Part shown: one piece after another, positions 1 to 64,000 of the stretch
How the letters are laid out: each line of letters opens with the position of its first letter
Numbering within the stretch: position 1 is the first letter of the stretch
Assembly: GCA_947646585.1 (NCBI GenBank)
Contig: CANSHD010000001.1
Coordinates: forward strand, 248,617-312,616
Reading direction: 5' to 3'
Source of the DNA: an uncultured Alphaproteobacteria bacterium
GTDB lineage: Bacteria; Pseudomonadota; Alphaproteobacteria; Rs-D84
Length of the DNA stretch: 64,000 nucleotides
Translations under genes and position numbers: made by a program
The notes under the pieces: generated by a model
The model's input: only the letters and a program-made list of their open reading frames with translations
Databases searched by the model: none
What the model was told of the DNA's origin: nothing

Positions 1-365
1 TCCAGCGTGCGAACGTTCTGGATAAATTGGGCATCGGCGACGTTGTCCGCGGCCAGGCCCAGACGGTTCTGTTCTTCCGCAATCCGGCGGCGGACGCAAA
101 CGATTACGCGCACTGGAATTTGAATCCGCTGGAAATGGCGTTCATTCAGGGCAAGGCGTATCCGAATTTAAAGCGCGCGGTGTTGCTGTCGCGGCCCGTG
201 ACGGGTGAATCCGTTATTTTGAATACGGAACTGGGGGGCTTGGGCAATCTGCTGCGTCTGTTTGAATCCGGACGCTCGTCGGTGCTGCTGGCCGAAGAGC
301 TATATAAAATGTACGGTACAAATTTCGTATCGGAATATCTAAAACGTCAAGGCGGCGATGTATAA
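1..365 (+). CDS. hypothetical protein, probably 5'-truncated by the window edge (frame open from nt 3; first in-window start is TTG at 27)
   Basis: ORF open to the window start; no recognisable motif; 3' end overlaps the next ORF by 8 nt. Confidence 0.35.
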   Translation, partial: QRANVLDKLGIGDVVRGQAQTVLFFRNPAADANDYAHWNLNPLEMAFIQGKAYPNLKRAVLLSRPVTGESVILNTELGGLGNLLRLFESGRSSVLLAEELYKMYGTNFVSEYLKRQGGDV

Positions 366-975
366 GGCTCTGTTTCTTTGTTTTCTGTGCATGGTGCTGC
401 CGAACGCGGCGCGCGGCGAAGACGACTGCATGGCATATAAAATCCGGCCGCGAATAACGGTGTCCGCCCCGGAATGGACCAAGCAGGTGGTGCAGCCGTT
501 AAAAGAAATGGATTTGCTGCACGGTGACGTGATTGCGACGCTGGTTGACAATTACGACATAACAGGCGACGTCACAGGGATAGAGGACGGATTCTGCGTG
601 TCTTTGAAATCCGTGGCCGCAACCGTCGGGTACAGTGATTTCTTGGTTCAGATTGACATGCGTCATGTACCCGGCACGTGCACATACAATGCCGTTTTAT
701 CGCACGAGGACGAGCATATCCGTGCATACATGTCCATCATCAATGATTTTCAGACGGAACTGCACGATGCGATTTATGCGGCGGCGGATTCGGTAATGCC
801 CGTCTTTGTTCGCAATGAAGAGGATATAGACACCGCACTGGACACGTTGAACAAGAATCTGCAGTCGCACCCCGACGTTATTTTGGTGAAGCAAAAGATT
901 CGCGCGGCCGAGGAAATAAGGAACAAGCGCGTGGATGAAAACGACGACGGCGCGCGTCTGAAGCAGTGCATGTAA
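358..975 (+). CDS. secreted hypothetical protein with HExxH motif (SHEDEH); putative small metallopeptidase-like protein
   Basis: N-terminal hydrophobic signal-like segment MYKALFLCFLCMVLPNAARG; HEDEH motif; 205 aa. Confidence 0.5.
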   Translation: MYKALFLCFLCMVLPNAARGEDDCMAYKIRPRITVSAPEWTKQVVQPLKEMDLLHGDVIATLVDNYDITGDVTGIEDGFCVSLKSVAATVGYSDFLVQIDMRHVPGTCTYNAVLSHEDEHIRAYMSIINDFQTELHDAIYAAADSVMPVFVRNEEDIDTALDTLNKNLQSHPDVILVKQKIRAAEEIRNKRVDENDDGARLKQCM

Positions 976-978
976 TTT

Positions 979-1644
979 TTGCGCATGAAAGACATATTCA
1001 AGAAAGTTTTATTGTGGTTTTTCTCGGTCATAATATGCGGTATTTTGGTTGGCATACTGGGCAACCGGGTATATTACGAATATTTTGAAAAGACAAATCT
1101 GGCATACGCCAGCGAGACTTTCCGCATGGCGTACAAAGACAGCCAGATGCGCAAAAATCTTAAAATCACAATCAACGGCAAAAATGTGAACGAGCTCTAT
1201 ATTACAACCGTGACTTTGGTTAACAATGGAAACGCAACGTTGTCCCGCCCCGATTTCAAGGCCGAGACCGACCCCCTGCGCATAGAGGGCAAGCACATGG
1301 AAAGCGTTTTCGTGGACAAGATAAACACAACCGCAAATTCGCGTATCGCACTGGTAAAGCGCCGCGGCGGCATGCGCGTTAATTTCAAATGGATAAATCC
1401 CGGCGACAAGATTGTGTTAAAGGTCGTGCACCAGCGGCCATCCGACAACATTCGGGTGCGCGGTTCGTTTCACGGCATTTCGCGCATAACGCGAATGGAC
1501 GACGATTACAACAAACTGGCATACACGCGTCGGCACATAATATGTGTCGGCATTGTCACGGCAATCGGCACGATACTGTTGATTGCGGCGGTGATTGGCG
1601 GCGTGCTGTTAATGCACCGCGGCCGGATTTCTAAAACAAAGTAA
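979..1644 (+). CDS. hypothetical membrane protein (N- and C-terminal TM helices)
   Basis: TM segments LLWFFSVIICGILVGILG and IICVGIVTAIGTILLIAAVIGGVLL; 4-nt gap from upstream ORF. Confidence 0.5.
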   Translation: MRMKDIFKKVLLWFFSVIICGILVGILGNRVYYEYFEKTNLAYASETFRMAYKDSQMRKNLKITINGKNVNELYITTVTLVNNGNATLSRPDFKAETDPLRIEGKHMESVFVDKINTTANSRIALVKRRGGMRVNFKWINPGDKIVLKVVHQRPSDNIRVRGSFHGISRITRMDDDYNKLAYTRRHIICVGIVTAIGTILLIAAVIGGVLLMHRGRISKTK

Positions 1645-2311
1645 ATTTATTACGGAACGCTTCGCGCAGGGCGTGGTCGGTTTCCTGACGGCTCATGCCG
1701 CTTTCATGCAGATATTGAATCTGCGGTGAGGTCGGCGAATACAGCGACGCACTGTGTCCCGCGGACAATGGCACGGCCGATATGTACTGTGCCGGCATAA
1801 ATTCAACGCGCGCGCCCGCATCGCACATTGCACAGAATGTTATGTCGGATATGCAGTCGGCGGCGCCGCGTTCAATAACCGCGGCACCGGACAGTTTTGA
1901 TTTGCTGCCCCCCCCCGCGATAATGTTTGTTTGAACCAAAATGCCGGTGTTTTCGGCCCCGTGAACACCGCGGCAATCAAATTCCAATTCGCTATGGTTT
2001 TCCAACAAAACATGTCCGCGAATTTCAGAATTTTTCCCGGTGTTTTTGATAAAAATGTTAAAAAAGGCCGGCTTTTTGTTTTTTACGTTAACATCCAAAA
2101 ACACCGGCTGATTTTCAGCGTTGATTTCAATATTCAGCTCGTTTTTCCCGGCGATTTCACCAATATATATGATATGTACCGGCAAGTCGTAATGGGTGTC
2201 AATCGGGGCGCACGGCAGTGTTGATAAATCTGCGCAATATACGCCGTCGCGATAGACAATCGTCTCCGCGGCAAAGGTTTTTATATTGAATTCGTCCCAC
2301 ATGTATGACAT
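1631..2311 (-). CDS. SufB/SufD-family Fe-S assembly protein, C-terminal domain only (short, possibly a remnant)
   Basis: C-terminus IQYLHESGMSRQETDHALREAF resembles the conserved SufB/SufD tail (..LFYLrSRGi.eeAr.LLv.aF); 226 aa vs ~430 typical; no sufBC nearby. Confidence 0.4.
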   Translation of the reverse strand: MSYMWDEFNIKTFAAETIVYRDGVYCADLSTLPCAPIDTHYDLPVHIIYIGEIAGKNELNIEINAENQPVFLDVNVKNKKPAFFNIFIKNTGKNSEIRGHVLLENHSELEFDCRGVHGAENTGILVQTNIIAGGGSKSKLSGAAVIERGAADCISDITFCAMCDAGARVEFMPAQYISAVPLSAGHSASLYSPTSPQIQYLHESGMSRQETDHALREAFRNKFTLF

Positions 2312-2338
2312 ATTGTCACCATTATAAAGGATTTATAA

Positions 2339-3418
2339 ATGGGATTCAATTGTGGAATTGTGGGCCTGCCGAACGTGGGCAAATCAACATTGTTTAACGC
2401 ATTGACGCAATCGGCGGCGGCCGACGCACAGAATTATCCGTTCTGTACGATTGAGCCGAACACCGGACGCGTGGTTGTGCCCGACGCAACGCTGCATAAT
2501 CTGGCGGGCGTGTCCGGCGCGGCGCGCATTATTCCGACACAGCTGGAAATTGTGGATATCGCCGGGTTGGTAAAGGGCGCCTCTGCGGGCGAGGGACTGG
2601 GGAACAAATTCCTTGGCAACATATTGTCAACCGACGCGATAATTCATGTGGTGCGCTGCTTTGAAAATGATGACATTGTGCACGTTAACGGGCGAATAGA
2701 CCCGCTGGGCGACATTGATACGATTGAAACGGAATTGATGCTGGCCGATATGGAAAGCCTGGACAAGCAGATAAAGAATCTGGAGAAAAAGGCCCGCGGT
2801 CTGGACAAGGACGCGGCAAAGATGTTGGCCGACGCAAACGCATTGCGTGATGCGCTGGCGTCCGGTACACCGGCGCGTTTGTCCGGCATAGACGCGTCGC
2901 CGTTTAATCTGTTGACGGCAAAGCCCGTGATTTACGTATGCAACGTGGACGAGGTGTCGGCCGCAACCGGAAACGCGTTTTCAAACGCCGTGCGCGAAAA
3001 GTTCGGTGCGACAAATCCGGTGCTGGTCATATCTTCAAAGATAGAAATGGAAATTTCACAAATCGTGGACCCGGCGGAACGCAAAATGTTCTTGGACGAT
3101 TTGGGCCTGTCGGAATCCGGCCTGGACCAGGTTATAAAGACCGGATATGCGACGCTGGGCCTGCAGACGTTTTACACCATCGGCCCGAAAGAGGCGCATG
3201 CCTGGACAATAACCAAAGGGTGCACAGCGCCTCAGGCGGCGGGAAAAATCCACACCGATTTTGAAAAGGGGTTTATCCGCGCCGAAATAATATCCCCGGC
3301 CGATTACATTGAACTGGGGGGCGAGGTTGCCGTCAAAGAAGCCGGCCGCATGCGTCTGGTCGGGCGTGATTACGTCATGAACGAAGGCGACATATGCCAC
3401 TTTTTGTTCAACAATTAA
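2339..3418 (+). CDS. ychF: ribosome-binding ATPase YchF
   Basis: MGFNCGIVGLPNVGKSTLFNALT P-loop N-terminus; TGS-domain tail ..MNEGDICHFLFNN; 359 aa. Confidence 0.92.
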   Translation: MGFNCGIVGLPNVGKSTLFNALTQSAAADAQNYPFCTIEPNTGRVVVPDATLHNLAGVSGAARIIPTQLEIVDIAGLVKGASAGEGLGNKFLGNILSTDAIIHVVRCFENDDIVHVNGRIDPLGDIDTIETELMLADMESLDKQIKNLEKKARGLDKDAAKMLADANALRDALASGTPARLSGIDASPFNLLTAKPVIYVCNVDEVSAATGNAFSNAVREKFGATNPVLVISSKIEMEISQIVDPAERKMFLDDLGLSESGLDQVIKTGYATLGLQTFYTIGPKEAHAWTITKGCTAPQAAGKIHTDFEKGFIRAEIISPADYIELGGEVAVKEAGRMRLVGRDYVMNEGDICHFLFNN

Positions 3419-3511
3419 AAATGTTAAAAAACACCGGCACCCGGGCCCTGCAAAAATCACAAAGATTTTTGTGGGTGGTGATTTGCCGGCGTTTTTTATA
3501 GGTATTTTTCC

Positions 3512-3546
3512 AAAAAAAATCCCCCGTTCGGGGGGGATTTTTTTAT
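3512..3546. terminator. bidirectional rho-independent terminator (ychF / TPR gene)
   Basis: aaaaaaaatcccccgttcgggggggattttttt: GC stem flanked by A-run and T-run. Confidence 0.8.
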
Positions 3547-4595
3547 TCCGTAACGGTTTGGGTTTCCGTAACCTCGGTCACCTGGACCGGGGCCGGCGCC
3601 GTCACATTGTCCAGGTCGCGAATCAGACCCTGCAGACGTTCAACACTTTCCGTGTCGTTCAGTGCGGCCGCGATTGTCATCGACGATTCCAAATCGCTGC
3701 GCGCGGCGTCCATGTTGCCAATCTTTAAATTCAGCGCGGCGGACTTTTCAAAATAGCTCATCGCGCGTGACGACAGGGATTCGCGTTCGTCCGCGGACGT
3801 CGCACCCTGAATCTGTTCGGATATTACGCGAACGGCGCTACTGTAGTCATTGATTGCGGCGGCATAGCTGCCCAGTGCGGTCAACGCCTCGGCGCGTTCC
3901 GCATAAACGTTCGGCGATACCACGCCGTCCGGCAGTGCCAGCGAGTTTGTATAGTCGGCAATCGCCCCTTCCCAGTTTTTCAACCACAGGTTCAACTGGC
4001 CGCGGCGCGCATACAAGTCACGCATCTGCAGAACATTGTTCGGACGCGCGGTGCGTGCGGCCAGTGCGCTGTTGATGTCGTTCAATGCGGCCGTATAATT
4101 TTCCATGCGCGTGTTTACCAGCGCACGGTCGTAATATGCGATGGAGTTCTGGCTGTCTTTTTCCAGTGCGGCGTTAAAGTCGTCCATTGCCGCGGCATAG
4201 TTGCCGGCCTGCATATATGCCTCGCCACGCAGAACCAATGCGTCGATGTTGTCGTCGGCGGCCTCTACGGCGGCGGTCAAATCCGCAACCGCGGCGTCGA
4301 TATCGCCGGACAGCAATTTTGTTTTTCCGCTTTCATAATAATCGCCGGATTGCAACAAGGCCTCTTCCGTGATTTCGACATTGTTGTTTTCAGACGGTGT
4401 AATGCCGCCGTGGCTGCGTCCCAGAATATAGAACGTTGCCGCGATGAAAAACAGGATGATGAACCAGTAAATATAAATCGACAGCGACCACGCCGAGCCG
4501 GATTTCTTTTCAACAGGCGTTGCGCGAACCTGCGCTTTTGCCGGATTTGCAGCCTTTTTGGCGGGTGCAGTTTTCTTTGCAGGTGTTTTTTTCAT
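3543..4595 (-). CDS. membrane-anchored TPR-repeat protein
   Basis: Lys/Ala-rich N-terminus, one TM (IYIYWFIILFFIAATFYIL), then repeated A/Y/N-rich TPR-like units (AYMQAGNYAAA, AYYDRALVN..). Confidence 0.65.
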   Translation of the reverse strand: MKKTPAKKTAPAKKAANPAKAQVRATPVEKKSGSAWSLSIYIYWFIILFFIAATFYILGRSHGGITPSENNNVEITEEALLQSGDYYESGKTKLLSGDIDAAVADLTAAVEAADDNIDALVLRGEAYMQAGNYAAAMDDFNAALEKDSQNSIAYYDRALVNTRMENYTAALNDINSALAARTARPNNVLQMRDLYARRGQLNLWLKNWEGAIADYTNSLALPDGVVSPNVYAERAEALTALGSYAAAINDYSSAVRVISEQIQGATSADERESLSSRAMSYFEKSAALNLKIGNMDAARSDLESSMTIAAALNDTESVERLQGLIRDLDNVTAPAPVQVTEVTETQTVTE

Positions 4596-4624
4596 GTATA
4601 AATCTCCCTTCCTTGTATTGAATA

Positions 4625-5326
4625 TTAGAGAGATTTTAACATTTCGTCAATGGTTTTCTGCGGCACCTGTCTTATTTGTCCGGGCGCCAGATTTCCAAGC
4701 GTTATCGGCCCAAAGGAAATACGCCGCAAATGATGCACCGACGCGCGGCATGCACGCAGTACAATTCGCACCTCGTTCTTTTTCCCCTCGGTCACGACGA
4801 CGCGCAGATTATTGTCGTCCAAAACGTCAATCTGCATCGGACGGTATTTTACGCCGTCCACCGTAATCCCGCGCCGCGCCGCATCCAGATGGGAAAAATC
4901 GTTCCCGTTGACGGTCGCGATATATGTGCGCGGAATGTGCGACGACGGCAGTGTTAAACGCCGCGCCAGTTCCCCGTCATCGGTCAGAAGCAGCAACCCC
5001 GTCGTCTTGTAATCCAGGCGGCCCACATATTTTAAACCCCTGTATTCCGGCGCCAGACAGTCGTACACCGTTTTACGCCCCGCCGGGTCGCGTACGGTTG
5101 TCATTGTGTTGATGGGTTTATGAAACGCGTACAGGTGTGACGCACTGCGCGGCTTTACGATTTTTCCGTCAATGGAAACGGTGTCAGTTTCGGGATTTAC
5201 AAAGCATACGGGTGTTTGCACAACATTGCCGTTTATTGCCACGCGCCCGGATAAAATCATAGCCTCCGCCTCGCGTCGCGATGCGACGCCGGCGTCTGCG
5301 ATGAATTTTGCGATGCGCAGTGTCAT
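4625..5326 (-). CDS. rRNA pseudouridine synthase, RsuA/RluB family (S4 domain + PseudoU_synth_2)
   Basis: MTLRIAKFIADAGVASRREAEAMILSGRVAING S4-like N-terminus; LYAFHKP..GRLD catalytic Asp region; ATGA overlap with rsmE. Confidence 0.8.
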   Translation of the reverse strand: MTLRIAKFIADAGVASRREAEAMILSGRVAINGNVVQTPVCFVNPETDTVSIDGKIVKPRSASHLYAFHKPINTMTTVRDPAGRKTVYDCLAPEYRGLKYVGRLDYKTTGLLLLTDDGELARRLTLPSSHIPRTYIATVNGNDFSHLDAARRGITVDGVKYRPMQIDVLDDNNLRVVVTEGKKNEVRIVLRACRASVHHLRRISFGPITLGNLAPGQIRQVPQKTIDEMLKSL

Positions 5327-5979
5327 TTCATGCCAATCCTTGAAATTGCGACGACGGCGGCAACCTCGGCCCGCAGGATTGTCGCCCCCAGTGATATTCC
5401 GCGCGCCCCGGCCGCGTCCAGTGCGGCGAATTCGTCGTCTGAAAATCCGCCCTCCGGCCCGATTAAGACGGATTTTGCCGAGACGCTGCCATTGACATTG
5501 CCGCCGTGCGCGGCGCGCTCGTCTGCGAATACAACGCCCGACAAATCCAAATCTGAAAACTTTATCACGGGCATTATTTCCGGCACGCTGTTGCGGTTGG
5601 ACTGCTCGGCCGCCTCAGCCGCGATTTTACGCATCCGGTCCCAGTTTATATGCGCCGCGTTTGTGCGTGCGGTGATTACGGGCTGAAAACGTGCGACGCC
5701 CATCTGGGTCGCCATGTTGATTAAATCGTCCGTGCGCTTTATCGGTGCAAACATCAGTGTTATGTCACCGGCCGGGTCGGCGTGCGCGGTTTTTTCGCCG
5801 ATTGTAATGCTTTTCCCGTCGGGTGACAGATGCGCCGCAAATTCCACCCCGCTGTTAAATACCAGAAAATCGTTCGTGCGCATGACGCGCGTCAAATAAT
5901 GCGCCGTGTCGCGCGGTGCCGGAATAATATCGCCGGATTTTATAGGGGTATTTATAAAAATGCGCGGAATGTTTTTCAT
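5323..5979 (-). CDS. rsmE: 16S rRNA (uracil1498-N3)-methyltransferase RsmE
   Basis: MKNIPRIFI.. N-terminus typical of RsmE; C-terminal ..ISLGATILRAEVAAVVAIS SPOUT motif; start taken at the internal MKNIPRIF (ORF extends to 6012). Confidence 0.8.
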   Translation of the reverse strand: MKNIPRIFINTPIKSGDIIPAPRDTAHYLTRVMRTNDFLVFNSGVEFAAHLSPDGKSITIGEKTAHADPAGDITLMFAPIKRTDDLINMATQMGVARFQPVITARTNAAHINWDRMRKIAAEAAEQSNRNSVPEIMPVIKFSDLDLSGVVFADERAAHGGNVNGSVSAKSVLIGPEGGFSDDEFAALDAAGARGISLGATILRAEVAAVVAISRIGMK

Positions 5980-6011
5980 TTTATGTTTTTTTCTGATATA
6001 ATCATAACACA

Positions 6012-8210
6012 ATGGCAGAGAAGTTCAAGATTTTATCGGCCGGCGGTTCGTCCAAGGGCCTCAATATTTTCAAGTCCAGCGCCTATAAAGAGCACGAGCG
6101 TAAACCGTTCGCGTCACTGTTCTGGTCGTTGCGCTGGGCGATTGGAATATGGCTGGCGTGCGCGCTGGCGTTCGGATTATCGTTTATTGCCGAGCATTTC
6201 TGGCGGTACGGTTTTTCGCCCGCGTCTTGGCGCTGGATGTGGATATATTTAGGTAATGCGGCATCGACATTGGGGCTGTCGGTGGTGGCGGAAATTCCTG
6301 CATGGATTACGCGTTGCGTTGCGCGGCCCGACATGGCGTGTATGGCGCCGCTGTTGCCGGTGGTGGCGTACTTTTTCCTGGCCGATGCGACATTGGTCAA
6401 AGAATTTAATCCGTACGGCAACGACAAATTTGCAGAAAAATCTTCAAACAAGGCCACAAAAGAAGACATTGAAAAAATGGGCCTGCTTAACGGATTTATG
6501 ATGGTGCTGGGGTACTTTAAGAAAAAGCCGTTGATGATGGACGAATGCCTGTCGGCGTTGTGCGTGGCGCCTCCCGGGACCGGTAAGACCCAGGGTGTCG
6601 TTCTGCCGACAATTTTCGACTGTCCCCAGGTGTCGATGATTATCAACGACCCGAAACCGGAATTAAAGCAGAAATCCAGCGCATACCGCGCGACCATCGG
6701 GCCGGTGTTCATTATGAACTGGGCGGGCCAGGACGACCCGGAAAGGGGTATTTATTATCCGTCTTGGAATCCGCTGTCGCCCGAGCACGTACCCTTTAAT
6801 ACCGAGCAGCGCGATTTGTATATCGATTCCATCTGCAATGTTTTGGTTGCGGAAAAGGCGTCGTCGTCCGCGGACCCGCACTGGACGATATCCGGTCGTG
6901 CGGCGCTGTCCGGATTGATTCAGTTTATCGTGTCCAAGGTGGAGCGCGCCAAGGCCGACGACTATTTTTACTCGCGCATTGCCAGCGGCACGTTTGACGC
7001 CGAAGATGCGGCCGTTTTGTCGGATTATTATCTGTCGATGATAAACGACCCGAACGCCTATGCGGCCAGTGCGATTTTACAGCGCGGCGAATTGAACGCG
7101 ATGAACTATGTCCATATCGGAACATGGGAAAACATACCCGACGCATGGAAGGGCAAAGAAGCGTCGCTGTCGATGATTCTGGACTGGCTGAACGCGTCCC
7201 AGATTGCGATTGCCCAGGACCTTGAAAACCGCCGCCGCCAGGGCGACCAGATGGTAATGATGGCGGACCCGATGAAGGACTTGTTCCTGGGCGCGGTTGA
7301 AGAGGCGCGCCGTTATGCATATGCGCATCGTGCGATTCTGGAATTGACCCAGCTGGCCAACACCCCGGACAAGGAACGCGGCAGTATCCTGTCAACCGTG
7401 ATGGCGGGCCTGTCGATATTCCGTAATGCGGCGGTGCGGAACCGGACCAGCCATTCGGACTTCCATTTCTCTGACATGCGCGGCCTGCGCGACCCGCGCG
7501 ACGGCAAGATTAAGCCGGTCACGGTATATCTCTCAATCAACATGGTTGATGCCGAGGCATTGAATCCGATTACCGGAATATTTATAGAATTGATGTCGTC
7601 ATACCTGCTGGCCAACGCGCCCGAGGGCGTGCGCGACGGCCAGAAACTGGGGCCGTATCCTGTACTGTTCCTGTTGGACGAAATGCCGAAAATGCAAAAG
7701 CTGCAGGCGGTGATTCAGGGACCGGACCTGGGACGCGGACAAAAGATATCGTACCTGATTATCGGCCAGGATATTCACCAGATTGCGGAAAAATACGGCC
7801 AGGACGCGGCGGCGACGATTATATCCACAACCGCGGCAAAAATTGTTCTGCGCCAGAACGACCCGGACACTGCAAAGCGCTTTTCCGACATGATGGGTTA
7901 CAAGATGAAGATAAAGACGGACAAGGACGGCAAGGAATCCACCGGCGAGGAATTGCTGTACACGCCGATGGATATTATGAAGCTGGACAAGAAAAAGCAG
8001 CTGGTCATATTCCAGGGGTATTACAACCGCCCGATTGAGGCCGACCACCAGGAAGCATGGCAGGACCCGCGTTTGTCGGGATACATGGCGATGGGCGAAT
8101 CGTCGCCGCTGCCGGAATTTTTAATACCGTCGCACCATGCGGCCATGGGGTACGGCGGCGCGCCGCGCATATATAATCCCCAAACGCACGAGGTTAAGAT
8201 TTTGGCATAA
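6012..8210 (+). CDS. virD4: type IV secretion coupling protein, VirD4/TraG/TraD family ATPase
   Basis: N-terminal TM helices; Walker A VAPPGTGKTQGVVLPT; Walker B-like VLFLLDEMPKM; conserved IIGQDIHQI..TAAKIVLRQND region; 732 aa. Confidence 0.8.
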   Translation: MAEKFKILSAGGSSKGLNIFKSSAYKEHERKPFASLFWSLRWAIGIWLACALAFGLSFIAEHFWRYGFSPASWRWMWIYLGNAASTLGLSVVAEIPAWITRCVARPDMACMAPLLPVVAYFFLADATLVKEFNPYGNDKFAEKSSNKATKEDIEKMGLLNGFMMVLGYFKKKPLMMDECLSALCVAPPGTGKTQGVVLPTIFDCPQVSMIINDPKPELKQKSSAYRATIGPVFIMNWAGQDDPERGIYYPSWNPLSPEHVPFNTEQRDLYIDSICNVLVAEKASSSADPHWTISGRAALSGLIQFIVSKVERAKADDYFYSRIASGTFDAEDAAVLSDYYLSMINDPNAYAASAILQRGELNAMNYVHIGTWENIPDAWKGKEASLSMILDWLNASQIAIAQDLENRRRQGDQMVMMADPMKDLFLGAVEEARRYAYAHRAILELTQLANTPDKERGSILSTVMAGLSIFRNAAVRNRTSHSDFHFSDMRGLRDPRDGKIKPVTVYLSINMVDAEALNPITGIFIELMSSYLLANAPEGVRDGQKLGPYPVLFLLDEMPKMQKLQAVIQGPDLGRGQKISYLIIGQDIHQIAEKYGQDAAATIISTTAAKIVLRQNDPDTAKRFSDMMGYKMKIKTDKDGKESTGEELLYTPMDIMKLDKKKQLVIFQGYYNRPIEADHQEAWQDPRLSGYMAMGESSPLPEFLIPSHHAAMGYGGAPRIYNPQTHEVKILA

Positions 8211-8240
8211 AAAACACCGGGTTTTCCCGGTGTTTTTATG
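8209..8240. terminator. bidirectional rho-independent terminator (virD4 / ybaB)
   Basis: aaaacaccgggttttcccggtgttttt. Confidence 0.8.
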
Positions 8241-8253
8241 TGTTTTTTACGCC

Positions 8254-8553
8254 CTATTCCGGCATCGGCATGCCGGCCGTTGCGTCGCCCATAATCTTGT
8301 CGATTGTGGCGTCGGCCTTTGCTTTTGCGTCACGAAACGCGGCGGTAACGGCCGCGGCGATTGCATCCGCACCGGCGGCCGCCAGCGCGTCGCTGATTTT
8401 GAAATCCTTTAAATCGTATTTGCCGGTCATCGTCACAATGCATGCGCCGCCGTCCGCGATTCCGCGAACCGTTGTCTTGTCCAGCAAATCCTGCGCGGCG
8501 GATACCCTGTCCTGCAGTTCGCGCGCCTGTGCCATAAATGATTCCATATCCAT
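8254..8553 (-). CDS. ybaB: nucleoid-associated protein YbaB/EbfC
   Basis: MDMESFMAQARELQDRVSAAQDLL..GGACIVTMTGKYDLKDFKI matches YbaB family; start set at internal MDMESF. Confidence 0.8.
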   Translation of the reverse strand: MDMESFMAQARELQDRVSAAQDLLDKTTVRGIADGGACIVTMTGKYDLKDFKISDALAAAGADAIAAAVTAAFRDAKAKADATIDKIMGDATAGMPMPE

Positions 8554-8607
8554 TTTATTCCCCTCGCATTTTTTTTGCCGCCGGAATAATCCGGCGGCAT
8601 GTGTCAC

Positions 8608-10782
8608 TTATTCGGCCTTGGCCGCCTCGGCACCCGTTTTCTGGTCAATGCCGACCATGGACATGCGGGTCTTGCCGCGCTTGTCCGCGCCCAGGTATTT
8701 TACAAACACCTTGTCGCCTTCCTTGTATCCGGCGTCTTCTATTTTTTCCAGACGTTTGCCGGTGATTTCGGAAATGTGAACCATCGATTCAAATCCGTTC
8801 ATGATTTTTACGAACAGACCGAAATCCTTGACCCCCGACACCGTGCCGGCGTAAATCTGGCCGACCTCAGGCTCGGCGACGATTTCCTTGATGCGGCGGA
8901 TTGCCTCATCCGCATCTTCTTTTGCGACCGCCATAATCTTGACTGTGCCGTCGTCTTCCAGGTCAATGGTTGTGTTCGTTTCGCGTGTCAATGCCTGAAT
9001 CACGACGCCGCCTTTGCCGATAACCTCGCGGACCTTGTCCGGATTGATTTTCATCGTGTACATCTGGGGTGCGTATTCGGACACTTTCTCGCGCGGGGCG
9101 GAAATTGCCGCATTGATTTTGCCCAGAATGTGCATACGGCCGGCCTTTGCCTGTTCCAATGCCTTTTCCATGATTTCGAACGTTATGGACGTGATTTTGA
9201 TATCCATCTGCAGGGCCGTGATACCGCGGTCGGTACCGGTTACCTTAAAGTCCATGTCGCCCAGGTGGTCTTCGTCACCCAGAATGTCGGTCAATACCGC
9301 GTAATCGTCGCCTTCTTTAATCAGGCCCATCGCGATACCCGCAACCGGACGCGTCAACGGAACGCCGCCGTCCATCATGGCCAGCGTCGCGCCGCATGTC
9401 GTCGCCATGGACGAAGAACCGTTGGATTCCAGAATGTCCGATACAACGCGGATTACATAGTCAAACTGTTCGCGCGTCGGCACCATCGGGTGCAGTGCGC
9501 GCCATGCCAGGTTGCCGTGGCCCAGTTCGCGGCGCGACGGGGATTTCAGACCCTTGCATTCGCCGACGGAATAACCCGGGAAGTTATAGTTCAGGAAGAA
9601 GTCCTTTTCCTCCGCCCCGTCCAGACTTTCAATCGGCAGCGCGTCCTTGCCTCCGCCCAGTGTCAGCGACACCAGCGCCTGCGTTTCACCGCGTGTGAAC
9701 AGTGCTGAGCCGTGTGCGCGTGGCAAAACGCCCAGTTCGATTTCAATCGGACGAACCGTTTTTGTGTCGCGGCCGTCGATACGGGGTTTGCCCGCCAGAA
9801 TATTGCCGCGCATGATGCGTGCGGTGATGTTTTCAACAATTTCGTCCGCAAACGATTCCAGTGTGGATGTGGCGACGGTTGTATCCGGGAACAGTTCCGG
9901 TATCATCGCCTTGGCCGCGGCGTGGATTTCGGCCAAAGTATCCAGACGAACCAGCTTTTCCTTTATCGCCAGCGCCGCCTCGATATCGCCGGCGAATTTT
10001 TCAAACGCGGATTCCATTTCAATGTATTCCGCAGACTTTTCCGGTGTCGCCCAGCGTTCTTTGCCCGCCTTCTCGGCCAGTTCGTTGATTGCGCCAATCA
10101 CCGCCTGCTGTGCGTCGAATCCGAACTTTACCGCGCCCAGTGTCGTTGCCTCGTCCAGTTCGCCGATTTCAGATTCAACCATCAGAACGCCGTCCTTGGT
10201 CGCCGCGACAACCAAATCCATTTCGGAATCTTCCGTGAATTTGCGTGACGGGTTCAAAACGTATTTTCCATCCGCGTATCCGACACGTGCCGCCCCAATC
10301 GGACCCTGGAACGGAACGCCCGACAACGCCAGCGCCGCGCTGGACGCAATCATCGCCAGAATATCCGGCTGGTTCTTTTTATCGTACGAAAATACCTGGG
10401 CGATAATCTGAACCTTGTTCTTAAACGTTTCCGGGAACAGCGGGCGAATCGGGCGGTCAATCAAACGCGCCGTCAATGTTTCGGCGGTTGACGCCTTGCC
10501 CTCGCGGCGGTCGCGGGAACCCGGAATGCGGCCGGCCGACGCATACTTTTCCTGATAGTCGACGGTCAACGGAAAGAAATCCTGGCCCTCTACCGCGGAT
10601 TTTTCCGCGCATACGGTCGCCAGCACCATTGTGCCGCCCATCGTCGCCAGAACGGCGCCGTTCGCCTGTTTCGCCAGGCGGCCCGTCTCCAGACGCAGTG
10701 TCTCGTCCCCATACGGGATTTCAACCACGACCGGGTTGTTTAATTTATGGGTCTGCTGACCCTTTTCGTCTTTGTTAAACAT
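8608..10782 (-). CDS. pnp: polynucleotide phosphorylase
   Basis: RNase PH domains, KH and C-terminal S1 (GQIYAGTVSGVKDFGLFVKI); ~725 aa; start at MFNKDE. Confidence 0.95.
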   Translation of the reverse strand: MFNKDEKGQQTHKLNNPVVVEIPYGDETLRLETGRLAKQANGAVLATMGGTMVLATVCAEKSAVEGQDFFPLTVDYQEKYASAGRIPGSRDRREGKASTAETLTARLIDRPIRPLFPETFKNKVQIIAQVFSYDKKNQPDILAMIASSAALALSGVPFQGPIGAARVGYADGKYVLNPSRKFTEDSEMDLVVAATKDGVLMVESEIGELDEATTLGAVKFGFDAQQAVIGAINELAEKAGKERWATPEKSAEYIEMESAFEKFAGDIEAALAIKEKLVRLDTLAEIHAAAKAMIPELFPDTTVATSTLESFADEIVENITARIMRGNILAGKPRIDGRDTKTVRPIEIELGVLPRAHGSALFTRGETQALVSLTLGGGKDALPIESLDGAEEKDFFLNYNFPGYSVGECKGLKSPSRRELGHGNLAWRALHPMVPTREQFDYVIRVVSDILESNGSSSMATTCGATLAMMDGGVPLTRPVAGIAMGLIKEGDDYAVLTDILGDEDHLGDMDFKVTGTDRGITALQMDIKITSITFEIMEKALEQAKAGRMHILGKINAAISAPREKVSEYAPQMYTMKINPDKVREVIGKGGVVIQALTRETNTTIDLEDDGTVKIMAVAKEDADEAIRRIKEIVAEPEVGQIYAGTVSGVKDFGLFVKIMNGFESMVHISEITGKRLEKIEDAGYKEGDKVFVKYLGADKRGKTRMSMVGIDQKTGAEAAKAE

Positions 10783-10924
10783 TCCAAACAACATATTTTT
10801 TCTCCATGTTATTGTTGATTTTTGTGCGGAGAAAAATCATTCGTTTCTGCGTTCGCGGCGCTTTAAACGCACAAAAGAATAATTTTCAACCCCGCACATG
10901 TTGATTATAGATTATATTTGAACC

Positions 10925-10960
10925 AATGCAAATAAAATAAGCGGCCGTTGCCGCCGCTTA
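10925..10960 (-). terminator. rho-independent terminator downstream of APH-like gene
   Basis: taagcggccgttgccgccgctta hairpin followed by a T-run on the minus strand; overlaps the stop codon. Confidence 0.65.
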
Positions 10961-11692
10961 TTCATTCGCCGCCTGGTACAGGCGAATATATTCAAATACC
11001 GTTTTCATAATCAGACTGCCCGCGCCGCGCTTGTTTAAAAATTTCAGTGCGGCCATCAAATCCGTGTGCATGTCGCAAAACGCCGCACTTTCCCAGTCGA
11101 TAAACGTCACAATGTCGCCCGTGTCGGGGTTTATTGCAAAGTTTCCGCCGATATCGTTGTGGCACCATCCATAGAACATTCCGGGTTTTGCGCCGGCTGG
11201 CTTTAAACTGCGTATGGATTCTGGGTCGGAGCGCCCTATTTCGAACAAAAACGCGGCCAGCTGGGCTGCAATCTTATCCTCGTGCCGCAGGATTGTTTTC
11301 GTATCCAAATCGGCCAGTGTTTTTCCCGGAAAGAATTCGTATTTCAGCACGTCCATTCCGTTAAACCGGCGCAGTTCCATTTTTGGAATGCGCACAGGTG
11401 AAATATCACGAAACGCGTCCGCAAACATTTTTTCGCGCCGCGGTGTTTCGGCCTTGGCAGCTACCAGCGGGAATTTATATCCGATTTCATCGTCCAGAAC
11501 GACGATAATCTTTTTCATTCCTCCGTGGCCCGAATAAGTTCGAACGCGGGCGTTCGGACGCCCGGCGTCACGCCGCGCGTAATCTATGTATTGATTGATA
11601 TTGTAATTCAGGCGCGTGCGCACGCGGTGGCGCACTTTTTTATCCGGTATAAATCCGCATACAATGTTTGCCGCCGTCTGTTTTATGCCCAT
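10958..11692 (-). CDS. phosphotransferase (APH / choline-kinase-like fold) family protein
   Basis: Brenner/catalytic motif GWCHNDIGGNFAINPDTGDIVTFIDWESAAFCD; start overlaps sspB stop (TAATG). Confidence 0.6.
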   Translation of the reverse strand: MGIKQTAANIVCGFIPDKKVRHRVRTRLNYNINQYIDYARRDAGRPNARVRTYSGHGGMKKIIVVLDDEIGYKFPLVAAKAETPRREKMFADAFRDISPVRIPKMELRRFNGMDVLKYEFFPGKTLADLDTKTILRHEDKIAAQLAAFLFEIGRSDPESIRSLKPAGAKPGMFYGWCHNDIGGNFAINPDTGDIVTFIDWESAAFCDMHTDLMAALKFLNKRGAGSLIMKTVFEYIRLYQAANE

Positions 11693-12156
11693 TATTTGTT
11701 CCTGTTTTTGCGAAATTCATCCAAAGACACAACGCGGCCCGGGTCTGCGACGGTGCCGGGTTTTTCCTCCAGCGGCAGTTCCATGTCGTTGTCGGCCGCG
11801 GGCGTCGCCTTTGGGTGGAACGACAGCATAAAGTCAACGGACGGGTCTTTGAATTCGACCAGTGCGGAAAACGGCACGCGTATGAAGAACGGCCGCCCGT
11901 CAAATGTTAATTGGACACCGAATTCCTTGTCCGACACATGCAGGTTGTTATAGGAATACTGCAACACAATCGTCATTATGTCCGGATAGCGTATGCGCAG
12001 GAAATCCGGCAAAACAACACCCGCATCGCGTGTTTTGAACGTAATGAAAAAATGCGTCCCGTCGCCCAGGCCGTTAATCTGGGCATGAACCAAAGCGTCT
12101 TTGACAACGGTTTTCAGCGCGTTGTCCAACAATGTTTGATAGTCTATCTTGCTCAT
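11692..12156 (-). CDS. sspB: ClpXP adaptor SspB (alphaproteobacterial SspB-alpha-like)
   Basis: HFFITFKTRDAGVVLPDFLRIRYPDIMTIVLQYSYNNLHVSDKEFGVQLTFDGRPFFIRVPFSALVEFKDPSV follows the SspB substrate-binding domain pattern; acidic/flexible tail. Confidence 0.55.
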   Translation of the reverse strand: MSKIDYQTLLDNALKTVVKDALVHAQINGLGDGTHFFITFKTRDAGVVLPDFLRIRYPDIMTIVLQYSYNNLHVSDKEFGVQLTFDGRPFFIRVPFSALVEFKDPSVDFMLSFHPKATPAADNDMELPLEEKPGTVADPGRVVSLDEFRKNRNK

Positions 12157-12168
12157 GTTCCATAAATC

Positions 12169-13236
12169 CTATTGCACCAGTATATTATTTATTTCGCCAT
12201 CCGCGCAAGCGACAAATGCCGCGTCGCCGATATCTGCGAACACCGCCGCGTCCAGACCGGTCGCCCAAACCTGGGCGTCGGCCGCGGACAGGGCCGCAAA
12301 CAGGCGCGTGCGCGCCGCCGCGTCCAGATGCGCGGCCGCCTCGTCCAGCAGTATTATCGGACGCATGGATGTCTTTGCATGCATCAGCCGCGCATGCGCC
12401 AAAATTAAATCCAGTAAAACGGATTTTTGCTGGCCGGTGCTGGTCAAATGCGCCGGCAGGCCCAATGTGTTATTAAACACGCCAAAGTCCGATTTGTGCG
12501 GTCCGTCCAGGACCATTTTGTCGCCCTGTAACATTCTGTTCTCGTGCAGGTATGCCAGATATTTTGCCTCGGCCCCCGGGCCGTCCGTTAAAACCATGTT
12601 TTCAACCAATCCGGACACGGACACGGCGGCGGATTGTAAAAAATAATTAACCTCGCCCGCGTATTGAATGCGCGCGGCGGCGATTGCGACAGCCACGGCG
12701 GCAATCTGGGTGTCCAGCGCGTCAATCCAGCGCGCGTCACCGCCGTTTTTCAATGCCGCCGCTCGTTCCGACATTAATTTTGAAAATCGCGCCACGCGCC
12801 CGGAATGGTGGCCGTCAAACGCGGCGGCCAAGCGGTCGAAAAACGCGCGCCGTTCGGCGGCAGCATCCACAAACAGGCGGTCTTCGCGCGGGGTAATCCA
12901 CACCACACGCAGCCGCGCCCCCAAATCCGGCAGGCGCGCCGCATCGCCGTCGATGCGCGCGCGTCTGTTGGCGTCGCCTGCCGCGTATGTGACGGCAATT
13001 TCCGTATCATCACTCAATACCGCATGTGCGGAAAATCCGTTTGTTCCAAACCGCGCGATATCAGACATTGCCGCGCCGCGCATTCCGCGGTCCCCGGCCA
13101 GCATTGACACCGCCTCTAAAATGGCGGTTTTTCCCGCGCCGTTCGGGCCGGTAATAATAATATTGCGCCGACCACCGGTCTCTATTCGTCCCAGTGCATG
13201 ATTTCTAAAATCAGTTAAGGTCAGCCTTTCTATCAT
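12169..13236 (-). CDS. recF: DNA replication and repair protein RecF
   Basis: MIERLTLTDFRNH..IIITGPNGAGKTAILEAV Walker A; C-terminal signature/D-loop; start at internal MIERL. Confidence 0.9.
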   Translation of the reverse strand: MIERLTLTDFRNHALGRIETGGRRNIIITGPNGAGKTAILEAVSMLAGDRGMRGAAMSDIARFGTNGFSAHAVLSDDTEIAVTYAAGDANRRARIDGDAARLPDLGARLRVVWITPREDRLFVDAAAERRAFFDRLAAAFDGHHSGRVARFSKLMSERAAALKNGGDARWIDALDTQIAAVAVAIAAARIQYAGEVNYFLQSAAVSVSGLVENMVLTDGPGAEAKYLAYLHENRMLQGDKMVLDGPHKSDFGVFNNTLGLPAHLTSTGQQKSVLLDLILAHARLMHAKTSMRPIILLDEAAAHLDAAARTRLFAALSAADAQVWATGLDAAVFADIGDAAFVACADGEINNILVQ

Positions 13237-13297
13237 CGGCCCGATATTACAAGTATTTTTTGAAAAAAACAAGGCCGGTAATTCCGGCCCTGTGTCT

Positions 13298-14434
<1,137 letters not shown>

Positions 14435-14472
14435 TTATTTGACTATTCGGATATTGTGGTAATATTGGCGCC

Positions 14473-14808
14473 ATGAGAAACACCATAAAGCAGCATCAGC
14501 ATTTTTTAATGGCCGAAACAGACGAAACGGCGCGCAGTTCTTTTTTTCTTATCCGTATGCGCGCGGCGCGTCTGCCGGACGACCCGCAGTACGGTCTGGT
14601 CGTGACAAAGCGCATGTTTAAACACGCCGTCGACCGCAACCGGGCAAAGCGTCTGCTGCGTGACTGGATTGCGTTTAACGAGAAATGGATGCGGCCCGAC
14701 CGCGACTATATATTCATTGTCCGCCGCGATATTTTAAAGGCCACGCGCACAGACGGCCGCGTCGCGATGAAAAAAGCATTGCGGTATTTAAGCAAACTTG
14801 ATGTCTAA
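14473..14808 (+). CDS. rnpA: RNase P protein component
   Basis: RNR motif region [13 protein letters not shown]; basic 111-aa protein; immediately followed by yidD. Confidence 0.8.
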
Positions 14809-15016
14809 AATCGCCGTCGCCCTTATCCGGTTTTACCAGAAATGCATATCGCCCGTAATCGGCGGCCGCGCGGCATGCCGTTTTACCCCGTCGTGCAGTG
14901 AATACACCCGCATCGCGATAGAGCGCTATGGCGTCATTCGTGGCTGCGCAATGGGCGCGCGCCGCATTTTGCGGTGTCGGCCGGGCGGCGGGTGCGGATA
15001 CGACCCGGTGCCTTGA
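14798..15016 (+). CDS. yidD: membrane protein insertion efficiency factor YidD
   Basis: [41 protein letters not shown] is the YidD/DUF37 signature. Confidence 0.85.
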
Positions 15017-15040
15017 CAAGTTTGTCGTTTGTGGTAAAAT
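15013..15040 (+). promoter_or_regulatory. sigma70-type promoter for accBC (TTGACA-16-TAAAAT)
   Basis: ttgaca at 15013-18, taaaat at 15035-40, ~38 nt upstream of accB ATG. Confidence 0.55.
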
Positions 15041-15078
15041 TCCACCAAGATTAAAACAAAAACCATAAGGATTTTAAA

Positions 15079-15528
15079 ATGTCTTTTCGTGCAAACGTAG
15101 AAAACATGTCTAAAATAATGGACGACATGGGTATTACGGAGCTGGATTTGGAACGTCAGTTCTTATTTGGCGTTTATCGCAAACACATTCATTTGTCCAA
15201 GCAGCAGGCTGCGACCGCGGTCGCGATGCCGAATTTCCCGGTTGCGGCCGACGCAAAACAGACCAACAGCGCGCCCGCAGAAAACACCGTTACCGGATAT
15301 GCGCTGAAATCGCCGATGGTCGGCGTCGCATACCTGGCGCCGGAGCCGGGGGCGAAACCCTTTACAACGGTCGGCGCGCATATCAAAGCGGGCGATACCG
15401 TCGCATTGGTTGAGGCCATGAAGACGTTCAATCCGATTAAGTCCGACAAGGATGGTGTTGTTAAGGAAATCTTGGTCACGGACGGCGCGGCCGTTGAATT
15501 TGACCAGCCGCTGATTGTAATCGAATAA
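15079..15528 (+). CDS. accB: acetyl-CoA carboxylase biotin carboxyl carrier protein
   Basis: biotinylation motif EAMKTFNPI; Pro/Ala linker; 149 aa. Confidence 0.88.
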
Positions 15529-15536
15529 TAAAAGCC

Positions 15537-16922
15537 ATGTCACAGATAAAGAAAGTTTTAATCGCGAACCGCGGGGAAATCGCCCTGCGCATAATTCGCG
15601 CATGCCGCGACATGGGCATACGAACCGTCGCGGTGTATTCGACCGTTGATAAAAACGCAATGCATGTGCAGTTGGCCGATGAATCGGTATGCATCGGGCC
15701 GGGCCCGTCGCGCGATTCTTATTTGAATGAATCGGCGATTTTGACGGCGGCGCTGCTGACCAACGCAGACGCGATTCATCCCGGATACGGATTTTTGTCG
15801 GAGCGTGCGGACTTTGCGCGCAAGGTGGCCCTGCACGGCTTGATTTGGATTGGGCCCGACGCCGACATGATTGAACGCATGGGCGACAAGGTTAATGCAA
15901 AGCGCACGGCGATTGAATGCGGCCTGCCGGTGGTGCCGGGCTCCGACGGGGCGGTGGATTCTTTGGAATCCGCACTGGCGTGGGGCGAAAAAATCGGATA
16001 TCCGGTAATGCTCAAGGCCTCTGCCGGCGGCGGCGGTCGCGGTATGCGCCCCGTTCACAATGCAGACGAGATGGCAGAGGCTTTCCAGATTACAAAACAG
16101 GAGGCGAAATCCGGCTTTGGCGATGACACGCTGTATATGGAAAAGCTGTTGCTGCATCCGCGCCACATTGAATTTCAGGTACTGGGGGACAAACACGGCA
16201 ACGTTGTGATTTTTGGCGAGCGCGACTGTTCGCTGCAGCGTAAAAACCAAAAGGTTATGGAGGAATGTCCGGCCGCGGCACTGACACAAAAACAGCGCGA
16301 CGACATGATAGAGGTCTGCAAAACGGCGGCGAAAAAGATGGGATACACCAACGCCGGCACGTTTGAGTTCATGTTTGAGGATGGAAAATTCTATTTCCTG
16401 GAAATGAACACGCGTCTTCAGGTGGAACACCCCGTGACCGAAATGGTTTACGGCGTTGATTTGGTGCGCGAGCAGATTCGCGTTGCGGCGGGCGAAAAGC
16501 TGGGCTATACCCAGTCGAACGTTGTTCCGCACGGTCATGCGATTGAATTCCGCATCAATGCCGAAGACCCCGACAACTTTACGCCGAACCCGGGCAAGAT
16601 AACGCTGTACGCGCCATCGGGTGGCCTTGGCGTGCGTGTGGACAGTGCGGTTTACACCGGATACACAATTCCGCCGACATATGATTCCATGATTGCGAAA
16701 CTGATTGTTCATGCACAGTCCCGTCCGGCATGCATCATGCGTGCCCAGCGTGCGTTGGACGAATTCGTGATAGAGGGGGTCAAAACAACAATCCCTCTGC
16801 AGCGCAGATTGCTTAACAACGGCGATGTTCGGAAATTGAAATTTGACAACCACTGGCTGGAAGAATATTTGAAATCGGACGCCGCGAAAAAAGATGCCGA
16901 GGTAAAATCGGACGAAGAATAA
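15537..16922 (+). CDS. accC: acetyl-CoA carboxylase biotin carboxylase subunit
   Basis: [28 protein letters not shown]; ATP-grasp motifs; 461 aa. Confidence 0.95.
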
Positions 16923-16943
16923 AAAAACACCGACAATAACCAC

Positions 16944-16980
16944 CCGCAAAAATATTTATTTTTGCGGGGTTCTATTTTAC
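16944..16980 (+). terminator. rho-independent terminator after accC
   Basis: cccgcaaaaatatttatttttgcggg + T-rich tail. Confidence 0.75.
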
Positions 16981-17060
16981 GTTCGTGGTGACAAAGGTGT
17001 GTAATTGTTTGCTTCGTCCCAATTGTCACCGCGAGCGCAGCGTGGCGGTCCAGTAAATAT

Positions 17061-17088
17061 TTGCAAAGTGCAACTTTTCTGTTATAAT
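17061..17088 (+). promoter_or_regulatory. sigma70-like promoter TTGCAA-16-TATAAT (closely resembles the tRNA-Val promoter)
   Basis: ttgcaaagtgcaacttttctgttataat vs ttgcaatccgatttttctttgttataat at 36435. Confidence 0.4.
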
Positions 17089-17158
17089 TCCCAATGCATC
17101 GGGTGATACCCGGTGTGAGGTGTCATAACCTCTGAAAACATTAAAACTCCACGATTGG

Positions 17159-17169
17159 TTGGAGGCCTG
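17159..17169. repeat. direct repeat TTGGAGGCCTG = copy of tRNA-Cys 3' end (putative att site of a mini-island)
   Basis: identical 11-mer at 17569-17579, which is the acceptor/CCA end of tRNA-Cys. Confidence 0.6.
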
Positions 17170-17259
17170 TGATATATTTGAATAAACAGGACTATCGTTT
17201 TCGTAGTTATGAACCTCCAACCGCCCTTCATCAAGGCGGTGTTTTTAATTTAAAAACAA

Positions 17260-17538
17260 ATGGAGGCAAAAATGAAAAGAATAGATGAAACGGCCGGCCG
17301 TATTGGTGCGGCAATGCGGCACGCCAGAAACACATGTCACCTGCATCAGGATGACATGGCGGTGCTGTTGCGGATAACGCCGGCCGAGCTATACGCATAT
17401 GAGCGCGGTACATTAAAGATACCCCAGGACGTGCTGGAACGGGTTATTCTGATGGGCTTTAAGATGATACACGTACACAGGCTGGAGCGCCTGTACCGAT
17501 GGCGGCGGGATTTGTTTGAAAAATTAAACAACAATTAA
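17260..17538 (+). CDS. small XRE-family helix-turn-helix transcriptional regulator
   Basis: HTH-like segment DDMAVLLRITPAELYAYERGTLKIP; 92 aa; lies inside the DR-bounded segment beside tRNA-Cys. Confidence 0.5.
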   Translation: MEAKMKRIDETAGRIGAAMRHARNTCHLHQDDMAVLLRITPAELYAYERGTLKIPQDVLERVILMGFKMIHVHRLERLYRWRRDLFEKLNNN

Positions 17539-17569
17539 AAAACACCGGTCAATGCCGGTGTTTTTATTT
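17537..17569. terminator. bidirectional terminator (XRE gene / tRNA-Cys)
   Basis: aaaaaacaccggtcaatgccggtgtttttatttt. Confidence 0.75.
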
Positions 17570-17643
17570 TGGAGGCCTGGGTCGGAATCGAACCGGCATA
17601 CAAGGATTTGCAGTCCTCTGCATAACCACTCTGCCACCAGGCC
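17570..17643 (-). tRNA. tRNA-Cys (anticodon GCA)
   Basis: reverse complement folds as GGCCUGG acceptor, GGUUAUG D-loop, anticodon loop CUGCAAA, T-arm GGUUCGAUUCC, discriminator U + CCA; 74 nt. Confidence 0.9.
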
Positions 17644-17743
17644 GCGTGCCACCATACTAGGCAAAAAATAAATCCAATTCAACATAAAATTTCGCGAGTT
17701 TCCCATTTTATGATATAATCCGCTCAGGAAGAGAGTCAAATAC

Positions 17744-19084
17744 ATGAAAAAAATAGCTTTATTGGCATGCGTAATGCCTTTTTCGGCGTGGGCTGCAAAC
17801 GATTGTTTGAACCGCCAGACGGTGCCGGACGGCCCGATGTCACTGCAAGAGGTAATAGAGTTGGGACTGTGCCGCAATCCGACAACTACATCCGCATATT
17901 TGGCGGCCGAATCCGCCCGATTTGCGAAAAATGCGGGCTATGCGAACTATTTGCCCAGTGTTAACGCCGGGGCCAGTGCCGGTATTGATTACCGCAACAA
18001 GGAATGGGGTGACTGGAATTATGGCGCGTCGTTGTCGGCGTCTTATTTGATATTTGATTTTGGAAAGCGCTTGGCCGACCTGAATGCATTGGCGGCGACG
18101 TGGCGTGCAACCGGTTTTGATTATGACGAAAGCGTTCAGAATTACGTTTATGGTGTTATCGGTGCGTATTATGCATTGTTGAATGCAGACGCGGACGTGA
18201 CGTCGGCGGAAAAACTGCGCGAGGTGGCGCAGTCCGCGCGCGACATGGCGCAAAAGAAGTACAAGGCGGGTTCTGTCGCCAAGGCCGATGTGCTGAAGGC
18301 GGACACAACCCTGGCCAGTCGTGACGTCGCACTGGAACGTGCAAAAAACAACCGCGAGATTGCAAAGGGCACCCTGCTCTCAAAATTGTCTTTCCCGGCG
18401 GACCAGAACATAGAGATTATGGACATGCCGTCCGATTTCGGACGCAGCACGGAAAACAAGAGCGTTGACGAGTTAATAGAGGCCGCGCGCAAATCCCGCC
18501 CGGATTTGCTGCGTGCGACTGCGAACAAGGACGCCGCATGGCATCGCCGCAACAGTGCGTTTTTAAAAAATCTGCCGAGTATTTCGGCCACGGGCTCCAT
18601 TAACTGGAACGACACGGAATGGAATTCGTTCGCCAACGACAGCTACAAGGTGACGGGCAGCGTCGGTATCCGCGCATCCATGCCGATATTTGCGGGCTTT
18701 GCCAATTATTACGGCGTCCGCAGTGCCGAGGCGAACTATGACCGTGCCAAAGAGTCTGAGCGCGCCGCCGCAGATAACGCCGTTTTAGATATCTTTACGG
18801 CATACCAGAACTATAAAACCGCACAAAAGGTTTTATCGCAGACTGAAACGCTGCTTAAATCCGCGACCGAAAGTGAAAAGGTAACCGCCGGTATGTACAA
18901 GGTGGGGCGGGCGACCATGCTGGACTGGCAGACGGCGCAGTCCGAACTGGTTGACGCGCAAAAGCAGCATAATGCGGCCAAATACGATTTGTTTACCAGC
19001 CGCGCGTCGGTTGCGCTGGCCATCGGCGACATAAAGGCCGAACTGGATAAAGAGAGGGAGAAAAACAATGAAAAGCAAGATTAA
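17744..19084 (+). CDS. tolC: TolC-family outer membrane efflux protein (outer membrane factor)
   Basis: signal peptide MKKIALLACVMPFSAWA; duplicated OEP repeats with ..QKKYKAGSVAKADVL.. and ..YKVGRATMLDWQTAQSEL.. Confidence 0.8.
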   Translation: MKKIALLACVMPFSAWAANDCLNRQTVPDGPMSLQEVIELGLCRNPTTTSAYLAAESARFAKNAGYANYLPSVNAGASAGIDYRNKEWGDWNYGASLSASYLIFDFGKRLADLNALAATWRATGFDYDESVQNYVYGVIGAYYALLNADADVTSAEKLREVAQSARDMAQKKYKAGSVAKADVLKADTTLASRDVALERAKNNREIAKGTLLSKLSFPADQNIEIMDMPSDFGRSTENKSVDELIEAARKSRPDLLRATANKDAAWHRRNSAFLKNLPSISATGSINWNDTEWNSFANDSYKVTGSVGIRASMPIFAGFANYYGVRSAEANYDRAKESERAAADNAVLDIFTAYQNYKTAQKVLSQTETLLKSATESEKVTAGMYKVGRATMLDWQTAQSELVDAQKQHNAAKYDLFTSRASVALAIGDIKAELDKEREKNNEKQD

Positions 19085-20243
19085 ATCCTTAATCAAATGG
19101 GTTTGGCGTAAAAAGTGGTGGTTTTTGATTTTGGCTGTGGTAATTGTTGTCCCGATGCTGATATTCGGCGGCGGCAAATCCAAAAAATCCGAATATGTTA
19201 CATTGCAAATCGGGCGCGGTAACCTGCGCCAGGTTGTGACGGCCACCGGCGAGATTCAGCCTGTGAACACGGTCAGCGTCGGCTCCCAGGTGTCGGGAAC
19301 GATTGACGCGCTGTACGTCGATTATAATTCCAAGGTAAAAAAGGGCGACCTGTTGTTAACGATAGAGCCGTCGGTATTGCAAGCGTCCGTGGACGAGGCC
19401 AAGGCGTCCCTTGATTCCGCGATTTCCCAGCGTAATTATGCGCAAAACGAATATAAACGAAACAAGGAATTGTATGCGTCCGATTTTATTGCGCGCGCGG
19501 AACTGGAACAGTCGCAAACCACGTATGAACAGGCCGAGCAGTCTGTAAAACGCGCCCAGTCGCAATATGACCGCGCGGTGACGAATCTGGGCTATGCAAC
19601 GATTACGTCCCCGGTTGACGGGACCGTTATTTCGCGCAAGGTTGACAAGGGCCAGACGGTCGCGGCATCTTTCCAGACGCCCGATTTGTTTGAAATTGCC
19701 GAAGATTTGACGCGCATGCAGATTGAAACGTCCGTATCGGAGGCCGACATCGGCGTCATCAAAGAAGGCCAGGCGGTGACGTTCACCGTCGATGCGTATC
19801 CGACCCAGACGTTCGATGGCGTCGTGCGCCAGATTCGCCTGTCGCCGACAACAACGTCAAACGTTGTCGTTTATACGGTTGTAATCGACGTTGACAACAC
19901 GGATTTGCGCTTGATGCCGGGTATGACCGCGTTTGTGACGATTATCGTTTCTGAAAAGAACGACGTATGGAAAGTGCAGAACGCCGCCCTGCTTGTTCGT
20001 TCGTTCGACGGAATTATCGAGAATGCGGGCGATGCAACGCCGAAGACCCATCTGGCGATAAAGCGTGGCGAGGAAATCAGTCTGGTACCGTATGAAAAGG
20101 GGCTGGTAACCGCGACGGAAACGGAAATCATATCCGACGGCATTGCAGAGGGCGACCTTATCGTCGTCGGCAAGGTCGGCCAGGCGTCAAGCGCCAAATC
20201 CGGCAACAATCAGCAGCGTCGCGGCCCCGGCGGCCCAATGTAA
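19068..20243 (+). CDS. macA: HlyD/MacA-family periplasmic adaptor (membrane fusion protein)
   Basis: N-terminal TM, coiled coil, lipoyl/beta-barrel motifs (TGEIQPVNTVSVGSQVSGTI, ITSPVDGTVISRKV). Confidence 0.85.
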   Translation: MKSKIKSLIKWVWRKKWWFLILAVVIVVPMLIFGGGKSKKSEYVTLQIGRGNLRQVVTATGEIQPVNTVSVGSQVSGTIDALYVDYNSKVKKGDLLLTIEPSVLQASVDEAKASLDSAISQRNYAQNEYKRNKELYASDFIARAELEQSQTTYEQAEQSVKRAQSQYDRAVTNLGYATITSPVDGTVISRKVDKGQTVAASFQTPDLFEIAEDLTRMQIETSVSEADIGVIKEGQAVTFTVDAYPTQTFDGVVRQIRLSPTTTSNVVVYTVVIDVDNTDLRLMPGMTAFVTIIVSEKNDVWKVQNAALLVRSFDGIIENAGDATPKTHLAIKRGEEISLVPYEKGLVTATETEIISDGIAEGDLIVVGKVGQASSAKSGNNQQRRGPGGPM

Positions 20244-21022
20244 TGGGGGCGATAATGAAAAAGGCGCAGACGGCAAAAAAGCCGGAGACGATAATATCTC
20301 TAAAAGATATAACAAAAAAGTTCCCCTTGGAAATGGGGGGCGAGCAGCAGGTTCTGTTCGACATAACATTTGACGTTCATGCCGGCGAATTTGTTGCGGT
20401 CATGGGCCCGTCGGGCAGTGGCAAATCCACATGCATGAACATAATCGGCGCGCTGGACACGCCGTCGGGCGGCACGTATGAACTATACGGGCGGAATATT
20501 ACCGGCCTGTCGCCGGACGAACTGGCCGTGATTCGAAACGAATATATCGGATTTGTTTTTCAGCAGTTTAATCTGCTCTCAAAGCGCACGGTGCTGGACA
20601 ACGTTATGCTGCCGCTGATGTATCGCGGTCTGCCCATGTCCGAACGCGTGCGGCGTGCGCGCGAAATGCTGCGCCGCGTGGGGCTGGAAAAATTCGAAAG
20701 TTACCTGCCGACGCAGCTCTCGGGCGGTATGAAGCAGCGCGTGGCGATTGCGCGCGCGCTTGCGGGCGACCCGAAACTGATTCTGGCGGACGAACCGACC
20801 GGCGCGCTGGACAGTAAAATGGGGAACGAAATTCTGAAATTTTTAAAGGAACTGAACAAGACCCAGGGCATCACGATTGTAATGATAACCCACGAGTTTG
20901 AAATTGCGCGTTATGCAAACCGCCTTATCCATATTTACGACGGTCATATAACGTATGACGGACCGGTTCCGAATACAGAGGCGGCGCTGATAAAATCTGA
21001 ATCCAAAGGACGCAAGAAATGA
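20243..21022 (+). CDS. macB: MacB/LolD-type ABC transporter ATP-binding protein
   Basis: Walker A VMGPSGSGKST; signature LSGGMKQRVAIARAL; Walker B LILADEPTGALD; alternative start at 20255. Confidence 0.9.
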   Translation: MGAIMKKAQTAKKPETIISLKDITKKFPLEMGGEQQVLFDITFDVHAGEFVAVMGPSGSGKSTCMNIIGALDTPSGGTYELYGRNITGLSPDELAVIRNEYIGFVFQQFNLLSKRTVLDNVMLPLMYRGLPMSERVRRAREMLRRVGLEKFESYLPTQLSGGMKQRVAIARALAGDPKLILADEPTGALDSKMGNEILKFLKELNKTQGITIVMITHEFEIARYANRLIHIYDGHITYDGPVPNTEAALIKSESKGRKK

Positions 21023-22236
21023 CCTTTAACGATATTTTCAAGGAATCATGGCTGTCGGTGTCCGGGAACAAAATGCGCTCGTTTTTGACGGTTCTGGGTA
21101 TTGTTATCGGTGTTATGGCGGTGGTTATAATGGTTGCCGTCGGCGAAACGGTCGAGCGCCAGATTACGGACCAGTTTTCGGCACTGGGCACCAATACGAT
21201 TATGATTCGCGCCGGCGCGGCCCAGACGGGCGGTGTTCGCACCGGAAACCGCCAGACGTTGACGATTGACGACGCGGAATATATCGGCCGCCTGCCCGAC
21301 GTTATGGCGGTGTCGCCGGTGCAAAGCAGCGGCGCTCAGATAGTATACGGAAACAAAAACTGGTCATCGGTTATGTACGGCGTATACCCCGATTATACGA
21401 CTGTTCAAAACATTGAAATGGACAAGGGTACGTTTTTTGACCAGGCGGCTGTTCGTAATGCGTCCACATACGCGGTAATCGGCCCCACGACGGCAAAAGA
21501 GCTGGACTTGCCCGCTGACCCCGTGGGCCAGGTAATCCGCGTCCAGAATGTTCCTTTTGTTATTATTGGCATGACCAAGGAAAAGGGCGATTCCGGAATG
21601 GGGTCCCAGGACGATATGTTGCTTGTACCGATTACCACGCTGAAAAAGCGCGTCCAGGGCAGTCGATTCCCCAACGCGGTCAGTACGATTGGCATGAAAC
21701 TGTACCCCGATGCGGACAACACCGTTGTCACGAATCAGATAACCGCCCTGTTGCGCGACCGTCATAAATTAAAGGACGACGCGGCCGACGACTTTCAAAT
21801 CATGGATATGAAACAGGTGATGGAGACGATGAGCACCGTCACCGGATACATGAAAATGCTGTTGATTGCGATTGCGGCGGTCTCGTTGCTGGTGGGCTCC
21901 ATCGGCATTATGAACATGATGCTGGTGTCCGTTGCGGAACGTACGCGTGAAATCGGCGTGCGCAAGGCCATCGGCGCGCGCGAGCGTCAGATAATCATTC
22001 AGTTCCTGTCCGAATCGATATTTATATCGTTTATCGGCTCTATGGCGGGATTGTTGCTGGGTGTCGGCCTGTCCCAGGGTGTGGGGCGCTTTATCATGGG
22101 CTATAACGTGCCGTTTTCGGCCTGGCCGGTTGTGCTATCGGTATCGGTTGCGGTAATTGTTGGCCTGGCGTCCGGTGTTATGCCTGCATTAAAGGCGGCA
22201 AAGCTGAACCCGATTGACAGTCTGCGCTATGAATAA
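21019..22236 (+). CDS. MacB/FtsX-type ABC transporter permease
   Basis: N-terminal TM + large periplasmic domain + C-terminal FtsX-like 3-TM bundle (..RKAIGARERQII..). Confidence 0.88.
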   Translation: MTFNDIFKESWLSVSGNKMRSFLTVLGIVIGVMAVVIMVAVGETVERQITDQFSALGTNTIMIRAGAAQTGGVRTGNRQTLTIDDAEYIGRLPDVMAVSPVQSSGAQIVYGNKNWSSVMYGVYPDYTTVQNIEMDKGTFFDQAAVRNASTYAVIGPTTAKELDLPADPVGQVIRVQNVPFVIIGMTKEKGDSGMGSQDDMLLVPITTLKKRVQGSRFPNAVSTIGMKLYPDADNTVVTNQITALLRDRHKLKDDAADDFQIMDMKQVMETMSTVTGYMKMLLIAIAAVSLLVGSIGIMNMMLVSVAERTREIGVRKAIGARERQIIIQFLSESIFISFIGSMAGLLLGVGLSQGVGRFIMGYNVPFSAWPVVLSVSVAVIVGLASGVMPALKAAKLNPIDSLRYE

Positions 22237-22268
22237 AAAACGGCGGATATTCCGCCGTTTTTATTTTA
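22237..22268. terminator. bidirectional terminator (macB permease / Cys-rich gene)
   Basis: aaaaaacggcggatattccgccgtttttatttt. Confidence 0.8.
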
Positions 22269-22773
22269 CATAATGACATTTGTCGGTGTATGTAAATCTG
22301 CCCCCGGCGTCTGTCCCGGTTGTCCCCGCCGGCAGATAGCATTCCGTTATTGATGCCGCGCCGGTTGAATCCGTCGTGCCGGCAACGCCGCCGGATCTCG
22401 GGCACGCGGTGCATGATGCGGCCGCGGCGGCATTGTTATATCTCCCCTGGGCGCATGGCTTGCATGACGTCAATGTGTTGTCCGCCGCCGAATAGTACCC
22501 CGCCCCGCACGCATTGCACGTGCATGTGGATGTATTGCCGCTGGATTTGTATCCGGCATTGCATTTGCATCGATATGATGTTGTCGCGGTCGGACAGCAG
22601 AGTGTCGTGGTGTTGATGCCGTCGCATTTGGGGCAGTGTTTTGATTGGCGCACGCCGTTGCTGATTGGGCTCCACATATCCATCCAGTCGTTGTTAAGTG
22701 CCGCCAATGCCGGGCATGCGTTCGGCCACGCCGCCGCGCCGATACATATGCATGTGATGATTGATTTTCTCAT
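22261..22773 (-). CDS. secreted cysteine-rich repeat protein (ephrin-receptor-like / GCC2_GCC3-like CxxCxxGxY...CxxCP units); paralog of 47228-47835
   Basis: signal peptide; ~20 Cys; C-terminal block CTACPRSGG..ITECYLPAGT..FTYTDKCHYVK aligns with CTRCPSSGG..ITSCYIPSGT..TYTGDCYYKN of 47557 ORF. Confidence 0.6.
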   Translation of the reverse strand: MRKSIITCICIGAAAWPNACPALAALNNDWMDMWSPISNGVRQSKHCPKCDGINTTTLCCPTATTSYRCKCNAGYKSSGNTSTCTCNACGAGYYSAADNTLTSCKPCAQGRYNNAAAAASCTACPRSGGVAGTTDSTGAASITECYLPAGTTGTDAGGRFTYTDKCHYVK

Positions 22774-22796
22774 GATTTCAATTCCCTTTTGTTTTT

Positions 22797-22827
22797 GTTA
22801 AACAAAAACCGCCGTTGGAATTGGCGG
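22797..22827 (-). terminator. hairpin + U-run in the 5' leader of the Cys-rich gene (attenuator-like)
   Basis: minus-strand ccgccaattccaacggcgg followed by tttttgttt; ~20 nt upstream of SD/ATG. Confidence 0.4.
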
Positions 22828-23111
22828 TCGGGGATTGAAAAAATCATATATAGAAATGACCCTGCGATTTTCGGGCGTGCCCTGTTGTATAATCGCAGAC
22901 CCCCGACCGGTTTGGTCGGGTTGCAAAAAACAGCGGTGCCAATGCACCGACGTTTTTAGTCGGATTTACAATGCAAACATGTGTTCGCACCGTCTCTATA
23001 AAGGATTTTTCAAGTCCCGAAGCCACATCCGTTGTGTCTTCGAACAAATTGTTGCAAACACGACACCTTTTTACAAGAAAAAACATTTGTGTATTGACAA
23101 AAAGATATTAT

Positions 23112-23140
23112 GTGCTACCTTTTTGATAAAAAGGTAGCAC
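23112..23140 (+). promoter_or_regulatory. near-perfect 13-bp-arm palindrome abutting the radical-SAM start codon
   Basis: gtgctaccttttt-gat-aaaaaggtagcac ends 1 nt before ATG 23141; candidate operator or RBS-sequestering hairpin. Confidence 0.5.
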
Positions 23141-24133
23141 ATGAATTTTATGCCGATTTATCAAAAATATTTGGCGTGGCGCGACCGCCATTTCCCCATG
23201 GGGAACATACTGCGTCATACGCAGTATGTATTGGTGTTCAAAACAACAAATTATTGTTGGTACCGGTGCCCGCATTGCTGTGAATGTTCGGGGCCGAATA
23301 ATCCGCGGACATTTATTCCGGTCCGTACCATATGCTCTTATTTGGACCAGGCGCATGCCGACCCGTCATTTTCAAACAACGTTGTGTTTACAGGCGGGGA
23401 AATCATGTCGGCATACCGCTTTGGGCCGGCCGATTACGTGCCGACATTATTGAATCACAGTCTGGATTTGGGCATCGGTACGGATATAAAGACCAATGCC
23501 GCATGGGTGCGCGCCGGATTTGGCGAGGGGATATTTCAGGATTTGCATCACGTAATATCGTCACATAAACCGTATTCGTTGCAGATATCGCTGTCGCTGG
23601 ACAGGTATCATAAAAATGCGTTGGAAAACAACGCCGCGGTGATATCGCGCCTGGCCAAAATGCCAAACACAAACGCCATCGTCCATGTATCCGGATTTAA
23701 TAACCATGTTGACATGTTTCCGGCATTGTTGGAGCGGATTAAAGCAAACGGTCTGAAAATAGATGAGGTTTTATGCGGCTCTGCTGGAAAAATTTTACCG
23801 CGTGTCGGCGGCCGGATTTTGTTGCAGTATTCAAAGGGAACGCTGTTTGACGGCGGGCGTGCGCGCGACATGGAATGGGCGCATCATTCGGAATTTCCGC
23901 AGTTTCAGTTTTTAACCGCCGACGGCATGTCTTTGATTGCGTTTGACAGCGCGGGTCGTGTAACGCTTGGCGAAAATTCAGGCCGCAAAATATCGACATC
24001 TTTTTTGATGCGTAAGAATTTTAATGTATATCTGAAAAATTTGTATCATATTCGCGCCGATTTGGTTAAGGCCACATGGCGCGAGGAGACGCGCGCCCGC
24101 CTGCTGGATGGCTGGCGTTTTAACGAGCGATAA
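23141..24133 (+). CDS. radical SAM domain protein of unknown function (no SPASM/twitch Cys cluster)
   Basis: CxxxCxxC at TTNYCWYRCPHCC; glycine-rich SAM motif VVFTGGE; IKTNA motif; 330 aa. Confidence 0.7.
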   Translation: MNFMPIYQKYLAWRDRHFPMGNILRHTQYVLVFKTTNYCWYRCPHCCECSGPNNPRTFIPVRTICSYLDQAHADPSFSNNVVFTGGEIMSAYRFGPADYVPTLLNHSLDLGIGTDIKTNAAWVRAGFGEGIFQDLHHVISSHKPYSLQISLSLDRYHKNALENNAAVISRLAKMPNTNAIVHVSGFNNHVDMFPALLERIKANGLKIDEVLCGSAGKILPRVGGRILLQYSKGTLFDGGRARDMEWAHHSEFPQFQFLTADGMSLIAFDSAGRVTLGENSGRKISTSFLMRKNFNVYLKNLYHIRADLVKATWREETRARLLDGWRFNER

Positions 24134-24160
24134 AAAACGCCCATTTGGGCGTTTTTTATT
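24133..24160. terminator. bidirectional terminator (radical SAM gene / infC)
   Basis: taaaaaacgcccatttgggcgttttttattt. Confidence 0.8.
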
Positions 24161-24710
24161 TGGCTTTTACCGGCGCGACAATAATTGATTTTGTGCGCTC
24201 GTCCGGTTTCGACTTGCTTTCCAGCGTACCGCGCTCGCCGACCAGTTCCATGATTCGCGCAAACAGTTCCGGTACCGCGTCCTTGCCGCGCGCCAGCACT
24301 TTTTTAGAGCCGCGCGTCATAACCGCAATCTTTACCTTGTTCCCGCCGTCCAGGAATTCGAAAACCTTTTTCATTTTGATGTTCAAATCGTTTTCTTCAA
24401 TAAAAGGCTTTACCCATACTTCCTTCATTTCGACCATTTTCTGGTTCTTGCGTGCCTCGTTCGCGCGCTTTTTCTGGTCGTATTTGAATTTGCCGTAATC
24501 CATGATTTTTACAATCGGCGGGGTATTGTTGGCATTGATTTCAACCAGGTCCAATCCGGCGTCGCCCGCCATGGCCAATGCCTGGGCCGTCGGCATAATG
24601 CCAAGATTTTGGCCTGTTTCACTAATTACCTGAACTGATTTTGCAAAAATCCGATTATTCATACGCGGGCCCATATCGCGGCGCGCATCACGGTTAAATG
24701 GTGGTCTAAT
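24156..24710 (-). CDS. infC: translation initiation factor IF-3, predicted AUU start codon
   Basis: ..VEINANNTPPIVKIMDYGKFKYDQKK.. ; N-terminal extension IRPPFNRDARRD.. in-frame from ATT at 24708-24710 with GGAG 6 nt upstream. Confidence 0.88.
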   Translation of the reverse strand: MRPPFNRDARRDMGPRMNNRIFAKSVQVISETGQNLGIMPTAQALAMAGDAGLDLVEINANNTPPIVKIMDYGKFKYDQKKRANEARKNQKMVEMKEVWVKPFIEENDLNIKMKKVFEFLDGGNKVKIAVMTRGSKKVLARGKDAVPELFARIMELVGERGTLESKSKPDERTKSIIVAPVKAK

Positions 24711-24753
24711 GGTATGCTCCTTTTATTGATACGTTTGAAATTATTATTTATTT

Positions 24754-25557
24754 TTAGGCGTTTTTCAACATATTTTGAACGGCCTGTAATGCGTTCCACG
24801 CGTCGCGCTTTGCCGCCGGTTTCAGCAGCAGGTAATTCGGATGAAATATCGGCATAACCGTGCGTCCCGCGATTTCCGTGGCGACGCCGTGGCTTTTTGC
24901 CAAATCCGCATGCGCGATTTCCGTCGCGGCCAGTGTTCCCATCGTGATAATGACGCGCGGCGCCAACAAATCCACCATATGGTCGACAAACGGCCGGCAC
25001 AAATCCAGTTCGCCCCGCGACGGCGCGCGGCCGCCCGGCGTGCGCCAGAACAGCACGGGCATAATTGACACGTTTTCGCGCGACATTCCGATTGCGCCGA
25101 TCATCTTGTCCAACAGTTCCCCCGCCCCGCCGGTCAGGATTTTTCCCGCCATATCGTCATCTGCGCCCGGAATGTCGGTTATAATCAGCAGTCCGTTCGG
25201 ATTTTTCGCCACATGTGGCAAAACGGTGTTGTGCGCCGTCGCGCGCAGCGGATGGTTGAATTCCGATATCATGCGCAGCATTGCGTCCGTATCGGTCGGG
25301 CGCGCCGCGGCCGCCGCGGCCGTTTCAACGGATATCGGCGCGATACGCGGCACGACAACGGGCCCCGATGAATATACGGGGGTGCGGGCGCTGTCTGGAA
25401 TCTGAATGTCATCGGCGGCGGTTTTTGGCGCGGCCGGCGCGATTTTTGCCGCCTCTCGCTCTGCGGCGGCCAATGCCACGGCGGCCGCCGTGGGCAATTC
25501 GGTAATTTCCCACTGAACCCCCGCCAGACTTAAATCACGCAGTGCATCGTTGTACAT
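24754..25557 (-). CDS. uracil-DNA glycosylase, family 4 type, with Ala/Pro-rich N-terminal extension
   Basis: LLIITDIPGADDDMAG..GGAGELLDKM..CRPFVDHMVDLLAPRVIITMG..HPNYLLLKP match UDG family-4 motifs. Confidence 0.72.
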   Translation of the reverse strand: MYNDALRDLSLAGVQWEITELPTAAAVALAAAEREAAKIAPAAPKTAADDIQIPDSARTPVYSSGPVVVPRIAPISVETAAAAAARPTDTDAMLRMISEFNHPLRATAHNTVLPHVAKNPNGLLIITDIPGADDDMAGKILTGGAGELLDKMIGAIGMSRENVSIMPVLFWRTPGGRAPSRGELDLCRPFVDHMVDLLAPRVIITMGTLAATEIAHADLAKSHGVATEIAGRTVMPIFHPNYLLLKPAAKRDAWNALQAVQNMLKNA

Positions 25558-25632
25558 GTGTTTTTCCTTGATTTTTCGAATGTTTTATTATAGACTAGAC
25601 CACGAGCAACAGAAACTCAAGGGAGTATTTTC

Positions 25633-26052
25633 ATGAAAATTAAAAACTTTGCTATGCTGGCGGGCGTTGCAGGCTTGTTGGCTGCTTGCGGTGGTTCTTC
25701 CAAAATCACAGAACCGGCCGATTTGAATGACCAGCGCGTATTCTTCGCGTTCAATTCCTCGGAAATTTCCGAAGATGCGAAAAACAACCTGCTGGGCCAG
25801 GCTCTGTACATGAAGAATCACGAAGATGTTAAGATTCAGATTGCCGGTAACTGCGACGAACGCGGTTCCACAGACTACAACTTGGCTTTGGGCGCACGTC
25901 GTGCCAACGCGGCCAAGGAAGTCATCGTAAAAGACGGCATTGACGCAAAACGTATTTCCACGATTTCCTATGGCAAGGAACGTCCGTTGGTTCAGGGCAG
26001 CGGCGAATCCGTATGGAAATGGAACCGTAATGCAACAACAACTGTTAAATAA
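25633..26052 (+). CDS. pal: peptidoglycan-associated lipoprotein (OmpA-family)
   Basis: lipobox LLAACG; OmpA-like domain NCDERGSTDYNLALGARRANAAKEVI. Confidence 0.85.
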   Translation: MKIKNFAMLAGVAGLLAACGGSSKITEPADLNDQRVFFAFNSSEISEDAKNNLLGQALYMKNHEDVKIQIAGNCDERGSTDYNLALGARRANAAKEVIVKDGIDAKRISTISYGKERPLVQGSGESVWKWNRNATTTVK

Positions 26053-26082
26053 TAACAGTCTGTTGAGTTATAGTGATTGTTT

Positions 26083-26112
26083 GAAAACACCGGCGATTGC
26101 CGGTGTTTTTTC
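26083..26112 (+). terminator. rho-independent terminator after pal
   Basis: aaacaccggcgattgccggtgtttttt. Confidence 0.8.
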
Positions 26113-26126
26113 ATTCCGGTATTAAA

Positions 26127-26210
26127 CTGGATTGCCACGGTCGTTTCACTCCCTCGCAATGACAGCGAGCCTGGAACGATTGTCATTGCGAACGAAGTGA
26201 AGCAATCCAG
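26127..26210. repeat. MITE/REP-like nested palindromic element, copy A
   Basis: outer IR ctggattgc/gcaatccag; inner IR ctcgcaatgacag/ttgtcattgcga. Confidence 0.8.
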
Positions 26211-26237
26211 TAAATGATGAACATCGCCGCTTTATTC

Positions 26238-26341
26238 GGAATTGCCGCGTCGGCGTAATCGCCTCCTCGCAATGACAGTGGCGGGTAATGTTGCAATTTA
26301 TCTCCATTGTCATTGCGAGCCCCAACGGGGCGTGGCAATCC
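26238..26341. repeat. MITE/REP-like nested palindromic element, copy B (tandem to A)
   Basis: ggaattgcc..cctcgcaatgacag..ttgtcattgcgag..ggcaatcc. Confidence 0.8.
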
Positions 26342-26343
26342 AT

Positions 26344-26376
26344 AAAAAAGACCGGCATTTGCCGGCCTTTTTTATG
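26344..26376. terminator. bidirectional terminator downstream of parB
   Basis: aaaaaagaccggcatttgccggccttttttatg. Confidence 0.7.
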
Positions 26377-26379
26377 TTT

Positions 26380-27258
26380 TTATTTGCAGATTTTATCGAC
26401 GATTTCCTGCATTTGGGTGCGTGTTGAAAACGACAGCACAATCTGCCCCGCCCCGCCGCGTCGTTCGGTTATTTTCGCCGCCGTGCCCAGGGCGGATTTT
26501 ATGCGCGCCTCTATATCGCGGCGCATGTCCGCATCCATATTGTTTGATGAAAAAGCCCGGCTTTTCCCGGCGCGCGGCCCCTGCTTTACCATTGTGGCAA
26601 TCTGTGCCACCGGTATCTTTTCGTTCACGATTTTATGGGCCAGTTCTTCCTGATTCTCGGCCACGGCAATAGTACGCGCCGCCGACGCGGACAGTTCGCC
26701 CCGCTCCACCATCGCCTTTACGGAATCGGCCAGGTTTGTTAAACGCATTATGTTTCGGATATAGCTTTCCGATTTCCCAATCAGGCGCACGACGTCGGCC
26801 AAATCGTATCCGCATTTTTCCATTAAGTTCTGGTATGCGGCGGCCTCTTCCATCGGGTTTAAATTTTCACGCTGAACATTTTCAATCAATGCGATTTCCA
26901 TCGCGTTTTCATCGTTCAGTGTTTTTACCAACGCCGGAATTTCGGTCAGCCCCGCCAGCTTGCTGGCGCGATAGCGGCGCTCGCCCGCGACGATTTCGTA
27001 CATATGCGCACGTCCCGAAACGGCGCGCAATAAAATCGGCTGTAATACGCCCTTTTCCTTGATTGACGCGGCCAGCTCCTGTAACTCCGCATCGGTAAAT
27101 GTTTTACGCGGCTGGTCCGGGTTCGCACCGATTTGTGCCAACGGGATTTGTTTTACCACAACACGTTCGGCCCCGGTTAATATGGAAAAGTCCGGAACTT
27201 GTCCACGTTCTGATTGTAATTCGGCCCATCCTTTGCCAAGTCCAAATTTTGAAGACAT
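26380..27258 (-). CDS. parB: chromosome partitioning protein ParB
   Basis: ParB box IVAGERRYRASKLAG..IPALVKTLNDENAMEIALIENVQREN; 292 aa. Confidence 0.92.
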   Translation of the reverse strand: MSSKFGLGKGWAELQSERGQVPDFSILTGAERVVVKQIPLAQIGANPDQPRKTFTDAELQELAASIKEKGVLQPILLRAVSGRAHMYEIVAGERRYRASKLAGLTEIPALVKTLNDENAMEIALIENVQRENLNPMEEAAAYQNLMEKCGYDLADVVRLIGKSESYIRNIMRLTNLADSVKAMVERGELSASAARTIAVAENQEELAHKIVNEKIPVAQIATMVKQGPRAGKSRAFSSNNMDADMRRDIEARIKSALGTAAKITERRGGAGQIVLSFSTRTQMQEIVDKICK

Positions 27259-27261
27259 GCC

Positions 27262-28035
27262 CTATTCTCCTTGTTCTGTGCGTTCTACAACCTCGGTCGC
27301 GACACGCAGATACGCCTGGGCGCCGGGGGAATTAAAGTCATAAAACAATGCCGGTTTGCCGTGGCTGGGGGCCTCGGACACGCGGACATTGCGCGGGATT
27401 ACCGTCTTGAATGTTTTGTCGCCGAATGTGTTGCGGATTTCATCCTCTACCGCGCGCGTTAAACTCTGGCGGCGGTCGTACATTGTTAATAATACGCCCA
27501 GGATGTCGATATTCGGGTTTAATTCGCGGCGCACACCCTCGATTGTGTTAATTAATTGCTGAACACCTTCCAATGAATAAAATTCGCACTGCATCGGGAT
27601 GATAACGCCGTCGGCGGCCGCCAGTGCGTTTGCGGTAATGTTTCCCATCGCGGGCGGACAGTCCAGCAATATGTAATCATAATAATCGCGCACGGGCACC
27701 AATGCATCGCGCAGACGATAGAATCGGTTGTCTTCGGTGTACAGCTCAACCTCGGCCGCGGCCAGCTGTTGGGTCGACGGCATGATATGCAGATTCGGCA
27801 CCGCCGTTGTTAAAATATTGTCAGCGGCCGTCGCCGTGCCCTTTAACACGCCGTAGACGCTTTGGCGGTGTGACGAGCGCACAAACCCCAGACCTGTTCC
27901 GGCGTTGCCCTGTTGGTCCAAATCAATCAGCAGCACGCGCTTTTTAATCGCGGCCAGGGATGCACCGATATTTATCGCGGTTGTGGTTTTGCCCACGCCG
28001 CCTTTTTGGTTTGCAAATGCTATTATTTTTGTCAT
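27262..28035 (-). CDS. parA: chromosome partitioning ATPase ParA
   Basis: deviant Walker A FANQKGGVGKTTTAIN; 257 aa. Confidence 0.95.
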   Translation of the reverse strand: MTKIIAFANQKGGVGKTTTAINIGASLAAIKKRVLLIDLDQQGNAGTGLGFVRSSHRQSVYGVLKGTATAADNILTTAVPNLHIMPSTQQLAAAEVELYTEDNRFYRLRDALVPVRDYYDYILLDCPPAMGNITANALAAADGVIIPMQCEFYSLEGVQQLINTIEGVRRELNPNIDILGVLLTMYDRRQSLTRAVEDEIRNTFGDKTFKTVIPRNVRVSEAPSHGKPALFYDFNSPGAQAYLRVATEVVERTEQGE

Positions 28036-28152
28036 TCTTTTTCCCGATATTTACCGGCCTTTATGGTATAAAATCATGTCGTTTCAGTCAAGATATTTAA
28101 ATATAATAAGTTTTGTTGTTAAAAAATCGTTAAAAATCAATATATTGTTAAT

Positions 28153-28168
28153 AATTTCATGTGAAATA
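28153..28168. promoter_or_regulatory. parS-like site (imperfect) AATTTCATGTGAAATA, inside a 27-bp repeat upstream of parA
   Basis: core TTTCA(T/C)GTGAAA matches parS consensus tGTTTCACGTGAAACa core. Confidence 0.5.
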
Positions 28169-28244
28169 ATACGTTTTGTCGATTTTTTGACAAATGGTAC
28201 GTTCTGTGTTATAATATATAATCTGTGTAATATGGAGGGTAATT

Positions 28245-29231
28245 GTGAAGTTTAAGAAATTACTTACTTTGTCTGCAGGCTTAAGCGTGCTGCTGGGCAC
28301 GTCTATCGGCTGTGCGGTATGGGGGGGGGCGTCTGATAATAAAACGCCAGACAAGGCGGTTAAAACGATTCGTTTTAAGCCATTGCCTGATTTGAAAACC
28401 GCAACTGACACTTTATATTTTACAAACGAAAATTTTGATGCGAAATACGCGCATGCCGCGGCGGGGCAGTTTATACCGGGTACGAACACCGTTCGTGTCT
28501 CGTATTTTATGTATGACGACACGGCCAATGCGCGCGTGCGTTTAAATTGTGACAACGCGAATGAATCGGTTGAGGTTGTTCGTCGTCACGAGATGGAGCA
28601 TGCGCGCAAGGCGAATGTCGTTCAGGATGTGATGGGATTGTCGCCGTGGGACCGGGCACGCCTGGCGGTTATGAATGAATCCATGGCGCCCGGCGGCGAG
28701 ATTATCGAGGCGGTGGAGTATCATATCAAAACCGGCGAGCGTTATCCGCAGAACCGCGCGTTTCTGTGGCACGCCGACAGTTTGATTATGGCGCGTCACA
28801 ATGAAAAGAATTTCGGGTTCGGTGACGGTGTTCCGGTTGATTTTTCGGACCCTGTTATCGCCGATATTGTTTTGGAAAGCGCTGTCGATAAATTTGCCAG
28901 GGATCACAAGCGCGGTTTTTATCACACAAAAATAAGGAGTGAATTAAAAGGGGTTAAACGTTCGAAATACAAGCCGCACAATCAGTGTGATTTAAAGCCG
29001 AATATGTCGAACTATTTTCCGATGGCGAATCAGTGGGGGATATTGTGGACATATGATGTCACTTCTCCGTGGACGATTTTGAAAAAGAGACAGGTTGATG
29101 TTTGGAATTGTGCCAGTGAAACAACGCGCCGCCGCGTGATAAACAAGGTTGATTCGATTGTGAAAACGGATATGGCTGCCGGCCAAATGTTAATGTTGAA
29201 AACTTTTAAATATCCGCACTCAAATCAATAA
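28245..29231 (+). CDS. lipoprotein / secreted protein with HExxH zinc-metallopeptidase motif (RRHEMEHAR), unknown family
   Basis: signal peptide with Cys (LLGTSIGC); HEMEH; AT-rich own promoter (gttataatatataat); flanked by 27-bp direct repeats. Confidence 0.6.
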   Translation: MKFKKLLTLSAGLSVLLGTSIGCAVWGGASDNKTPDKAVKTIRFKPLPDLKTATDTLYFTNENFDAKYAHAAAGQFIPGTNTVRVSYFMYDDTANARVRLNCDNANESVEVVRRHEMEHARKANVVQDVMGLSPWDRARLAVMNESMAPGGEIIEAVEYHIKTGERYPQNRAFLWHADSLIMARHNEKNFGFGDGVPVDFSDPVIADIVLESAVDKFARDHKRGFYHTKIRSELKGVKRSKYKPHNQCDLKPNMSNYFPMANQWGILWTYDVTSPWTILKKRQVDVWNCASETTRRRVINKVDSIVKTDMAAGQMLMLKTFKYPHSNQ

Positions 29232-29240
29232 ATTGTTAAT

Positions 29241-29256
29241 AATTTCACGTGAAATT
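29241..29256. promoter_or_regulatory. parS-like perfect 16-bp palindrome AATTTCACGTGAAATT at rsmG 3' end
   Basis: 12-bp core identical to parS core TTTCACGTGAAA; overlaps the rsmG stop codon. Confidence 0.55.
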
Positions 29257-29815
29257 ACCGGTGTTTTTCGATAATTATAATATTGCCGTCGCCGGTCTTG
29301 GATGGAACAAGTCTGTAATCGAATTTATATTTTGTTTTAGCGGTGGCGACCTCGCTCTCAATCTCCCGGCCTTTTAATAAAAAAAGCCGGCATTTTGTTC
29401 GGGCGACATAATCCAAAATCTTTATCAGCGGTGCAAACGCGCGCGCCGTAAATACGGTTGTGTCGGGATTTACCGGTGTTTTTTTAATAAAATCTTCGAC
29501 GCGGCCGTGATAAACGGTTAAATTGTCCAGTTTCAGCTGTTCTTTTACCTCTGTTAAAAAGGCGGTTTTTTTGCCAATGGATTCAATGCATGTCACGTTA
29601 AAGCCAAGTATTGCCAGAACGACGCCCGGGAATCCGGCCCCGCTGCCCAAATCTATTACGTTTACGCCCGCGGGTAAAATGTCGGCCAGCTGGGCGCTGT
29701 CGGCAAAGTGGCGGTTTTCTATGTCGGCCAGTGTGCTGGGGGCGACCAGATTCATTTTTTTTGACCATTCGCGCAACAGGCGCCCGTACAATTCAAATTT
29801 GTCTTTATTATTCAT
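29255..29815 (-). CDS. rsmG: 16S rRNA (guanine527-N7)-methyltransferase RsmG (GidB)
   Basis: SAM motif VIDLGSGAGFPGVVLAI; 186 aa; rsmG-parA-parB order. Confidence 0.85.
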   Translation of the reverse strand: MNNKDKFELYGRLLREWSKKMNLVAPSTLADIENRHFADSAQLADILPAGVNVIDLGSGAGFPGVVLAILGFNVTCIESIGKKTAFLTEVKEQLKLDNLTVYHGRVEDFIKKTPVNPDTTVFTARAFAPLIKILDYVARTKCRLFLLKGREIESEVATAKTKYKFDYRLVPSKTGDGNIIIIEKHR

Positions 29816-29841
29816 AAGGAATATTGTAGCATAAACTTGTC

Positions 29842-31458
29842 ATGAGAAAAACAGAAACTTTATTTATAGGTGCGGGCCTGGTCGCCGCGTTGGTTGTGTC
29901 GGGTGTTGTCGCGTGGCGTGCGTTTACGCCCGCGTCCGACGATGCGTCGCATCAGTATCCGACCACAAAATACGGCGCTTTTTTGGCGGCCCAGCATGCG
30001 ATTTATATCAATGATTTTGAACGTGCGGCCGAATTCGGGCGCACGCTGGACAATATCGAATACGCCGTTGTGTATAACACGCGGATGCTGTCCGAATTTT
30101 TAAGCGGTCGCCTGCCCGGCGACGCAAAATTGATGCGTGATGAAAAGAACGCCGCCGCGCGCATGATTTATGACGCCTATCTGGTCGACCAGGGTCATTG
30201 GGACGAACTGTACAAACGTCATAAAAAAGACACATCCGCGCTGTCGGCGCCGTTGCGCATATGGTCGTCGGTTGCGACAAAGCACAGCGGGGATGCGATA
30301 AAGTTCATTTCGAAACTGCCGACAAACGAATCATGGAAGGCGTTCACACGCGGCCAGATTTATGCCCAGGCGGGCGATGTCGCCGCGGCCGAGAAAGAGT
30401 TTGCGGCCGTTTCCGCGGACTTTATGAATATCAACGACTATCTGTATGTAATGTCGTTTTACCGCGCCAATGACTTGAACGGCGCGGCGGCAAAACTGCG
30501 CGAAGATTTTACCTCCAAACCCGGCGGGATGTACATGCTGGGCTATGACACGGTGCCGGATTGGTCCGTGTATGCGGGGAATAAAAACGCGCTGGCGTTC
30601 AGTCTGATTCAAAATGTATCGCATACCCAGATTATGATGTATTCGGATTTGTCGCTGCTGCTGTTGCGTTTCGCTCAGATAACGGGTTCCGATTTTGCGG
30701 CGAACAACGATGCGATAAACTATTACCTGGGCCAGTATTTTTATAACAATGCCGGCGATTGCGGGAAATACTTCGGCGCAATATCACAGAACAGTCCGTT
30801 CTATCTGTTCGGGGTTCTGCGCATGGCGGACAAGACGAATGATTTTGCAGCGCTTTCCGCCGCGATGGAGGCCTCGCCCCTGTTCGTGCCGGGCGCCACG
30901 CGGCTAATTGCGCATTATGTCGCCAATGGCGACCGTCGCGCCGCTTTGCGCGTTGTGGAACGGGCGCTGGCCGATGACAATATTACGCCGCAGGGGCGCG
31001 GATACTTTTTAAAGAGCAGGGCGCAAATCAATTTTGCATTCGGCGATTTGGACGCGGCGCAGAGTGATATTCGCGCGGCCTCGGACGAGCTGCCTATTGA
31101 CGGCGAAATTTTGGCGCTGCAGTCCAAGATATGGGCGATGCAGAACCGAGAGCTGGAAAATGCGTACGAATATGCGATGGGATTGGTTCGCCAGAATCCG
31201 ACGGATGTTTTTGCGTGGGACGTTCTGGGGCGTGTCGTCGCCGTTCGTGAAAGCGACGATGCCGCGTTGGAGTTGATAGAGCGTGTCGGCGAGGTTTCCA
31301 ACAGCTGCTCTTCATTGTTCGAACAGCTGGGCGATTTATATGCCACGCGCGGTGATGCCAAGCGTGCGCGCGACGCGTATTTGCGTGCGATTGAATTGGC
31401 CGATGACGGGTTGGTTGTCATACCGTTGGTTGAAAAGAAGATAAGGAAATTAAAATGA
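29842..31458 (+). CDS. membrane-anchored TPR-repeat protein
   Basis: N-terminal TM LFIGAGLVAALVVSGVVAW; multiple TPR-like A/Y/L repeats (..YAQAGDVAAAEKEF.., ..LGDLYATRGDAKRARDAYLRAIEL..). Confidence 0.6.
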   Translation: MRKTETLFIGAGLVAALVVSGVVAWRAFTPASDDASHQYPTTKYGAFLAAQHAIYINDFERAAEFGRTLDNIEYAVVYNTRMLSEFLSGRLPGDAKLMRDEKNAAARMIYDAYLVDQGHWDELYKRHKKDTSALSAPLRIWSSVATKHSGDAIKFISKLPTNESWKAFTRGQIYAQAGDVAAAEKEFAAVSADFMNINDYLYVMSFYRANDLNGAAAKLREDFTSKPGGMYMLGYDTVPDWSVYAGNKNALAFSLIQNVSHTQIMMYSDLSLLLLRFAQITGSDFAANNDAINYYLGQYFYNNAGDCGKYFGAISQNSPFYLFGVLRMADKTNDFAALSAAMEASPLFVPGATRLIAHYVANGDRRAALRVVERALADDNITPQGRGYFLKSRAQINFAFGDLDAAQSDIRAASDELPIDGEILALQSKIWAMQNRELENAYEYAMGLVRQNPTDVFAWDVLGRVVAVRESDDAALELIERVGEVSNSCSSLFEQLGDLYATRGDAKRARDAYLRAIELADDGLVVIPLVEKKIRKLK

Positions 31459-32315
31459 TTGTTGGTGTTGTCGGCGCCGGTGCATGGGGCACGGCGCTTG
31501 CCGTTACGGCGGCGCGCGGCGGGGCGGATGTTGTGTTGTGGTCTTATGACGGCGGGGCAAAGGAATTTGACGGCATCGCGATGCCGGCGTGCGTGCGTTT
31601 AACGCGCGACATGGCGGATTTGCGCGGTGCGGACGTATGGCTTGTCGTGACGCCGGCCGCATATTTCCGCGAGACTGTGCGCGCCGCCCGCGATTATTAC
31701 AACGGTGTGCCGGTGATAATATGCACCAAGGGGGCCGAGTATTCGACAGGGTGCTTTATGTCAGAAATACTGCGTACGGAGTTGCCGGCATGCAATGATT
31801 TCGGCGTTTTGTCCGGGCCCCAGTTCGCGGCCGAGGTTGCCGCCGGCGTGCCCACGGGCTCCACTTTGGCGGGAACGCCGCTGGCGCGCCGTGTCGGGGC
31901 CGCGGCGCTGAACAAACTGTACATCAGCGAAAGCGACGACGTAATCGGCGCCGAGATGTGCGGCGTCGGCAAGAATGCGGTCGCGCTTATTTGCGGATAT
32001 ACCAGTATAAAATCCGGCGAGAACGAGCGCGCGATGATTTTCACCCGCGCCTGGGGCGAGGTTGTGAAAATCGGCATGGCGCTGGGGGCGAAAGAGGGCA
32101 CGTTCTTGGACTTGTGCGGAATCGGCGATTTGTTCCTGTCGGCGACGTCGGCAACGTCGCGCAACTTTGCCGCCGGCATGGCGATTGCAGAGGGGCGTCC
32201 GATACAGGGCACCGTTGAGGGTATCTTTGCATTGTCCGGCATACTGTCGCGTGCGGAAAGTTTGGGGATAGGGACGCCCGTGCTGTCCGAAATGCGGCGC
32301 ACGCTGAAATTGTAA
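31455..32315 (+). CDS. gpsA: NAD(P)H-dependent glycerol-3-phosphate dehydrogenase (short form)
   Basis: MIVGVVGAGAWGTALA Rossmann; ICTKGAE..; GPQFAAEVAAGVPT; 286 aa vs ~330 typical. Confidence 0.78.
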   Translation: MIVGVVGAGAWGTALAVTAARGGADVVLWSYDGGAKEFDGIAMPACVRLTRDMADLRGADVWLVVTPAAYFRETVRAARDYYNGVPVIICTKGAEYSTGCFMSEILRTELPACNDFGVLSGPQFAAEVAAGVPTGSTLAGTPLARRVGAAALNKLYISESDDVIGAEMCGVGKNAVALICGYTSIKSGENERAMIFTRAWGEVVKIGMALGAKEGTFLDLCGIGDLFLSATSATSRNFAAGMAIAEGRPIQGTVEGIFALSGILSRAESLGIGTPVLSEMRRTLKL

Positions 32316-32318
32316 TTG

Positions 32319-32346
32319 AAAACCGGCAAACGCCGGTTTTTTTATA
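32319..32346 (+). terminator. rho-independent terminator after gpsA
   Basis: aaaaccggcaaacgccggtttttttat. Confidence 0.8.
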
Positions 32347-32427
32347 TGCCTTTTACCGGCAATATTTATTGATTTTCGGTTTTTTATCTTGTATCGTGAA
32401 ACTCGTGAAAAGAAAGGTGTTTTAACA

Positions 32428-32628
32428 ATGGAATCCGAGAAATTATCCTTTGAAGATGCTTATAAACAGTTGATGGAATTGGTTCGTAAAATGGAAAGCG
32501 GTGAATTGCCGCTGGCGGCGTCGGTTGAGGCGTACGAGCAGGGGATAAAATTAAAGGCGTATTGCGAGCAGCTGTTAAAAGAGGCTGAGCTGAAAATTGA
32601 AACGCTGAAAGTCGGCACAAACCAGTAA
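32428..32628 (+). CDS. xseB: exodeoxyribonuclease VII small subunit
   Basis: MESEKLSFEDAYKQLMELVRKMESGELPL..EAYEQGIKLKAYCEQLLKEAELKIE; 66 aa. Confidence 0.8.
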   Translation: MESEKLSFEDAYKQLMELVRKMESGELPLAASVEAYEQGIKLKAYCEQLLKEAELKIETLKVGTNQ

Positions 32629-32650
32629 TTTTTATCAAACGGATATAACA

Positions 32651-35221
32651 GTGGCGGATAAAAGCAAATTAAGCCCGGTCATGCAGCAATATGTTGACAT
32701 GAAGGCCGAGAATCCCGATGCCTTGCTAATGTTTCGGCTGGGCGATTTTTATGAGGCGTTTTTTGACGACGCCCGTCAGATTAGTGATGCGTTAAGCCTG
32801 GTTCTGACACAGCGCGGAACCGACGCGTCGGGTGAAAACATTCCGATGTGCGGAATCCCATGGCATGCGGCGGACAATTATTTCGGCCGTCTGGTACGTG
32901 CCGGGTACAAGGTTGCACTGGTTGAGCAGATGGAAACCCCCGCCCAGGCCAAGGCCCGCGGGCACAAGTATATCGAGCGCAAGGTTATCCGCGTTTTAAC
33001 GCCGGGAACATTGACGGATGAAAATCTGCTGTCGCCGAAAAATTCCAATTTTTTAGTGGCGATAATGCCGGCCGGCGGCGTTTATCATATCGCCGGCTGT
33101 GACATATCCACGGGCGAGTTTTTTATCGGCCAAAGCGCGAATCCCGTCGACGACATGGTTCGCGTGGCGCCGGCCGAATTGATATACCCGGCCGCCGTGG
33201 CCGAAACGGAAACAATAATGCGTCTGCGCGATACGTTCAAGACGACGCCCGTGTATGAAAAACTGTACCTGCGCGCGGATATAGACATGATTGTTTCGCG
33301 CGTGTTTGGCGGCGCGGTCCCGGACGGCGTATCCGCCGCCACTGGCGACAGTGCGGTCGCTTTGCTGGCGGGGTACTTGTTTAATACCCAGCGCGGGGCG
33401 AACATAACGTTTCGCGCGGCGCGCCGGTTTAATTCCGGGGCGCAGTTGTTGATTGATTCCGCCACATGGAAAAGTCTGGAAATCGATTCCGCAATAAACG
33501 ACGGCGGCACATGTCTGCTGGATGTGTTGGACAATACGAAAACGGCGGCCGGGGCGCGCCGCCTGCGCGGATATCTGCGCACCTTAACAGGCGACATGGG
33601 CGAAATTATGGCGCGCCAGGAGCATATCGGGCACTTAATGCTAAACACCGACATTATGGGGGCGCTGGCGGCGGCATTGGGGGCGGTTCCCGATGTCGGG
33701 CGCAGTCTGTCGCGCCTGCTCTCAAATCGCGGCAGTCCGCGTGATTTGCGTCATATATCGGACTTTTTGATTGAGCTGCCGAATGTAAAGATGATGGGGA
33801 TGCGTCTGGACCGGACACTGGCCGACCGGTTTGCGGCGATTGATACTCACGACGCGTTTGCCAGTCGCCTGCGCAGTGCGCTGGCCGACAGTCTGCCGAC
33901 ATTTTTCCGCGACGGCGGCACAATCCGCGACGGATTTGATGCGGCGCTGGACAATATGCGGGGGCTTGCCCACGGGGCCAAAGAAACGATTGCCGCGCTG
34001 CAGGCCGAATATGCCGCCACCACGGGCGTCGCCACGCTTAAGATTAAGTACAACAATATTTTGGGATATTTCATAGAGGTGCCCAGCGCCCGCGCCGATG
34101 CGTTAATGCAGCCCGAAAGCGGATTTATCCATCGCCAGACAATGGCGGGCAACATGCGCTTTACAACGGCGCGCTTGATTGATTTGGACAACGATGTGCG
34201 CAGTGCCGCCGACCGCGCCGCCGGTATCGAGGCCGAGATAATAGACACCCTTATCGAAAATATCAGACAGATTGCGGATTCGTTGCTTTCCGCGGCCGAA
34301 CTGATTGCAGATGCCGACGTTTGGTATTCTTTGGCGACGGTTGCGGGGCGCTATAACTGGACGCGGCCCGTCATAACCGACGGCGGGGATTTTGACGTCG
34401 TGGGCGCGCGCCACCCGGTAATAGAGCATGTTCTGCGTTCGCGCGCGGACAATTTTGTGAAAAACGACTGTAATCTGGATGCGCGTCCCATTTCATTGTT
34501 AACAGGACCGAATATGGCCGGTAAATCGACATACCTGCGCCAGAACGCGTTACTGGTGGTGCTGGCCCATATGGGGTCGTTTGTGCCCGCCACGCGCGCG
34601 CAAATCGGCATTTGCGACCAGTTGTTCAGCCGTGTCGGCGCGTCGGACAATTTAGCGGCGGGCCAGTCCACGTTTATGGTCGAAATGTCGGAAACCGCAA
34701 ATATATTGCAGCGTGCGACAAACCGCTCGTTCATTATCTTTGACGAAATAGGGCGCGGCACCGCGACATACGACGGTATGGCAATCGCCCAGGCGGTATT
34801 GGAATATTTAAACGATTTGGGCGCGCGTGCACTGTTCGCAACGCATTATCATGAATTGACCGCGCTGTCGGCCGATACGTCGGGGCCGCTGCAGAATGTG
34901 TCGTGTTTAACCATTGACGTGCGCGAGCATAATAATGAAATCGTATTCATGCACAAGATAATTCCGGGCGTCGCCAACCGCTCTTACGGTATTCAGGTTG
35001 CGCGCATGGCCGGCATGCCGGCATCCGTTGTGGCGCGTGCCGATGCGGTCTTGGCCGCACTGGAGGAAACGCGCAATGTGGCGCCGACCCCACAGGTTGC
35101 ACCAAACGCGTCCGTGCCGGCATCCGCGCCCGATACACCGCCCGCACCGTCCGCGTCGCCGCGCCCGTCGCGTGTGGCGGAGCCTAAAAAGGACACACCA
35201 CAACTTAGCTTATTCGGATAA
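32651..35221 (+). CDS. mutS: DNA mismatch repair protein MutS
   Basis: N-terminal mismatch-binding motif RLGDFYEAFFDDA; Walker A GPNMAGKSTYLRQ; 856 aa; Pro/Ala-rich C-terminal tail. Confidence 0.95.
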   Translation: MADKSKLSPVMQQYVDMKAENPDALLMFRLGDFYEAFFDDARQISDALSLVLTQRGTDASGENIPMCGIPWHAADNYFGRLVRAGYKVALVEQMETPAQAKARGHKYIERKVIRVLTPGTLTDENLLSPKNSNFLVAIMPAGGVYHIAGCDISTGEFFIGQSANPVDDMVRVAPAELIYPAAVAETETIMRLRDTFKTTPVYEKLYLRADIDMIVSRVFGGAVPDGVSAATGDSAVALLAGYLFNTQRGANITFRAARRFNSGAQLLIDSATWKSLEIDSAINDGGTCLLDVLDNTKTAAGARRLRGYLRTLTGDMGEIMARQEHIGHLMLNTDIMGALAAALGAVPDVGRSLSRLLSNRGSPRDLRHISDFLIELPNVKMMGMRLDRTLADRFAAIDTHDAFASRLRSALADSLPTFFRDGGTIRDGFDAALDNMRGLAHGAKETIAALQAEYAATTGVATLKIKYNNILGYFIEVPSARADALMQPESGFIHRQTMAGNMRFTTARLIDLDNDVRSAADRAAGIEAEIIDTLIENIRQIADSLLSAAELIADADVWYSLATVAGRYNWTRPVITDGGDFDVVGARHPVIEHVLRSRADNFVKNDCNLDARPISLLTGPNMAGKSTYLRQNALLVVLAHMGSFVPATRAQIGICDQLFSRVGASDNLAAGQSTFMVEMSETANILQRATNRSFIIFDEIGRGTATYDGMAIAQAVLEYLNDLGARALFATHYHELTALSADTSGPLQNVSCLTIDVREHNNEIVFMHKIIPGVANRSYGIQVARMAGMPASVVARADAVLAALEETRNVAPTPQVAPNASVPASAPDTPPAPSASPRPSRVAEPKKDTPQLSLFG

Positions 35222-35223
35222 AC

Positions 35224-36096
35224 ATGGCGAACGGCTGGATTATTTTGGACAAGGCACCCGGATTGTTCTCCCGCACGGCGGGGGGGCGCGTGGCGCGAAT
35301 GTTTGGAATAAAAAAGTTCGGTCATATCGGCACGCTGGACCCGATGGCGTCTGGCGTTTTGCCGATTGCGATTGGCGACGCAACAAAAATGATTCCGTTC
35401 GTCGAGAATGCGCACAGCCCCATCAAAGAATATCTTTTTTCCATGCAGTTCGGCTTTGAAACGGATTCATTGGATATAACCGGACGCGTTACGCGCCGCG
35501 ATGATTTTGTGCCGGATAATTCGGCCGTGACGGCGGCATGCGAAAAATTTACGGGCAATATAATGCAGACGCCGCCCGCGTATTCCGCCGTGCATGTGGA
35601 CGGCCGCCGCGCATACGAATTGGCGCGCCGCGGCGCCGCGCCCGATATTCCGCCGCGGCCCGTGACGATTTATGAGTTGGAATACGTCGGCCGTGACGGG
35701 CCGTCGTGGCATTTTCGCACGCGGTGCAGCCGCGGCACATATGTGCGAAGCTTAGCGCGCGATATCGCCGCCGCCGCAGGCGGAATCGCGACCGTTGACA
35801 TGATACGCCGGACGGAAACAAACGGTTTTACCCTTAAATCCGCGGTGACACTTGATTTTTTGGAAAATCTGTTTAATAATGGGGGCGACGTTGGAAAATA
35901 TCTGATGTCGGCGGACTATGGACTGGGGGACATTCCGGTCTGTCGTCTGGCGGATAATGACGCGCGTTTTTATATAAACGGCGGCTTTATCGAAACAGGT
36001 GGGACGGACGGCCTGCGTCGTGTTTATAACGGTGATAATTTTATCGGCGTTGGAAATGTGACCGGCGGCGTACTGCGCCCAAAAAGGACTATTTAA
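35224..36096 (+). CDS. truB: tRNA pseudouridine(55) synthase TruB
   Basis: GWIILDKAPGLFS..KFGHIGTLDPMASGVLPIAIG catalytic Asp motif. Confidence 0.9.
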   Translation: MANGWIILDKAPGLFSRTAGGRVARMFGIKKFGHIGTLDPMASGVLPIAIGDATKMIPFVENAHSPIKEYLFSMQFGFETDSLDITGRVTRRDDFVPDNSAVTAACEKFTGNIMQTPPAYSAVHVDGRRAYELARRGAAPDIPPRPVTIYELEYVGRDGPSWHFRTRCSRGTYVRSLARDIAAAAGGIATVDMIRRTETNGFTLKSAVTLDFLENLFNNGGDVGKYLMSADYGLGDIPVCRLADNDARFYINGGFIETGGTDGLRRVYNGDNFIGVGNVTGGVLRPKRTI

Positions 36097-36116
36097 AAAA
36101 CAAAAAAGGAAAAACA

Positions 36117-36389
36117 ATGTCCATTACAAAAGAAAAGACAGCGGAACTGGTACAATCATACAAGACGACCAATACTGACAACGGCGGCAGTGCCGAGGCT
36201 CAGGTTGCAATCTTGACCGAACGTATCCGCAACTTGACGGAACATATGAAGGCCAACCACAAGGACCAGCATTCAAAACGCGGTCTGTTGTTAATGGTTA
36301 ACCGCCGCAAGAAATTGCTGGCGTACATCAAGAAAAACGATGTGGCCAAATACGAAGAACTGATTAAGAAATTGGGTCTGCGTAAATAA
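36117..36389 (+). CDS. rpsO: 30S ribosomal protein S15
   Basis: TERIRNLTEHMKANHKDQHSKRGLLLMVNRRKKLLAYI; 90 aa. Confidence 0.95.
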   Translation: MSITKEKTAELVQSYKTTNTDNGGSAEAQVAILTERIRNLTEHMKANHKDQHSKRGLLLMVNRRKKLLAYIKKNDVAKYEELIKKLGLRK

Positions 36390-36392
36390 TAA

Positions 36393-36420
36393 AAACCGCC
36401 CCGCGTGGGCGGTTTTTTAA
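36393..36420 (+). terminator. rho-independent terminator after rpsO
   Basis: aaaaaccgccccgcgtgggcggtttttt. Confidence 0.85.
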
Positions 36421-36434
36421 TAGTGATTTTAATA

Positions 36435-36462
36435 TTGCAATCCGATTTTTCTTTGTTATAAT
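36435..36462 (+). promoter_or_regulatory. sigma70-like promoter of tRNA-Val (TTGCAA-16-TATAAT)
   Basis: ttgcaa 36435-40, tataat 36457-62, tRNA starts 36474. Confidence 0.55.
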
Positions 36463-36473
36463 CGGGGGCGAAT

Positions 36474-36550
36474 GGATGTGTAGCTCAGTTGGTTAGAGTA
36501 TCTCCTTGACATGGAGGGGGTCGTTGGTTCGAGTCCAATCACATCCACCA
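36474..36550 (+). tRNA. tRNA-Val (anticodon GAC)
   Basis: GGATGTG acceptor, D-arm TAGCTCAGTTGGTTAGAGT, anticodon loop CUUGACAUG, T-arm GGTTCGAGTCC, ..CACATCC-A-CCA; 77 nt. Confidence 0.9.
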
Positions 36551-36555
36551 GATTT

Positions 36556-36590
36556 AACAGACGTGACGCCCATCGGCGTCTGTTTTTATA
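36556..36590 (+). terminator. hairpin + T-run after tRNA-Val, 20 nt before metG
   Basis: acagacgtgacgcccatcggcgtctgtttttat. Confidence 0.65.
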
Positions 36591-36608
36591 TAAAGCGGGG
36601 ATTTTGAC

Positions 36609-38591
36609 ATGGCTGAAAAATATTTGATTACGTCTGCTTTGCCGTATGTGAACGGGGAATTGCACCTGGGGCATTTGGTGGGCTGCTGGCTGCCCAGCGA
36701 CGTGTATGCGCGCTTTTGTCGTGCACGTGGTCGCGACGTGCTGTATGTATGCGGCGCGGACGAGCATGGAACCCCCGCAGTGGTCGGTGCCGCGAAAGAG
36801 GGCGTGCCGGTCATCGAATACAACAACAAGTATTATGAAAAGCATCTGCGCGCGGTGCGCGACTTTAACCTGTCGTTTGACCTGTACGGCCGCACGCACA
36901 CCGAATTGCAGGAAAAACTGATACATGATTTGTTCACGCGCCTGGACGAACGTGGATTGATAGAAGAGCGCGAAACAATTCAGCCGTTTTCAGTCGATGA
37001 CAACATGTTTTTGGCCGACCGACAACTGGTCGGAACATGTCCAAAATGCGGATATGAAAAAGCCCGCGGTGACCAGTGCGACCGGTGCAGCGCCACGTAC
37101 GAGGCGACCGAGCTTGTTAATCCGCGCAGCACGATTTCCGGGTCTGATAAAATTGAAATGCGCCCGACGAAAAATCTGTTTTTTCGTGCATCGCGTGTGC
37201 AGGACGCGTGGCGCGAATGGTTAAAAACAGCCGCCCCGAAATGGTCGAAAACCGCCGGTGCAATCGCAATGGGGTGGGCAAATGATGAGCTGTTTGATAC
37301 ATCCATCACGCGCGATTTGCCGTGGGGCATTCCGGTAAATAAACCCGGGTACGAGGACAAGGTGTTTTATGTCTGGTTCGATGCGCCGTGGGGTTATGTT
37401 TCAATCTCTCAGGCGGCAAATCCGGACTGGGCGTCATGGTGGAAGAATCCGAAAACCCATTATGCACAGTTCATGGGCAAGGATAACGTGAAATTCCACG
37501 CTGTATTTTTCCCGGAGCAGCAGCTGGCCGTGGACGACGGCTGGAAAACGGTCGACATGCTTAAATCCATGAATTTCTTAAATTTTGAAGGCGGCAAGTT
37601 TTCCAAGTCTGAGAAACGCGGAATCTTCCTGGATGCGGCGATTGATGTCGCGCCCGCCGACGCATGGCGTTATGCGCTGATGGCATCGGCACCCGAAACA
37701 GACGACACGGATTTCACAATCGAGCGCTTTGCCGATATCGTGAACAAGGATTTGAACGGCATGCTGGGCAACTTTGTGTCGCGTGCAACCAAATTGACCG
37801 AGAAAAATTTCGGTTCCGTCGTCCCGGCGGCGGGCGAATTGGACACAAAACTTGCCGCGGCTGTAAATGAAAAGATTACGGAATTGACCGCCGCGCTGGA
37901 TGCGTGCGAATTTCGCGCCGCCATTGTCGCGTTGCGCGGCCTGTATGCAATCGGCAACGAATACATGACGGAAAAGGCACCGTGGACGCTGGTTAAAAAT
38001 GGCGATTTGGCCGCTGCGGGCGCTGTGCTGAACAACTGTTTCCAGTTGATTGATTTATATGCACGTGTCAGTGCCCCGTTTATCCCGGACGCCGCGGAAA
38101 AAATCCGTGGTGTTTTTGCGGCAGACCATGACCTGACGTGGCCAGACGCGTTTGACCGCCGCGTTGCCGACGGGGAAACGTTCACGGTTCCCGAAAACCT
38201 GTTCGAACGGATTGATGATGCGCGCGTCGCGGAATTGACCGAAAAATTCGCGCCGAAAAAAGATGACGCACCGCGACCGGTTGTTGCGAAAATTGTGGCG
38301 GCGACGCCGCATCCGACGCGTGACGGGTTGCAGATTTTAACCGTGGACAACGGCACGGAAAAATTGCAAATCGTATGCGCGGCGCCGAATGCGCGTGCGG
38401 GTCTGGTATCTGTTTTGGCGCCGGTCGGCTGTAAATTGCCGGGTGTCAAAAAGCCGATATCACAGCGTACCGTCGCCGGCACGGAGTCGTTCGGCATGAT
38501 GTGCAGCGCGGCCGAATTGGGTCATGGCGACGCGGCGGATAAAATCATTGAATTGGACGCGGATGCGCAAATCGGTGCGGAATATAAATAA
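36609..38591 (+). CDS. metG: methionyl-tRNA synthetase with C-terminal EMAP/tRNA-binding domain
   Basis: HLGH (HIGH) and KFSKS (KMSKS) motifs; Zn-knuckle CPKCG..CDRC; C-terminal OB domain; 660 aa. Confidence 0.95.
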   Translation: MAEKYLITSALPYVNGELHLGHLVGCWLPSDVYARFCRARGRDVLYVCGADEHGTPAVVGAAKEGVPVIEYNNKYYEKHLRAVRDFNLSFDLYGRTHTELQEKLIHDLFTRLDERGLIEERETIQPFSVDDNMFLADRQLVGTCPKCGYEKARGDQCDRCSATYEATELVNPRSTISGSDKIEMRPTKNLFFRASRVQDAWREWLKTAAPKWSKTAGAIAMGWANDELFDTSITRDLPWGIPVNKPGYEDKVFYVWFDAPWGYVSISQAANPDWASWWKNPKTHYAQFMGKDNVKFHAVFFPEQQLAVDDGWKTVDMLKSMNFLNFEGGKFSKSEKRGIFLDAAIDVAPADAWRYALMASAPETDDTDFTIERFADIVNKDLNGMLGNFVSRATKLTEKNFGSVVPAAGELDTKLAAAVNEKITELTAALDACEFRAAIVALRGLYAIGNEYMTEKAPWTLVKNGDLAAAGAVLNNCFQLIDLYARVSAPFIPDAAEKIRGVFAADHDLTWPDAFDRRVADGETFTVPENLFERIDDARVAELTEKFAPKKDDAPRPVVAKIVAATPHPTRDGLQILTVDNGTEKLQIVCAAPNARAGLVSVLAPVGCKLPGVKKPISQRTVAGTESFGMMCSAAELGHGDAADKIIELDADAQIGAEYK

Positions 38592-39155
38592 ATGAAACTG
38601 GTTCTGGTATCTTGTTGCGCGCCGTGCAGCGCGGGCGCAATAAAACAATTGGCGGACGGGCAAATCCCGGACGTCGATGATTTTGTCGTGCTGTTTTTCA
38701 ACCCGAATATTTTTCCTGCGTCCGAATATCAAAAGCGCATGGCGGAACAGATAAAATACTGTGACACGCTTGGCGTAAAACACGTGGAATTGGAATACGA
38801 CCACGCCGCATGGCGCGATGCGGTGGCGGGGCTGGAATCCGAACCCGAACGCGGTGCGCGGTGCAGTGCGTGTTTTGAGTTTCGTTTTGCACGCGCGGCC
38901 CGTTTCGCCCGTGAAAACGGTTATGATGCGGTGGCGTCGGTTCTGGGCGTGTCACGACATAAAGACCAGACCCAGGTTGACTGTGCGGCGTCCGCGGTAT
39001 GCGGTAACGTAAAATATTTACCGATAAAGTGGGACGAAGCGCTGCGTCAACAAATCGGCCGTGCATCCGACTTTTACCGCCAGAATTATTGCGGTTGTGA
39101 ATTTTCTATACGCAAAGCAGCGGCATTGATTCCGGATACCATTCAAACAGCGTGA
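38592..39155 (+). CDS. queH: epoxyqueuosine reductase QueH (DUF208)
   Basis: LVSCCAPCS motif and downstream Cys pairs (CSAC, CGC); 187 aa. Confidence 0.72.
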   Translation: MKLVLVSCCAPCSAGAIKQLADGQIPDVDDFVVLFFNPNIFPASEYQKRMAEQIKYCDTLGVKHVELEYDHAAWRDAVAGLESEPERGARCSACFEFRFARAARFARENGYDAVASVLGVSRHKDQTQVDCAASAVCGNVKYLPIKWDEALRQQIGRASDFYRQNYCGCEFSIRKAAALIPDTIQTA

Positions 39156-39548
39156 ATATCATTATTTGCTGATATACGCTTGGCTTTTTATTTTTTGCGA
39201 TAATTGAATTATATTCAGACTCGGTTTCCAAATCCATTGCATTGCACATAATGTATATCGGTATGTCGGCATGGATTCTGGCGGCCTCTATGCGTTGCCC
39301 GGTCAGCATCTGAATTCCCCCGTGATTTTATAAAGAAAAAACCATCGGAATAAAATTCAGATGGCTGGAGGTTCACTACTATAATCAGCTATAGCGTCGC
39401 TTATTCAATATATTCGCGACCCTCCAGCCAGTGGTTGGAGATTTTCTGTTTTTTACAAACAGGCTGAAAAGGGGTAGCGAACCCCGCCCACGGAATACCC
39501 GCCGGCAAATATATTATATATTGAATAAAAACAATTTGCAAATAATTA

Positions 39549-39651
39549 CTGGATTGCTTCGGCATTCGCCTCGCAATGACAAAGGCGCGGAATGTTGCGC
39601 TTCATCACTCTTGTCATTGCGAGGAGGGCATAGCCCGACGTGGCAATCCAG
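39549..39651. repeat. MITE/REP-like nested palindromic element, copy C
   Basis: ctggattgc..cctcgcaatgaca..ttgtcattgcgagg..ggcaatccag; same family as 26127-26341. Confidence 0.8.
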
Positions 39652-39728
39652 TCAATGATGTATACGATTTATTTGCGATTGCAAATTTTTATGTCTATAA
39701 TTTACCCGTGATTTATTAAGGAGGACGT

Positions 39729-40604
39729 ATGTCATCTGTATTTGTATTCCCGGGCCAGGGCGCGCAGAGCGTCGGCATGGGCCGCGAATTGTATGAAACA
39801 AACCCGGCCGCCCGCGCCGTGTTTGATGAGGTGGACGCGGCATTGGGTGAAAAATTGACGGATATTATATTTAACGGTCCGGCGGACGATTTGACGTTAA
39901 CGCGCAATGTTCAGCCTGCGATTATGGCCACGTCCATTGCGATGCTGCGCGCGTCGGGTGCCGAATTGCCGGAATATGTGGCCGGCCATTCTTTGGGCGA
40001 ATATACGGCGCTGTGTGCGTCGGGTGCATTGTCTGTGGGCGATGCGGCGCGTCTGTTGCGTGCGCGCGGCGACGCAATGCAAAGCGCGGCCCCGGCCGGA
40101 ACCGGGTTAACCGCGGTTATTATCGGTATGGATATTGATGCGCTGCGCGGGCTGTGCGATGGCACGGATGCGGATGTTGCAAACGACAACTGCCCGGGCC
40201 AGGTTGTGATTTCCGGTGCCAAAGACGCGGTTGAATGCGTCATGGCCGCGGCAAAAGAGGCGGGTGCCCGTCGTGCAATGCCGCTGGCGCTGTCGGTGCC
40301 GGTTCATTGCCGTATGCAGGCCCCGGCCGCGGACGCCATGCGCGCCGCGTTGGAGCAGGTGGAGATTAAAAAGCCGTCGGCGACATTTATCGCGAACAAG
40401 ACCGCCGATGTCATGATGGACCCGGCCGAAATAAAGGAAGAATTGATTTATCAAATGACGCATGGTGTGCGCTGGCGCGAAAGTGTTCTGCGTATGCATG
40501 CGCTGGGTATTACGGAAATGACAGAGGTCGGCCCCGGCAACGTTTTAACGGGCCTGTGCGGCAGAATTTGTTCTGAAATTAACGCAAAAAAATTGGAGAT
40601 ATAA
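39729..40604 (+). CDS. fabD: malonyl-CoA:ACP transacylase
   Basis: FVFPGQGAQSVGMG; active-site GHSLGEYTAL. Confidence 0.9.
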   Translation: MSSVFVFPGQGAQSVGMGRELYETNPAARAVFDEVDAALGEKLTDIIFNGPADDLTLTRNVQPAIMATSIAMLRASGAELPEYVAGHSLGEYTALCASGALSVGDAARLLRARGDAMQSAAPAGTGLTAVIIGMDIDALRGLCDGTDADVANDNCPGQVVISGAKDAVECVMAAAKEAGARRAMPLALSVPVHCRMQAPAADAMRAALEQVEIKKPSATFIANKTADVMMDPAEIKEELIYQMTHGVRWRESVLRMHALGITEMTEVGPGNVLTGLCGRICSEINAKKLEI

Positions 40605-40606
40605 AC

Positions 40607-41335
40607 ATGTTTGATTTAACAGGACGGGTTGCATTGATAACAGGCGCGACCGGCGGCATCGGCGGCGCGATTGCAAAAAAGATGAAAGAGGCCGGCGCCA
40701 CGGTTGTGGTCACGGGCCGCAATATTGCGAAATTGAACGCGGAATTCGGCGATGAGTTTATTAAGATTCCGTGTGATCTGGCCGCGGACGGCGGGGCGGT
40801 CGAACTGGTCATGAACACCATAGAGGCCGCGGGCAAAATCGACATTGTTGTCAACAACGCCGGTATTACAAAAGATACTTTGTTAATGCGCATGACGGAC
40901 GAGCAGTTTGACGACGTTATCAACACAAATCTGCGTTCCACATTCAAGATTTGCCGCGCATGCGTTATGCCGATGATGAAAAACAGATACGGCCGCATTA
41001 TCAACATGGCGTCCATTATCGGCGTTATCGGCGGCCCGGGCCAGGCGAACTATGCGGCGTCCAAGGGCGGCATGATTGCCATGACGAAATCCATCGCGGC
41101 CGAGGTTGCATCCCGCGGCATTACCGCGAACTGCATCGCGCCGGGCTTTATCAAGACACCGATGACGGACGTGTTAAGCGATGATTTGAAAAAGGCGTAT
41201 CTGGCGCAAATTCCGGCCGGCCGTTTCGGTGAACCGGATGATATCGCAAATACGTGTGTGTTCTTGGCCAGTAGCGAGGCCGGCTATATCAACGGCCAGA
41301 CAATCAATGTCAACGGCGGTATGGGACGTTTTTAA
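40607..41335 (+). CDS. fabG: 3-oxoacyl-ACP reductase
   Basis: ALITGATGGIGGAIA; NNAGI; SDR catalytic YAASKGG; 242 aa. Confidence 0.9.
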   Translation: MFDLTGRVALITGATGGIGGAIAKKMKEAGATVVVTGRNIAKLNAEFGDEFIKIPCDLAADGGAVELVMNTIEAAGKIDIVVNNAGITKDTLLMRMTDEQFDDVINTNLRSTFKICRACVMPMMKNRYGRIINMASIIGVIGGPGQANYAASKGGMIAMTKSIAAEVASRGITANCIAPGFIKTPMTDVLSDDLKKAYLAQIPAGRFGEPDDIANTCVFLASSEAGYINGQTINVNGGMGRF

Positions 41336-41338
41336 TAA

Positions 41339-42985
41339 ATGACACAGTTTGATGTAATCGTTATCGGCGGCGGTCATGCCGGGGTAGAGGCCGCGGCGGC
41401 ATCCGCCCGCCGGGGGGCGAAAACTTTGCTGGTCACAATGCGCGAAAGCGATATCGGTGCGATGTCGTGCAATCCGTCAATCGGCGGCCCTGGCAAATCC
41501 CAGATGGTTGCCGAAATCGACGCATTGGGCGGTGTTATGCCGCGCGCGGCGGACGCCGCCGGCATCCATTTCCGTATGCTGAACGCATCGCATGGCGCGG
41601 CCACGCGCGCCTTGCGCGCCCAGATTGACCGCGCGCTGTATCACGACGCGGTTATGAGCATTTTAAACGATACGTCAAATTTGACCGTTGTATATGAAAC
41701 GGTTGAAAGTCTGGATATTGAAAATAAAACCGTTAACAACAAATATCGGGCAAAATCGATTGTTATAACCACGGGTACTTTCCTGCGCGGCCTGGTCACG
41801 CGCGGTGCGGAAAAAATCCCGTCCGGGCGTTTAATGGACAACGGCGAATATCAGGCCCCCGATGCGCATATATCGGACGCACTGCGCGCGGCCGGGTTTG
41901 AATTGATGCGTTTAAAAACCGGCACGCCCGCGCGAATATATCGCGACAGTATCGATTTTTCCGTATGCGAGGCACAGGCCCCCGACACCCCGCACGAATG
42001 GTTTTCCATGCCGAATGCGGACAACGATTACAGTGCGATGTGCTTTATCACGCATACGACCGGCGAAACGCATGACATAATACGTCAAAACATAAAAAAC
42101 GCGCCCATGTATAACGGCGATATCGAAGGGACAGGGCCGCGTTACTGCCCGTCGTTGGAAGACAAGGTTATGCGTTTTGAGAGCCATTCGTCGCACCATG
42201 TGTTTTTAGAGCCCGAGGGCCTAAACAGCGATTTGATTTATCCCAACGGCATTTCGACCAGTTTCGGCGCCGATATCCAGGACATGTGGATTCGCACAAT
42301 CCCGGGGCTGGAAAACGCGCGTATTGCACGATACGGATACGCGATTGAATATGACGCGATTGACGCTCGCAAATTGATGCACACGTTGGAGGCCAAAGAT
42401 ATCCCGGGCCTGTTCTTTGCCGGGCAAATCAACGGCACGTCCGGTTATGAAGAGGCCGCCGCCCAGGGCATGGTCGCCGGCGCAAACGCCGCGGCGTACG
42501 CATTGGGTGCGCCGACGCTGGATTTGGACCGTACAAATTCAATGATTGGTGTTTTGATTGACGATATAACGACGCTGGGGGTGGACGAACCATACCGCAT
42601 GTTTTCATCGCGCGCGGAATACCGCCTGCACCTGCGTGCGGATAATGCGGTCCGGCGCCTTGGGAAAACGGGCGTTGATTTGGGACTGATATCCGCGGCG
42701 GAATATGAAAAAAAATGCGCGTACCGTGACGCGGCGGCAACGGAAAACGATAAATTCTATGCCGGGTATATTGCGCGCGCCATGCGCGAAATGGAAAGCT
42801 ATCGCCGCGATATGGAATTAAAAATTCCGAAAAATTTTGAATATTCGAATCTGCCGGGATTAACGAACGAGCTGGTTGAAAAATTAACCGCGACGCGTCC
42901 GGAAAACGTTGCCGCGGCGACGCGCATTCCGGGCATGACACCGGCCGGAATAATGGTTGTTTTGCGTCGCATACGGAATAATTAA
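41339..42985 (+). CDS. mnmG: tRNA uridine-5-carboxymethylaminomethyl synthesis enzyme MnmG (GidA), compact form
   Basis: [16 protein letters not shown]; MSCNPSIGG; [21 protein letters not shown]; [12 protein letters not shown]; 548 aa. Confidence 0.88.
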
Positions 42986-43063
42986 GCGTCGGACGAATAT
43001 TGGTGTGTTTATGCGAATTTTATACTGGAAATTTGCGAAAACATATATTATTATGGGCGCATT

Positions 43064-43139
43064 GCCGGTGTAGCTCAGCTGGTAGAGCATCTCATTCGTA
43101 ATGAGGGGGTCGTAGGTTCAAGTCCTATCACCGGCACCA
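43064..43139 (+). tRNA. tRNA-Thr (anticodon CGU)
   Basis: GCCGGTG acceptor, TAGCTCAGCTGGTAGAGC D-arm, anticodon loop UUCGUAA, T-arm GGTTCAAGTCC, CACCGGC-A-CCA; 76 nt. Confidence 0.88.
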
Positions 43140-43204
43140 GAATTAAAAAATGATGAACAAGTCGATAATCATTATTAAATAAAACGGCACTGCGCTTTGG
43201 CGGT

Positions 43205-43236
43205 GGCCCGGGCGCGTATGGCGCCCGTTTTTATTT
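43205..43236 (+). terminator. hairpin + T-run after tRNA-Thr, ~22 nt before ileS
   Basis: ggcccgggcgcgtatggcgcccgtttttattt. Confidence 0.7.
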
Positions 43237-43257
43237 AAAAAACAAAAGGCAAAACAA

Positions 43258-46200
43258 ATGGCATACCCGAAAACCGACCCGCGTGCTGATTTTCCAAAGC
43301 TGGAACAGGAAATACTGGCGTTCTGGCGCGCAGACGATACATTCCACAAAACATTGGAAAAGACCAAACAGGGGCATCCGTTTTCGTTCTTTGACGGGCC
43401 GCCGTTTGGAAACGGTCTGCCGCACTGGGGGCATTTGGGCGTGTCGGCGGTAAAGGATATGGTCTGCCGGTATCAGACGATGAAGGGTCGCTTTGTCCGG
43501 CGCGAACTGGGGTGGGATTGCCACGGCCTGCCTGCGGAAAACAGTGTCGAGAAAAAGCAAAACCGCACCGCGCGTGAAATCGTGGCCGCCGACGGAATAT
43601 CGGCATTCTGCGAAATGTGCCGGTCGGACGTTATGACGTACACCACGGAATGGGAAAAATTTATTGCGCGTATCGGCCGCTGGGTCGATGTCGGTGACGG
43701 ATACGGGTACCGGACCATGGATAAAAATTATATGGAATCCATGCTGTGGACGTTAAAGTCGCTGTATGACAAGGGCCTGCTGTACAAGGATTACAGCGTG
43801 AACCCGTTCGACTGGGTCAACGGCACGGTCGTATCCAATTCAGAGGCGTCCCAGGATTACCGTGACGTTGTTGACGATGCGCTGACCGTGTGGTTTGAGC
43901 TGGAAAACGGCGACCGTGTGATGGCGTGGACGACAACACCGTGGACATTGCCGGCGAACAGTGCGCTGGCCGTAAATCCGGATATGAAATACGTCCGTAT
44001 GCGCGACGCCGACGGCCATGTTTATGTTATCGCCGAATCCAGATTAAAGGCATATGAAAAACAGTTGTCCGCGGCCGAAAAAGTGGGCGAGGTTATGGGT
44101 CGCGACCTGGCGGGATTAAAGTATGCGCCGTTGTTTGACTATTATGCCGGCACGTCCGATTTGCTGTATCGTGTGATTCCGGCCGATTACGTATCCGACA
44201 GCGACGGTACCGGTATCGTTCATATTGCCCCCGCTTTCGGTGCGGATGATTTCTGGGCGGCGAAAAATATCGACCCGAAATTCCCGGTTCTGCTAAACGT
44301 CGATAACTATGGCAATTTTGACGACAGCGTGCGCGACTTTGCGGGCCAAAACATATTCGCGGCCAATGCATCTGTTATGGATTTGTTAAAATCCCGCGGT
44401 CATGTGGTAAAAAAGGAACAGTACAAGCACAGTTATCCCTACGGCGACCGTTCAAAGGAAAAGCTGATTTATCGTGCGACGGATTCATGGTATATCGACG
44501 TTCCAAAAATCCGCGAAAAATTGATAGAGAACAACAAACAGGTCAACTGGACCTCTGCGGGCGAACGTTTCCGCAGCTGGATTGAAAACGCGCGTCCGTG
44601 GTCTATATCGCGCAACCGTTTCTGGGGGACGCCGCTGCCGATTTGGGAGCGCGACGGCGAATACAAGGTGTTCGGTTCAATCGCGGAACTGGAAGAATTC
44701 TTTGGCACAAAAATAAACGATTTGCATCGCCCGACGCTGGATGCGTTAACAAAAGACGGCTGGACACGCATTCCGGACGTTCTGGACTGCTGGGTTGAAT
44801 CCGGTTCCATGCCGTGGGCGTCGCTGCATTATCCGTTTGAAAACAAGGACCGTTTCAGCGCGACATTCCCCGCCGATTATATTATCGAGGGCCAGGACCA
44901 GACCCGCGGATGGTTCTATGCGCTGATGGTACTGGCGACCGCCATGTGGGACAGCCCGGCGTTCCGTACGGTATCCGCGAACGGAATGGTTGTGGATGAA
45001 AACAAGAAAAAGTTTTCAAAATCACTGAAAAATTTCGTGAATCCGGAGGCTCAGATAGAGCAGTTTGGCGCGGACAGCATTCGCCTGTTTATATTGGGCT
45101 CGAATTTCATGAAGGCCGAACCCGTTCCCGTCGATAAAGAGGGCAAGGTTTTCTCCGAAACCGCAAAGACAATCTTAACCCCGTTGTGGAACGCATATCA
45201 TTTCTTTACACTGTACGCGAACGCGGGGGGCATCACGGCAACGGACAATGTGTCGGACAATGCGCTGGATAAATATATCGTTGCGGAATTGAACGAATTG
45301 ATTCAGACGACCGACCGCGCGCTTGCCGAATACAAACCCGACAGTGCGATAAAGGAATTCGTGCGTTTTCTGGATATCTTAAACAACTGGTATATCCGTC
45401 GCAGCCGTGCGCGTTTCTGGGATGAAGAGCAGGCCGCATTCGACACCCTGCACACCGTTTTGACGACGTTAACGCGCGTAATGGCGCCGTTCGCGCCGTT
45501 TGTCACGGAATATATCTATCGTAATTTGACGGGCGGCGAATCCGTGCATTTGACGGATTTCCCGACGGCAATGCCGTATGATGAAAAAATTGTCGCCGAC
45601 ATGCGCCGCGTCCAGATGGTTGTGTCGGCCGGAAAACAGTTGCGTGAAAATTATCGCCTGCGCAACCGCCTGCCGCTGAACAAATTGACCGTGGCCGGCG
45701 CGAACATGCCCCAGTACGCCGATATTATTAAGGAAGAGCTGAACGTTAAATCCGTTGAATTCGCCGACAGTGTTGACGGTGTCGCGGACAAATTTGTGTA
45801 TTTAATTACGCCGCGCATCGGCGCGCGTCTGGGCGGTGCATTAAAAGAAATAATCCCGGCGGTAAAGCGCGGCGATTATACGGTCGCGGGCGATACTCTG
45901 GTTGCCGCGGGTCATACGTTGAATGCGGACGAATTTGAAAGCCGCTTGACCGTAAAGCCGGGTGTTGCGGGCGCGGCCCTGCCGGACAATACGGCGGTTG
46001 TCGTTCTGGATACGGAAATAAATTCGGAATTGGTGGCCGAGGGGCTGGCAAATGACGCCCTGCGCTTTATCCAGGATACGCGCAAGGCGGCAAACTTTGA
46101 CGTGTCCGATCGTATCCGTCTGACATACAGTGCCGACCCGGCATTGGCCATGGCGTTGGACGCGCATAAAAAACGCATCATGCGTGACGCACTGATAACC

Positions 46201-46281
46201 GAAATGTCAGCCGGCATCGGCGGCGAATATGAAACCGAGATAGAGGGTTATTCCCTGTCCGTATCTGTGGAAAAGGCCTAA
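43258..46281 (+). CDS. ileS: isoleucyl-tRNA synthetase, type 2 (eukaryote-like N-terminal signature)
   Basis: FFDGPPFGNGLPHWGHL (HIGH region); KFSKSL (KMSKS); 1007 aa. Confidence 0.95.
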   Translation: MAYPKTDPRADFPKLEQEILAFWRADDTFHKTLEKTKQGHPFSFFDGPPFGNGLPHWGHLGVSAVKDMVCRYQTMKGRFVRRELGWDCHGLPAENSVEKKQNRTAREIVAADGISAFCEMCRSDVMTYTTEWEKFIARIGRWVDVGDGYGYRTMDKNYMESMLWTLKSLYDKGLLYKDYSVNPFDWVNGTVVSNSEASQDYRDVVDDALTVWFELENGDRVMAWTTTPWTLPANSALAVNPDMKYVRMRDADGHVYVIAESRLKAYEKQLSAAEKVGEVMGRDLAGLKYAPLFDYYAGTSDLLYRVIPADYVSDSDGTGIVHIAPAFGADDFWAAKNIDPKFPVLLNVDNYGNFDDSVRDFAGQNIFAANASVMDLLKSRGHVVKKEQYKHSYPYGDRSKEKLIYRATDSWYIDVPKIREKLIENNKQVNWTSAGERFRSWIENARPWSISRNRFWGTPLPIWERDGEYKVFGSIAELEEFFGTKINDLHRPTLDALTKDGWTRIPDVLDCWVESGSMPWASLHYPFENKDRFSATFPADYIIEGQDQTRGWFYALMVLATAMWDSPAFRTVSANGMVVDENKKKFSKSLKNFVNPEAQIEQFGADSIRLFILGSNFMKAEPVPVDKEGKVFSETAKTILTPLWNAYHFFTLYANAGGITATDNVSDNALDKYIVAELNELIQTTDRALAEYKPDSAIKEFVRFLDILNNWYIRRSRARFWDEEQAAFDTLHTVLTTLTRVMAPFAPFVTEYIYRNLTGGESVHLTDFPTAMPYDEKIVADMRRVQMVVSAGKQLRENYRLRNRLPLNKLTVAGANMPQYADIIKEELNVKSVEFADSVDGVADKFVYLITPRIGARLGGALKEIIPAVKRGDYTVAGDTLVAAGHTLNADEFESRLTVKPGVAGAALPDNTAVVVLDTEINSELVAEGLANDALRFIQDTRKAANFDVSDRIRLTYSADPALAMALDAHKKRIMRDALITEMSAGIGGEYETEIEGYSLSVSVEKA

Positions 46282-46284
46282 AAA

Positions 46285-46944
46285 ATGATGACACCGGACC
46301 AGTATTTTACCGCCGTACCCGCAACCGTGGATATGAATATCCGCTCGGAACTGTATTCCACCAATGAATTCACGTTCGCGGTGGCGGTAATACTGTCGGC
46401 CCAGGCGACGGATAAAAAAGTGAACGAGGTCACGCCCGACTTGTTCCGTGTGGCGCCCACGCCCGCAAAAATGATTGCGTTGGGCGAAGACGGGTTAAAG
46501 GCGCATATAAAGGTCTTGTCGTTCTTTAACAACAAGGCCAAAAGCATTATGGGCCTGGCGGCGCGTTTAATGGATGAAGAGGGCGCCACAAACACCGATT
46601 ATAAATTCCCGGCAAAATTTCATGACCGCGATGCTTTGATGAAACTGCCCGGCATCGGCCAAAAAACAGCGAATGTTATTATGAATGTTCTGTGGGGCGC
46701 GCCGAATATCGGCGTTGATACGCACGTTTTCCGCAACGCGCACCGTTACGGGTGGGTTGGCGACGACGCGAACACACCGGAAAAGGTTGAGGCGGCGTTG
46801 CTGTCCAAAATCCCCGCCAAATACCACGGTATTGTAAATCATGTAATGGTTTTGCACGGGCGATATATATGCCGGGCACTGCGTCCCAAATGCGCCGATT
46901 GCCCGGTGGCGCATATCTGCACCGCCCCAGACAAGACGGTTTAA
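46285..46944 (+). CDS. nth: endonuclease III
   Basis: HhH-GPD LMKLPGIGQKTANVI; 4Fe-4S cluster CRALRPKCADCPVAHIC. Confidence 0.9.
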   Translation: MMTPDQYFTAVPATVDMNIRSELYSTNEFTFAVAVILSAQATDKKVNEVTPDLFRVAPTPAKMIALGEDGLKAHIKVLSFFNNKAKSIMGLAARLMDEEGATNTDYKFPAKFHDRDALMKLPGIGQKTANVIMNVLWGAPNIGVDTHVFRNAHRYGWVGDDANTPEKVEAALLSKIPAKYHGIVNHVMVLHGRYICRALRPKCADCPVAHICTAPDKTV

Positions 46945-47051
46945 AAAATAACTGGCAAAAATTCTTACCATGCTATATACTTTTTATGTCGCGGCGTGTT
47001 GCCGTGATGAGGCCTGATAACCTCGTTTACATGCGTCGGAATAAGTACCTG

Positions 47052-47075
47052 TTGGCGCGGCGCGCCATTTTTATT
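47052..47075 (+). terminator. probable terminator downstream of nth
   Basis: tggcgcggcgcgcca palindrome followed by tttttatt. Confidence 0.5.
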
Positions 47076-47093
47076 ACGACGTTAAATATACAG

Positions 47094-47113
47094 CTCCTGA
47101 CCCGGGTCAGGAG
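47094..47113. promoter_or_regulatory. 20-bp perfect palindrome CTCCTGACCCGGGTCAGGAG upstream of the Cys-rich operon
   Basis: perfect dyad; CCTCCTGACC half repeated at 47164-47173. Confidence 0.45.
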
Positions 47114-47227
47114 GGTTGCGAATATATTGAATAAGCACGCAATTCATGTAAATTGTTATCAGCCTCCTGACCACCAAAATTTGGTGGTTTTTTGTTTCAC
47201 ACAAACAAAAACCAAGGAGGTTTGAAA

Positions 47228-47560
47228 ATGAAACGTCTTTTAGCCATCGGAGCTTTTCTTATCCCGATATCGGGGGCGGATGCGGCTTTTGTATTGTGTC
47301 AGGACTCGTCATCGTGCATTAAGCTCACAACAACGGCCAAGCCGTATTGCTGCAAATCGGGAACCGCAAAAACATGTCCGTACGGATGGATCGCATCGGG
47401 CAGCACATGCACACGTGCCAGCACCACAGGCAGCGATACATACGGATATTATACCCAGACATATGGCACCTGTGCCGCGACCGAGAAACAGTGCTACGAG
47501 GCCAGCAGCAACGGCTACAATTCAGATGGAACCGCATGTTTTAGGAGGGTAGATATATGA
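47228..47560 (+). CDS. secreted cysteine-rich protein (paralog family with 22261-22773 and 47557-47835)
   Basis: SD aaggagg 8 nt upstream; signal peptide MKRLLAIGAFLIPISGADA; 13 Cys, T/G/S/Y-rich; CC..G....C..G[YW] pattern shared with 22261 ORF. Confidence 0.55.
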   Translation: MKRLLAIGAFLIPISGADAAFVLCQDSSSCIKLTTTAKPYCCKSGTAKTCPYGWIASGSTCTRASTTGSDTYGYYTQTYGTCAATEKQCYEASSNGYNSDGTACFRRVDI

Positions 47561-47835
47561 AAAAGATAATCCTTGTCGCGGTCGTAGTGTCTGTAATGGC
47601 GCCACAGTGTTACGCGGCCTGTACGGCGAACGCAAAAACATACACCGCATGCAAGCCGGGATATTATTTGAATAGTGGCAAATGTACCCGCTGTCCATCC
47701 TCCGGCGGAACATATAGGACGACTGTTGATAATAACACCGGCGGCATAACGTCATGTTATATCCCGTCCGGAACGTCTTTTTCCGACACGTCCGGCGCCG
47801 GGACATATACCGGAGATTGTTATTATAAAAATTGA
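47557..47835 (+). CDS. secreted cysteine-rich ephrin-receptor-like repeat protein
   Basis: ATGA overlap with upstream ORF; signal peptide; CKPGYYLNSGKCTRCPSSGGTYRT..SCYIPSGT..CYYKN aligns with C-terminus of 22261 ORF. Confidence 0.6.
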   Translation: MKKIILVAVVVSVMAPQCYAACTANAKTYTACKPGYYLNSGKCTRCPSSGGTYRTTVDNNTGGITSCYIPSGTSFSDTSGAGTYTGDCYYKN

Positions 47836-47866
47836 ATCAAAGCCCCGACCGGGGCTTGATTTTATA
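47836..47866 (+). terminator. rho-independent terminator after the Cys-rich operon
   Basis: atcaaagccccgaccggggcttgatttt. Confidence 0.8.
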
Positions 47867-48023
47867 ACCTAATCATATATCCGCATGCCAGTATGGCGAT
47901 AACCGTTACCGCGAATACAACCCGGTTTGACGCCGACAATGTACAATGCGGTAAACAAAGGGCTGTTTTCCTTAGGCATATGTTTTTAGCTCTCTTATAG
48001 CATAAATCACGCTTTTTTCAAAT

Positions 48024-48058
48024 AAAAAAGGCCGGCGTTTGCCGGCCGGCTTTTTATT
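48024..48058. terminator. bidirectional terminator downstream of pheT
   Basis: aaaaaaggccggcgtttgccggccggctttttatttg. Confidence 0.75.
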
Positions 48059-50360
48059 TGTCGCGGATTTTTGCCCCGCATTTTTTCTCAACCGCAGAAA
48101 TCACGGCGTTCTGTATTTCCATTAAATCTGCATCCGTCATGTTTTTATCCGGGCAGATGGTGATGGTAAATGCAATTGATTTTTCATTTTGCGACAAATC
48201 GAATGCATCAAATACAACCGCGTCGGTGATAAGCCTGCTGGCCGACATCGCGGTGCCGACTATATTTGCCGCCGGTGTCGCGCTGTCCGTGATAAAGGCA
48301 AAATCACGCGTTATCGGTGGAAATTCCGCCGCCGGCGTATATTTGGCGATATGACGGGCTGGAATATTGTTTATATCGTCCACAATTGCCACACACACGC
48401 GCGTTTTTATGCGCAGCGCACGTGCGACAATCGGCGACAGTTCCCCGAACTCTGCGATGACTTTTTTGCCCTGCATGATGCGGCCGTATCTGTACGGGTG
48501 CGCCCATCGCGGCGCGTTGTCTGTCGCGACGGTAAAACGCTGGCCCGCCAACAGGGACACAATATCCGCCTTGACGTCGTATATGTCCACGCCACGCGTA
48601 CGCCCGGCCCAGTGACGCGGCCCGGTCATGCCCGTTCGTACCAACGTCATCGCCGTGCGCTGGGCGCCGGGGATGTCGCCGTCGAATACGGTGCCGACCT
48701 CGAACAGATTTAAATCGGGATATCCGCGTTTTTCGTTGTTGGACACCGCCATCAATAATCCGCCCAGCAAATCCCCGCGCGCCGTATCCAAATCGGACAC
48801 AATCGGGTTTGCAACCGGTACGGACCGGTGGTCGGTCAGCAGTTCTTCGGTTTTCGAGTTTCCAAAGGCATAGCTGCGGCATTCGTTTAACCCCCGCGCC
48901 GCCAACGCCCGCTTTATATCCAGCGCATGGTCCGCATGCGGCGCCACCGGATTGCACGGTCTGTGCGTGGCGGTCGCGGCGATTTTATCGTATCCGTAAA
49001 TGCGCGCGATATCGGCGATTACCGTTTCCGGAATCTCTATATCCACGCGGCGTACCGGCGGTGTTAATGCCCAGGCACCGCCGCGCACGGCAATGTCGTA
49101 CCCCAGGGATTTTAAAATGTTCATTTGCGTATCCGCCGGAACATCGATTCCCATTTTGCGGGCGAACATGTCGGGCGTGTATTTTATTTTTATATCGCGC
49201 ACTGGGTTCTTGCCGGACGTTGTTGCGCCGACGATGTCGCCGCCGCATACGGACGTGATTATCCGCGCCGCCGTGGCCAGTGCAGGGCCGGTCAGCGTCG
49301 GGTCTATTCCGCGTTCATAGCGGTATGATGCATCTGTGGAAATCCCGGCACGCTTTGCGCTTTTGCGGACCGATACCGGGTCAAAATACGCACTTTCCAG
49401 CAGGATATTTTTTGTCGCGTCCGTCGTCATGCCGCGTGCGCCGCCGACAACACCCGCCAATGCCAAAATACCCGCATCGTCCGCGATGACAATGTCGGCC
49501 GTCGTTAATTTATGGGCCGTCCCGAACAGGTCGGTAAATTCTTCGCTCTCTGTGGCCATGCGTACGGTTATGTCGCCCACGATTTCATCTGCATCGAAAC
49601 AGTGCATAGGCTGGCCCATGTCAAAGCAGACATAATTTGTCGCGTCAATCGGCGCGTTTTTAGGGTTGATTCCAATCGCGCGCAGACGACGTGCAATCAC
49701 GTCATTGGACGCGGCCATTTTTATCCCGCGAATCTCCATTAAACGGTAAACCGGGCACTTTTCAGTCAAAATGTTCACGCCGCGTGACGCCGGGCACTCG
49801 GGCAGGGCGGGCGCGTCATGCGACGTGTATTCGCCGATGCCGGCCGCCGCCAGGTCTTGCGCAATGCCGCGCACCGCCAGATAGTCCGGACGGTTCGGTG
49901 TAATTCCGGCTTCAAATACAGTCTCTGTCGACATTACAGGTGCACCGATAACAGTGTCCGCCGGCAATTCGATAATGCCGTCATGATTGTCAGATATCCC
50001 CAGCTCTTTTTCGCTGCACATCATGCCGTTGGACATTACGCCGCGCAGTTTGCCGCTTTGTATTTCATGCCCGTCAATTACACATCCCGGCAGGGCCAGC
50101 GCCGATATCAGTCCCACACGTGCATTGGGTGCGCCGCATACAACCTGGCGCGGTGCGCCGCGGCCGTCGTTTACCTGTAAAATGTGCAGATGGTCGCTGC
50201 CCGGCAACGGTTCGCATTCAATAATCTGGGCCGCAATCGGGGTAACGGGTGCAAATACATCGTCGATTTCCAAGCCTGTCCGCGTCAGCGTGTCCGCAAT
50301 CGCATCCGCCGTCGCATCGGTTTTCAGATAGTCTTTTAACCAATCATATGTCCATTTCAT
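48054..50360 (-). CDS. pheT: phenylalanyl-tRNA synthetase beta subunit
   Basis: N-terminal tRNA-binding OB domain, B3/4, B5, FDX-ACB C-terminal domain; 768 aa. Confidence 0.95.
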   Translation of the reverse strand: MKWTYDWLKDYLKTDATADAIADTLTRTGLEIDDVFAPVTPIAAQIIECEPLPGSDHLHILQVNDGRGAPRQVVCGAPNARVGLISALALPGCVIDGHEIQSGKLRGVMSNGMMCSEKELGISDNHDGIIELPADTVIGAPVMSTETVFEAGITPNRPDYLAVRGIAQDLAAAGIGEYTSHDAPALPECPASRGVNILTEKCPVYRLMEIRGIKMAASNDVIARRLRAIGINPKNAPIDATNYVCFDMGQPMHCFDADEIVGDITVRMATESEEFTDLFGTAHKLTTADIVIADDAGILALAGVVGGARGMTTDATKNILLESAYFDPVSVRKSAKRAGISTDASYRYERGIDPTLTGPALATAARIITSVCGGDIVGATTSGKNPVRDIKIKYTPDMFARKMGIDVPADTQMNILKSLGYDIAVRGGAWALTPPVRRVDIEIPETVIADIARIYGYDKIAATATHRPCNPVAPHADHALDIKRALAARGLNECRSYAFGNSKTEELLTDHRSVPVANPIVSDLDTARGDLLGGLLMAVSNNEKRGYPDLNLFEVGTVFDGDIPGAQRTAMTLVRTGMTGPRHWAGRTRGVDIYDVKADIVSLLAGQRFTVATDNAPRWAHPYRYGRIMQGKKVIAEFGELSPIVARALRIKTRVCVAIVDDINNIPARHIAKYTPAAEFPPITRDFAFITDSATPAANIVGTAMSASRLITDAVVFDAFDLSQNEKSIAFTITICPDKNMTDADLMEIQNAVISAVEKKCGAKIRDK

Positions 50361-50376
50361 TTTTTATTTCCCCGCA

Positions 50377-51324
50377 TTAAAATCCATACCGGCGCAGCCA
50401 GCGCACATCATTGCCATATAATTCACGCAAATCAGGCAGGCCGTATTTCAGCATGGCCAGTCTGTCCCATCCGAAACCGAATGCAAAGCCCTGGTATTCG
50501 TCCGGATTTACGCCACAGTTGCGCAACACGTTCGGGTGCACCATTCCGGCCCCCATGATTTCCAGCCATTTGTCGCCCCGGAATTTCATGTCTATTTCAA
50601 TACTGGGGTCGGTAAACGGAAAGTACGACGGGCGGATGCGCAGCTCCACATTGTCAACTTCGAAAAAGCGGGCCAGAAACGCGCGAATGTCGCCGATTAA
50701 ATCCGACATGGTGACATTGCGGTCAATGTAGAGCCCCTCTATCTGGCCGAACATGGGGCCGTGCGTGGCGTCCATTTCCTTGCGGTATGTGGCACCGACG
50801 CCGAACATTTTAATCGGCACGCCGTTTTCTTCCATGGCGCGAATCTGTATCGCCGAAGTCTGGGTGCGCAGGACATTGCCGTTCGGTAAAAAGAACGTGT
50901 CCTGCATGTCGCGGGCCGGATGGTGCGCCGGTGTGTTCAGCGCGGTAAAGTTATGCCAGTCGTCTTCAACCTCAGGTCCCGTGTGCATTGTGTATCCGAA
51001 TGATTCCAGAATACCTGATACCTCAGCCAGCGCCTGTGACAGCGGGTGGATTGTTCCCTTGTTTTCCGGTGCCGCGTCCAAGGTCGGGTCCAGTCTTTCT
51101 CCCGCCAATTTTTCCATCAGTGCAGCATTTTCCAATTCCGCCTGGCGCGTCTTGAACAATTCACGCAGGGTCGTGTTTTCCGTGTTCAGTGCCGCGCGCG
51201 CGTCGTTATCCAGATTTTTCATTTCCTTTAAGCGCGCCGTCATCGTGCCGTTTTTGCCAAACACGGACGCGTATAATGCCTGCAACTCTTCCAATGAATT
51301 TATGTTTTTTATCTGTTCTTGCAT
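50377..51324 (-). CDS. pheS: phenylalanyl-tRNA synthetase alpha subunit
   Basis: class II motifs ..FPFTDPSIEIDM.., GAGMVHPNVL..GFAFGFGWDRLAML. Confidence 0.95.
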   Translation of the reverse strand: MQEQIKNINSLEELQALYASVFGKNGTMTARLKEMKNLDNDARAALNTENTTLRELFKTRQAELENAALMEKLAGERLDPTLDAAPENKGTIHPLSQALAEVSGILESFGYTMHTGPEVEDDWHNFTALNTPAHHPARDMQDTFFLPNGNVLRTQTSAIQIRAMEENGVPIKMFGVGATYRKEMDATHGPMFGQIEGLYIDRNVTMSDLIGDIRAFLARFFEVDNVELRIRPSYFPFTDPSIEIDMKFRGDKWLEIMGAGMVHPNVLRNCGVNPDEYQGFAFGFGWDRLAMLKYGLPDLRELYGNDVRWLRRYGF

Positions 51325-51401
51325 AACTTTTCCTTAAAATGAATAAAAGCCGTCGCTTGGACGGCTTTTATTATGACAAAACAATCAACCACCGCCAAGC
51401 G

Positions 51402-51770
51402 TTATTTGGATTCGGCGCTGTTAAATCGTTTTGCGGTTTCAACCAATTTTGCAAAGTTTGCATCCGCACTATAGGCCATTTCCGCCAGAACCTTGCGGTC
51501 CAGGGCAACGCCCGCCTTTTTGAGCCCCGCCATAAACTGGCTGTAGCTGATGCCGTTCATGCGGCATGCGGCGTTGATGCGTACAATCCACAAACCGCGG
51601 AATTCGCGCTTTTTAACGCGACGGTCGCGATATGCGTACTGACCTGCTTTCTCGGTCTTTTCACGCGCGGCGCGGTATGTCGAATGATGACGGCCCAGGT
51701 AACCCTTGGCACGCGCCAATATTTTGCTGTGTTTCTGTTTTACGGTTGTTCCGCGTTTTACTCTTGCCAT
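51402..51770 (-). CDS. rplT: 50S ribosomal protein L20
   Basis: [24 protein letters not shown].. Confidence 0.95.
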
Positions 51771-51786
51771 TTTGTGTTACCCCCAA

Positions 51787-51990
51787 TTATTTCAAACCAT
51801 ACGGGGCCAAGATTTTCGCCTGACCAACCATGTTTTCATTCAGATACTGCGGCTTGGACCCGGCGTTGTTTGCACGCGCGGATTTTTTGCGTAACAGTTT
51901 CTTGTGGGCGTTTCTGGCAACACGGATTTTGCCGGTTGCAGTCATGGATGCGCGCTTTTTCAAGTACGACTTTGTTTTCAGTTTTGGCAT
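51787..51990 (-). CDS. rpmI: 50S ribosomal protein L35
   Basis: MPKLKTKSYLKKRASMTATGKIRVARNAHKKLL; start at internal MPKLKT. Confidence 0.9.
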   Translation of the reverse strand: MPKLKTKSYLKKRASMTATGKIRVARNAHKKLLRKKSARANNAGSKPQYLNENMVGQAKILAPYGLK

Positions 51991-52125
51991 TTTACTATCC
52001 TTTTTACTTTTTCCTGGTGGCAATGCCTTGCCACTTTGGATATGCGGGGCTATTCTGACACAATTAAACGAAAAATCAAGTTTTTATTGAATGTTGCCTT
52101 TTTAAAGGGTAAAGTGTGCCCCGAC

Positions 52126-52962
52126 ATGAATCAAAAAAAACTGACATCGCGTGTATATTCGGTCGCAAAGGCGGCCGCCGCAGCGGCAGTATTGCCGGTA
52201 TTTTTCATATATATTATGGTTGCCAAGCCCGATTACCGCATCATGAATGCCGCGGCCCATGTGGTGCTGCCCGTGGCGGGCGTGGTCGGCGACGTGATAA
52301 CATGGCCGTTTCGTGCCGTGAGTGGCGTGGTCGCCAATGTGCGGGAGCTGTCGGGTCTGCGTCGTGAAAACGCCATGCTGCGTGAGGAGCTCGACGCCAT
52401 GCGCCTGCGCGGCGGCGAATGTGACGTCGCCATTGCGGAGGTTCAGAAATTATCGCGCGAACTGGACATCGTCCGCGCAACCCCGTCGTCCGTTGCGGCC
52501 GACGTCGTGCATGATAATGCTGCCCTGCATCACAATACCTATATGATATCCAAGGGCGCGCGCGACGGCATAGAACCGGGCCAGGTTGCGGTGACGTTTG
52601 ACGGAATGCTGGCGGGGGTCGTGATTGACGCGGCGCCGGGCTTTGCGCGCGTGCGTGCGCTGACCGATGCGGATACGAATATCGCGGTGCGCGTCGTCGG
52701 GTCCGAGGTGTATGGTTTTATGCGCGGCACGGGCGGCCGCCGCCCGGTCATGGGATTTTTCAGCGACCCCGAATTTCAGCCGACCGCCGGAATCAAACTG
52801 GTCACCAGCGGCATCAGCGGCGTCCTGCCCGAAGGGATAATGGTCGGCACCATGGAGAACGAGTCTGATGTGCGGATAAAGTCGCCCGGCGATTTAAGCC
52901 GCGTGATGATATTAAAGTTTGGCGCCGCGGGGCGGTATTCCGATGGACAGAAAGATAATTGA
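52126..52962 (+). CDS. mreC: rod-shape-determining protein MreC
   Basis: N-terminal TM, coiled coil (LRRENAMLREELDAMR), beta-rich periplasmic domain; start at MNQKKLT. Confidence 0.8.
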   Translation: MNQKKLTSRVYSVAKAAAAAAVLPVFFIYIMVAKPDYRIMNAAAHVVLPVAGVVGDVITWPFRAVSGVVANVRELSGLRRENAMLREELDAMRLRGGECDVAIAEVQKLSRELDIVRATPSSVAADVVHDNAALHHNTYMISKGARDGIEPGQVAVTFDGMLAGVVIDAAPGFARVRALTDADTNIAVRVVGSEVYGFMRGTGGRRPVMGFFSDPEFQPTAGIKLVTSGISGVLPEGIMVGTMENESDVRIKSPGDLSRVMILKFGAAGRYSDGQKDN

Positions 52963-53401
52963 TTTTTTTCGCGCGGCCTTTCCGTTCGCTCTGACGCTGT
53001 TTTTATGGCGCGGGGCGTTGGGGTGGATAAATCCGGCGGGGCTGCTGGCGCTGGTGCCGGTGTTTTTCTGTACGTTCATCCGCCCGACGCCGTGGTTTGT
53101 GCCGTTCGGTGTCGTTATGTGCTTTCTGGTGGATTATCGCGCGGACACAATGCTGTTCTGGACGTCGGTTTATTGCCTGTGCTATGCGGTGTACGGTTTT
53201 CAAAACGTTGTCGATTTGACGCGCGCGGACAATGACGGCATCGCCGTGTTCGTATTGTTCTTTGGCGGGGGGGCGCTGGTTTTGTCCCTGCCGCATTTTG
53301 TTAATTTTACAAACGTTTTTCGTTTGGTTTGGACCGTCGCATGGGAATGCGCAATGTATCTGCCGATTGCATGGCTGTTAAAAAGGGTCGCCCATGATTG
53401 A
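52943..53401 (+). CDS. mreD: rod-shape-determining protein MreD
   Basis: small polytopic membrane protein between mreC and mrdA; 4-5 TM. Confidence 0.65.
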   Translation: MDRKIIDFFRAAFPFALTLFLWRGALGWINPAGLLALVPVFFCTFIRPTPWFVPFGVVMCFLVDYRADTMLFWTSVYCLCYAVYGFQNVVDLTRADNDGIAVFVLFFGGGALVLSLPHFVNFTNVFRLVWTVAWECAMYLPIAWLLKRVAHD

Positions 53402-55169
53402 TACCGAGGTTTCACGTCTTTTCGACCGCCGGTCCGCATTGTTTTTTTCCGCGGGCGCCATACTGACGTCGGTGCTTGTGCTGCGCATGCTGCAGATGCA
53501 GGTGTTTTCTTATCGCGAGTACAAACGCAAGAGCGAGAACAATTCTTTTCGCATTCAGATAAACATGCCCGAACGCGGCAAGATTTTATCTGCATCCGGC
53601 ACGCCAATTTCGCGTGACGCGCGCGTCTACAGAATATATATCGTGCCGGAGGAAACGGACGATTTGGATGGGTTGCTCTCGATTGTCTCGGCGGATTTGT
53701 CGTTAAGCGCAAAGGCGTTGAAGCGAATTCGCACGCGCATAAAAAAGCAGCAGAAGTTTCAGCCCGTGCTTGTCAGTGAAAATACCGACTGGACGCGTCT
53801 GGCGGGTCTGCAGGCGAAAAATCTGCCGGGGCTGCATGTTGAAAACGGATTTGCGCGCGTTTATGAAATGGGGCCTGCCGGCGCCCAGATTTTCGGATAT
53901 GTCGGCGCCCCGGACAAGCCTGTGGCAGGCGCGCCGTTCTTTACCGCAGGTGTTACGGGGCTGGAGCGGCGGTTTAACGACGCCCTGGCCGGGCGCCCCG
54001 GCCAGACGGTGATGATAACCAACGCCGTCGGTCGCGTAACGGGCGAGGACAAGTCCCAGTACGAGGCGCCCGTTGTCGGCGACAATGTTCCGACCACCAT
54101 CAATGACGCGGCGCAGCGCGCGCTGTATGACGCACTGGAATCGCATCGTGCCGGGTGCGGCGTGGCATTGGATATAGAAACGGGCGACGTTCTGGCGATG
54201 GTTTCCACCCCCAGCTTTGACCCGAATATTTTCAGTGCGGACGACGCCGACGAATATATTGCGGGCCTGCGTGCGGATTTTGCAAAGCCGTTTATGAACA
54301 AGCCGCTGGAGGGGTTGTATCCCCCGGGCTCTACGTTTAAGATAATCGTCGCACTGGCCGCGTTAGAGGCCGGCGCCATTTCCCCAAAAGACAAAGTGTT
54401 TTGCCCGGGTTACTGGGATTACGGCGACCGCCGCTATCACTGCTGGGAGGCAAAGGGTCATGGCCACGTTGATTTAGCCGGCGCGCTTAAACATTCCTGT
54501 GACATTTATTTTTATCAGCTGGCGCTGAAAATCGGAATTGACGCGATTAAATCCATGGCGCTGAAACTGGGGCTATCTCAGGAATACTTGTCGGATATTT
54601 TTGCGCGCCAGATGACGGGCGTTATCCCGGACCGAAAGTGGAAGGAAAAAAATGTCGGCGTTCGCTGGGTTCACGGCGACACGGTAATATCCGGCATCGG
54701 CCAGGGGTTTATTTTGACAAACTGCATGCAGTTGGCCGTCATGATGGCGCGCGTCGCATCAAATCGCGAGGTGTCGCCCCGCCTGATAAAGGTGGACGCA
54801 CGGCCGTCTTTCCCGTCGCTGGGGCTGCAGAAACAAAATATCGAATACGTGTTCCGCGGCCTGGAAGAGGTGACGCGTCCCGGCGGTACGGCGTCCGGTT
54901 CCGCGATAAATGTGGCGGGGAAAAAAATGGGCGGTAAAACCGGCACCTCTCAGGTGCGCAGCATTTCCAAGGCCGAGCGCCTATCCGGCGTTCTGACCAA
55001 CGACCAGTTGAAATGGAACATGCGCAACCATGGTCTGTTTGTGGGCTATGCGCCGACGGACAATCCGAAATACGCGGTATGCGTCGTGACCGAGCACAGC
55101 GGCGGCAGCGGTCCCGCCGCCCGCAGCGCCGCCGCCGTAATGCGTACGTTGTTAAAGGGGGAAAAATAA
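53394..55169 (+). CDS. mrdA: penicillin-binding protein 2 (peptidoglycan D,D-transpeptidase MrdA)
   Basis: SxxK STFK, SxN-like and KTGT (GKTGTSQV) transpeptidase motifs; N-terminal TM. Confidence 0.9.
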   Translation: MIDTEVSRLFDRRSALFFSAGAILTSVLVLRMLQMQVFSYREYKRKSENNSFRIQINMPERGKILSASGTPISRDARVYRIYIVPEETDDLDGLLSIVSADLSLSAKALKRIRTRIKKQQKFQPVLVSENTDWTRLAGLQAKNLPGLHVENGFARVYEMGPAGAQIFGYVGAPDKPVAGAPFFTAGVTGLERRFNDALAGRPGQTVMITNAVGRVTGEDKSQYEAPVVGDNVPTTINDAAQRALYDALESHRAGCGVALDIETGDVLAMVSTPSFDPNIFSADDADEYIAGLRADFAKPFMNKPLEGLYPPGSTFKIIVALAALEAGAISPKDKVFCPGYWDYGDRRYHCWEAKGHGHVDLAGALKHSCDIYFYQLALKIGIDAIKSMALKLGLSQEYLSDIFARQMTGVIPDRKWKEKNVGVRWVHGDTVISGIGQGFILTNCMQLAVMMARVASNREVSPRLIKVDARPSFPSLGLQKQNIEYVFRGLEEVTRPGGTASGSAINVAGKKMGGKTGTSQVRSISKAERLSGVLTNDQLKWNMRNHGLFVGYAPTDNPKYAVCVVTEHSGGSGPAARSAAAVMRTLLKGEK

Positions 55170-55170
55170 C

Positions 55171-56316
55171 ATGGCACGCCAGACACGCGTTTCAAATGCG
55201 TCGATGATGACGTTCTCTGAAAAGCTGGAGCGCTTTTCATGGGCGCTGTTCGTGCCAATGTGTATTGTCCTGGCGATATCCATTGTCGTTTTGTATTCGG
55301 CCGGCCACGGCGCATGGCAACCGTTCGCCCTGTCCCAGGCGGCAAAGATTATGGTCGGATTCGTGATATTTTTCATCGCCGCGTTTTCCAATATCAAAAC
55401 ATGGATTAAGTCCGCGTATGTTATATATGCCGTTGCGCTGATAATGATAATATTGGTTACCTTTGTCGGGCATACCGGCATGGGGGCGCAAAGATGGTTG
55501 AATCTTGGCTTTGTTCATATCCAGCCGTCGGAGTTGATAAAGATTGCGCTGGTTCTGGCGCTGGCGCGTTATTTTGCGTGGATGAATTCGGTCGAACTGT
55601 CCCAGTTTAAAAATTACATAATTCCGGCGGCGATGCTGCTGGTGCCGTTCGGCTTGATTGTGGCGCAGCCTGACTTGGGGACGGCGCTGTCGCTGGCGAT
55701 GATTACGACGGGCGTGTTCTATATCGTGGGCGCAAATAAAAAGTGGTTTGTTATCGGCGCCGTTTTGGCGCTGTGCGCGGCGCCGGTTGTATGGTACGGC
55801 GGCCTGCACGATTACCAGCGCCAGCGTATCATAACATTCGTCAATCCCGACTATGACGCGCGCGGCGCAGGCTACCAGATAAACCAGGCAAAAATCGCAT
55901 TCGGCAGCGGCGGCCTTATCGGCAAGGGATACATGAAGGGCAGTCAGTCGCAGCAGTCTTTCCTGCCGGAAAAGCAGACAGACTTTATATTCACCATGCT
56001 GGGTGAAGAGTTCGGATTTCTGGGTGCGTTTGGTTTAATCGGCCTTTACAGCATGATAATCATGGTCCTGTTCTGGTGCGCAAAAACATGCAGGAACAGA
56101 TTCGGCCAGCTGATTTGCTTTGGTTTTATGTTGAACTTTTTCATTTATTATTTTATAAATATTTCCATGGTTCTGGGGCTGATGCCGACGGTGGGTGTGC
56201 CGCTGCCTTTGATGTCTTTTGGCGGCAGCAGTCTTATCGCGCTTATGTTTGGATTCGGTCTGGCCCAGAATGCGCATATTCACAAAGACCAGCAATTGTC
56301 TGCAAAGGGAAGCTGA
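55171..56316 (+). CDS. rodA: peptidoglycan glycosyltransferase RodA (SEDS family)
   Basis: 10-TM SEDS protein immediately after mrdA; ..GQSQQSFLPEKQTDFIFTMLGEEFGFLG.. Confidence 0.9.
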   Translation: MARQTRVSNASMMTFSEKLERFSWALFVPMCIVLAISIVVLYSAGHGAWQPFALSQAAKIMVGFVIFFIAAFSNIKTWIKSAYVIYAVALIMIILVTFVGHTGMGAQRWLNLGFVHIQPSELIKIALVLALARYFAWMNSVELSQFKNYIIPAAMLLVPFGLIVAQPDLGTALSLAMITTGVFYIVGANKKWFVIGAVLALCAAPVVWYGGLHDYQRQRIITFVNPDYDARGAGYQINQAKIAFGSGGLIGKGYMKGSQSQQSFLPEKQTDFIFTMLGEEFGFLGAFGLIGLYSMIIMVLFWCAKTCRNRFGQLICFGFMLNFFIYYFINISMVLGLMPTVGVPLPLMSFGGSSLIALMFGFGLAQNAHIHKDQQLSAKGS

Positions 56317-56319
56317 AAA

Positions 56320-58581
56320 ATGAACTTACTTATCGTCGAATCACCGTCCAAGGCCAAAACAATCGAAAAATATTTGGGCAAGGGCTGGCGCGTTATCGCG
56401 TCGGTCGGCCATGTGCGTGATTTGGTCCCCGAAAACGGCAGTGTCGATACGGAAAACAATTTTGCAATGCGCTGGCAGATTATGCCCGGCAAAGAGCGCC
56501 AGATAAAGTTGATAACGGACGAGGTTAAAAAGGCCGACGCGGTGTATTTGGCATCGGACCCTGACCGCGAGGGAGAGGCCATCGCCTGGCACATATTGGA
56601 TATTTTGCGCGCGAAAAAACTGCTGGCCGGGAAAAAGGTTTACCGCGTCGCGTTTCATGAAATTACCAAAAAGGCCGTTCTGGCCGCCATCGAGTCGCCG
56701 CGTGAAATCGACCAGAATCTGGTTGATGCGTACCTGGTGCGCCGCGCGCTGGATTATCTGATCGGGTTTGGCATATCGCCGTTGTTGTGGCGTCGAAATT
56801 TGGGAAAATCGGCCGGCCGCGTTCAGTCTGTGGCGGTAAAGCTGGTTGTTGACCGCGAGCGCGAGATAGAGGCGTTCCGCCCGGTTGAATATTGGTCTTT
56901 AGGCGCGGAAATGATGCGTGGCGCCGACGGCTTTACGGCCGCATTATCCGTGTTCCGGGGCGAGAAAATAGAAAAAATGACAATCGGCAACCGCGCCCGC
57001 ATGGACGAAATTTTGTCCGGTATCGGCACGCCCGTTATCGATGCGACGGTTGCGGCGATTGAAAAGAAAAAGACGACCCGTCGTGCGGCGGCGCCGTTCA
57101 CGACATCAACGCTTCAGCAGGAGGCCGCGCGCAAACTGTATTTCTCGTCAAAGCGCACAATGGCCACAGCGCAAAAATTGTACGAGCAGGGGTTGATTAC
57201 ATACATGCGTACGGACGCGACAAACCTGTCGGCAGAGGCGGTCGGTGCAATACGCGAATATATCGCCGCAACGTATGGCGACCGCTTTGTTCCGAAAACG
57301 CCGAACGTGTATGTTACAAAATCCAAAAACGCCCAGGAAGCGCACGAGGCGATTCGCCCCACGCACTTTGACGCCGCCGCGCCGGACCTGTCCGGGGACG
57401 AGGCAAAGCTCTACGATTTAATCTGGAAACGCACCATCGCGTGCCAGATGACGAATGCCGAATTTGACAGTGTCGCGGCCGACATTGAAACGGCGGACCA
57501 TGCGGCGGTATTCCATGCAGTCGGCACGACACGCACGTTTGACGGATTTATGAAGGTTTATACCGAGGGACGCGATGACGCGGACGCGTCGGCGGAATCC
57601 AAGCTGCCGGTGCTGAGTGTCGGTGATGCCGTACAGATTACGGATTTGCAGCCCGAACAGCATTTCACCCAGCCGCCCGCCAGATATACCGAGGCTTCGC
57701 TGGTTAAAAAATTGGAGGAATTGGGAATCGGCCGCCCGTCGACATATGCCACGATTATGTCAACAATCGTTGACCGCAAGTATGTAGAGCAGGACAAGCA
57801 GCGTCGTTTTCATCCCACCCCCGGCGGATGGGTTATTGCGGCATACCTGTCGAAATATTTCGCTGATTTGGTTGACGTCAACTTTACCGCCAAGACAGAG
57901 GATACTTTGGACGACGTGTCGAACGGCCGCGCGGACAAGGTACGGTCACTGCAGGCTTTCTGGACGCCGACGGACGCAATGATAGAGGCCGCCCGCGGTG
58001 TCAAGACAACGGAAATAATAGATTCCATTAACGAAATAATGCATACGCATCTGTTCGGCGAAGACGGCGGCAAATGTCCCAAATGCGGCGGACAGCTTGG
58101 GATAAAGCTGTCAAAGTACGGCGCATTTGTGGGATGTGCGAATTATCCGGAATGCGATTATACGCAGCGTTTAACCGCACAGGATGCGCTGGCCGAATCC
58201 GAGGCCGCCGCGCAGGCCCAGGCAAACAATGTCGATTTGGGCGACGGGATATCGTTCAAGGTCGGCCGGTTTGGCCCGTATGTGACGGACGGAAAAAAGA
58301 ACGCGTCCGCAAAACAATATACGGCGGATACAATCACGCTGGACGTGGCGCGCGAACTGTTGGCCGGCGGCCCGAAAAAGGCGGACCCGATAGAGCTGGG
58401 CGAAAACCCAGCCACGGGCAAGATGATTTATTATTATCCGACCGGACGGTACGGCGCGTATATTTCATCGAACAAGGTTAACGTTTCCGTCAAAGAGCAG
58501 CCGGACCTGGCCACCGCCGCGGAATTGATAAACAACAAAAAGCCCGCTGCGCGTCGCGGCTTTGCAAAGAAAACAAAATAA
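56320..58581 (+). CDS. topA: DNA topoisomerase I
   Basis: TOPRIM N-terminus MNLLIVESPSKAKTIEKYLG; active-site Tyr region; Zn ribbon CPKCGGQL..CANYPECDY; 753 aa. Confidence 0.95.
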   Translation: MNLLIVESPSKAKTIEKYLGKGWRVIASVGHVRDLVPENGSVDTENNFAMRWQIMPGKERQIKLITDEVKKADAVYLASDPDREGEAIAWHILDILRAKKLLAGKKVYRVAFHEITKKAVLAAIESPREIDQNLVDAYLVRRALDYLIGFGISPLLWRRNLGKSAGRVQSVAVKLVVDREREIEAFRPVEYWSLGAEMMRGADGFTAALSVFRGEKIEKMTIGNRARMDEILSGIGTPVIDATVAAIEKKKTTRRAAAPFTTSTLQQEAARKLYFSSKRTMATAQKLYEQGLITYMRTDATNLSAEAVGAIREYIAATYGDRFVPKTPNVYVTKSKNAQEAHEAIRPTHFDAAAPDLSGDEAKLYDLIWKRTIACQMTNAEFDSVAADIETADHAAVFHAVGTTRTFDGFMKVYTEGRDDADASAESKLPVLSVGDAVQITDLQPEQHFTQPPARYTEASLVKKLEELGIGRPSTYATIMSTIVDRKYVEQDKQRRFHPTPGGWVIAAYLSKYFADLVDVNFTAKTEDTLDDVSNGRADKVRSLQAFWTPTDAMIEAARGVKTTEIIDSINEIMHTHLFGEDGGKCPKCGGQLGIKLSKYGAFVGCANYPECDYTQRLTAQDALAESEAAAQAQANNVDLGDGISFKVGRFGPYVTDGKKNASAKQYTADTITLDVARELLAGGPKKADPIELGENPATGKMIYYYPTGRYGAYISSNKVNVSVKEQPDLATAAELINNKKPAARRGFAKKTK

Positions 58582-60194
58582 TGGCGTCATACGACCGTAA
58601 TTTTACCGACGAGCTGCGTACACGACTGTCCATTGTCGATGTCGTGGGGCGTCGCGTGCCGCTGGTGCGCAAGGGGCAAAATTACTGGGGCTGCTGTCCG
58701 TTTCATAATGAAAAGACGCCCAGCTTTTCCGTGAACGAGGAAAAAGGTTTTTACCACTGTTTCGGATGCGGGGAGCATGGCGACATAATTTCGTTCACGA
58801 TGAAGACGAACAATATGGATTTCCGTGCGGCGATTACGGAGCTGGCGGCCCAGGCGGGGGTAAAGATGCCCGATTACAAACCGCGCGACCCCGCCGCAGT
58901 CGCGCGCGAGGAATCGTATGTCGGCATTACCGACCGCGCGGCCGCACTGTATCAGGCAAAGCTGTTCGAGCCGTCGGGTGCCGTCGCCCTGGAATATGTT
59001 CGCCGCCGCGGTTTTACCGACGATATGATAAAAAAGTATCGCATCGGATATGCGCCGAAAAACAATTTGATTGCGAACACCTTTGCCAATACGAAACAGG
59101 ACGCTTTGATTGGAACCGGGCTGTGCCGTCGCGGCGATTACGGCATGTATGATTTTTTTCGGGATAAATTGATGTTCCCGATATTTAACGCCCGCGGCCA
59201 GATTGTGGCCTTTTCCGGGCGCAGTCTTGACGGGTCGGAGCCGAAATATATCAACACCACCGACACCGAAATGTTTCATAAGCGCAAGACGGTGTTCGGC
59301 TTGAACTTTGCGCGTGACGCGATATACCGCGCCGGCCGCAGCATCGTGGTAGAGGGCCAGATAGACGCCATTCAGATGCAGTGCCACGGCTTTGGCGAAA
59401 CGGTCGCACCGCTGGGCACCGCACTGACCGAGGACCATATCGCCATACTGTGCAAATCAAACCGGAATATAACATTCTGCTTTGACGGCGACGGCGCCGG
59501 GCAAAAGGCCGCGGCGCGCGCCGCATCAATCGTGATGCCGTTTTTGCGCGATACGTCCGATGTGCGCTTTGCGTTTGTCACCGGGGGCAAAGACCCGGAC
59601 GAGGTGTTAAAGACCGGCGGCGCCGACGCCATGCGCCGGATAATCGACGGCGCGATGGATTTGACGGATTTCCTGTGGGAGATTGCAAATAAAAACTATG
59701 TGACGTCCACCCCCGGCGGCCAGGCCCAGGCCGAGAAGTTTTTATCCGCCGAGATAGAAAAGATAAAGGACGAGGGGCTGCGCCGCGCATACGAGAAAGA
59801 ATACAATTCGCGCAAGTTCAATCAGTGGAGCCGCTGGACCCGCAAGAAAAAAGAGGCCGCGGTCGCATTGCCGTCGGTTGATGAAATAACGCGCGGCACA
59901 TTGGTTTATATCGTGAATACGTTCCCGGAATTGGTGGAACGCTATGGCGACTTTTTGGCGACGTTAAATGTGGATTATGACGGCGTACCGGCGGCGGCCC
60001 AGATGGACGCGACAATGGCGGAACGCTATATCGTGTCGTTGAAACTGCAAAAGTATATGGAACGCCTTGCGGCCGAGAAAAAAGAATGCATGGCGCAAAT
60101 GCTGTCCGGTGCGGATGTGAAAGAGCGTATCGCGGCCATTGATTCCGAAATGGAAAAGGTTCGCGCCAAACAGGATATGTTGGTTGCGGAATAG
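58581..60194 (+). CDS. dnaG: DNA primase
   Basis: Zn-binding CCPFHNEKTPSFSVNEEKGFYHCFGCGEHGD; TOPRIM (VVEGQIDAIQ); 537 aa. Confidence 0.92.
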   Translation: MASYDRNFTDELRTRLSIVDVVGRRVPLVRKGQNYWGCCPFHNEKTPSFSVNEEKGFYHCFGCGEHGDIISFTMKTNNMDFRAAITELAAQAGVKMPDYKPRDPAAVAREESYVGITDRAAALYQAKLFEPSGAVALEYVRRRGFTDDMIKKYRIGYAPKNNLIANTFANTKQDALIGTGLCRRGDYGMYDFFRDKLMFPIFNARGQIVAFSGRSLDGSEPKYINTTDTEMFHKRKTVFGLNFARDAIYRAGRSIVVEGQIDAIQMQCHGFGETVAPLGTALTEDHIAILCKSNRNITFCFDGDGAGQKAAARAASIVMPFLRDTSDVRFAFVTGGKDPDEVLKTGGADAMRRIIDGAMDLTDFLWEIANKNYVTSTPGGQAQAEKFLSAEIEKIKDEGLRRAYEKEYNSRKFNQWSRWTRKKKEAAVALPSVDEITRGTLVYIVNTFPELVERYGDFLATLNVDYDGVPAAAQMDATMAERYIVSLKLQKYMERLAAEKKECMAQMLSGADVKERIAAIDSEMEKVRAKQDMLVAE

Positions 60195-60199
60195 GCCGG

Positions 60200-60232
60200 C
60201 GCAAAAAAACGCCCCGTGGGGCGTTTTTTTAT
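60200..60232. terminator. bidirectional terminator (dnaG / bamB-like)
   Basis: gcaaaaaaacgccccgtggggcgttttttta. Confidence 0.85.
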
Positions 60233-60954
60233 ATAGTCTTGCCTGTGGCGGCGTTTATTTTTGTTTTACATGCCACGACGACCTGATTTTCATAGCTTAT
60301 TTTGTTGCATTTGCCAATGTCCGCCTGCCAGTAAATGGCGCCGTCACTGGTCCGAACCGCATACAATGTGCCGTTCGTTCCCGCAACAAACGCCGCCGGA
60401 CCCGCAATAACGAACGGGGCGGAAACGCTGATTGGCGCGCACCATTTCTTTTTGCCGTTGCCGAGGTTTATGCGACAAAACGCCTCGCCCATGCCGCCGG
60501 CATACACCGCGTCGCCGTCGATTACAATCGGTGCGACAATGTCCAGAACGGACGCGCCGCCGGTCATGTTGCTGGGGCGGAATACGTCCGCAATCCATTC
60601 GACATGGCGGTTGGCCGGATTTACCTTAACCACCTCGCCCGTGGTTAAACCCGCGATAACATATTTGCCCGCGCATACGGGTGATTGGCTGCTTTTTACG
60701 GAATTGTTTGTCGGGAATCCGCTGAAAATCTTTTTGTCGCCGTTGCGGATTGTGTTGGACGCGTCCTGGGTGTACGGACATTCCGCGTCGCTTTTTCCCA
60801 CCGCCGTCATCGGCAGGTTTTCAATCGCGCCGCCGATAATGGTGGGCGCGCTTTCTTCAAAAATCGCCGTGCGCTGTCCCGGCAGTATGGGGTCGTGTTT
60901 CGTGCATCCCGCCGCCAGGATTAACGCGGCCGTCGCCGCCGCAATCTTACGCAT
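60229..60954 (-). CDS. PQQ-repeat beta-propeller lipoprotein, BamB-like but short (241 aa)
   Basis: lipobox ILAAGC; PQQ-like repeats (DGDAVYAGGMGEAFCRINLGNGKKKW, GTNGTLYAVRTSDGAIYW); follows a YfgM-like gene as bamB does. Confidence 0.55.
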   Translation of the reverse strand: MRKIAAATAALILAAGCTKHDPILPGQRTAIFEESAPTIIGGAIENLPMTAVGKSDAECPYTQDASNTIRNGDKKIFSGFPTNNSVKSSQSPVCAGKYVIAGLTTGEVVKVNPANRHVEWIADVFRPSNMTGGASVLDIVAPIVIDGDAVYAGGMGEAFCRINLGNGKKKWCAPISVSAPFVIAGPAAFVAGTNGTLYAVRTSDGAIYWQADIGKCNKISYENQVVVACKTKINAATGKTI

Positions 60955-60968
60955 GTTTTTGCCTTATG

Positions 60969-61619
60969 TTATCTTAACGCCGCCGCATTTGCCGATATGG
61001 TCGCAGGTGCGTTTTTATCGTTAATAATTTTATCCAGCCATTTGTTCGCCGTGGTTTTGTCCCCCTCGGCCAAGTATTTCTGGGCCACCGTCAGCGCGCC
61101 CATGTAATAATACGGCGAAGACTTTGTATTCAGCGGCGCCAGATATTTCTCCACCTCGCGGGCGGTCATTTTGTCACCGCGGATTCCGATAACGTGCAGG
61201 CGTGCCAGGTCACGGAAATCGCGGGTGTTCCCCTTGTCCGCCAGCTGTTCTATTTTCGCCGCGTCCTTGTCCAGCATGTATGCCTGGAACAGCGCCAAAT
61301 CCGCCGTCGCGCCGCTGCCATGTGACCCGATTGCCGCCAGTGCTGTCGCATCCGCGTTTTCCACCGCCGTTTCATAGTTTGTCGCCGCCGCGATTTTTGC
61401 GTCGCGATGCATGCGCAGGCCAATCTGAACCGATGTCGCGACAATCATTATAACCAGCGCGCCCGCCACGATATAGCGGTAATATTTCTTAACAAAGCGC
61501 TTGGTCTTTTCATTGTTCACCTCTTCCCAAACCTCGCGGTACAGGGCGTCTTCGGCGTATTCTTCACGCGTTTTTTTCTGAACTTTTACGTTTTTGTTTC
61601 GCTCCAAAATAGATGCCAT
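60969..61619 (-). CDS. YfgM-like membrane-anchored TPR-like protein (UPF0070)
   Basis: basic N-terminus, single TM YYRYIVAGALVIMIVA, TPR-like helical C-domain; conserved yfgM-bamB adjacency. Confidence 0.55.
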   Translation of the reverse strand: MASILERNKNVKVQKKTREEYAEDALYREVWEEVNNEKTKRFVKKYYRYIVAGALVIMIVATSVQIGLRMHRDAKIAAATNYETAVENADATALAAIGSHGSGATADLALFQAYMLDKDAAKIEQLADKGNTRDFRDLARLHVIGIRGDKMTAREVEKYLAPLNTKSSPYYYMGALTVAQKYLAEGDKTTANKWLDKIINDKNAPATISANAAALR

Positions 61620-61647
61620 GGAAAATCTCCCTTGTCTGTGGCGGCTC

Positions 61648-61675
61648 TTGATAAATCTTATTTTATTGCTATACT
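61648..61675 (+). promoter_or_regulatory. sigma70-like promoter of rpoH (TTGATA-16-TATACT)
   Basis: ttgata 61648-53, tatact 61670-75, ATG at 61685. Confidence 0.5.
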
Positions 61676-61684
61676 ATAATTGTT

Positions 61685-62590
61685 ATGAAAAAGCAAATCA
61701 AGAACGCTTTACCGGCAGTGCAGACCGGCTCGCTTATCGCGGGTGCGGGCGACAGTTTGACGCGCTATATCCAAGAGATTCAAAAGTTCCCCGTACTGTC
61801 CGCCAGCCAGGAATACGAATACGCCACCCGCTGGGCGCGCGACAAGGATATGTCCGCGGGCGAGGCATTGGTCGCCAGCCATCTGCGCCTGGTGGTGTCC
61901 GTCGCGTACGATTTCAAGAATTACGGCGTGCCGGTCGCGGACTTGATTGCCAGCGGGAACATGGGCCTGATGCAGGCGCTCCAGAAATTCGACCCGGAAA
62001 AGGGGTTTCGTTTTTCCACATACGCCATGTTCTGGATAAAGGCCGAAATTTACGAGAACATATTAAACAACTGGTCCATTGTAAAGATTGGCACGTCCGC
62101 AAACCAAAAGCGCGTTTTCTTTAATCTGGCGCGCGCGAAAAGGGCGCTGGGGATTATGGACGGAAACATGTCCGACGACCAGACGCGCGCGGTTGCCCAG
62201 TATCTGGGCGTGCCCGAAGGCGACGTCCGCCGCATGGCGACGCGCATCGGCGCGCGCGACGTGTCGTTAAATGCGCCGGCGCATTCCGATGATGCGGGCG
62301 GCATGGACATTTTGTCGAACATGACAGATTCACGCGACAACATTGCGGATATTGTAGAGGGCTCGGAGGCGCGTCGTCGCGGCTACGAAATGCTGCGCCG
62401 TCACTTGGGGGAATTAAAGGACCGCGACCGTGAAATTTTGGTCGCGCGGCGCTTGTCCGATCCGGTGGTGACTCTGGAGGCTTTGTCGAAAAAATACGGC
62501 ATTTCGCGCGAGCGGGTGCGCCAGATAGAAGAACGCGCATACGTCAAACTGCGTGATGCGATTTTACAGGAATCAGGAGAGGGAAAATGA
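61685..62590 (+). CDS. rpoH: RNA polymerase sigma-32 factor
   Basis: RpoH box QKRVFFNLARAKR; region 2.4 and 4.2 HTH (..ISRERVRQIEERA..). Confidence 0.85.
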   Translation: MKKQIKNALPAVQTGSLIAGAGDSLTRYIQEIQKFPVLSASQEYEYATRWARDKDMSAGEALVASHLRLVVSVAYDFKNYGVPVADLIASGNMGLMQALQKFDPEKGFRFSTYAMFWIKAEIYENILNNWSIVKIGTSANQKRVFFNLARAKRALGIMDGNMSDDQTRAVAQYLGVPEGDVRRMATRIGARDVSLNAPAHSDDAGGMDILSNMTDSRDNIADIVEGSEARRRGYEMLRRHLGELKDRDREILVARRLSDPVVTLEALSKKYGISRERVRQIEERAYVKLRDAILQESGEGK

Positions 62591-63603
62591 ACCCTAAAAT
62601 ACTTTTGTTGGCCGCCGCAGCGATTGCGGCCCCGTCATGCGCCCGTGCAATCGGATGGGAATCGAACGGATATGCATTAAACGTCAGCGGATACGGCACG
62701 GCCGGCATGATTGACGCGGACGATGAAAAGCCGGATTTCTTAGGCGACTGGCGTATCCGTGGCGAGGCGCGTCGTGACATGGCCGCATCGCGCCTGGGGC
62801 TGGTATATGCGATTGACGCCCAGACCGTTGACAGCGACGAATATATCGACGATTTGTTCCTGTTCTGGCAGTCGCGCCGCTATGGCCGCATGGAAATCGG
62901 AATGACGGAATCTGCGGCGGGTAAACTGGGGCTGGGGCTGCCGGATGTCGGCGCGCTGCGCGTGAATGACAATCCGCTGTTTTATAAAAAGATAAATCCG
63001 GACGGGCCCGTCGTCGCCGACGGCACGATTGACAGCGGGGACCAGTCCCTGCGTTTAAATCTGGTGACAAATCCCATTGGCGGGGTGCAATACGGCCTGT
63101 CTGTTGCAACGCTGGCGGATGGTTTTGATTATGCTGTCGATGCGGGCTTAAAAATCCGCCGGCCATCGGGAAAGGTAAAGACGGCCGTGTCATTTGGGGC
63201 GTCGTTCATCGATAATCCAGACAATTTCTCCGCGGACCCGTATGCGCCGAATTTGACGGCCGAATGGCGCGCGCAGATGGCGGCAGGCCTGAATGTGCAG
63301 TACAACAGCTGGATTGTTGGAATAAACGCGCGCGCGGTATATGACCGCGACGCTATATCGCCCGCATCGGACGGTGTTTCCGCCGGCGCCGGGGTCAGTT
63401 ATGACTTGTTGAATTACAGCCTGTCGCTGTCGTACATAATATCGTCGGTCGGCATATGGCACGACGGGGACAGACGTTACACGAACAACACCGTTCTGGG
63501 CTCTTTCCGGTATAAGTACAGTGCCAATGTCGATGGCTGGACCTCGATTGGTGTGGCCAGCAAGACGCCGTTTGTATCGGCCGGTCTGCGACTGACGTTT
63601 TAA
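62587..63603 (+). CDS. outer membrane beta-barrel protein (porin-like), unknown family
   Basis: signal peptide MNPKILLLAAAAIAAPSCARA; alternating amphipathic strands; C-terminal ..AGLRLTF with terminal Phe; ATGA overlap with rpoH. Confidence 0.55.
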   Translation: MNPKILLLAAAAIAAPSCARAIGWESNGYALNVSGYGTAGMIDADDEKPDFLGDWRIRGEARRDMAASRLGLVYAIDAQTVDSDEYIDDLFLFWQSRRYGRMEIGMTESAAGKLGLGLPDVGALRVNDNPLFYKKINPDGPVVADGTIDSGDQSLRLNLVTNPIGGVQYGLSVATLADGFDYAVDAGLKIRRPSGKVKTAVSFGASFIDNPDNFSADPYAPNLTAEWRAQMAAGLNVQYNSWIVGINARAVYDRDAISPASDGVSAGAGVSYDLLNYSLSLSYIISSVGIWHDGDRRYTNNTVLGSFRYKYSANVDGWTSIGVASKTPFVSAGLRLTF

Positions 63604-63605
63604 TA

Positions 63606-63636
63606 AAAGAAAAACGGGGTGGCGCCCCGTTTTTTA
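63606..63636. terminator. bidirectional terminator after OMP gene
   Basis: aaaaacggggtggcgccccgttttttac. Confidence 0.85.
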
Positions 63637-63649
63637 CATTGCGTTTTTT

Positions 63650-64000
63650 TTACATTAAACACGCCAACGTCGCGCCCGCATTTTTCAGCATGAACCACCC
63701 AATTCGGTAATCCGTGGCGTAAACGGTAATCATAAACAGTGCAAATATTGCGATGACGGCGATTACATTGCCGCGGCGCCCGCGCATGCAGTACAGCGCG
63801 ATATTATAAAACAAAAACAGAATGTATGCATCGACGGCGATACTGATAATCCACATGGATGTGCAGTTAAAGGCCAGCGCGTTCAACACCAGCACCACCG
63901 GATAAATAAAGAACACCGACGCCAGCCCCTTTATCGCGATTTCCCAGTCGCGTTCGCCGCCCGTGATTTCCGAGACCAGCATCATCAGTCCCCCCATCAC
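63650..64000 (-). CDS. hypothetical polytopic membrane protein, N-terminus outside window
   Basis: several hydrophobic helices; ORF open to window end. Confidence 0.4.
   Translation of the reverse strand: MMGGLMMLVSEITGGERDWEIAIKGLASVFFIYPVVLVLNALAFNCTSMWIISIAVDAYILFLFYNIALYCMRGRRGNVIAVIAIFALFMITVYATDYRIGWFMLKNAGATLACLM

Follow-up and report, generated by a model that had tools for sequence, protein, structure and literature searches.

The CGTC-tagged REPs were defined by Di Nocera, De Gregorio and Rocco (2013, BMC Genomics 14:522; PMC3733652), with dRS3 of Neisseria and RPE-4 and RPE-6 of Rickettsia among their members. In these repeats, the head CGTC (often TGTC) is unpaired, the stem starts with AT and the tail is of 3 nt and close to CCA; they occur mostly as head-to-head dimers with conserved spacers, mostly in Alphaproteobacteria. 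No dedicated transposase was apparent and no associated enzyme was reported. REPs generally lie downstream of genes, and action at the RNA level has been proposed (PMC3733652).

Chenal et al. (2025, Nat Commun 16:2388; PMC11893778) described the Neisseria NTS (CGTCATTCCCGCGMAVGCGGGAATCYRG) and related SRM motifs, which flank ssnA, the gene of a 94-aa single-domain GIY-YIG protein (CDD cd10448), in the layout NTS-ssnA-NTS. SsnA recognises its motif exclusively in single-stranded DNA, where it cleaves a few nucleotides 5' of the motif. It acts neither on double-stranded DNA nor on RNA or the reverse strand, and RNA is not bound. Binding and cutting were demonstrated for the Neisseria and Wolbachia homologues only. 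The SsnA/NTS system modulates natural transformation in N. meningitidis, and the authors pointed to its IS-like layout and to the analogy with REP/RAYT (PMC11893778).

Three nested-palindrome elements lie at 26127-26211, 26237-26343 and 39549-39651 of the 64-kb stretch of DNA analysed here (the window). The best explanation, to which we assign a probability of roughly 0.78, is that each consists of two head-to-head copies of a REP-type hairpin repeat tagged with (T/C)GTC, and that this repeat is an ATTGC-stem class of the SRMs that accompany Ssn GIY-YIG nucleases. Against it count the lack of an Ssn-type gene in the 64 kb, the failure of all six units to match the published SRM search pattern and the weak folding of single units as DNA. 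The ATTGC class is a further sequence class of a system published in 2013 for the repeats and in 2025 for the nuclease, and not a new kind of element.

The elements of the window and the anatomy of their unit

The original prediction described two tandem nested palindromes of ~100 bp and a third copy elsewhere in the window. Reading of the sequence, a covariance-model scan and folding all bear out the nested inverted repeats at 26127-26341 and the third copy at 39549-39651; the size was roughly right, although the copies are not uniform (85, about 107 and 103 bp). Copy 1 (26127-26211) reads CTGGATTGC..CCTCGCAATGACA, a 16-nt loop and TGTCATTGCGA..GCAATCCAG, with both arm pairs intact. Copy 2 (about 26237-26343) has the same inner arms around a 30-nt loop, a degenerate left outer arm (GGAATTGC) and the right outer arm GCAATCCAT. 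In copy 3 (39549-39651), inner and outer arm pairs are intact and the loop again measures 30 nt; the loops of copies 2 and 3 are homologous, at ~63% identity by eye (alignment A1). The 11-mer TCGCAATGACA occurs exactly six times in the window, always in three inverted pairs, against a mean of 2.1 matches in shuffled sequence even when one mismatch is allowed. The 9-mer outer arm by itself is not significant (19 matches against 15 expected) and needs the inner arm beside it to become so.

Outer and inner arms correspond to the two ends of a single unit, its tail and its head, and the nested palindromes of the window are therefore head-to-head dimers. The repeats originally predicted are real, but each nested palindrome is better understood as one hairpin unit present in two inverted copies. 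The unit spans 31-41 nt in the window and 30-45 nt across loci. Its TGTC head is unpaired; then come a basal stem of 5 bp (ATTGC/GCAAT), an internal loop that is conserved, an apical mini-hairpin that is variable and covaries, and a CCAG tail, with the consensus 5'-(T/C)GTC ATTGC GAG [variable small hairpin] CG(A/T)(A/G) GCAAT C(C/T)(C/A)-3'. In short, the class can be written TGTCATTGCGAG-hairpin-CGAAGCAATCCAG, where TGTCATTGCGAG is the head and GCAATC(C/T)(C/A)G the tail. The loci yielded 735 units, 489 of them distinct, the commonest forms being TGTCATTGCGA-GCGAAGCGAA-GCAATC and TGTCATTGCGA-GGAGCGAAGCGACGAA-GCAATC. According to sequence logos, the first head position is T in 77-84% and C in 12-14%, followed by GTC and then ATTGC. 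The basal stem of 5 bp leads into an internal loop of 2x3 nt and an apical stem of 2-8 bp, and the distance from head block to tail block ranges from 8 to >40 nt.

A covariance model of the unit (R1) was trained on 71 rows (alignment A3), mainly units of other organisms, with one window unit (26308-26343) included. Its scan of the 64 kb returned six half-units at 29-44 bits (E 5e-5 to 1e-8), the runner-up reaching 12.7 bits (E 0.56). In dimer 1, unit 1L (TGTCATTGCGAGGGAGTGAAACGACCGTGGCAATCCAG; 26127-26164, minus strand; 36.0 bits, E 9.5e-7), whose DNA fold has the ATTGC/GCAAT basal stem and an apical stem, is separated by a 16-nt head-to-head spacer, the central loop (26165-26180), from unit 1R (TGTCATTGCGAACGAAGTGAAGCAATCCAGT; 26181-26211, plus strand; 31.8 bits, E 1.1e-5). 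Dimer 2 comprises unit 2L with its degenerate tail (GCAATTCC; 26237-26277, minus strand; 29.2 bits, E 4.6e-5), a 30-nt central loop (26278-26307) homologous to that of dimer 3, and unit 2R (TGTCATTGCGAGCCCCAACGGGGCGTGGCAATCCAT; 26308-26343, plus strand; 44.1 bits, E 1e-8, as a unit that is also a training row) with the apical hairpin CCCC/GGGG. Similarly, dimer 3 consists of unit 3L (39549-39581, minus strand; 39.7 bits, E 1.2e-7), a 30-nt central loop (39582-39611) and unit 3R (TGTCATTGCGAGGAGGGCATAGCCCGACGTGGCAATCCAG; 39612-39651, plus strand; 38.0 bits, E 3e-7) with the apical hairpin GGGC/GCCC. Five of the six window units have the CCA tail, the exception being 2L. The motif AGT(A/C)AATGATG, which had been predicted as a conserved tail of the copies, does follow copies 1 and 3, but it is missing after copy 2, and its first bases, CCAG(T), belong to the conserved tail of the unit.

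Folded as single-stranded DNA, the whole dimers reach -23.7, -28.9 and -32.2 kcal/mol and are far more stable than shuffles (z -5.5 to -7.2; 0/200 shuffles as good). As DNA, a unit taken singly forms no more than a modest hairpin (-2.2 to -8.1 kcal/mol, z -0.7 to -2.0), compared with -8.9 kcal/mol and a z of -4.3 for the canonical NTS. The minimum-free-energy folds of dimers 2 and 3 resemble a cloverleaf or four-way junction; this was dropped as the functional form because the single unit is the recurring module.

The pairing was followed in 71 units of the 16-nt class, all distinct. Their basal stem hardly varies (99% paired), and all five apical pairs are changed on both sides. Cells changed on both sides number 40, compared with 7.5 in shuffles (0/500 as high), and 87% of the apical cells are paired, compared with 23-54% when the partner columns are slid. 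It is therefore the structure of the apical hairpin that is conserved, and not its sequence. About half of the units have a tandem G·A/A·G mismatch (GGAGC..GCGAC) in the apical part. Besides head-to-head dimers, the unit is found singly, tail-to-tail and in clusters.

One further stretch of the window, at 17024-17053 (plus strand), has the form TGTC-ACCGC-GAGCGCAGCGTG-GCGGT-CCAG and scores only 12.7 bits with R1 (E 0.56). Across 17024-17090 (TGTCACCGCGAGCGCAGCGTGGCGGTCCAG), the basal stem ACCGC/GCGGT replaces ATTGC/GCAAT with all five pairs kept. Its 3' flank (CCAGTAAATATTTGCAAA; TAAATATTTGCAAA) is common to an element in L029, and a promoter-like TTGCAA-16 nt-TATAAT follows that flank. Judged by its letters, this could possibly be a variant-class unit standing alone.

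Spread of the family across genomes

The inner-arm pattern TCGCAATGACA-N10-40-TGTCATTGCGA matches 12 viral contigs of IMG/VR and at least 119 stretches of GTDB representative genomes from about 16 phyla, as taken from the record titles. Among the matches listed are Chloroflexota, Planctomycetota, Desulfobacterota, Bacillota, Pseudomonadota, Cyanobacteriota, Campylobacterota and Nitrospinota, along with Nitrospirota, Patescibacteria, Fibrobacterota, Spirochaetota, Bacteroidota, Hydrogenedentota, Elusimicrobiota and WOR-3. Both outer arms, GATTGC and GCAATC, are present in 107 of 151 inner-arm instances. Whole dimers, loop included, recur at unrelated loci of related alphaproteobacterial MAGs with 76-87% identity: dimer 1 is 85-87% identical to dimers in L029 and L034, and dimer 2 matches dimers in L026 and L058 at 76-77%. 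The REP-type character that had been proposed for the elements is upheld by their intergenic position, their multiple copies and their presence at unrelated loci in many genomes.

With only three dimers in 64 kb, one could suppose that the palindromes arose by chance or by a purely local duplication and form no family. However, the six exact 11-mers stand in inverted pairs, the same arms occur at >130 loci of other organisms, and dimers of 85-87% identity lie at unrelated loci of other MAG species. Further, five short-read assemblies break in unit 2R, as expected of a multi-copy repeat. Because the family is very widespread, the elements are not just three copies explained by a single local duplication, and an origin by chance or by local duplication alone is refuted.

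Six loci (L002, L006, L033, L084, L099 and L128) show tandem partial heads, that is, TGTCATTGCGAG and ~12-15 nt without a tail, inside or beside dimers; these may be the footprint of unit copying. In L045, a remnant of the Nextera adapter (TGTGTATAAGAGACAG, positions ~41-56) directly precedes an element, an untrimmed adapter in a public MAG contig. Translation of the units gives spurious small ORFs at 39431-39658 (plus strand) and at many other loci, with peptides such as ..SPRNDK.. and ..SLRGG.., and the same translated-repeat peptides made up several ORF clusters in the BLAST of flanking ORFs. Translated units are a likely source of false "hypothetical proteins". A literature search by sequence string returned only unrelated primer matches.

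A recurrent GIY-YIG gene beside the units

All-versus-all BLAST of the ORFs within 1.2 kb of elements revealed one recurrent real family, a GIY-YIG protein of ~95 aa; the remaining clusters were repeat translations or small groups in at most five loci. The proteins measure 93-97 aa, and their sole Pfam match is the GIY-YIG catalytic domain. The fetched DNA, ~0.9 Mb in all, has six GIY-YIG ORFs, each at most 250 nt from an element, and in L127 the gene sits between two elements. The association also holds in the reciprocal direction. When 80 metagenomic loci (of at least 593) were fetched with the protein alignment alone, 74 had a unit head (at most one mismatch) within 300 nt of the gene, where we estimate the chance expectation at ~0.01 per locus. 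Heads are densest in the 100 nt next to the gene ends and have all but vanished at distances above 700 nt.

Loci typically read TGTCATTGCGAG..GCAATC – gene – GATTGC..CTCGCAATGACA, with the spacing TGTCATTGCGAG..CGAAGCAATC, 5-40 nt, the gene, 0-20 nt and GATTGCTTCG..CTCGCAATGACA. Of 77 loci, 53 have their nearest upstream unit pointing to the gene, and 56 of 75 have an inverted unit as the nearest one downstream. Gene-proximal units also form tail-to-tail dimers, tandem partial units, head-to-head dimers and BIME-like clusters, and tandem neighbours in the same orientation account for 77 of 246 neighbour pairs near ssn genes.

The nuclease itself is linked to the NTS system by homology. Loci with a canonical NTS were fetched from IMG/VR, and six GIY-YIG ORFs on them match an HMM of five ATTGC-class proteins with E-values of 1e-25 to 1e-33; a canonical NTS copy adjoins four of the six. 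Comparison of the ATTGC-class proteins with the NTS-flanked proteins by hhalign gave 99.6% probability, E 3e-24 and 38% identity over 89 columns, a link that runs via the NTS-flanked proteins and not via N. meningitidis SsnA or cd10448 themselves. The same geometry is seen with NTS in L266, as CGTCATTCCC..GGGAATCCAG – gene – CTGGATTCCC..GGGAATGACG. NCBIfam, PADLOC and PHROGs hold no model specific for the nuclease, and a PDB sequence search returned only UPF0213 proteins and UvrC, weakly, the UPF0213 proteins being the nearest solved structures. No paper treating GIY-YIG together with REPIN/RAYT was found in the literature.

The recurrent neighbour bears on the two explanations by transposition. 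A classical MITE would be an internally deleted IS whose terminal inverted repeats are recognised in trans by a DDE transposase and which inserts with a target-site duplication. Elements of ~100 bp with inverted termini (CTGGATTGC/GCAATCCAG), intergenic and in multiple copies, would suit this description, and MITE was half of the label first given to them. However, no direct repeats border the three elements or the related alphaproteobacterial copies; instead, the palindrome only continues into the flanks by one base (ACTGG/CCAGT). One and the same 35-nt hairpin unit has the two arms as its ends, and it also occurs singly, tail-to-tail and clustered; the sole recurrent neighbour is the 95-aa GIY-YIG nuclease, not a transposase. 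As neither a target-site duplication nor a parent IS with matching terminal inverted repeats was found, the MITE label has been given up, and we regard this origin as extremely unlikely.

A classical REPIN, in which two REPs are mobilised by a RAYT (an HUH/Y1 tyrosine transposase), is only slightly less improbable and still very unlikely. It would account for the architecture, since two inverted hairpin units with a conserved spacer lie in an intergenic position between convergent genes in both cases (PMC3733652). The head, however, is TGTC or CGTC and not GTAG, and the GIY-YIG protein is the sole recurring protein family in ~0.9 Mb of flanks, as judged by a clustering test and not by a targeted Y1 HMM search. 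Further, no transposase association was found for the CGTC-tagged REPs by Di Nocera et al. (PMC3733652).

The 64-kb window contains no Ssn-type gene, which is why the original prediction missed it. The tail-to-tail spacer between dimers 1 and 2 (26212-26236) corresponds in layout to the place that the ssn gene takes in gene-bearing loci (L132-L211), and it is empty here. This spacer has only ~25 nt, ATGATG included, and by its letters would be either an empty cassette or one that was deleted. The AATGATG tail was considered as a remnant of an ssn start and rejected; the 14-codon ORF after copy 1 has, on inspection, no similarity to Ssn.

Genomic setting, probable mechanism and relation to known systems

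Copies 1 and 2 do lie between pal and parB, as predicted; the flanking gene is specified here as an OmpA-family (Pal-like) gene (25633-26052, plus strand) that converges with parB (26380-27258, minus strand), behind which parA is found. The pal gene shares 84% nucleotide identity with the MAG "uncultured Rickettsiales UMGS860". Outside the repeats, terminator-like hairpins follow the Pal-like gene (26084-26111, plus strand) and parB (26341-26376, minus strand), and copies 1 and 2 sit between them. Copy 3 is located in a 573-nt spacer between the end of a 187-aa ORF (39155) and the start of a gene (39729) labelled fabD-like by eye.

The terminator-like 28-mers at 26084-26111 and 26346-26373, on either side of the four units, are 82% identical, and both resemble the lone terminator after pal in the relative L034. 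From these sequences, the two may be one bidirectional terminator duplicated around an insertion, or a coincidence. Five independent short-read assemblies with an identical ParB (L332-L335 and L337) stop exactly 67 nt past the parB stop, at ~26313 of the window, inside the head of unit 2R; the repeat therefore breaks assemblies. The ENA contig L336 runs through the same spacer of 327 nt. Among the contigs with an identical ParB, each either breaks in the repeat or has this spacer, so that presence/absence polymorphism was not seen, and no filled/empty site pair was obtained with the relative L034, whose synteny stops directly after the pal terminator.

This setting also bears on the possibility that the elements are structured RNAs, such as a 3'-UTR stabiliser, a terminator or a small RNA acting after transcription, with the DNA repeat being secondary. 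In favour are the covariation of the apical stem, in which some cells of the unit strand are G-T (G-U), and the general position of REPs downstream of genes, where action as RNA has been proposed (PMC3733652). However, no meaningful Rfam family was matched, either at gathering thresholds on the whole window or in a permissive scan of 26000-26450. For both convergent genes, dimers 1 and 2 are situated past the terminator-like hairpin, and both unit orientations occur relative to neighbours. In addition, head and tail are conserved alongside a gene for a DNA nuclease, and SsnA does not bind RNA (PMC11893778). Altogether, we consider an RNA element quite unlikely, and at most a side effect, though the least improbable of the rival explanations, and retain the reading as Ssn-accompanied DNA repeats.

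For these repeats, the most likely mechanism is the following. When DNA becomes single-stranded, during replication or as incoming transforming or conjugative DNA, each unit would fold into its basal stem, internal loop and variable apical stem. By analogy with SsnA, the cognate Ssn nuclease would bind the hairpin together with the unpaired TGTC head and the CCAG tail and would nick the single strand a few nucleotides 5' of the head, which in a head-to-head dimer is the central loop, on either strand. Because loops are conserved between copies and between related genomes, the dimers, loop included, would be the unit that is copied within and between related genomes, in the manner of REPINs. 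They would accumulate in harmless intergenic spots, such as the position distal to two terminators or the long spacer upstream of fabD, and the window copies would be passengers. We infer that an Ssn specific to the ATTGC class, of the "YIMTN…GSR" clade, recognises and cuts it, that the repeats owe their spread to Ssn and that an ssn gene lies somewhere in the source genome.

A bolder extension is that the ~0.45-kb cassette of unit, ssn and inverted unit is selfish and self-sufficient, an element spread by horizontal transfer through about 16 phyla, gene-less dimers such as those of the window being non-autonomous derivatives multiplied in trans by Ssn nicks. We offer this tentatively, as a possibility that is rather doubtful at present. 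If it were true, the 95-aa GIY-YIG nuclease would be the functional counterpart of the RAYT transposase and among the smallest known enzymes that propagate mobile elements, and the partial head duplications in the loops of other genomes and the apparent terminator duplication around the four units (26084-26373) would be its footprints.

The advance is a modest one. It consists of a sequence class that is very widespread, whose composite hairpin tolerates insertions and which goes with its own clade of Ssn-like proteins. An anonymous repeat of a gut alphaproteobacterial genome is now assigned to a recently characterised repeat/nuclease system. A recognition sequence can be predicted for a distinct clade of Ssn nucleases, enzymes of practical interest as site-specific cutters of single-stranded DNA. 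For annotation, the class accounts for frequent spurious small ORFs and contig breaks at unit sites.

The REP/REPIN-RAYT systems, reportedly the work of Nunvar (2010), Bertels and Rainey (2011) and Ton-Hoang (2012), resemble the present one in several respects. In both, the unit is a small hairpin whose tetranucleotide head is unpaired, inverted dimers are probably what replicates, clusters are BIME-like and inverted units flank the enzyme gene itself; in both, too, the hairpins are recognised in single-stranded DNA, on the Ssn side according to the literature. They differ in that RAYT systems combine a GTAG head with an HUH/Y1 transposase, whereas a (C/T)GTC head is combined here with a GIY-YIG nuclease. 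To our knowledge, no covalent-intermediate strand-transfer chemistry has been described for GIY-YIG enzymes.

The elements come closer to the CGTC-tagged REPs, with which they share the (T/C)GTC head, the stem starting with AT and the tail of about CCA. All three window elements are head-to-head dimers, with loops conserved between copies 2 and 3 and with the dimers of related MAGs. Like those REPs, they are intergenic, lie between convergent or co-directional genes and are frequent in Alphaproteobacteria. However, the CGTC-tagged REPs have a continuous stem of 8-9 bp and a loop of 4-5 nt, in place of the 5-bp stem, internal loop and apical stem seen here, and the association with a GIY-YIG gene sets the present class apart from them and aligns it with Chenal 2025.

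Compared with the SRMs, the ATTGC class differs in being found in about 16 phyla, Chloroflexota, Planctomycetota, Bacillota and Patescibacteria among them, and the window differs in having no ssn gene. The NTS stem is continuous (ATTCCCGC), whereas the present unit has the 5-bp ATTGC/GCAAT stem, a conserved internal loop and a variable apical hairpin. The published SRM pattern, HGTCWYN(0-2)YYVSBRHN(0-5)WNVSBRGN(0-2)RNCYNB, matches the canonical NTS as a control and none of the six window units; it is a search tool made by hand from 29 genomes and not a definition of the family. Its sole match in the window, at 40238-40271 (CGTCATGGCCGCGGCAAAAGAGGCGGGTGCCCGT) inside the fabD-like ORF, is most likely due to chance and shows how permissive the pattern is. 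As the ATTGC class escapes this pattern, surveys based on it may undercount SRMs. Like the SRMs, the units are hairpin-forming motifs of 20-50 nt oriented by a conserved 5' head (HGTC) and a 3' CYRG-like tail, their tail being C(C/T)(A/C)G. The NTS, CGTCATTCCC..GGGAATCCAG, and the window unit, TGTCATTGC..GCAATCCAG, have the GTCATT head and the AATCCAG tail in common. Collectively, the two classes share an unpaired (C/T)GTC head, a stem starting with ATT, a hairpin and an AATCCAG tail; their units are intergenic, multi-copy and clustered around the gene, and inverted units flank a single-domain GIY-YIG gene of ~94 aa, which for the ATTGC class is seen in other organisms.

Follow-up and report, generated by a model that had tools for sequence, protein, structure and literature searches.

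We begin with the described systems that stand closest to the locus analysed here. On plasmid P1, IHF bends parS and raises the affinity of ParB for it, and ParB has its box A and box B on both arms of the central IHF site; among the P1 parS papers listed, none has a title pointing to a chromosomal IHF-assisted parS. A stretch of at most 260 bp holds both of the strongest parS sites of Caulobacter, and from each site ParB spreads over about 2 kb (PMC5815017). Deep mutational work reports that ParB orthologs conserve R173 and G201 without exception, and that in Noc the loss of R173 accompanies an adenine at position 1 of the site (PMC7383237).

In the window (the whole 64-kb stretch of DNA that was analysed), parB (26380..27258, minus strand) and parA (27262..28035, minus strand) are followed by an orphan gene, called X here (28245..29231, plus strand), and by rsmG, or gidB (29255..29815, minus strand), which is convergent with X and encodes a 16S rRNA methyltransferase (Pfam GidB, 4e-38). 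The parA product is a Walker-type partition ATPase (Pfam AAA_31, CbiA and ParA). A promoter-like site for parAB (28063..28091, minus strand) reads TTGACT-17-TACCAT with 9/12 consensus matches, and its CTTGAC block is conserved in all relatives. Gene X is bracketed by direct repeats on the plus strand, at 28134..28170 and 29222..29258, which had been noticed at 28144-28170 and 29232-29256 in an earlier reading made from the sequence only (the sequence-only reading); they are real and longer than noted, 37 nt with 34/37 positions identical (92%). Each copy is composed of an IHF-like element and, after a fixed gap of 5 bp on its 3' side, a parS-like 16-mer.

The left 16-mer (AATTTCATGTGAAATA, 28153..28168, plus strand) is an imperfect palindrome located between the divergent parA and X promoters. 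The right one (AATTTCACGTGAAATT, 29241..29256, plus strand) is a perfect palindrome and part of an 18-bp perfect palindrome, TAATTTCACGTGAAATTA, at 29240-29257, whose central 12 bases, TTTCACGTGAAA, are the parS core. The right site also overlaps the rsmG stop codon, as had been stated (TTA at 29255-29257, which is TAA on the minus strand). Searching the 64 kb for the 12-mer core with up to one mismatch returns two matches, the two repeat sites themselves (chance expectation 0.26; two or more matches in 5/100 shuffles). The canonical 16-mer (TGTTNCACGTGAAACA) has no match in the 64-kb window at up to three mismatches, because the two sites agree with it at only 10/16 (left) and 12/16 (right) positions; at position 1 neither has the G/C pair that canonical ParB reads. 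Neither site is more than 1.3 kb from the parA start. The scan, which covered 64 kb of this genome and about 10 kb per relative, gives the few copies beside parAB that characterise chromosomal parS, with the same placement in 93 loci. Other elements were considered in the same region. A CtrA box (TTAA-N7-TTAA, 28119-28133) is present and was set aside, the count of such boxes being no higher than chance and their conservation in relatives only partial. An oriC was rejected as well: no DnaA-box-like sequence is seen by eye, and the GC-skew turn near 28 kb coincides with the switch of gene strand. An Rfam scan of the window returns three tRNAs and nothing else.

We examine the sites in 93 related loci, from which 139 distinct sites were pooled, gathered by means of the core. 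As the listed ParB homologs offered no outgroup, a TPR-protein scan of metagenomes served instead; ParA identity is 74-98% in the first 26 loci and as low as 66% in the wider sample. The parS-like palindromes are kept at corresponding places in 93/93 loci, and among the first 16 genomes both site positions are filled in all 16. The clade consensus is RTTTCAYRTGAAAY. Across the 139 sites TTTCA and TGAAA are held, and the centre alternates between CACGTG, CATGTG, CATATG and CACATG. Position 1 of each half-site is a purine in 139/139 sites, A in 76% of sites and otherwise G. The sites grade into exact canonical parS: the left site of one relative (L023), TGTTTCACGTGAAACA, agrees with it at 16/16 positions, and a site of another (L002) at 14/16.

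Set against Caulobacter crescentus, these sites resemble its parS sites 3 and 4: they too are 16-bp palindromes built around the TTTCACGTGAAA core and grouped next to parAB. The spacing is also comparable, up to 260 bp in Caulobacter (PMC5815017) versus 60-190 bp in the relatives here that have no X. There are four differences: position 1 is mostly A here and G in canonical parS, the ParB of this clade has neither R173 nor G201 and carries R or K at 177, a conserved IHF-consensus element stands on one side of every site, and in this genome a 1-kb gene with a predicted promoter separates the two sites.

The ParB encoded in the window is of the chromosomal type, with Pfam matches to ParB_N, HTH_ParB and ParB_C (E-values 9e-35, 1e-23 and 3.5e-05; the ParB_C score of 23.6 bits is just below the curated cut-off of 23.8) and the motif GERRYRA in its translation. 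The CTP-binding ParB_N domain with GERRxRA, the HTH and the C-terminal dimerisation domain make up the canonical set, the same as in Caulobacter. Its recognition helix is non-canonical. An alignment to Caulobacter ParB (6t1f) that needs no gaps gives E173, R177, I179, N184 and S201 (Caulobacter numbering) where canonical ParB has R173, A177, T179, A184 and G201. R173, A177 and G201 are present in 5/5 solved ParBs compared, and the window protein lacks the two residues, R173 and G201, that define canonical specificity. R173 is absent from 120/120 of the nearest ParB homologs listed, which are in-clade proteins with at least 70% identity.

Residue 177 varies together with the sites. G-type half-sites number 20/30 in genomes with K177 versus 38/236 in those with R177 (Fisher p = 2e-8, with phylogeny ignored), and K177 occurs in at least 5 separate lineages. 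The covariation is imperfect, L024 and L057 each having G in 1/4 of their half-sites. Residue 173 (E, D or A) shows no association with the base at position 1 of parS. Because the palindromes are conserved in 93 loci, grade into canonical parS and covary with residue 177 of the recognition helix, the proposal of the sequence-only reading that ParB binds them as centromere sites of the neighbouring parAB operon is supported, and we treat them below as putative parS sites.

The comparison with Noc, the protein that binds NBS (tATTTCCCGGGAAATa) in Bacillota, is instructive for the outer bases. These are alike (tATTTCA...TGAAATa), and the loss of R173 that goes with an adenine at position 1 in Noc (PMC7383237) is accompanied by the same adenine here. 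The inner bases, however, are parS-type CAYRTG rather than the CCCGGG of NBS, the protein is a ParB encoded with parA, and one or two sites lie beside parAB instead of being scattered as NBS sites are. At residue 173 the clade has E, D or A where Noc has Q, at 201 it has S where Noc has R, and the permissive K179 and K184 are mostly absent. The combination that marks Noc and NBS (the site ATTTCCCGGGAAAT with Q173, K179/K184 and R201) is thus not found in this clade.

We turn to the second half of the repeat. The left IHF-consensus element (AATCAATATATTG, 28135..28147, plus strand) is an exact match to WATCAANNNNTTR, and the right one (AATCAATAAATTG, 29223..29235, plus strand) shares bases with the final three codons of X and with its stop codon. 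Exact matches to WATCAANNNNTTR in the 64 kb are three in all, with one beside each parS-like site. At the fixed spacing in the relatives' sites, the defining positions are C in 137/139, A in 138/139, T in 139/139 and R in 139/139; the IHF base is the majority base at each defined position over the 139 sites, and the A/T-rich tract expected upstream is in place. From this consensus we infer that IHF may bind and bend the DNA next to ParB. No IHF or HU gene is found in the window or in roughly 1 Mb of the relatives' loci, a small fraction of their genomes, searched with E. coli queries. In pairing a predicted centromere for ParB with an IHF consensus site, the locus recalls plasmid P1 parS. The arrangement differs in that the palindrome here is of the chromosomal 16-bp type and the predicted IHF-like element stands on one side only, 5 bp off.

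Gene X encodes the 328-aa protein carrying RRHEMEH that had been pointed out, at 28245-29231. It starts with GTG behind a GGAGG (28234-28238), and the promoter that the segment was said to possess is a perfect one (TTGACA-17-TATAAT with an extended TG, 12/12 consensus matches; 28187..28215, plus strand), conserved in the X-bearing relatives. The N-terminus is signal-peptide-like. Its lipobox, SIGC, is weak with a poor residue at -3, and homologs have Y, G, S, F, L and others in place of the Cys, so that the conserved [LVI][ASTVI][GAS]C of lipoproteins is missing and the earlier description as a lipoprotein is given up. HExEH, within an RHExEHA motif, is invariant, and so is (N/D)E145 on the next helix, distant homologs included. 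The AlphaFold2 model (pLDDT 84.8) may resemble gluzincins (M1, M4, M48) in the predicted placement of the HExxH helix after a three-stranded sheet and a helix, and in a long helix after HExxH that would carry the invariant (N/D)E 26 residues on. Unlike gluzincins, X matches no described family significantly. The peptidase-family search suggested in the sequence-only reading gives no significant Pfam match; Pfam, at permissive thresholds too, and a PDB profile search return nothing usable, the model has no fold match in the PDB, and described peptidase families show no significant sequence or fold similarity to X. Two members of the X family touch Peptidase_M48 at E = 0.06. The family counts only 66 cluster representatives among 1.84 billion proteins and is confined to a clade of gut-associated bacteria. 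Judged by its sequence, X is probably an exported zinc-peptidase-like protein with an HExxH...(N/D)E arrangement, a putative gluzincin-type enzyme.

The next question is how X came to lie between the two sites. In every X-bearing relative, down to 31% identity of X, the gene is found between parA and rsmG, and the divergence of ParA, ParB and RsmG runs in step with that of X across lineages. On a neighbour-joining tree of 69 lineages (midpoint-rooted, built without outgroup or support values), the basal lineages have a single site in an rsmG-parA spacer of about 125 bp, adjoining the rsmG 3' end, and in the middle clades two sites lie 60-190 bp from each other, with no X. The X-bearing clade is nested within these two-site clades; therefore X arrived between two pre-existing sites, which is what the sequence-only reading had offered as one of its choices. 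The adjacency of rsmG, parA and parB is, as a general rule, ancestral, and together with the midpoint rooting it is the basis for the polarity. Given that rooting, the order is shown to be a single module first, next a tandem pair, and last, in one subclade, the arrival of X within the pair. The lineages of the X-bearing clade that lack X have nested positions, which fits one gain followed by losses, and both an X pseudogene (one decay) and one tandem duplication of X are documented. With the same rooting, X is shown to have been lost several times later, with both sites retained throughout; in X-less relatives they persist 85-118 bp apart. The synteny check proposed in the sequence-only reading thus finds the position of X conserved, and the sites present with or without X. 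Relatives having the gene without the repeats were looked for, and the opposite is the case: gene and repeats go together, and the repeats outlast the loss of the gene. X is most likely an old and dispensable resident and not a recent insertion.

An inserted, foreign cassette, as the heading of the sequence-only reading implies, is not supported. On such an account the repeats would be attL/attR, or a long duplicated target, left when a mobile cassette brought X in recently, and the parS likeness would be incidental or the result of a single parS duplicated by the insertion. The 1.1-kb segment looks the part, with its own perfect promoter, an orientation opposite to that of the rsmG-parA-parB unit, bracketing 37-nt direct repeats at 92% identity, a GC content of X that is 2.2 sd under the window mean, and an orphan gene family that is present or absent among relatives. 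The base composition, however, does not set X apart: its ORF has 47.5% GC (GC3 53%) and neighbouring rsmG 46% (GC3 52%), and a horizontal-transfer signal was rejected, the values being low but equal to those of rsmG. The AT-richness claimed for the segment belongs to the spacer of 209 bp (25% GC) and not to the ORF. Neither an integrase nor a transposase is found in any locus examined, and the other marks of a mobile cassette, a duplication made by insertion and a patchy, non-vertical spread, are missing too: X keeps its position at 31% identity while ParA, ParB and RsmG diverge in step, both modules are present in lineages without X, two-module lineages without X fall outside the X-bearing clade, and the absences nested inside that clade come with a pseudogene intermediate. 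Constraint and gene conversion account better than insertion for the near-identity of the two repeats. Within a genome the left and right sites have a similarity of 0.56, against 0.45 between genomes (permutation p = 0.0026), and the 34/37 identity is probably made up of about 24 constrained positions and a free spacer homogenised by gene conversion. The mobile cassette is already largely refuted, and we regard it as very improbable.

The palindromes could instead be operators at the divergent parA and X promoters, bound by a dedicated transcription factor that is not ParB, or by a ParB whose main action is repression, with no role as centromere. The left module does lie between these promoters (the X -35 is about 20 bp downstream of it and the parA -35 about 60 bp away), and KorB, a repressor of the ParB family, is among the PDB matches for the window ParB. 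The right module, on the other hand, is placed at convergent 3' ends with no promoter near and is equally conserved, the single module of the basal lineages adjoins the rsmG 3' end, no regulator gene is conserved at the locus, and gradation to canonical parS and covariation with ParB residue 177 are properties of the site; we consider an exclusive operator role unlikely. ParB may in addition exert some regulation from the left site, which is compatible with the centromere explanation. For the right palindrome one may also think of a bidirectional intrinsic terminator between X and rsmG, of which the left copy is a relic, given 18 bp of perfect palindrome between convergent stop codons and a T-rich run, GGTGTTTTTC, after it. 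Such a hairpin is predicted to be weak: on the plus strand it folds at -4.7 kcal/mol (z = +0.66) and for the minus strand z is -0.81, neither of them better than shuffled sequence. Its stem consists of A-U pairs except for one C-G, the T-run is rsmG coding sequence, and a terminator scan makes no call at this place. Selection is on base sequence rather than pairing, the centre varying without required compensation, and X-less relatives have a separate, GC-rich terminator hairpin between the sites. To a terminator we assign hardly any probability.

What remains is that the repeats are most likely the chromosome's own parS sites, in a clade with a variant ParB and parS, and that X is old and dispensable. 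As a whole, we think it probable from the sequence comparisons that one composite centromere module is present twice, as the two repeats, each made up of an IHF-consensus element and, 5 bp on, a variant 16-bp parS whose core is RTTTCAYRTGAAAY. These modules would serve the adjacent parAB of a gut alphaproteobacterium, uncultured and a relative of 'Candidatus Enterousia'. By analogy with established ParB biology, ParB dimers would nucleate at each palindrome, close as CTP-dependent clamps and slide across the few flanking kb, over the parA promoter, X and the rsmG 3' end, and the resulting partition complex would be moved by ParA. The comparisons show that the ParB of the clade has lost the canonical guanine-reading R173 together with G201 and carries R or K at 177, the K177 lineages shifting toward G. 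X, strongly promoted and fast-evolving, probably owes its place inside the centromere to history and is unneeded for partition. A bolder version is conceivable, and to us rather doubtful: the centromere may have been re-specified clade-wide, with no contact between R173 and guanine 1, residue 177 reading position 1 instead (R for A, K for G), IHF at a fixed distance, and a captured secreted-protease gene within the partition complex and perhaps tuned by it.

ParB-parS is the main bacterial chromosome-segregation system, and its recognition of DNA is regarded as close to invariant. A large clade without R173 and G201 and with a parS shifted toward A/T would offer a natural experiment, the interface having drifted and the function being kept. 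The covariation of residue 177 with position 1 amounts to a directly testable specificity rule, and such a clade would give new orthogonal ParB/parS pairs for DNA-labelling tools. IHF at a fixed distance from every parS, if true, is a P1-plasmid-like architecture on a chromosome, and a conserved IHF-type element joined to each chromosomal parS would extend what is described for plasmid P1. X adds an undescribed HExxH family limited to gut-associated bacteria. The passage from one module to two modules and then to gene capture may illustrate how a centromere region can grow and come to host cargo.

We begin by considering the interval between parA (27262-28035, minus strand) and rsmG (29255-29815, minus strand), with parB at 26380-27258 on the same strand; all three genes are assigned by Pfam. 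A reading of 27000-30600 and a repeat search confirm the direct repeats of the sequence-only reading and extend them to 37 nt, with 34 identical between 28134-28170 and 29222-29258. A perfect palindrome, TAATTTCACGTGAAATTA (29240-29257), lies in the right copy and overlaps the rsmG stop codon; its counterpart in the left copy is AATTTCATGTGAAATA (28153-28168). These two sites are the only matches to TTTCACGTGAAA at one mismatch or fewer in 64 kb (0.26 expected by chance), and the canonical parS 16-mer has no match across the 64-kb window with up to three mismatches allowed. Between the copies lies gene X (28245-29231, plus strand), a 328-aa orphan ORF that starts with GTG behind a GGAGG ribosome-binding site and has its promoter at 28187-28215 (12/12 consensus, extended TG). 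This segment had been described as AT-rich, which holds for the 209-bp spacer (25% GC) and not for the X ORF (47.5% GC, GC3 53%), whose GC is about 2.2 sd under the window mean yet equal to that of the adjacent rsmG.

The palindromes do not stand by themselves. When the 139 distinct parS-like sites from 93 related loci are aligned gap-free on the palindrome (numbered from the initial T of the core, so that the 16-mer begins at -2), a conserved upstream element appears: W at -20 (136/139), A at -19 (96/139), T at -18 (91/139), C at -17 (137/139), A at -16 (138/139), A at -15 (122/139), T at -10 (99/139), and T at -9 and R at -8 (139/139 each), with about 0.1-0.8 bit at each of positions -14 to -11 and -7 to -4. 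These positions spell out the IHF consensus WATCAANNNNTTR, preceded by an A-rich tract. Both window copies match it exactly, and the 64 kb contain just one further exact match. A search for an IHF or HU gene in the window and in the relatives' loci found none. A composite centromere of ParB and IHF is known from plasmid P1; here the IHF element is a predicted one only, and it lies on a chromosome, for which our literature search, judged on paper listings, surfaced no such composite. Speculatively, the candidate element could bend the DNA on one side or act as a roadblock to sliding ParB clamps.

Several other features surround the module, as we call the element and its parS-like site together. 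A CtrA-box-like TTAA-N7-TTAA (28119-28133) abuts the left IHF-like element on its left, between the parA and X promoters; the motif occurs twice in the window (1.2 expected), and this copy is only partly conserved among relatives. Cumulative GC skew has a local minimum at about 28 kb (27900-28200), which coincides with the switch from minus- to plus-strand genes and therefore cannot be read as a replication origin from the window alone. Directly 3' of parB, a near-perfect inverted repeat (CATAAAAAAGACCGGCA/TGCCGGCCTTTTTTATG, 26341-26376) resembles a bidirectional intrinsic terminator. REP-like palindromic elements (CTCGCAATGACA...TGTCATTGCGAG) are found in intergenic DNA at 26128-26342 and 39570-39623, the arm having six copies (0.46 by chance); the spacer between pal and parB is predicted to fold much more stably than shuffled sequence (z = -8.7) and differs in length between two relatives (L005 and L006). 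A radical-SAM-like ORF lies upstream of infC in the window (23141-24133) and adjoins parB in the relative L020 (5983-6984), a variable position that points to local rearrangement in the neighborhood of the centromere.

We turn our attention to the protein that may bind these sites. Aligned gap-free with Caulobacter ParB (6t1f, whose numbering is used) over the DNA-binding region, the window ParB has E173, R177, I179, N184 and S201 in place of the canonical R, A, T, A and G. All five solved ParBs carry R173, A177 and G201, and a hydrogen bond from R173 to guanine 1 of parS is reported by Jalal et al. 2020 (PMC7383237). R173 occurs in 0/120 of the closest ParB homologs (70% identity or more), the residue there being E, D, A, V or Q; nearly all carry R or K at 177, and S at 201. 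The unusual residues are likewise present in the basal single-module lineages. The sites have changed in step: position 1 is A (105/139) or G (34/139) and never a pyrimidine, and its mirror position is T (112/139) or C (27/139) and never a purine. G-type half-sites make up 20/30 in K177 genomes versus 38/236 in R177 genomes (Fisher p = 2e-8, kinship ignored), and K177 has at least five separate origins on the neighbor-joining (NJ) tree. The pig-gut lineage L023 carries two parS cores of fully canonical sequence, and its ParB has V173 and K177. Residue 173 shows no association with the position-1 base. The covariation of residue 177 with the base is the best indication available that the palindromes would be read by the adjacent ParB, and we infer that residue 177 may contact base 1.

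Gene X has 23 homologs in an index of 5.8 billion proteins, and a set of 1.84 billion yields 66 cluster representatives; all are about 300-330 aa and none has a Pfam domain. RHExEHA, E145, E152, E155, Y159 and D178 are invariant in the alignment of homologs, C102 and C248 nearly so; distant homologs keep HExxHA and, about 25 residues downstream, (D/N)E-x-SA. In a confident AlphaFold2 model (pLDDT 84.8, pTM 0.80), the chain runs from a three-stranded sheet through a helix to the HExxH helix and then a long helix bearing (N/D)E145, which is the order expected of a gluzincin core. The N-terminus is conserved (MKFKK, then a hydrophobic stretch), and the putative lipobox Cys varies among homologs, which leaves the proposed lipoprotein label unsupported. 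X is best regarded as a clade-restricted, zinc-peptidase-like orphan, probably exported, and the chances of a putative peptidase function appear about even.

The order parB-parA / X / rsmG / TPR-gpsA-xseB-mutS is constant for X homologs at 75%, 58%, 41% and 31% identity, and also in 12 GTDB species genomes (labeled Alphaproteobacteria, Rickettsiales and 'Candidatus Enterousia'). Since X falls to 31% in this constant setting while ParA (74-98%), ParB (65-95%) and RsmG (71-99%) remain close to the window, X is vertically inherited and fast-evolving. In every X-bearing locus, one site falls in the parA-X spacer and another on the rsmG stop codon. Among the neighbors of clade ParBs we find four X-less lineages (L020, L021, L022 and L025) where rsmG and parA are 175-240 bp apart and two sites are still present, 85-118 bp from each other. 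In L023 (3469-4201), X is a pseudogene reduced to residues 1-83 and 256-318 with the HExxH region deleted, and the left site TGTTTCACGTGAAACA is an exact canonical parS, which ties the sites to parS by descent. A roe-deer colon MAG (L013, 6001-7868) has tandem X paralogs of 315 and 304 aa between its modules, both with RHExEHA. In the rsmG-parA spacer of X-less L020 (about 4030-4060) and L022 (about 4020-4050), a GC-rich terminator-like hairpin (e.g. AAAAGACCGGCACATACCGGTCTTTTTT) lies between the two modules; nothing comparable occupies this position in X-bearing genomes.

Scanning metagenomes with the neighboring TPR protein adds 80 loci (TPR identity down to 43%), all 80 with TPR, 15 with X, and with rsmG, parA and parB in constant order wherever the contig is long enough. 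Site counts were mapped on a midpoint-rooted NJ tree of 69 non-redundant lineages (ParA+ParB+RsmG+TPR, 1309 columns), built with neither support values nor outgroup. Basal clades have one module in an rsmG-parA spacer of 118-141 bp, three intermediate clades have two modules 60-190 bp apart (start to start), and the X-bearing clade is nested within these; thus the site duplication predates X. Within the X-bearing clade, in turn, sit several lineages that lack X (e.g. L034 beside L005 and L016). With polarity taken from this tree, X is a gene gained once and then lost several times. Adjacency of rsmG, parA and parB is ancestral in bacteria as a general rule, and the polarity of the series also leans on this rule. 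The suggestion that a gene landed between two ancestral parS sites is thus right, and the framing of X as an insert is mostly wrong in timescale: judged by its synteny down to 31% identity, X is an old gene and no recent insert.

The two modules of a genome also resemble each other. Over 17 unconstrained columns, left-right identity averages 0.56 within a genome versus 0.45 across genomes (permutation p = 0.0026), highest in the window lineage (0.82) and L013 (0.76), while the window shares only 0.41-0.47 with the orthologous copies in L002, a relative with 95% identical ParA. This excess indicates gene conversion between the modules. As a small consequence, the ancestral X stop codon is mutated in the window lineage and the ORF gains three codons (SNQ, 29223-29231) inside the right module's IHF-like element, so that coding sequence seems to be part of the repeat.

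Could the arrangement have another origin or purpose? Delivery of X by a mobile cassette is contradicted by the synteny of X, the absence of recombinases from the loci examined and the presence of modules where X is lacking. Two results contradict a terminator hairpin: the palindrome folds no better than shuffles do, and what is conserved is the base sequence, not the pairing. An operator for a factor other than ParB is contradicted by the right-hand site, equally conserved in a promoter-free neighborhood, and by the covariation of the site with ParB. With the palindromes taken as ParB sites, ParB bound to the left one may still influence the promoters of parA and X, which diverge there.

That parS sites lie beside parAB is an already known kind of object. 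Two things set the finding apart: a variant ParB/parS interface, shared across the clade and without the residues thought universal, which brings a covariation rule open to test, and what appears to be an IHF-type element fused to each chromosomal parS.

Follow-up and report, generated by a model that had tools for sequence, protein, structure and literature searches.

The window, the whole 64-kb stretch of DNA analyzed here, carries the gene order metG-queH-fabD-fabG-mnmG. Its host is an uncultured alphaproteobacterium, which is also the label borne by homologs of its FabD and ParB. Between queH (38592-39155) and fabD (39729-40604) lies a 103-nt nested palindrome with a tail, called copy C here (39549-39651). 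A nested inverted repeat and tail had been described in this spacer by the original prediction, and the sequence is as described. The outer stem is formed by CTGGATTGC and GCAATCCAG, and the inner stem by CCTCGCAATGACA and TGTCATTGCGAGG. The order of the parts is CTGGATTGC-ttcggcattcgc-CTCGCAATGACA-(30-nt loop)-TGTCATTGCGAG-gagggcatagcccgacgtg-GCAATCCAG, followed by TCAATGATG. The features of the element and its surroundings are the following (Ssn stands for a family of nucleases introduced below):

39541-39513, minus strand: promoter TTGCAA-17 nt-TATAAT (promoter scan)
39522-39664: inserted block of about 143 nt, absent in close relatives, with edges uncertain by a few nt (alignment with loci L128/L129 and L130/L131, and tree)
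39522-39548, minus strand: AT-rich outer tail of the left unit, reading CCAG-TAATTATTTGCAAATTG... on the minus strand (tail common to copy D and locus L144)
39549-39557: left outer arm CTGGATTGC
39549-39581, minus strand: left hairpin unit, inverted, with TGTC head, ATTGC...GCAAT stem, C and CAG tail on the minus strand (nhmmer E = 1e-7, ssDNA fold)
39569-39581: left inner arm CCTCGCAATGACA
39582-39611: variable central loop of 30 nt between the two heads, the predicted site of Ssn cleavage on either strand
39612-39624: right inner arm TGTCATTGCGAGG
39612-39651, plus strand: right hairpin unit with TGTC head, ATTGC...GCAAT stem, C and CAG tail (nhmmer E = 1.1e-7, ssDNA fold)
39642-39651: right outer arm GGCAATCCAG
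39652-39660: tail segment TCAATGATG
39652-39664, plus strand: outer tail of the right unit, TCAATGATGTATA (its counterpart in copy A is TAAATGATGAACA)
39673-39701, plus strand: sigma-70-like fabD promoter TTGCGA-17 nt-TATAAT, intact and directly downstream of the insertion

The units are 33-40 nt long. As single-stranded DNA each folds into an ATTGC/GCAAT closing stem of only 5 contiguous pairs, usually around a nested hairpin, with head and tail unpaired. The closing stem encloses a small GGC/GCC hairpin in the left unit of copy C and a GGGC-ata-GCCC hairpin in the right one. Both halves are hairpins in their own right, each with a short tail and an unpaired TGTC head, so that an element amounts to two oriented units in head-to-head arrangement, a structure beyond what had been predicted. 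The pair is very stable both as RNA (-54 kcal/mol, z = -5.9) and as DNA (-32 kcal/mol, z = -7.2), and in neither case did any shuffled sequence fold as well. Taken singly, the units were no more stable than shuffled sequence (z = -0.2 to -1.8).

Four copies were found in the window by a repeat finder and alignment, namely copy C and the following three:

16981-17053: copy D, degenerate, with the left unit reduced to its inner arm and the right unit complete
26127-26219: copy A, a head-to-head pair plus a TAAATGATG tail (element to 26210, tail to 26219)
26238-26342: copy B, a head-to-head pair with its outer end shortened relative to conspecific genomes

All four have the head-to-head arrangement. 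A unit profile built from other genomes recognized exactly six units in the window, those of copies A, B, and C. The ompA-family and parB genes are convergent and have a terminator each, with copies A and B in between, and copy D lies 3' of the biotin carboxylase gene. In the window copies the head is TGTC and the tail CCA(G). TGTC stands directly 5' of ATTGC and a C directly 3' of GCAAT in all window units; in copy D these positions adjoin ACCGC and GCGGT, as its stem has changed from ATTGC/GCAAT in a compensatory manner. The tail CCAGTAAATATTTGC follows copy D (17050-17066) as well as a minimal hairpin in L144, and it is the same as the left-unit tail of copy C.

Copy C had been predicted to be a third copy of one palindromic element, and this is borne out by exact 12-mers common to it and the tandem copies at 26127-26342. 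The 12-mer TGTCATTGCGAG has five exact occurrences in the window and one with a single mismatch, which together make up the arms of three elements; the number of exact matches expected by chance, counting both strands of the 64 kb, is about 0.008. Two occurrences of the tail motif GGCAATCCAGTMAATGATG compare with 0.02 expected. When the copies were aligned, the outer and inner arms were conserved and the loops and inter-arm segments were unrelated. Thus, their likeness is not confined to chance palindromes. Integron attC sites, CRISPR repeats, and dif-like sites were considered and dropped, as there is no R-box GTTRRRY and no cassette-sized or regular spacing.

The repeat family was then defined across genomes with the pattern CTCGCAATGACA-N8-38-TGTCATTGCGAG, scanned in one genome per species. 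At least 119 loci, representing at least 13 phyla, contain the 24-nt core. Hosts among the matches listed belong to the Chloroflexota, Planctomycetota, Desulfobacterota, Bacillota, Alpha- and Gammaproteobacteria, Cyanobacteriota, Campylobacterota, Nitrospinota, Nitrospirota, Patescibacteria, Fibrobacterota, Spirochaetota, and KSB1. All 139 elements among the matches listed follow the plan of left unit, loop, and right unit, their head-to-head form being given by construction of the search pattern. The family plan can be written as GAGATTGC(Y)(W)CG - X - CTCGCAATGACA - loop - TGTCATTGCGAG - X' - CG..GCAATCTC, and the family is referred to below as the ATTGCGAG type. X and X' vary independently and are either mutually complementary or each form their own small hairpin. 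The unit interior ranges from 9 to more than 50 nt (modal lengths 9 or 15-17 nt) and often holds a nested hairpin. The central loop of the 139 elements is 8-38 nt long and unconserved in sequence; conservation is strongest in the internal arms and not at the termini. GTC, itself part of the search pattern, is preceded by T in 85% of 923 family units and by C in 9%. The C after GCAAT, a position that the pattern does not select, is present in 821 of 832 units elsewhere. Alphaproteobacterial copies have CTGG/CCAG ends as in the window, and in other phyla the tail is mostly CTC or CCC. Where units form arrays, they alternate in orientation. A literature search with the core sequence returned literal matches to unrelated PCR primers only.

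The head-to-head pattern was also detected in 19 viral contigs of IMG/VR (L231-L249). One further viral contig (L230) carries an Ssn homolog flanked by units. A gene for a P22-like portal protein is common to nine element-bearing loci of Clostridia/Bacillota (L011, L027, L035, L036, L041, L046, L067, L121, and L125). Phages may carry the Ssn/repeat system between hosts.

The partner of the repeat was identified by clustering the ORFs of element-bearing loci without prior assumptions about neighbors. The clustering returned housekeeping families, the P22-like portal protein, and a GIY-YIG protein of about 95 aa, which is sandwiched between units in seven loci from different phyla. The association was tested in reverse with 81 loci (80 metagenomic and one viral) selected solely because they encode a relative of this protein. 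Within 400 nt of the gene, 80 of the 81 loci have GTCATTGCGAG or its complement (an 11-mer, with at most one mismatch). The 11-mer is present on both sides of the gene in 73 of the 81, and in 58 of the 62 loci with at least 200 nt of flank on each side. The usual geometry (50 of 81) is right unit, gene, left unit, with the heads pointing outward. In this cassette, TGTCATTGCGAG-X-GCAATCTC is followed after 10-20 nt by the ORF, whose stop codon abuts GAGATTGC-X-CTCGCAATGACA. In five loci the gene takes the place of the loop in a head-to-head pair.

The Ssn family of small single-domain GIY-YIG ssDNA nucleases (cd10448) has recently been described (Chenal et al., Nat Commun 2025; PMC11893778). 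Its member in Neisseria meningitidis, SsnA, is a 94-aa single-domain protein of the same domain class (cd10448), and its activity is abolished by the substitutions Y6A, Y17A, and E64A (PMC11893778). With the N. gonorrhoeae SsnA ortholog, the GIY-YIG protein of the present loci shares 52% identity, and the Tyr, Tyr, and Glu that match SsnA Y6, Y17, and E64 are retained. Homologs in N. gonorrhoeae, Azospirillum lipoferum, Sinorhizobium meliloti, Novosphingobium aromaticivorans, Rhizobium, and Planktothrix are flanked in the same geometry by the species' own CGTC- or TGTC-headed hairpin, which in Neisseria is dRS3. All six loci with a CGTC/TGTC-type repeat from plasmid records flank an ssn homolog. 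The repeat family is the partner of a GIY-YIG ssDNA nuclease, which goes beyond the original prediction. The closest solved structure to the protein is 1ZG2, an uncharacterized UPF0213 protein, and neither NCBIfam nor PADLOC has a family for the Ssn nuclease. Literature searches that paired GIY-YIG proteins with REPs, MITEs, or transposases were empty, and one on COG2827/UPF0213/YhbQ yielded a single repair-oriented note on Caulobacter. In the PLSDB record that holds the gonococcal ssnA ortholog (L250, NZ_CP119140.1 1881878-1882953), the gene has no annotated feature, and the record itself is a chromosome-sized sequence of 2.17 Mb labeled as a plasmid.

The first mechanistic idea about these elements was a RAYT or IS200-type transposase. 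Copy C would then be a REPIN-type element, a pair of REPs mobilized by a Y1/HUH transposase (RAYT) as in Pseudomonas and E. coli. Such elements would have in common with the present copies the inverted pairs of short hairpins, the tandem clusters, the intergenic position, and the lack of target-site duplication, and the closest older literature places such repeats beside REPs. However, the head is TGTC/CGTC and not GTAG, and the gene that tracks the repeat encodes a GIY-YIG nuclease. Y1 queries validated against Pfam Y1_Tnp and PDB 4ER8 gave no match at E <= 1 among about 5,000 ORFs from the window and the 119 loci, and the idea was rejected. Furthermore, no transposase was found beside CGTC repeats in an earlier survey (Di Nocera et al., 2013; PMC3733652). 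A REPIN origin is very unlikely on this evidence.

How copy C came to its place was addressed with relatives chosen via FabD homologs, which form a graded series with the same gene order. Across the fabD-mnmG DNA, mutual identity among the window, L126, and L128 is about 94%, and L130, L133, and L134 are outgroups at about 79%. Both L128/L129 (about 94%) and L130/L131 (about 79%) are colinear from queH to fabD and do not have positions 39522-39664. Outside this gap of about 143 nt, they align base for base with the intergenic region of the window. The absence of the block from relatives at both distances points to an insertion in the window's lineage, and a single gain of copy C in that lineage would be the parsimonious reading of the alignments. 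A target-site duplication was considered at the fabD site, as the AT-rich left 27 nt resemble the right flank (TTTGCAAAT vs TTGCAAAT). These 27 nt match the tails of copy D and L144 better and are therefore read as part of the unit. No clear target-site duplication emerged from the comparison of filled and empty fabD sites.

This last result weighs against another explanation, a classical MITE, that is, a deletion derivative of an IS with a DDE transposase, bounded by terminal inverted repeats and a target-site duplication. The pair CTGGATTGC/GCAATCCAG could serve as terminal inverted repeats, and the small size and insertion polymorphism would fit as well. Nevertheless, no DDE transposase recurs near the elements, and besides the missing duplication, the emphasis of conservation on the internal arms and the modular pairing of independently varying units make a MITE highly improbable.

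The site of copies A and B is empty in L148/L149 (ParB 84% identical), so that empty sites in related genomes, which had been proposed as a check, exist both at the fabD site and at the parB/ompA site. Genomes with 100% identical ParB (L136-L138 and L143) carry a single hybrid element in which the outer halves of B and A are joined and the loop of A is inverted. Other conspecific contigs have a third left arm at this site and break inside it. At least three different states of the parB site exist among genomes with 100% identical ParB. In L144-L146 (ParB 97%), the site is occupied by a minimal hairpin, GATTGCC-cagt-GGCAATCCAG, together with a cassette of leader and ORF. In L144 the hairpin (3428-3459, GATTGCC-cagt-GGCAATCCAGTAAATATTTGC) is made up of nothing but the outer arms and a 4-nt loop, at a place held by full elements in conspecifics. 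It has the appearance of either a collapsed element or the unit in its simplest form. Gain, loss, and recombination have therefore occurred within a species time scale, and the filled and empty sites support the predicted dispersal of the element as opposed to local tandem duplication.

Assembly data point in the same direction. Four Logan contigs (L001, L003, L004, and L005) from different sequencing runs or samples all start at window position 39553, 4 nt inside copy C, and run rightward without further breaks. This common start suggests variants existing side by side whose differences are confined to the sequence left of 39553.

These observations bear on whether the repeats are still active. 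They could be inert relics, descendants of an Ssn-associated repeat whose nuclease has been lost and which now change by drift and by ordinary homologous recombination or replication slippage at palindromes. No ssn gene is present in the 64-kb window or in the ~9-kb loci of the relatives, so the copies could be orphans of this kind; copy D is degenerate and copy B truncated, and ssn is present in 81% of repeat-rich genomes but not in all (PMC11893778). On the other hand, copy C was gained within a group about 94% identical in the flanking genes. This recent gain, the several states of the parB site, and the common break of four contigs at one base point to ongoing activity rather than decay, and inert relics are unlikely. 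Copy C is thus shown to be a real, dispersed, and recently inserted repeat, and the inserted DNA consists of two Ssn-type units.

The insertion was placed between two divergent promoters. The -35 box of the minus-strand promoter, TTGCAA (39541-39536), lies within the inserted tail of the left unit, and this promoter faces a structured leader and a 67-aa ORF. The same arrangement of tail and -35 box precedes the homologous leader at copy D and in L144. Supplying a -35 box from its tail is one possible function of the element, or the insertion may merely be tolerated by selection.

The leader is itself a repeated structure (17128-17252, plus strand; 39452-39318, minus strand; 47090-47215, plus strand; and L144 3527-3650) with no Rfam match. 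It has a long stem, TGGYTGGAGG...CCTCCARCC, around two hairpins, one of which has the nearly invariant loop GAWATATWTTGAATAA, and compensatory changes are seen in 10 of 21 predicted pairs across the four copies. An intrinsic terminator, an RBS, and a small ORF follow. The ORFs encode a 92-aa HTH protein (17260-17538) and a 67-aa product (39309-39106, minus strand), and a further one starts near 47227. The cassette of leader and ORF is also present or absent between close relatives. A 75-aa ORF that spans copy C (39431-39658, plus strand) matches no Pfam entry or family and is an artifact of the repeat.

A very stable intergenic hairpin that adjoins promoters could also be a functional RNA or transcription element (a terminator, mRNA-stabilizing hairpin, attenuator, or small RNA) kept to regulate queH or fabD, and REP-like hairpins can stabilize mRNAs in other bacteria (PMC3733652). 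However, no U-tract or T-run follows copy C, and a terminator scan does not call it. At the gathering threshold Rfam recovered three tRNAs only, and a permissive scan of 39280-39700 gave no credible match. Relatives in which these genes and promoters are retained do not have copy C. Copies A and B are located beyond the terminators of both convergent genes, a place where transcription should be low, and the loops and inter-arm segments are unconserved. SsnA, for its part, touches neither dsDNA nor RNA (PMC11893778). Taken together, a conserved regulatory role of this kind is improbable.

The gene-bearing form of the repeat moves as well. In A. lipoferum 4B (L251, NC_016623.1 255106-256184), the sufB stop codon is immediately followed by an ssn cassette, which occupies the sufB-sufC spacer within the suf operon. 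The cassette is absent from this spacer in A. ramasamyi (flanks 97.8% identical), A. oryzae, strain B510, and A. brasilense. A different, independent ssn cassette with its own repeat type occupies the same spacer in Shinella sp. PSBB067 (L258). By comparison of these sites, unit-ssn-unit cassettes have been shown to be gained at new sites in other genomes.

Other nuclease genes were seen in the same spacers. A DUF559 gene lies in the sufB-sufC spacer of a Sphingomonas plasmid (Sphingomonas parapaucimobilis NZ_CP155753.1). In the queH-fabD spacer of one relative (L132/L133, 2236-3414), a DUF559/MTES_1575 domain (Vsr-like endonuclease) follows QueH or is fused to it. Small stand-alone nuclease genes seem to share such intergenic landing sites.

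The favored reading of copy C is that of a non-coding, dispersed head-to-head pair that serves as repeat partner of Ssn; a cognate Ssn encoded by the host would nick its loop and so promote recombination and spread. We consider this likely. Binding of Neisseria SsnA and three tested homologs to their respective hairpin repeats requires single-stranded DNA, which they cut a few nt 5' of the head (PMC11893778). Each unit here has an unpaired 5' TGTC head, an ATTGC...GCAAT closing stem around a variable interior, an invariant C, and a short tail. By analogy, when the region becomes single-stranded during replication or repair, or in incoming DNA, each unit would be bound by a cognate Ssn whose gene lies elsewhere in the genome. 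Nicks would be expected about 3 nt 5' of the head, as extrapolated from Chenal et al., and both cuts of a head-to-head pair would fall in the central loop, one per strand. Nicked loops could then act as recombination hot spots and allow the element to be copied to new sites. The central loop is the unconserved part of the element; strains differ in its orientation, and at the parB site the recombinant joint lies within it. The positions that matter in mutagenesis are also kept, as GTC and the C after the palindrome are present in every window unit, including copy D despite its compensatory stem. Against this reading, the enzyme is a hydrolytic nuclease with no known strand-transfer activity, and the heads point inward in solitary pairs and outward in the common gene-bearing cassette. 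The lack of an ssn gene in the window and in the ~9-kb loci of relatives, the misfit of the units to the published SRM search sequence (below), and the short closing stem, with single units no more stable than shuffled sequence, count against it as well. A cognate Ssn in this host, spread driven by its cutting, and any function of the element for the host are what we infer.

A more far-reaching proposal can be made only tentatively. The cassette of about 400 bp (head-unit/ssn/unit-head) might be an autonomous selfish element that uses a GIY-YIG nuclease in place of a transposase, with gene-less pairs as non-autonomous passengers copied to new intergenic sites after loop nicks. The ATTGCGAG type might then be a single lineage spread across at least 13 phyla, partly on phages. 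The gains of sufB-sufC cassettes in two genera, the gain and reshuffling of gene-less pairs within species, and the presence of both forms on viral contigs are consistent with this proposal, which we nevertheless hold to be doubtful. If true, the ssn cassette would be among the smallest self-mobilizing DNA elements in bacteria.

Several consequences follow for the annotation and study of such repeats. An anonymous palindrome has been placed in a defined system, the hairpin recognition sites of a nuclease family that acts only on ssDNA and limits the uptake of foreign DNA in Neisseria, where SsnA reduces transformation by DNA bearing its target (PMC11893778). The ATTGCGAG type spans many phyla, including uncultured groups. 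Filled and empty sites together with recombinant alleles are direct evidence, at the sequence level, for movement of the gene-less pairs as well as of the gene-bearing cassette. The elements also break short-read assemblies and create spurious ORFs, and repeat-made ORFs such as 39431-39658 are likely to be misannotated as hypothetical proteins.

The system can be compared with three that have been published. REP/REPIN-RAYT systems also have a gene for a small nuclease between inverted hairpin repeats, alongside numerous dispersed hairpin pairs that lack the gene, and they too rely on the recognition of folded ssDNA. They differ in their enzyme (an HUH tyrosine transposase as opposed to a hydrolytic GIY-YIG nuclease) and in their head (GTAG as opposed to TGTC/CGTC), and no RAYT was found here.

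The CGTC-tagged REPs, families CGTC-1 to -4, are closer (Di Nocera, De Gregorio and Rocco, BMC Genomics 2013; PMC3733652). They include Neisseria dRS3 and Rickettsia RPE-4 and RPE-6, and occur mostly as head-to-head dimers; their unpaired head reads CGTC, TGTC, or CCTC, and their tail of 3 nt is similar to CCA (PMC3733652). Their stem of 8-9 bp starts with AT and closes a loop of 4-5 nt, they are distributed over five phyla, no transposase was found nearby, and they were concluded to have no dedicated transposase or other enzyme (PMC3733652). The window copies resemble them in the TGTC head, the stem starting with AT, the CCA tail, the head-to-head dimers, and the lack of a nearby transposase, and both have many hosts in the Alphaproteobacteria. 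In contrast, the stem is shorter here and the interior much longer than the 8-9 bp and 4-5 nt of CGTC-tagged REPs, the distribution is much wider, and there is a dedicated enzyme, the GIY-YIG Ssn protein.

The closest system is that of the "Ssn-related motifs" (SRM), which flank thousands of Ssn homologs (PMC11893778). In Neisseria the motif is the NTS, an oriented dRS3 that SsnA binds only as ssDNA and cuts a few nt upstream; the GTC 5' of the palindrome is needed for cutting, and the C 3' of it is most important for binding (PMC11893778). The NTS-ssnA-NTS layout was likened to an insertion sequence, and its movement was put forward as a hypothesis only (PMC11893778). The SRMs of Chenal et al. 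(2025) are equivalent to the CGTC-tagged REPs of Di Nocera et al. (2013). Like SRMs and the NTS, the units described here are oriented hairpins with GTC directly 5' and C directly 3' of the palindrome, present in many copies that are mostly intergenic. Window units form an imperfect, hairpin-forming palindrome of about 20-50 nt, as SRMs do, and at the family level units flank a ~95-aa single-domain GIY-YIG gene in the order unit-gene-unit. The differences lie in the palindrome. That of the ATTGCGAG type is ATTGC...GCAAT, with 5 contiguous pairs and a long variable interior, whereas the NTS has an 8-bp stem and a 4-nt loop. In addition, one ATTGCGAG motif is kept across proteins 40-68% identical and at least 13 phyla. 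The published SRM search sequence, HGTCWYN(0-2)YYVSBRHN(0-5)WNVSBRGN(0-2)RNCYNB, matched the positive controls (Neisseria, Azospirillum, Rhizobium, and S. meliloti) but none of the six window units, and only two of the 81 Ssn loci had any match. The ATTGCGAG units are therefore filed as an SRM-like variant outside the operational definition. By analogy, this type is expected to work like an SRM, with binding and cutting as predicted from the known enzymes. The published motif misses the ATTGCGAG type, which nevertheless lies beside nearly every close homolog sampled from metagenomes, so the extent of the Ssn-repeat partnership has probably been underestimated. Since the pairing of repeat and Ssn had already been published, the association reported here is an independent rediscovery and not a new finding. 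Copy C belongs to a variant of the known Ssn-repeat system rather than to a new system.

Follow-up and report, generated by a model that had tools for sequence, protein, structure and literature searches.

Putatively exported, cysteine-rich proteins of a diversifying family and their shared structured 5' leader in an uncultured alphaproteobacterium

Candidatus Enterousia-type bacteria belong to the order Rs-D84 and have reduced genomes, those of Rs-D84 being smaller than 1 Mb and probably partner-dependent (PMC12306168). They are common, uncultured inhabitants of the gut with no obvious way to feed themselves, and a tandem of small cysteine-rich genes in one such genome, with a similar gene some distance away, raises the question of what these proteins are, whether they form one family, how their expression is controlled and what they might contact outside the cell. 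The window considered here is the whole 64,000-nucleotide stretch of DNA that was analysed, together with the relatives of its genes.

The three genes and their families

The three open reading frames named in the initial annotation exist. Gene A (47228..47560, + strand), with which a separate family of cysteine-rich proteins is founded here, encodes 110 residues with a Sec-type signal peptide and nine cysteines; gene B (47557..47835, + strand), a minimal member of the B/C family, encodes 92 residues with a signal peptide and seven cysteines, six of them in the mature part; and gene C (22261..22773, - strand), a longer paralogue of B, encodes 170 residues with a signal peptide and 18 cysteines. 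These counts replace the 13 to 20 cysteines that had been given for all three. The described ATGA overlap of the A and B reading frames and the good Shine-Dalgarno (SD) sequences were both recovered, an AGGAGG-type SD lying 7-8 nt 5' of the start codon in either gene, and a terminator-like hairpin with a T-run (47840..47857, + strand) closes the operon. The initial annotation had also made its case depend on conservation of the frames, and this holds: B has homologues in 30 clusters, and A has 17 aligned relatives, the cysteines being invariant in the resulting 18-sequence alignment (A3). The A-B operon is genuine, conserved and bicistronic, and its ATGA overlap indicates that B would be translationally coupled to A.

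Over their C-terminal block, B and C are homologous (BLASTP E=1e-12, 43% identity, 74 residues). This block had been attributed to A as well, which lacks it (E=0.10 versus B and 4.9 versus C, neither significant), so that there are two families, not one, and the supposed three-member paralogue family dissolves into two members of the B/C family and one of a different family. Gene B consists of one CxxGYY...CxRCP hairpin unit followed by the tail SGG..IT.CY[IL]P.GT..SD..G..TYT..CYY, and gene C of a variable N-terminal cysteine-rich region, then ephrin-receptor-like repeats, with the CxxCxxGYY...CxxCP pattern present, and then the C-terminal module of B. The ephrin-receptor/TNFR-type repeat first assigned to all three proteins stands for C, which matches Pfam PF07699 (Ephrin_rec_like) with 35.4 bits against a gathering score of 23.1 (E=9e-9; residues 92-145 on profile positions 1-48 of 48). 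B itself does not match PF07699 even at E<=10, and its membership of this class would follow from its homology to C at the E-value given above; for A the assignment fails, no Pfam family at E<=10 and no NCBIfam or PDB relative having been found. TNFR_c6 (PF00020) is not matched at E<=10 by A, B or C, and PF07699 is matched by 9 of the 65 long relatives.

Comparison with solved structures points in the same direction at low scores. The best PDB profile match of the B alignment is TNFRSF11B at a marginal E=0.06, the best PDB sequence match of gene C is the mastigoneme protein Mst1 (PDB 8tx1), and no solved eukaryotic protein is matched better than at E=0.012, which is likewise marginal. The only class found among these weak sequence and fold matches is that of cysteine-rich domains (mastigoneme Mst1, TNFRs, EphB2 and ELAPOR1), and the Foldseek list is dominated by TNF-receptor cysteine-rich domains, with no significant sequence or structure score. 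AlphaFold modelling, suggested at the outset as a check, served for C, where AlphaFold2 gives a pLDDT of 83-97 over the C-terminal module (residues about 111-170), and failed for B alone, whose model is poor (pLDDT 52) and unusable. The conserved end module spans about 65 residues with six cysteines, and within the family it contrasts with hypervariable N-terminal cysteine-rich regions. Its interpretation as a sorting signal was rejected, the module being N-terminal in P0049, P0062 and P0177 and its profile being matched in five stretches by P0036. Judged by sequence, B/C proteins consist of cysteine-rich hairpin repeats of the ephrin-receptor/TNFR type that end in a conserved module.

The family of gene A is recognised by the motif CC..TCPxGW...C.R..TxGSD..GYYTQxYGTC, and its sole profile-profile link to B covers 21 columns (CPxG[WY]..C.R..SG). 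Descent from the B/C family was considered and rejected, an hhalign comparison of the A and the long C-type alignments matching only signal peptides and a mature-A HMM scoring 97 long C-type proteins no better than reversed sequences. By these comparisons A is an unrelated, separate cysteine-rich family. A B-type gene lies directly downstream of the A-type ORF in 21 of 22 distinct cases, and the pair recurs in at least three different genomic neighbourhoods; A is an obligate genomic partner, upstream, of short B genes. This linkage of the genes suggests that the two products may interact physically. Apparent natural A-B fusions (P0052 and P0050) are artefacts in which a frameshifted A is read into B with the B signal peptide retained internally.

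Export, distribution and diversifying selection

The signal peptides attributed to A, B and C are upheld by a heuristic of this analysis, used in place of SignalP: all three have Sec-type N-termini with two positive charges, a hydrophobic core and AxA-like cleavage sites, and the same heuristic recognises such N-termini in 33/33, 18/18 and 56/65 relatives in three alignments. The lipobox [LVI][ASTVI][GAS]C is absent from the signal-peptide end, where B has ..QCYA/AC; in the family as a whole the first mature cysteine follows A, D or E, and position -3 is not occupied by L, V or I, a non-lipobox context that fits AxA sites of signal peptidase I. The analysis found neither an anchor nor an outer-membrane signal, and no secretion-system neighbour that is conserved; the window proteins end in CYYKN, CHYVK or RRVDI, without a hydrophobic tail.

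A TolC-MacA-MacB exporter lies beside gene C. It was rejected as a dedicated exporter, since it adjoins C only in this window and is not a conserved neighbour. A link to radical-SAM (RiPP-type) chemistry was also rejected, the ORF at 23141-24133, with its CxxxCxxC motif and weak Pfam match, lying beside no other family member. Disulfide bracing of A, B and C is assumed; as the Rs-D84/Enterousia clade is reported to be without respiratory chains (PMC12306168), it is a question by what route disulfides could form. A motif scan for Dsb genes found none in the 64-kb window, a result that is uninformative for a sample of that size.

A profile search with the B/C module returns at least 1,163 protein clusters at E<=1e-3, and among the 150 clusters listed almost all proteins are 80-400 residues long. 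The species-representative genome collection holds 30 loci, with up to five family matches per MAG; 29 of the 30 are titled (Alpha)proteobacteria, Rickettsiales or Ca. Enterousia, the exception (L020) being titled Muribaculaceae, a suspected mislabel. That title aside, the B/C members traced to genomes belong to MAGs of gut Alphaproteobacteria, Candidatus Enterousia and relatives. A phage origin was rejected, no relatives appearing in viral contigs, and no sign of recent transfer from eukaryotes was found.

The evidence on selection comes from three pairwise comparisons with near-identical strains, in which A, B and C together show about 30 nonsynonymous and at most one synonymous difference. 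Gene A differs from L159 by 11 nonsynonymous and no synonymous changes, whereas pheT, adjacent to A-B, has 40 nonsynonymous and 119 synonymous ones (dN/dS 0.09; Fisher p=8e-7); B has two nonsynonymous and no synonymous differences, and C against L162 has 17.5 and 0.5, respectively. Over the length of gene C, 18 of 513 bases differ against about 5 of 1,300 aligned bases in the flanks (p=8e-7), and dN/dS in flanking genes is about 0.06-0.1. Codon positions 1-2 take 30 of the 31 changes, the probability of at most one synonymous change among 31 under neutrality being 0.003. These 31 changes include A>G, C>A, G>C and C>T among other types; as so mixed a spectrum is not confined to adenine-templated positions, and as no reverse transcriptase occurs among the flanking genes scanned, mutagenesis of the type known from diversity-generating retroelements (DGRs) was rejected. 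The best reading of these data is that A, B and C are under diversifying (positive) selection, and the B/C family at large is very large and rapidly diversifying.

A structured leader shared by four loci

The A-B operon is preceded by a type I leader (47092..47230, + strand) that scores 112.8 bits (E=3e-26) with R1, the covariance model built for the leader in this analysis, and has a fold z-score of -4.5. R1 has 41 matches, four of them in the window, and the leader is roughly 135 nt long. Gene C follows a type II leader of the same architecture (22771..22924, - strand; 91.2 bits, fold z-score -3.9). A third copy (17145..17274, + strand; 81.8 bits) precedes an 88-residue ORF (17272-17538) with a weak HTH/XRE-type match (Pfam HTH_31, E=1.7e-5, below cutoff), and a fourth (39307..39442, - strand; 80.6 bits) precedes a 67-residue ORF (39309-39106) that is HTH-like by eye only and has no Pfam match. 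The A-B leader comprises, all on the + strand, an upstream strand S5 (CUCCUGACC, 47094-47102), a middle strand S3 (GGUCAGGAGG, 47105-47114), the helices P2/P3 (47115-47156), an anti-SD strand aSD (CCUCCUGACC, 47163-47172), a terminator-like hairpin P4 (47170-47188) followed by a U-run (terminator-like site 47169-47189), and the SD AGGAGG (47215-47220), with the ATG at 47228. Many leader copies have a GC-rich hairpin with a T-run and a TATTAC/TATATT-like box just upstream.

Across 40 distinct sequences, 87.6% of cells in the leader helices are paired against 27-55% in slid controls, and covariation reaches 0.41 against at most 0.11 in these controls, with double changes in 18 of 24 pairs. The covariation supports both of two alternative, mutually exclusive states, and forcing either shifts the predicted energy by about 1-6 kcal/mol. 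In the proposed mechanism, S3 would pair either with an upstream copy of its partner sequence (S5) or with a downstream copy (aSD), the S3-aSD pairing would take away the base of the terminator-like hairpin, and the SD is complementary to the same sequence, repeated in S5 and aSD. The SD remains base-paired in the predicted folds of the A-B leader and of the copy at 17 kb, as it does in state 1 of the C leader, and these folds therefore leave the turning-on of translation unexplained. The idea that the leader contains an upstream ORF was rejected from sequences read by eye: type II leaders share an AUG, yet neither the frame that it opens nor the end of that frame is conserved, and in most type I leaders this position holds no AUG. 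The covarying alternative helices give specific, testable predictions.

The core of the C leader (22908-22818) matches Rfam RF02221, sRNA-Xcc1, with 48.3 bits (E=8e-8), below the gathering score of 53, and the type II leaders of L002 and L013 score 43.5 and 41.6 bits; the type I A-B leader has no match to RF02221 at E<=10. The cmscan alignment covers the closing helix, P2 with its internal hairpin and P3, which together form a three-way junction, and R1 reciprocally matches a bona fide sRNA-Xcc1 copy weakly (15.2 bits, E=0.005). These matches suggest that the leader may be a distant relative of sRNA-Xcc1.

Candidate roles and known systems

The preferred reading, to which an even chance is given, is that the A-B operon and gene C encode exported cysteine-rich proteins of a diversifying family, with leader-gated expression and an external binding role. 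After crossing the inner membrane by Sec and being cut by signal peptidase I, the proteins would adopt a fold of stacked beta-hairpins braced by disulfides; translational coupling would keep A and B at a fixed ratio, and the two would work as a pair, probably joined in a heteromeric complex that is either surface-located or released into the medium. The exposed residues would bind a partner outside the cell, or be recognised by it, whether this is the host, a partner cell, a phage or an antibody, and this contact would drive the diversifying selection, most strongly on A and the N-terminal part of C, while the shared sRNA-Xcc1-like leader would gate expression. The host-interaction role proposed in the initial annotation is plausible as a putative one: it fits the strong positive selection, the export signals and the expansion of the family in probably partner-dependent organisms whose genomes are below 1 Mb (PMC12306168). 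A partner microbe, a phage or the immune system would serve equally well as the target. An exported, receptor-like family that is multi-copy, under strong positive selection and tied to an obligate partner gene offers a concrete candidate for the interface with host or partner cells, and A, B and C give experimentalists defined proteins for expression and testing.

A bolder extension, speculative and on the unlikely side, is that the A-B pairs and C-type proteins constitute an unrecognised adhesin or variable-coat system with which these partner-dependent gut Alphaproteobacteria of reduced genome (Rs-D84/Enterousia) would attach to, or hide from, their host or partner cells, a system in which ephrin-receptor/TNFR-like modules would have diversified independently in bacteria and would be switched by an RNA of the sRNA-Xcc1 class that is really a cis-acting leader, possibly responsive to a ligand or protein, over a regulon of accessory genes.

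It is fairly improbable that the proteins form a variable surface coat evading host antibodies or phages instead of binding a specific ligand, as a bacterial analogue of Giardia VSPs. Hypervariable N-terminal cysteine-rich regions before a conserved C-terminal module, many paralogues per genome, dN far above dS, the match of one long relative to the Pfam VSP model and a shared leader that could coordinate or restrict expression all suit a coat; yet the family lacks a membrane anchor, a lipobox and any domain known to bind the wall or the outer membrane, nothing points to mutually exclusive expression or to recombination between copies, the conserved module can lie elsewhere than at the C-terminus (P0049, P0062, P0177 and P0036, above), and the window proteins have no VSP match.

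Distinctly unlikely is a two-component secreted toxin or bacteriocin formed by A and B, with C as a single-chain version, directed against competitors or partner cells, the diversifying selection then stemming from an arms race against the receptors or the immunity of the targets. Small, exported, cysteine-rich proteins encoded in tandem at a fixed ratio and under strong positive selection could be of this kind, and C adjoins a TolC-MacA-MacB exporter, a type of pump that in E. coli exports heat-stable enterotoxin II. The related sRNA-Xcc1, moreover, lies upstream of a toxin gene, symE (bioRxiv 10.1101/2025.06.18.660453). However, in about 20 loci the pair has no conserved immunity-like gene or dedicated transporter beside it, the leader peptides are of the Sec type, not double-glycine, several paralogues occur per genome in genomes below 1 Mb, and no similarity to known toxins was found in Pfam, NCBIfam or PDB. 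The arrangement also departs from that of class IIb-like two-peptide bacteriocins in its Sec-type N-termini, in its varying, housekeeping neighbours and in a MacAB that is not conserved.

Periplasmic or envelope housekeeping proteins, whether structural, redox or metal-binding, with cysteines serving metal or redox chemistry and not disulfides, are very improbable: a cysteine content of about 8-10% in an anaerobe reported without respiratory chains, where disulfides may be hard to make (PMC12306168), and the lack of any anchoring or secretion signal found beyond Sec would suit them, whereas dN far above dS and such variation between strains are not expected of them, the cysteine spacing matches disulfide-bonded Ephrin_rec_like/TNFR repeats, and the family is lineage-specific and multi-copy. 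Least probable of all are eukaryote-derived mimics gained by horizontal transfer and serving as decoy receptors for host ligands, a reading favoured by the gut association of the bacteria and by the view that PF07699 arose in early eukaryotes and reached rare bacteria by transfer (PMC6993872), and implied where the genes were called eukaryote-like; it founders on the marginal best match to a solved eukaryotic protein (E=0.012), on the failure of A and B at all eukaryotic-family thresholds, on the absence of relatives in viral contigs, and on more than 1,000 deeply diverged clusters, of small proteins among the 150 listed and bacterial in every traced member, which indicate a long independent history.

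Among known proteins, those with PF07699 (formerly GCC2_GCC3; Eph receptors, ELAPOR1 and Chlamydomonas Mst1) share with the B/C family the CxxCxxG-[YF]-[YF]...CxxCP-x-G spacing, an extracytoplasmic setting and richness in cysteine. B/C proteins differ in being bacterial, tiny (90-400 residues) and Sec-exported, and in the fusion of their last repeat to a family-specific tail, IT.CY[IL]P.GT..SD..G..TYT..CYY, that lies outside the Pfam PF07699 model. The cysteine-rich domains of TNFRs (such as TNFRSF11B, 4-1BB and CD40) are elongated disulfide-ladder beta-hairpin modules, the putative architecture of B and C as well, though B and C have no PF00020 match and no evidence of binding trimeric ligands. 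Giardia VSPs (PF03302) also combine CxxC/GYY-type repeats, many paralogues, a variable N-terminal and a conserved C-terminal part, and one of the 65 long relatives matches the Pfam VSP model (E=1e-6), the window proteins A, B and C giving no match. A VSP carries a transmembrane helix and a CRGKA tail at its C-terminal end, and VSPs are expressed singly; A, B and C lack both helix and tail, and nothing indicates that only one of them is expressed at any time.

For the leader, the closest known system is sRNA-Xcc1 (RF02221). This RNA of 88 nt is known from Xanthomonas campestris, where it occurs in integron cassettes, and it lies 5' of the toxin gene symE in Xanthomonas (bioRxiv 10.1101/2025.06.18.660453). 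Both RNAs form a three-way junction closed by a GC-rich helix, with an AUACAA...GAA loop in P2 and a P3 hairpin, and both associate with accessory genes. A bona fide sRNA-Xcc1 copy on a P. aeruginosa plasmid also lies just 5' of a gene, a BRO-family CDS, and its alignment to R1 reaches the start codon. sRNA-Xcc1 has been described as a trans-acting sRNA, unlike the 5' leader here, and the leader adds to the Rfam model a 3' terminator-like hairpin, a covarying SD and a 5' duplicate of the 3' closing strand that is able to compete with it. The likeness suggests that sRNA-Xcc1, known only as a small RNA of Xanthomonas, is one member of a broader group of structured 5' leaders that precede accessory genes.

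Two families of exported cysteine-rich proteins

Three genes for small exported cysteine-rich proteins lie where the initial annotation placed them, with gene A (47228-47560, plus strand, 110 aa) and gene B (47557-47835, plus strand, 92 aa) forming a tandem operon and gene C (22261-22773, minus strand, 170 aa) encoded elsewhere in the window. The proteins contain 9, 7 and 18 cysteines, respectively, so that the 13-20 cysteines initially ascribed to all three are found in C alone. A and B overlap by ATGA, each start is preceded at 7-8 nt by a Shine-Dalgarno sequence (SD) of the AGGAGG type, and a hairpin with a T-run (47840-47857) follows B, the operon as a whole lying between ileS-nth upstream and pheT downstream. 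Between B and pheT there is also a 36-codon remnant (MPKENSPLFTALYIVG..., 47869-47979, minus strand) of a gene for a small hydrophobic protein, which related contigs carry in intact form (~116 aa) in this position (L004, 5416-5766; L159, 846-1271). A simple heuristic based on the charge of the N-terminus, a hydrophobic core and an AxA-type site predicts the signal peptides proposed for A, B and C, as Sec-type, and finds them also in 33/33, 18/18 and 56/65 relatives across three alignments. As A, D or E precedes the first mature cysteine in the B family, the predicted cleavage site fits signal peptidase I rather than a lipobox. A TolC-MacA-MacB type tripartite exporter operon (17744-22236, plus strand) is convergent with gene C and ends 24 nt from its 3' end, an adjacency that is not conserved in other loci. 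Divergent from gene C, a 330-aa ORF (23141-24133, plus strand) contains the motif CxxxCxxC and matches radical-SAM proteins weakly (E=0.004, under the Pfam cutoff); a link to peptide modification through this ORF is unlikely because it was not found beside other family members.

The idea of a three-paralog family holds for B and C, whose homology extends over the C-terminal 74 residues (E=1e-12, 43% identity), and fails for A, which is not significantly similar to either B (E=0.10) or C (E=4.9). When the A alignment is compared profile to profile with that of B, a single 21-column match emerges (CPxG[WY]..C.R..SG, 92% probability); against the long C-type alignment, the signal peptides are the sole match. 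A mature-A HMM run on 97 long C-type proteins returned nothing above the reversed-sequence control apart from P0052, which is a frameshifted A gene read into B. The three genes thus represent two families, that of A being one without known relatives.

The ephrin-receptor/TNFR-like label is borne out for C, which scores 35.4 bits against Pfam PF07699 (Ephrin_rec_like; cutoff 23.1), and for B by homology. Neither B nor A has a significant Pfam match of its own, and NCBIfam holds no family for any of the three. Among PDB sequences, the best match of C is the Chlamydomonas mastigoneme protein Mst1 (E=0.012), which carries an ephrin-receptor-like annotation, and that of the B profile is TNFRSF11B (E=0.06); A has chance-level matches only, and the label does not extend to it. 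AlphaFold2 yields a poor model for B alone (pLDDT 52), and for C with a 65-sequence alignment it models the module (residues ~111-170) at pLDDT 83-97 and the N-terminal half below 70.

Conservation and divergence of the A-B cassette

A small ORF without a Pfam match precedes the B homolog in each of three unrelated genomic settings (ileS-nth/pheT, a DNA-repair-type gene/amidase and BamD/dcd). These upstream ORFs align with A, sharing nine invariant positions, six of them cysteines, and the motif TCPxGW...C.R..TxGSD..GYYTQxYGTC; over all loci examined, a B-type ORF lies immediately downstream of 21 of the 22 distinct A-type ORFs. The two genes form a conserved cassette. A orthologs are 30-58% identical to the window protein and B orthologs from comparable loci 51-68%, and word-based searching recovers few A relatives because A diverges much faster than B. 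Homologous clusters number 30 for B (40-83% identity), two close ones for A and three for C.

Of 1.84 billion cluster representatives searched with a profile built from the B/C alignment, 1,163 match at E<=1e-3, 246 of them at E<=1e-10; the best 150 of the 1,163 are almost all 80-400 aa long, with the module usually at the extreme C-terminus. PF07699 is detected at E<=1e-3 in 9/65 long relatives; one of the 65 matches Giardia VSP and one a TNFR-like ELAPOR1 model. The protein family adds a new, lineage-specific form to a known kind of domain. All but one of the 30 loci found in a species-representative genome collection are titled (Alpha)proteobacteria, Rickettsiales or Candidatus Enterousia, with up to five family loci per MAG. 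The remaining one, a complete chromosome titled 'uncultured Muribaculaceae' (Bacteroidota; L020, OZ246409.1), carries the only short B gene without a detected upstream A-type ORF; the family distribution and the chromosome size of 716,531 bp indicate that the title is probably a taxonomic mislabel. Ca. Enterousia has been placed in the order Rs-D84, with genomes reported to be <1 Mb and to be devoid of respiratory chains, the TCA cycle and standard transporters, for which a partner-dependent lifestyle has been proposed (PMC12306168). No relatives of the cysteine-rich proteins were found in viral contigs.

Between the window and the related contig L159, the leader upstream of A is identical (0/119 nt differ); A shows 11 nonsynonymous and 0 synonymous changes and B 2 and 0, against 40 and 119 in pheT (dN/dS 0.09; A versus pheT, Fisher p=8e-7), with a dN/dS of 0.06 in pheS. 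Comparison with L160/L161 gives a dN/dS of 0.49 for A, with 0.15 for B (L161) and 0.10 for pheT (L160). C differs from its L162 counterpart by 17.5 nonsynonymous and 0.5 synonymous changes (dN 0.046, dS 0.004), at 18/513 nt compared with ~5/1,300 nt in its flanks (p=8e-7). Codon positions 1-2 hold 30 of the 31 changes, for which the neutral probability of <=1 synonymous is 0.003; no cysteine is affected, and the N-terminal variable part of C holds 11 of its 17 replacements. A diversity-generating retroelement is unlikely because the mutation spectrum of the 31 changes is mixed. These comparisons, all of them pairwise, yield a strong signal of diversifying selection.

The best-supported reading is that of Sec-exported, probably disulfide-braced binding proteins under diversifying selection. 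A and B would form a co-expressed and probably physically associated pair, their expression gated by the leader, which resembles the RNA sRNA-Xcc1; we infer export past the inner membrane, disulfide bonding, contact between A and B and the identity of their external partner. Less well supported are the readings as a two-component toxin, as an antigenically variable coat, as an envelope metal or redox protein and as a eukaryote-derived decoy. The analysis gave no sign that the cysteine-rich proteins were recently acquired from eukaryotes. The initial annotation is confirmed in part as an observation and supported in part as an interpretation. The cysteine-rich proteins combine expansion within tiny genomes with an obligate partner gene, a dN far above dS and a structured leader in common, and so offer a good testable lead on the biology of an uncultured gut lineage.

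The shared leader and sRNA-Xcc1

A non-coding stretch of ~135-150 nt, read by inspection, is conserved upstream of A and C, and searches with nhmmer and then a covariance model place this leader before almost all of the A-B pairs and C-type genes retrieved. Its four copies in the window precede A-B (47092-47230, plus strand), C (22924-22771, minus strand), an 88-aa ORF (17272-17538, plus strand; copy at 17145-17274, plus strand) with a weak HTH/XRE-type match (Pfam HTH_31, E=1.7e-5, under the cutoff), and a 67-aa ORF (39106-39309, minus strand; copy at 39442-39307, minus strand) that has no Pfam match and is HTH-like by eye only. Similar small ORFs come after many leader copies in metagenome contigs, and those behind leader copies could regulate the same set of genes. 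Just upstream of the A-B and C leaders (~47046-47091, plus strand; ~22925-22963, minus strand), as of most leader copies elsewhere, there are a GC-rich hairpin (GGCGC..GCGCC), a T-run and a TATTAC/TATATT-like box, which may serve as insulating terminator, promoter or operator. Contigs L159 and L161 start inside the leader, as expected of a repeated element that breaks assemblies.

From 5' to 3', the leader consists of an upstream strand S5 (CUCCUGACC, CCCGACC or CUCCAACC by copy), a complementary middle strand S3, a helix P2 with a conserved loop, a hairpin P3, the strand aSD, which repeats S5 in the same orientation, and a terminator-like hairpin P4 with its U-run; an AU-rich hairpin comes next, followed by the SD and the AUG. 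Pairing of S3 with S5 gives a local hairpin, pairing of S3 with aSD closes a three-way junction and takes three base pairs from the terminator stem, and the SD is complementary to aSD or S5. All leader pairings covary over four sequence classes, as does the SD (GGAGG, GGGGA, GGAAG or GGGC). In a plain MAFFT alignment, 83% of cells are paired for both states against 30-55% in slid controls, and 0/500 shuffles reach the observed covariation; the model-fitted alignment, which leans towards its own structure, has 87.6% of cells paired, double changes in 18/24 pairs and a covariation of 0.41 against <=0.11 in controls. Constrained folding sets the two states ~1-6 kcal/mol apart, and in the predicted folds the SD stays paired in the A-B leader, the copy at 17145-17274 and state 1 of the C leader. 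Together, the alignments show a leader with covarying, mutually exclusive predicted helices.

A metagenome scan with the loop pattern of type I leaders, the A-B kind, gave at least 120 loci, and the downstream ORFs recovered (n=90) comprise 5 A-type, 12 B/C-type and 73 others, by eye many small XRE-like proteins, other signal-peptide proteins, BRO-like proteins and one HsdM-like protein. Accessory genes in the clade thus have the leader as a general 5' element, which is not specific to the cysteine-rich family.

Rfam at gathering thresholds identifies only tRNAs in the window, and the A-B leader has no match even at E<=10. The C leader scores 48.3 bits (gathering score 53; E=8e-8) against sRNA-Xcc1 (RF02221), the match spanning the three-way junction of both, and other leaders of its type (type II) score 41.6-43.5 bits. 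sRNA-Xcc1 is an 88-nt RNA detected by Northern blots in Xanthomonas campestris (PMC2996969) and precedes symE in integron cassettes (bioRxiv 10.1101/2025.06.18.660453). The P. aeruginosa plasmid NZ_CP093017 has a bona fide copy (1498-1580; 72.6 bits) that is separated by 38 nt from a BRO-family gene downstream, and the leader model matches this copy weakly (15.2 bits, E=0.005) in an alignment that reaches the ATG of that gene. The leader is a divergent relative of the known RNA family sRNA-Xcc1, seen here in a cis-regulatory setting, and the BRO-family gene behind the P. aeruginosa copy, together with the BRO-like ORFs behind gut metagenome leaders, suggests a general role for sRNA-Xcc1 as the 5' leader of mobile or accessory genes.
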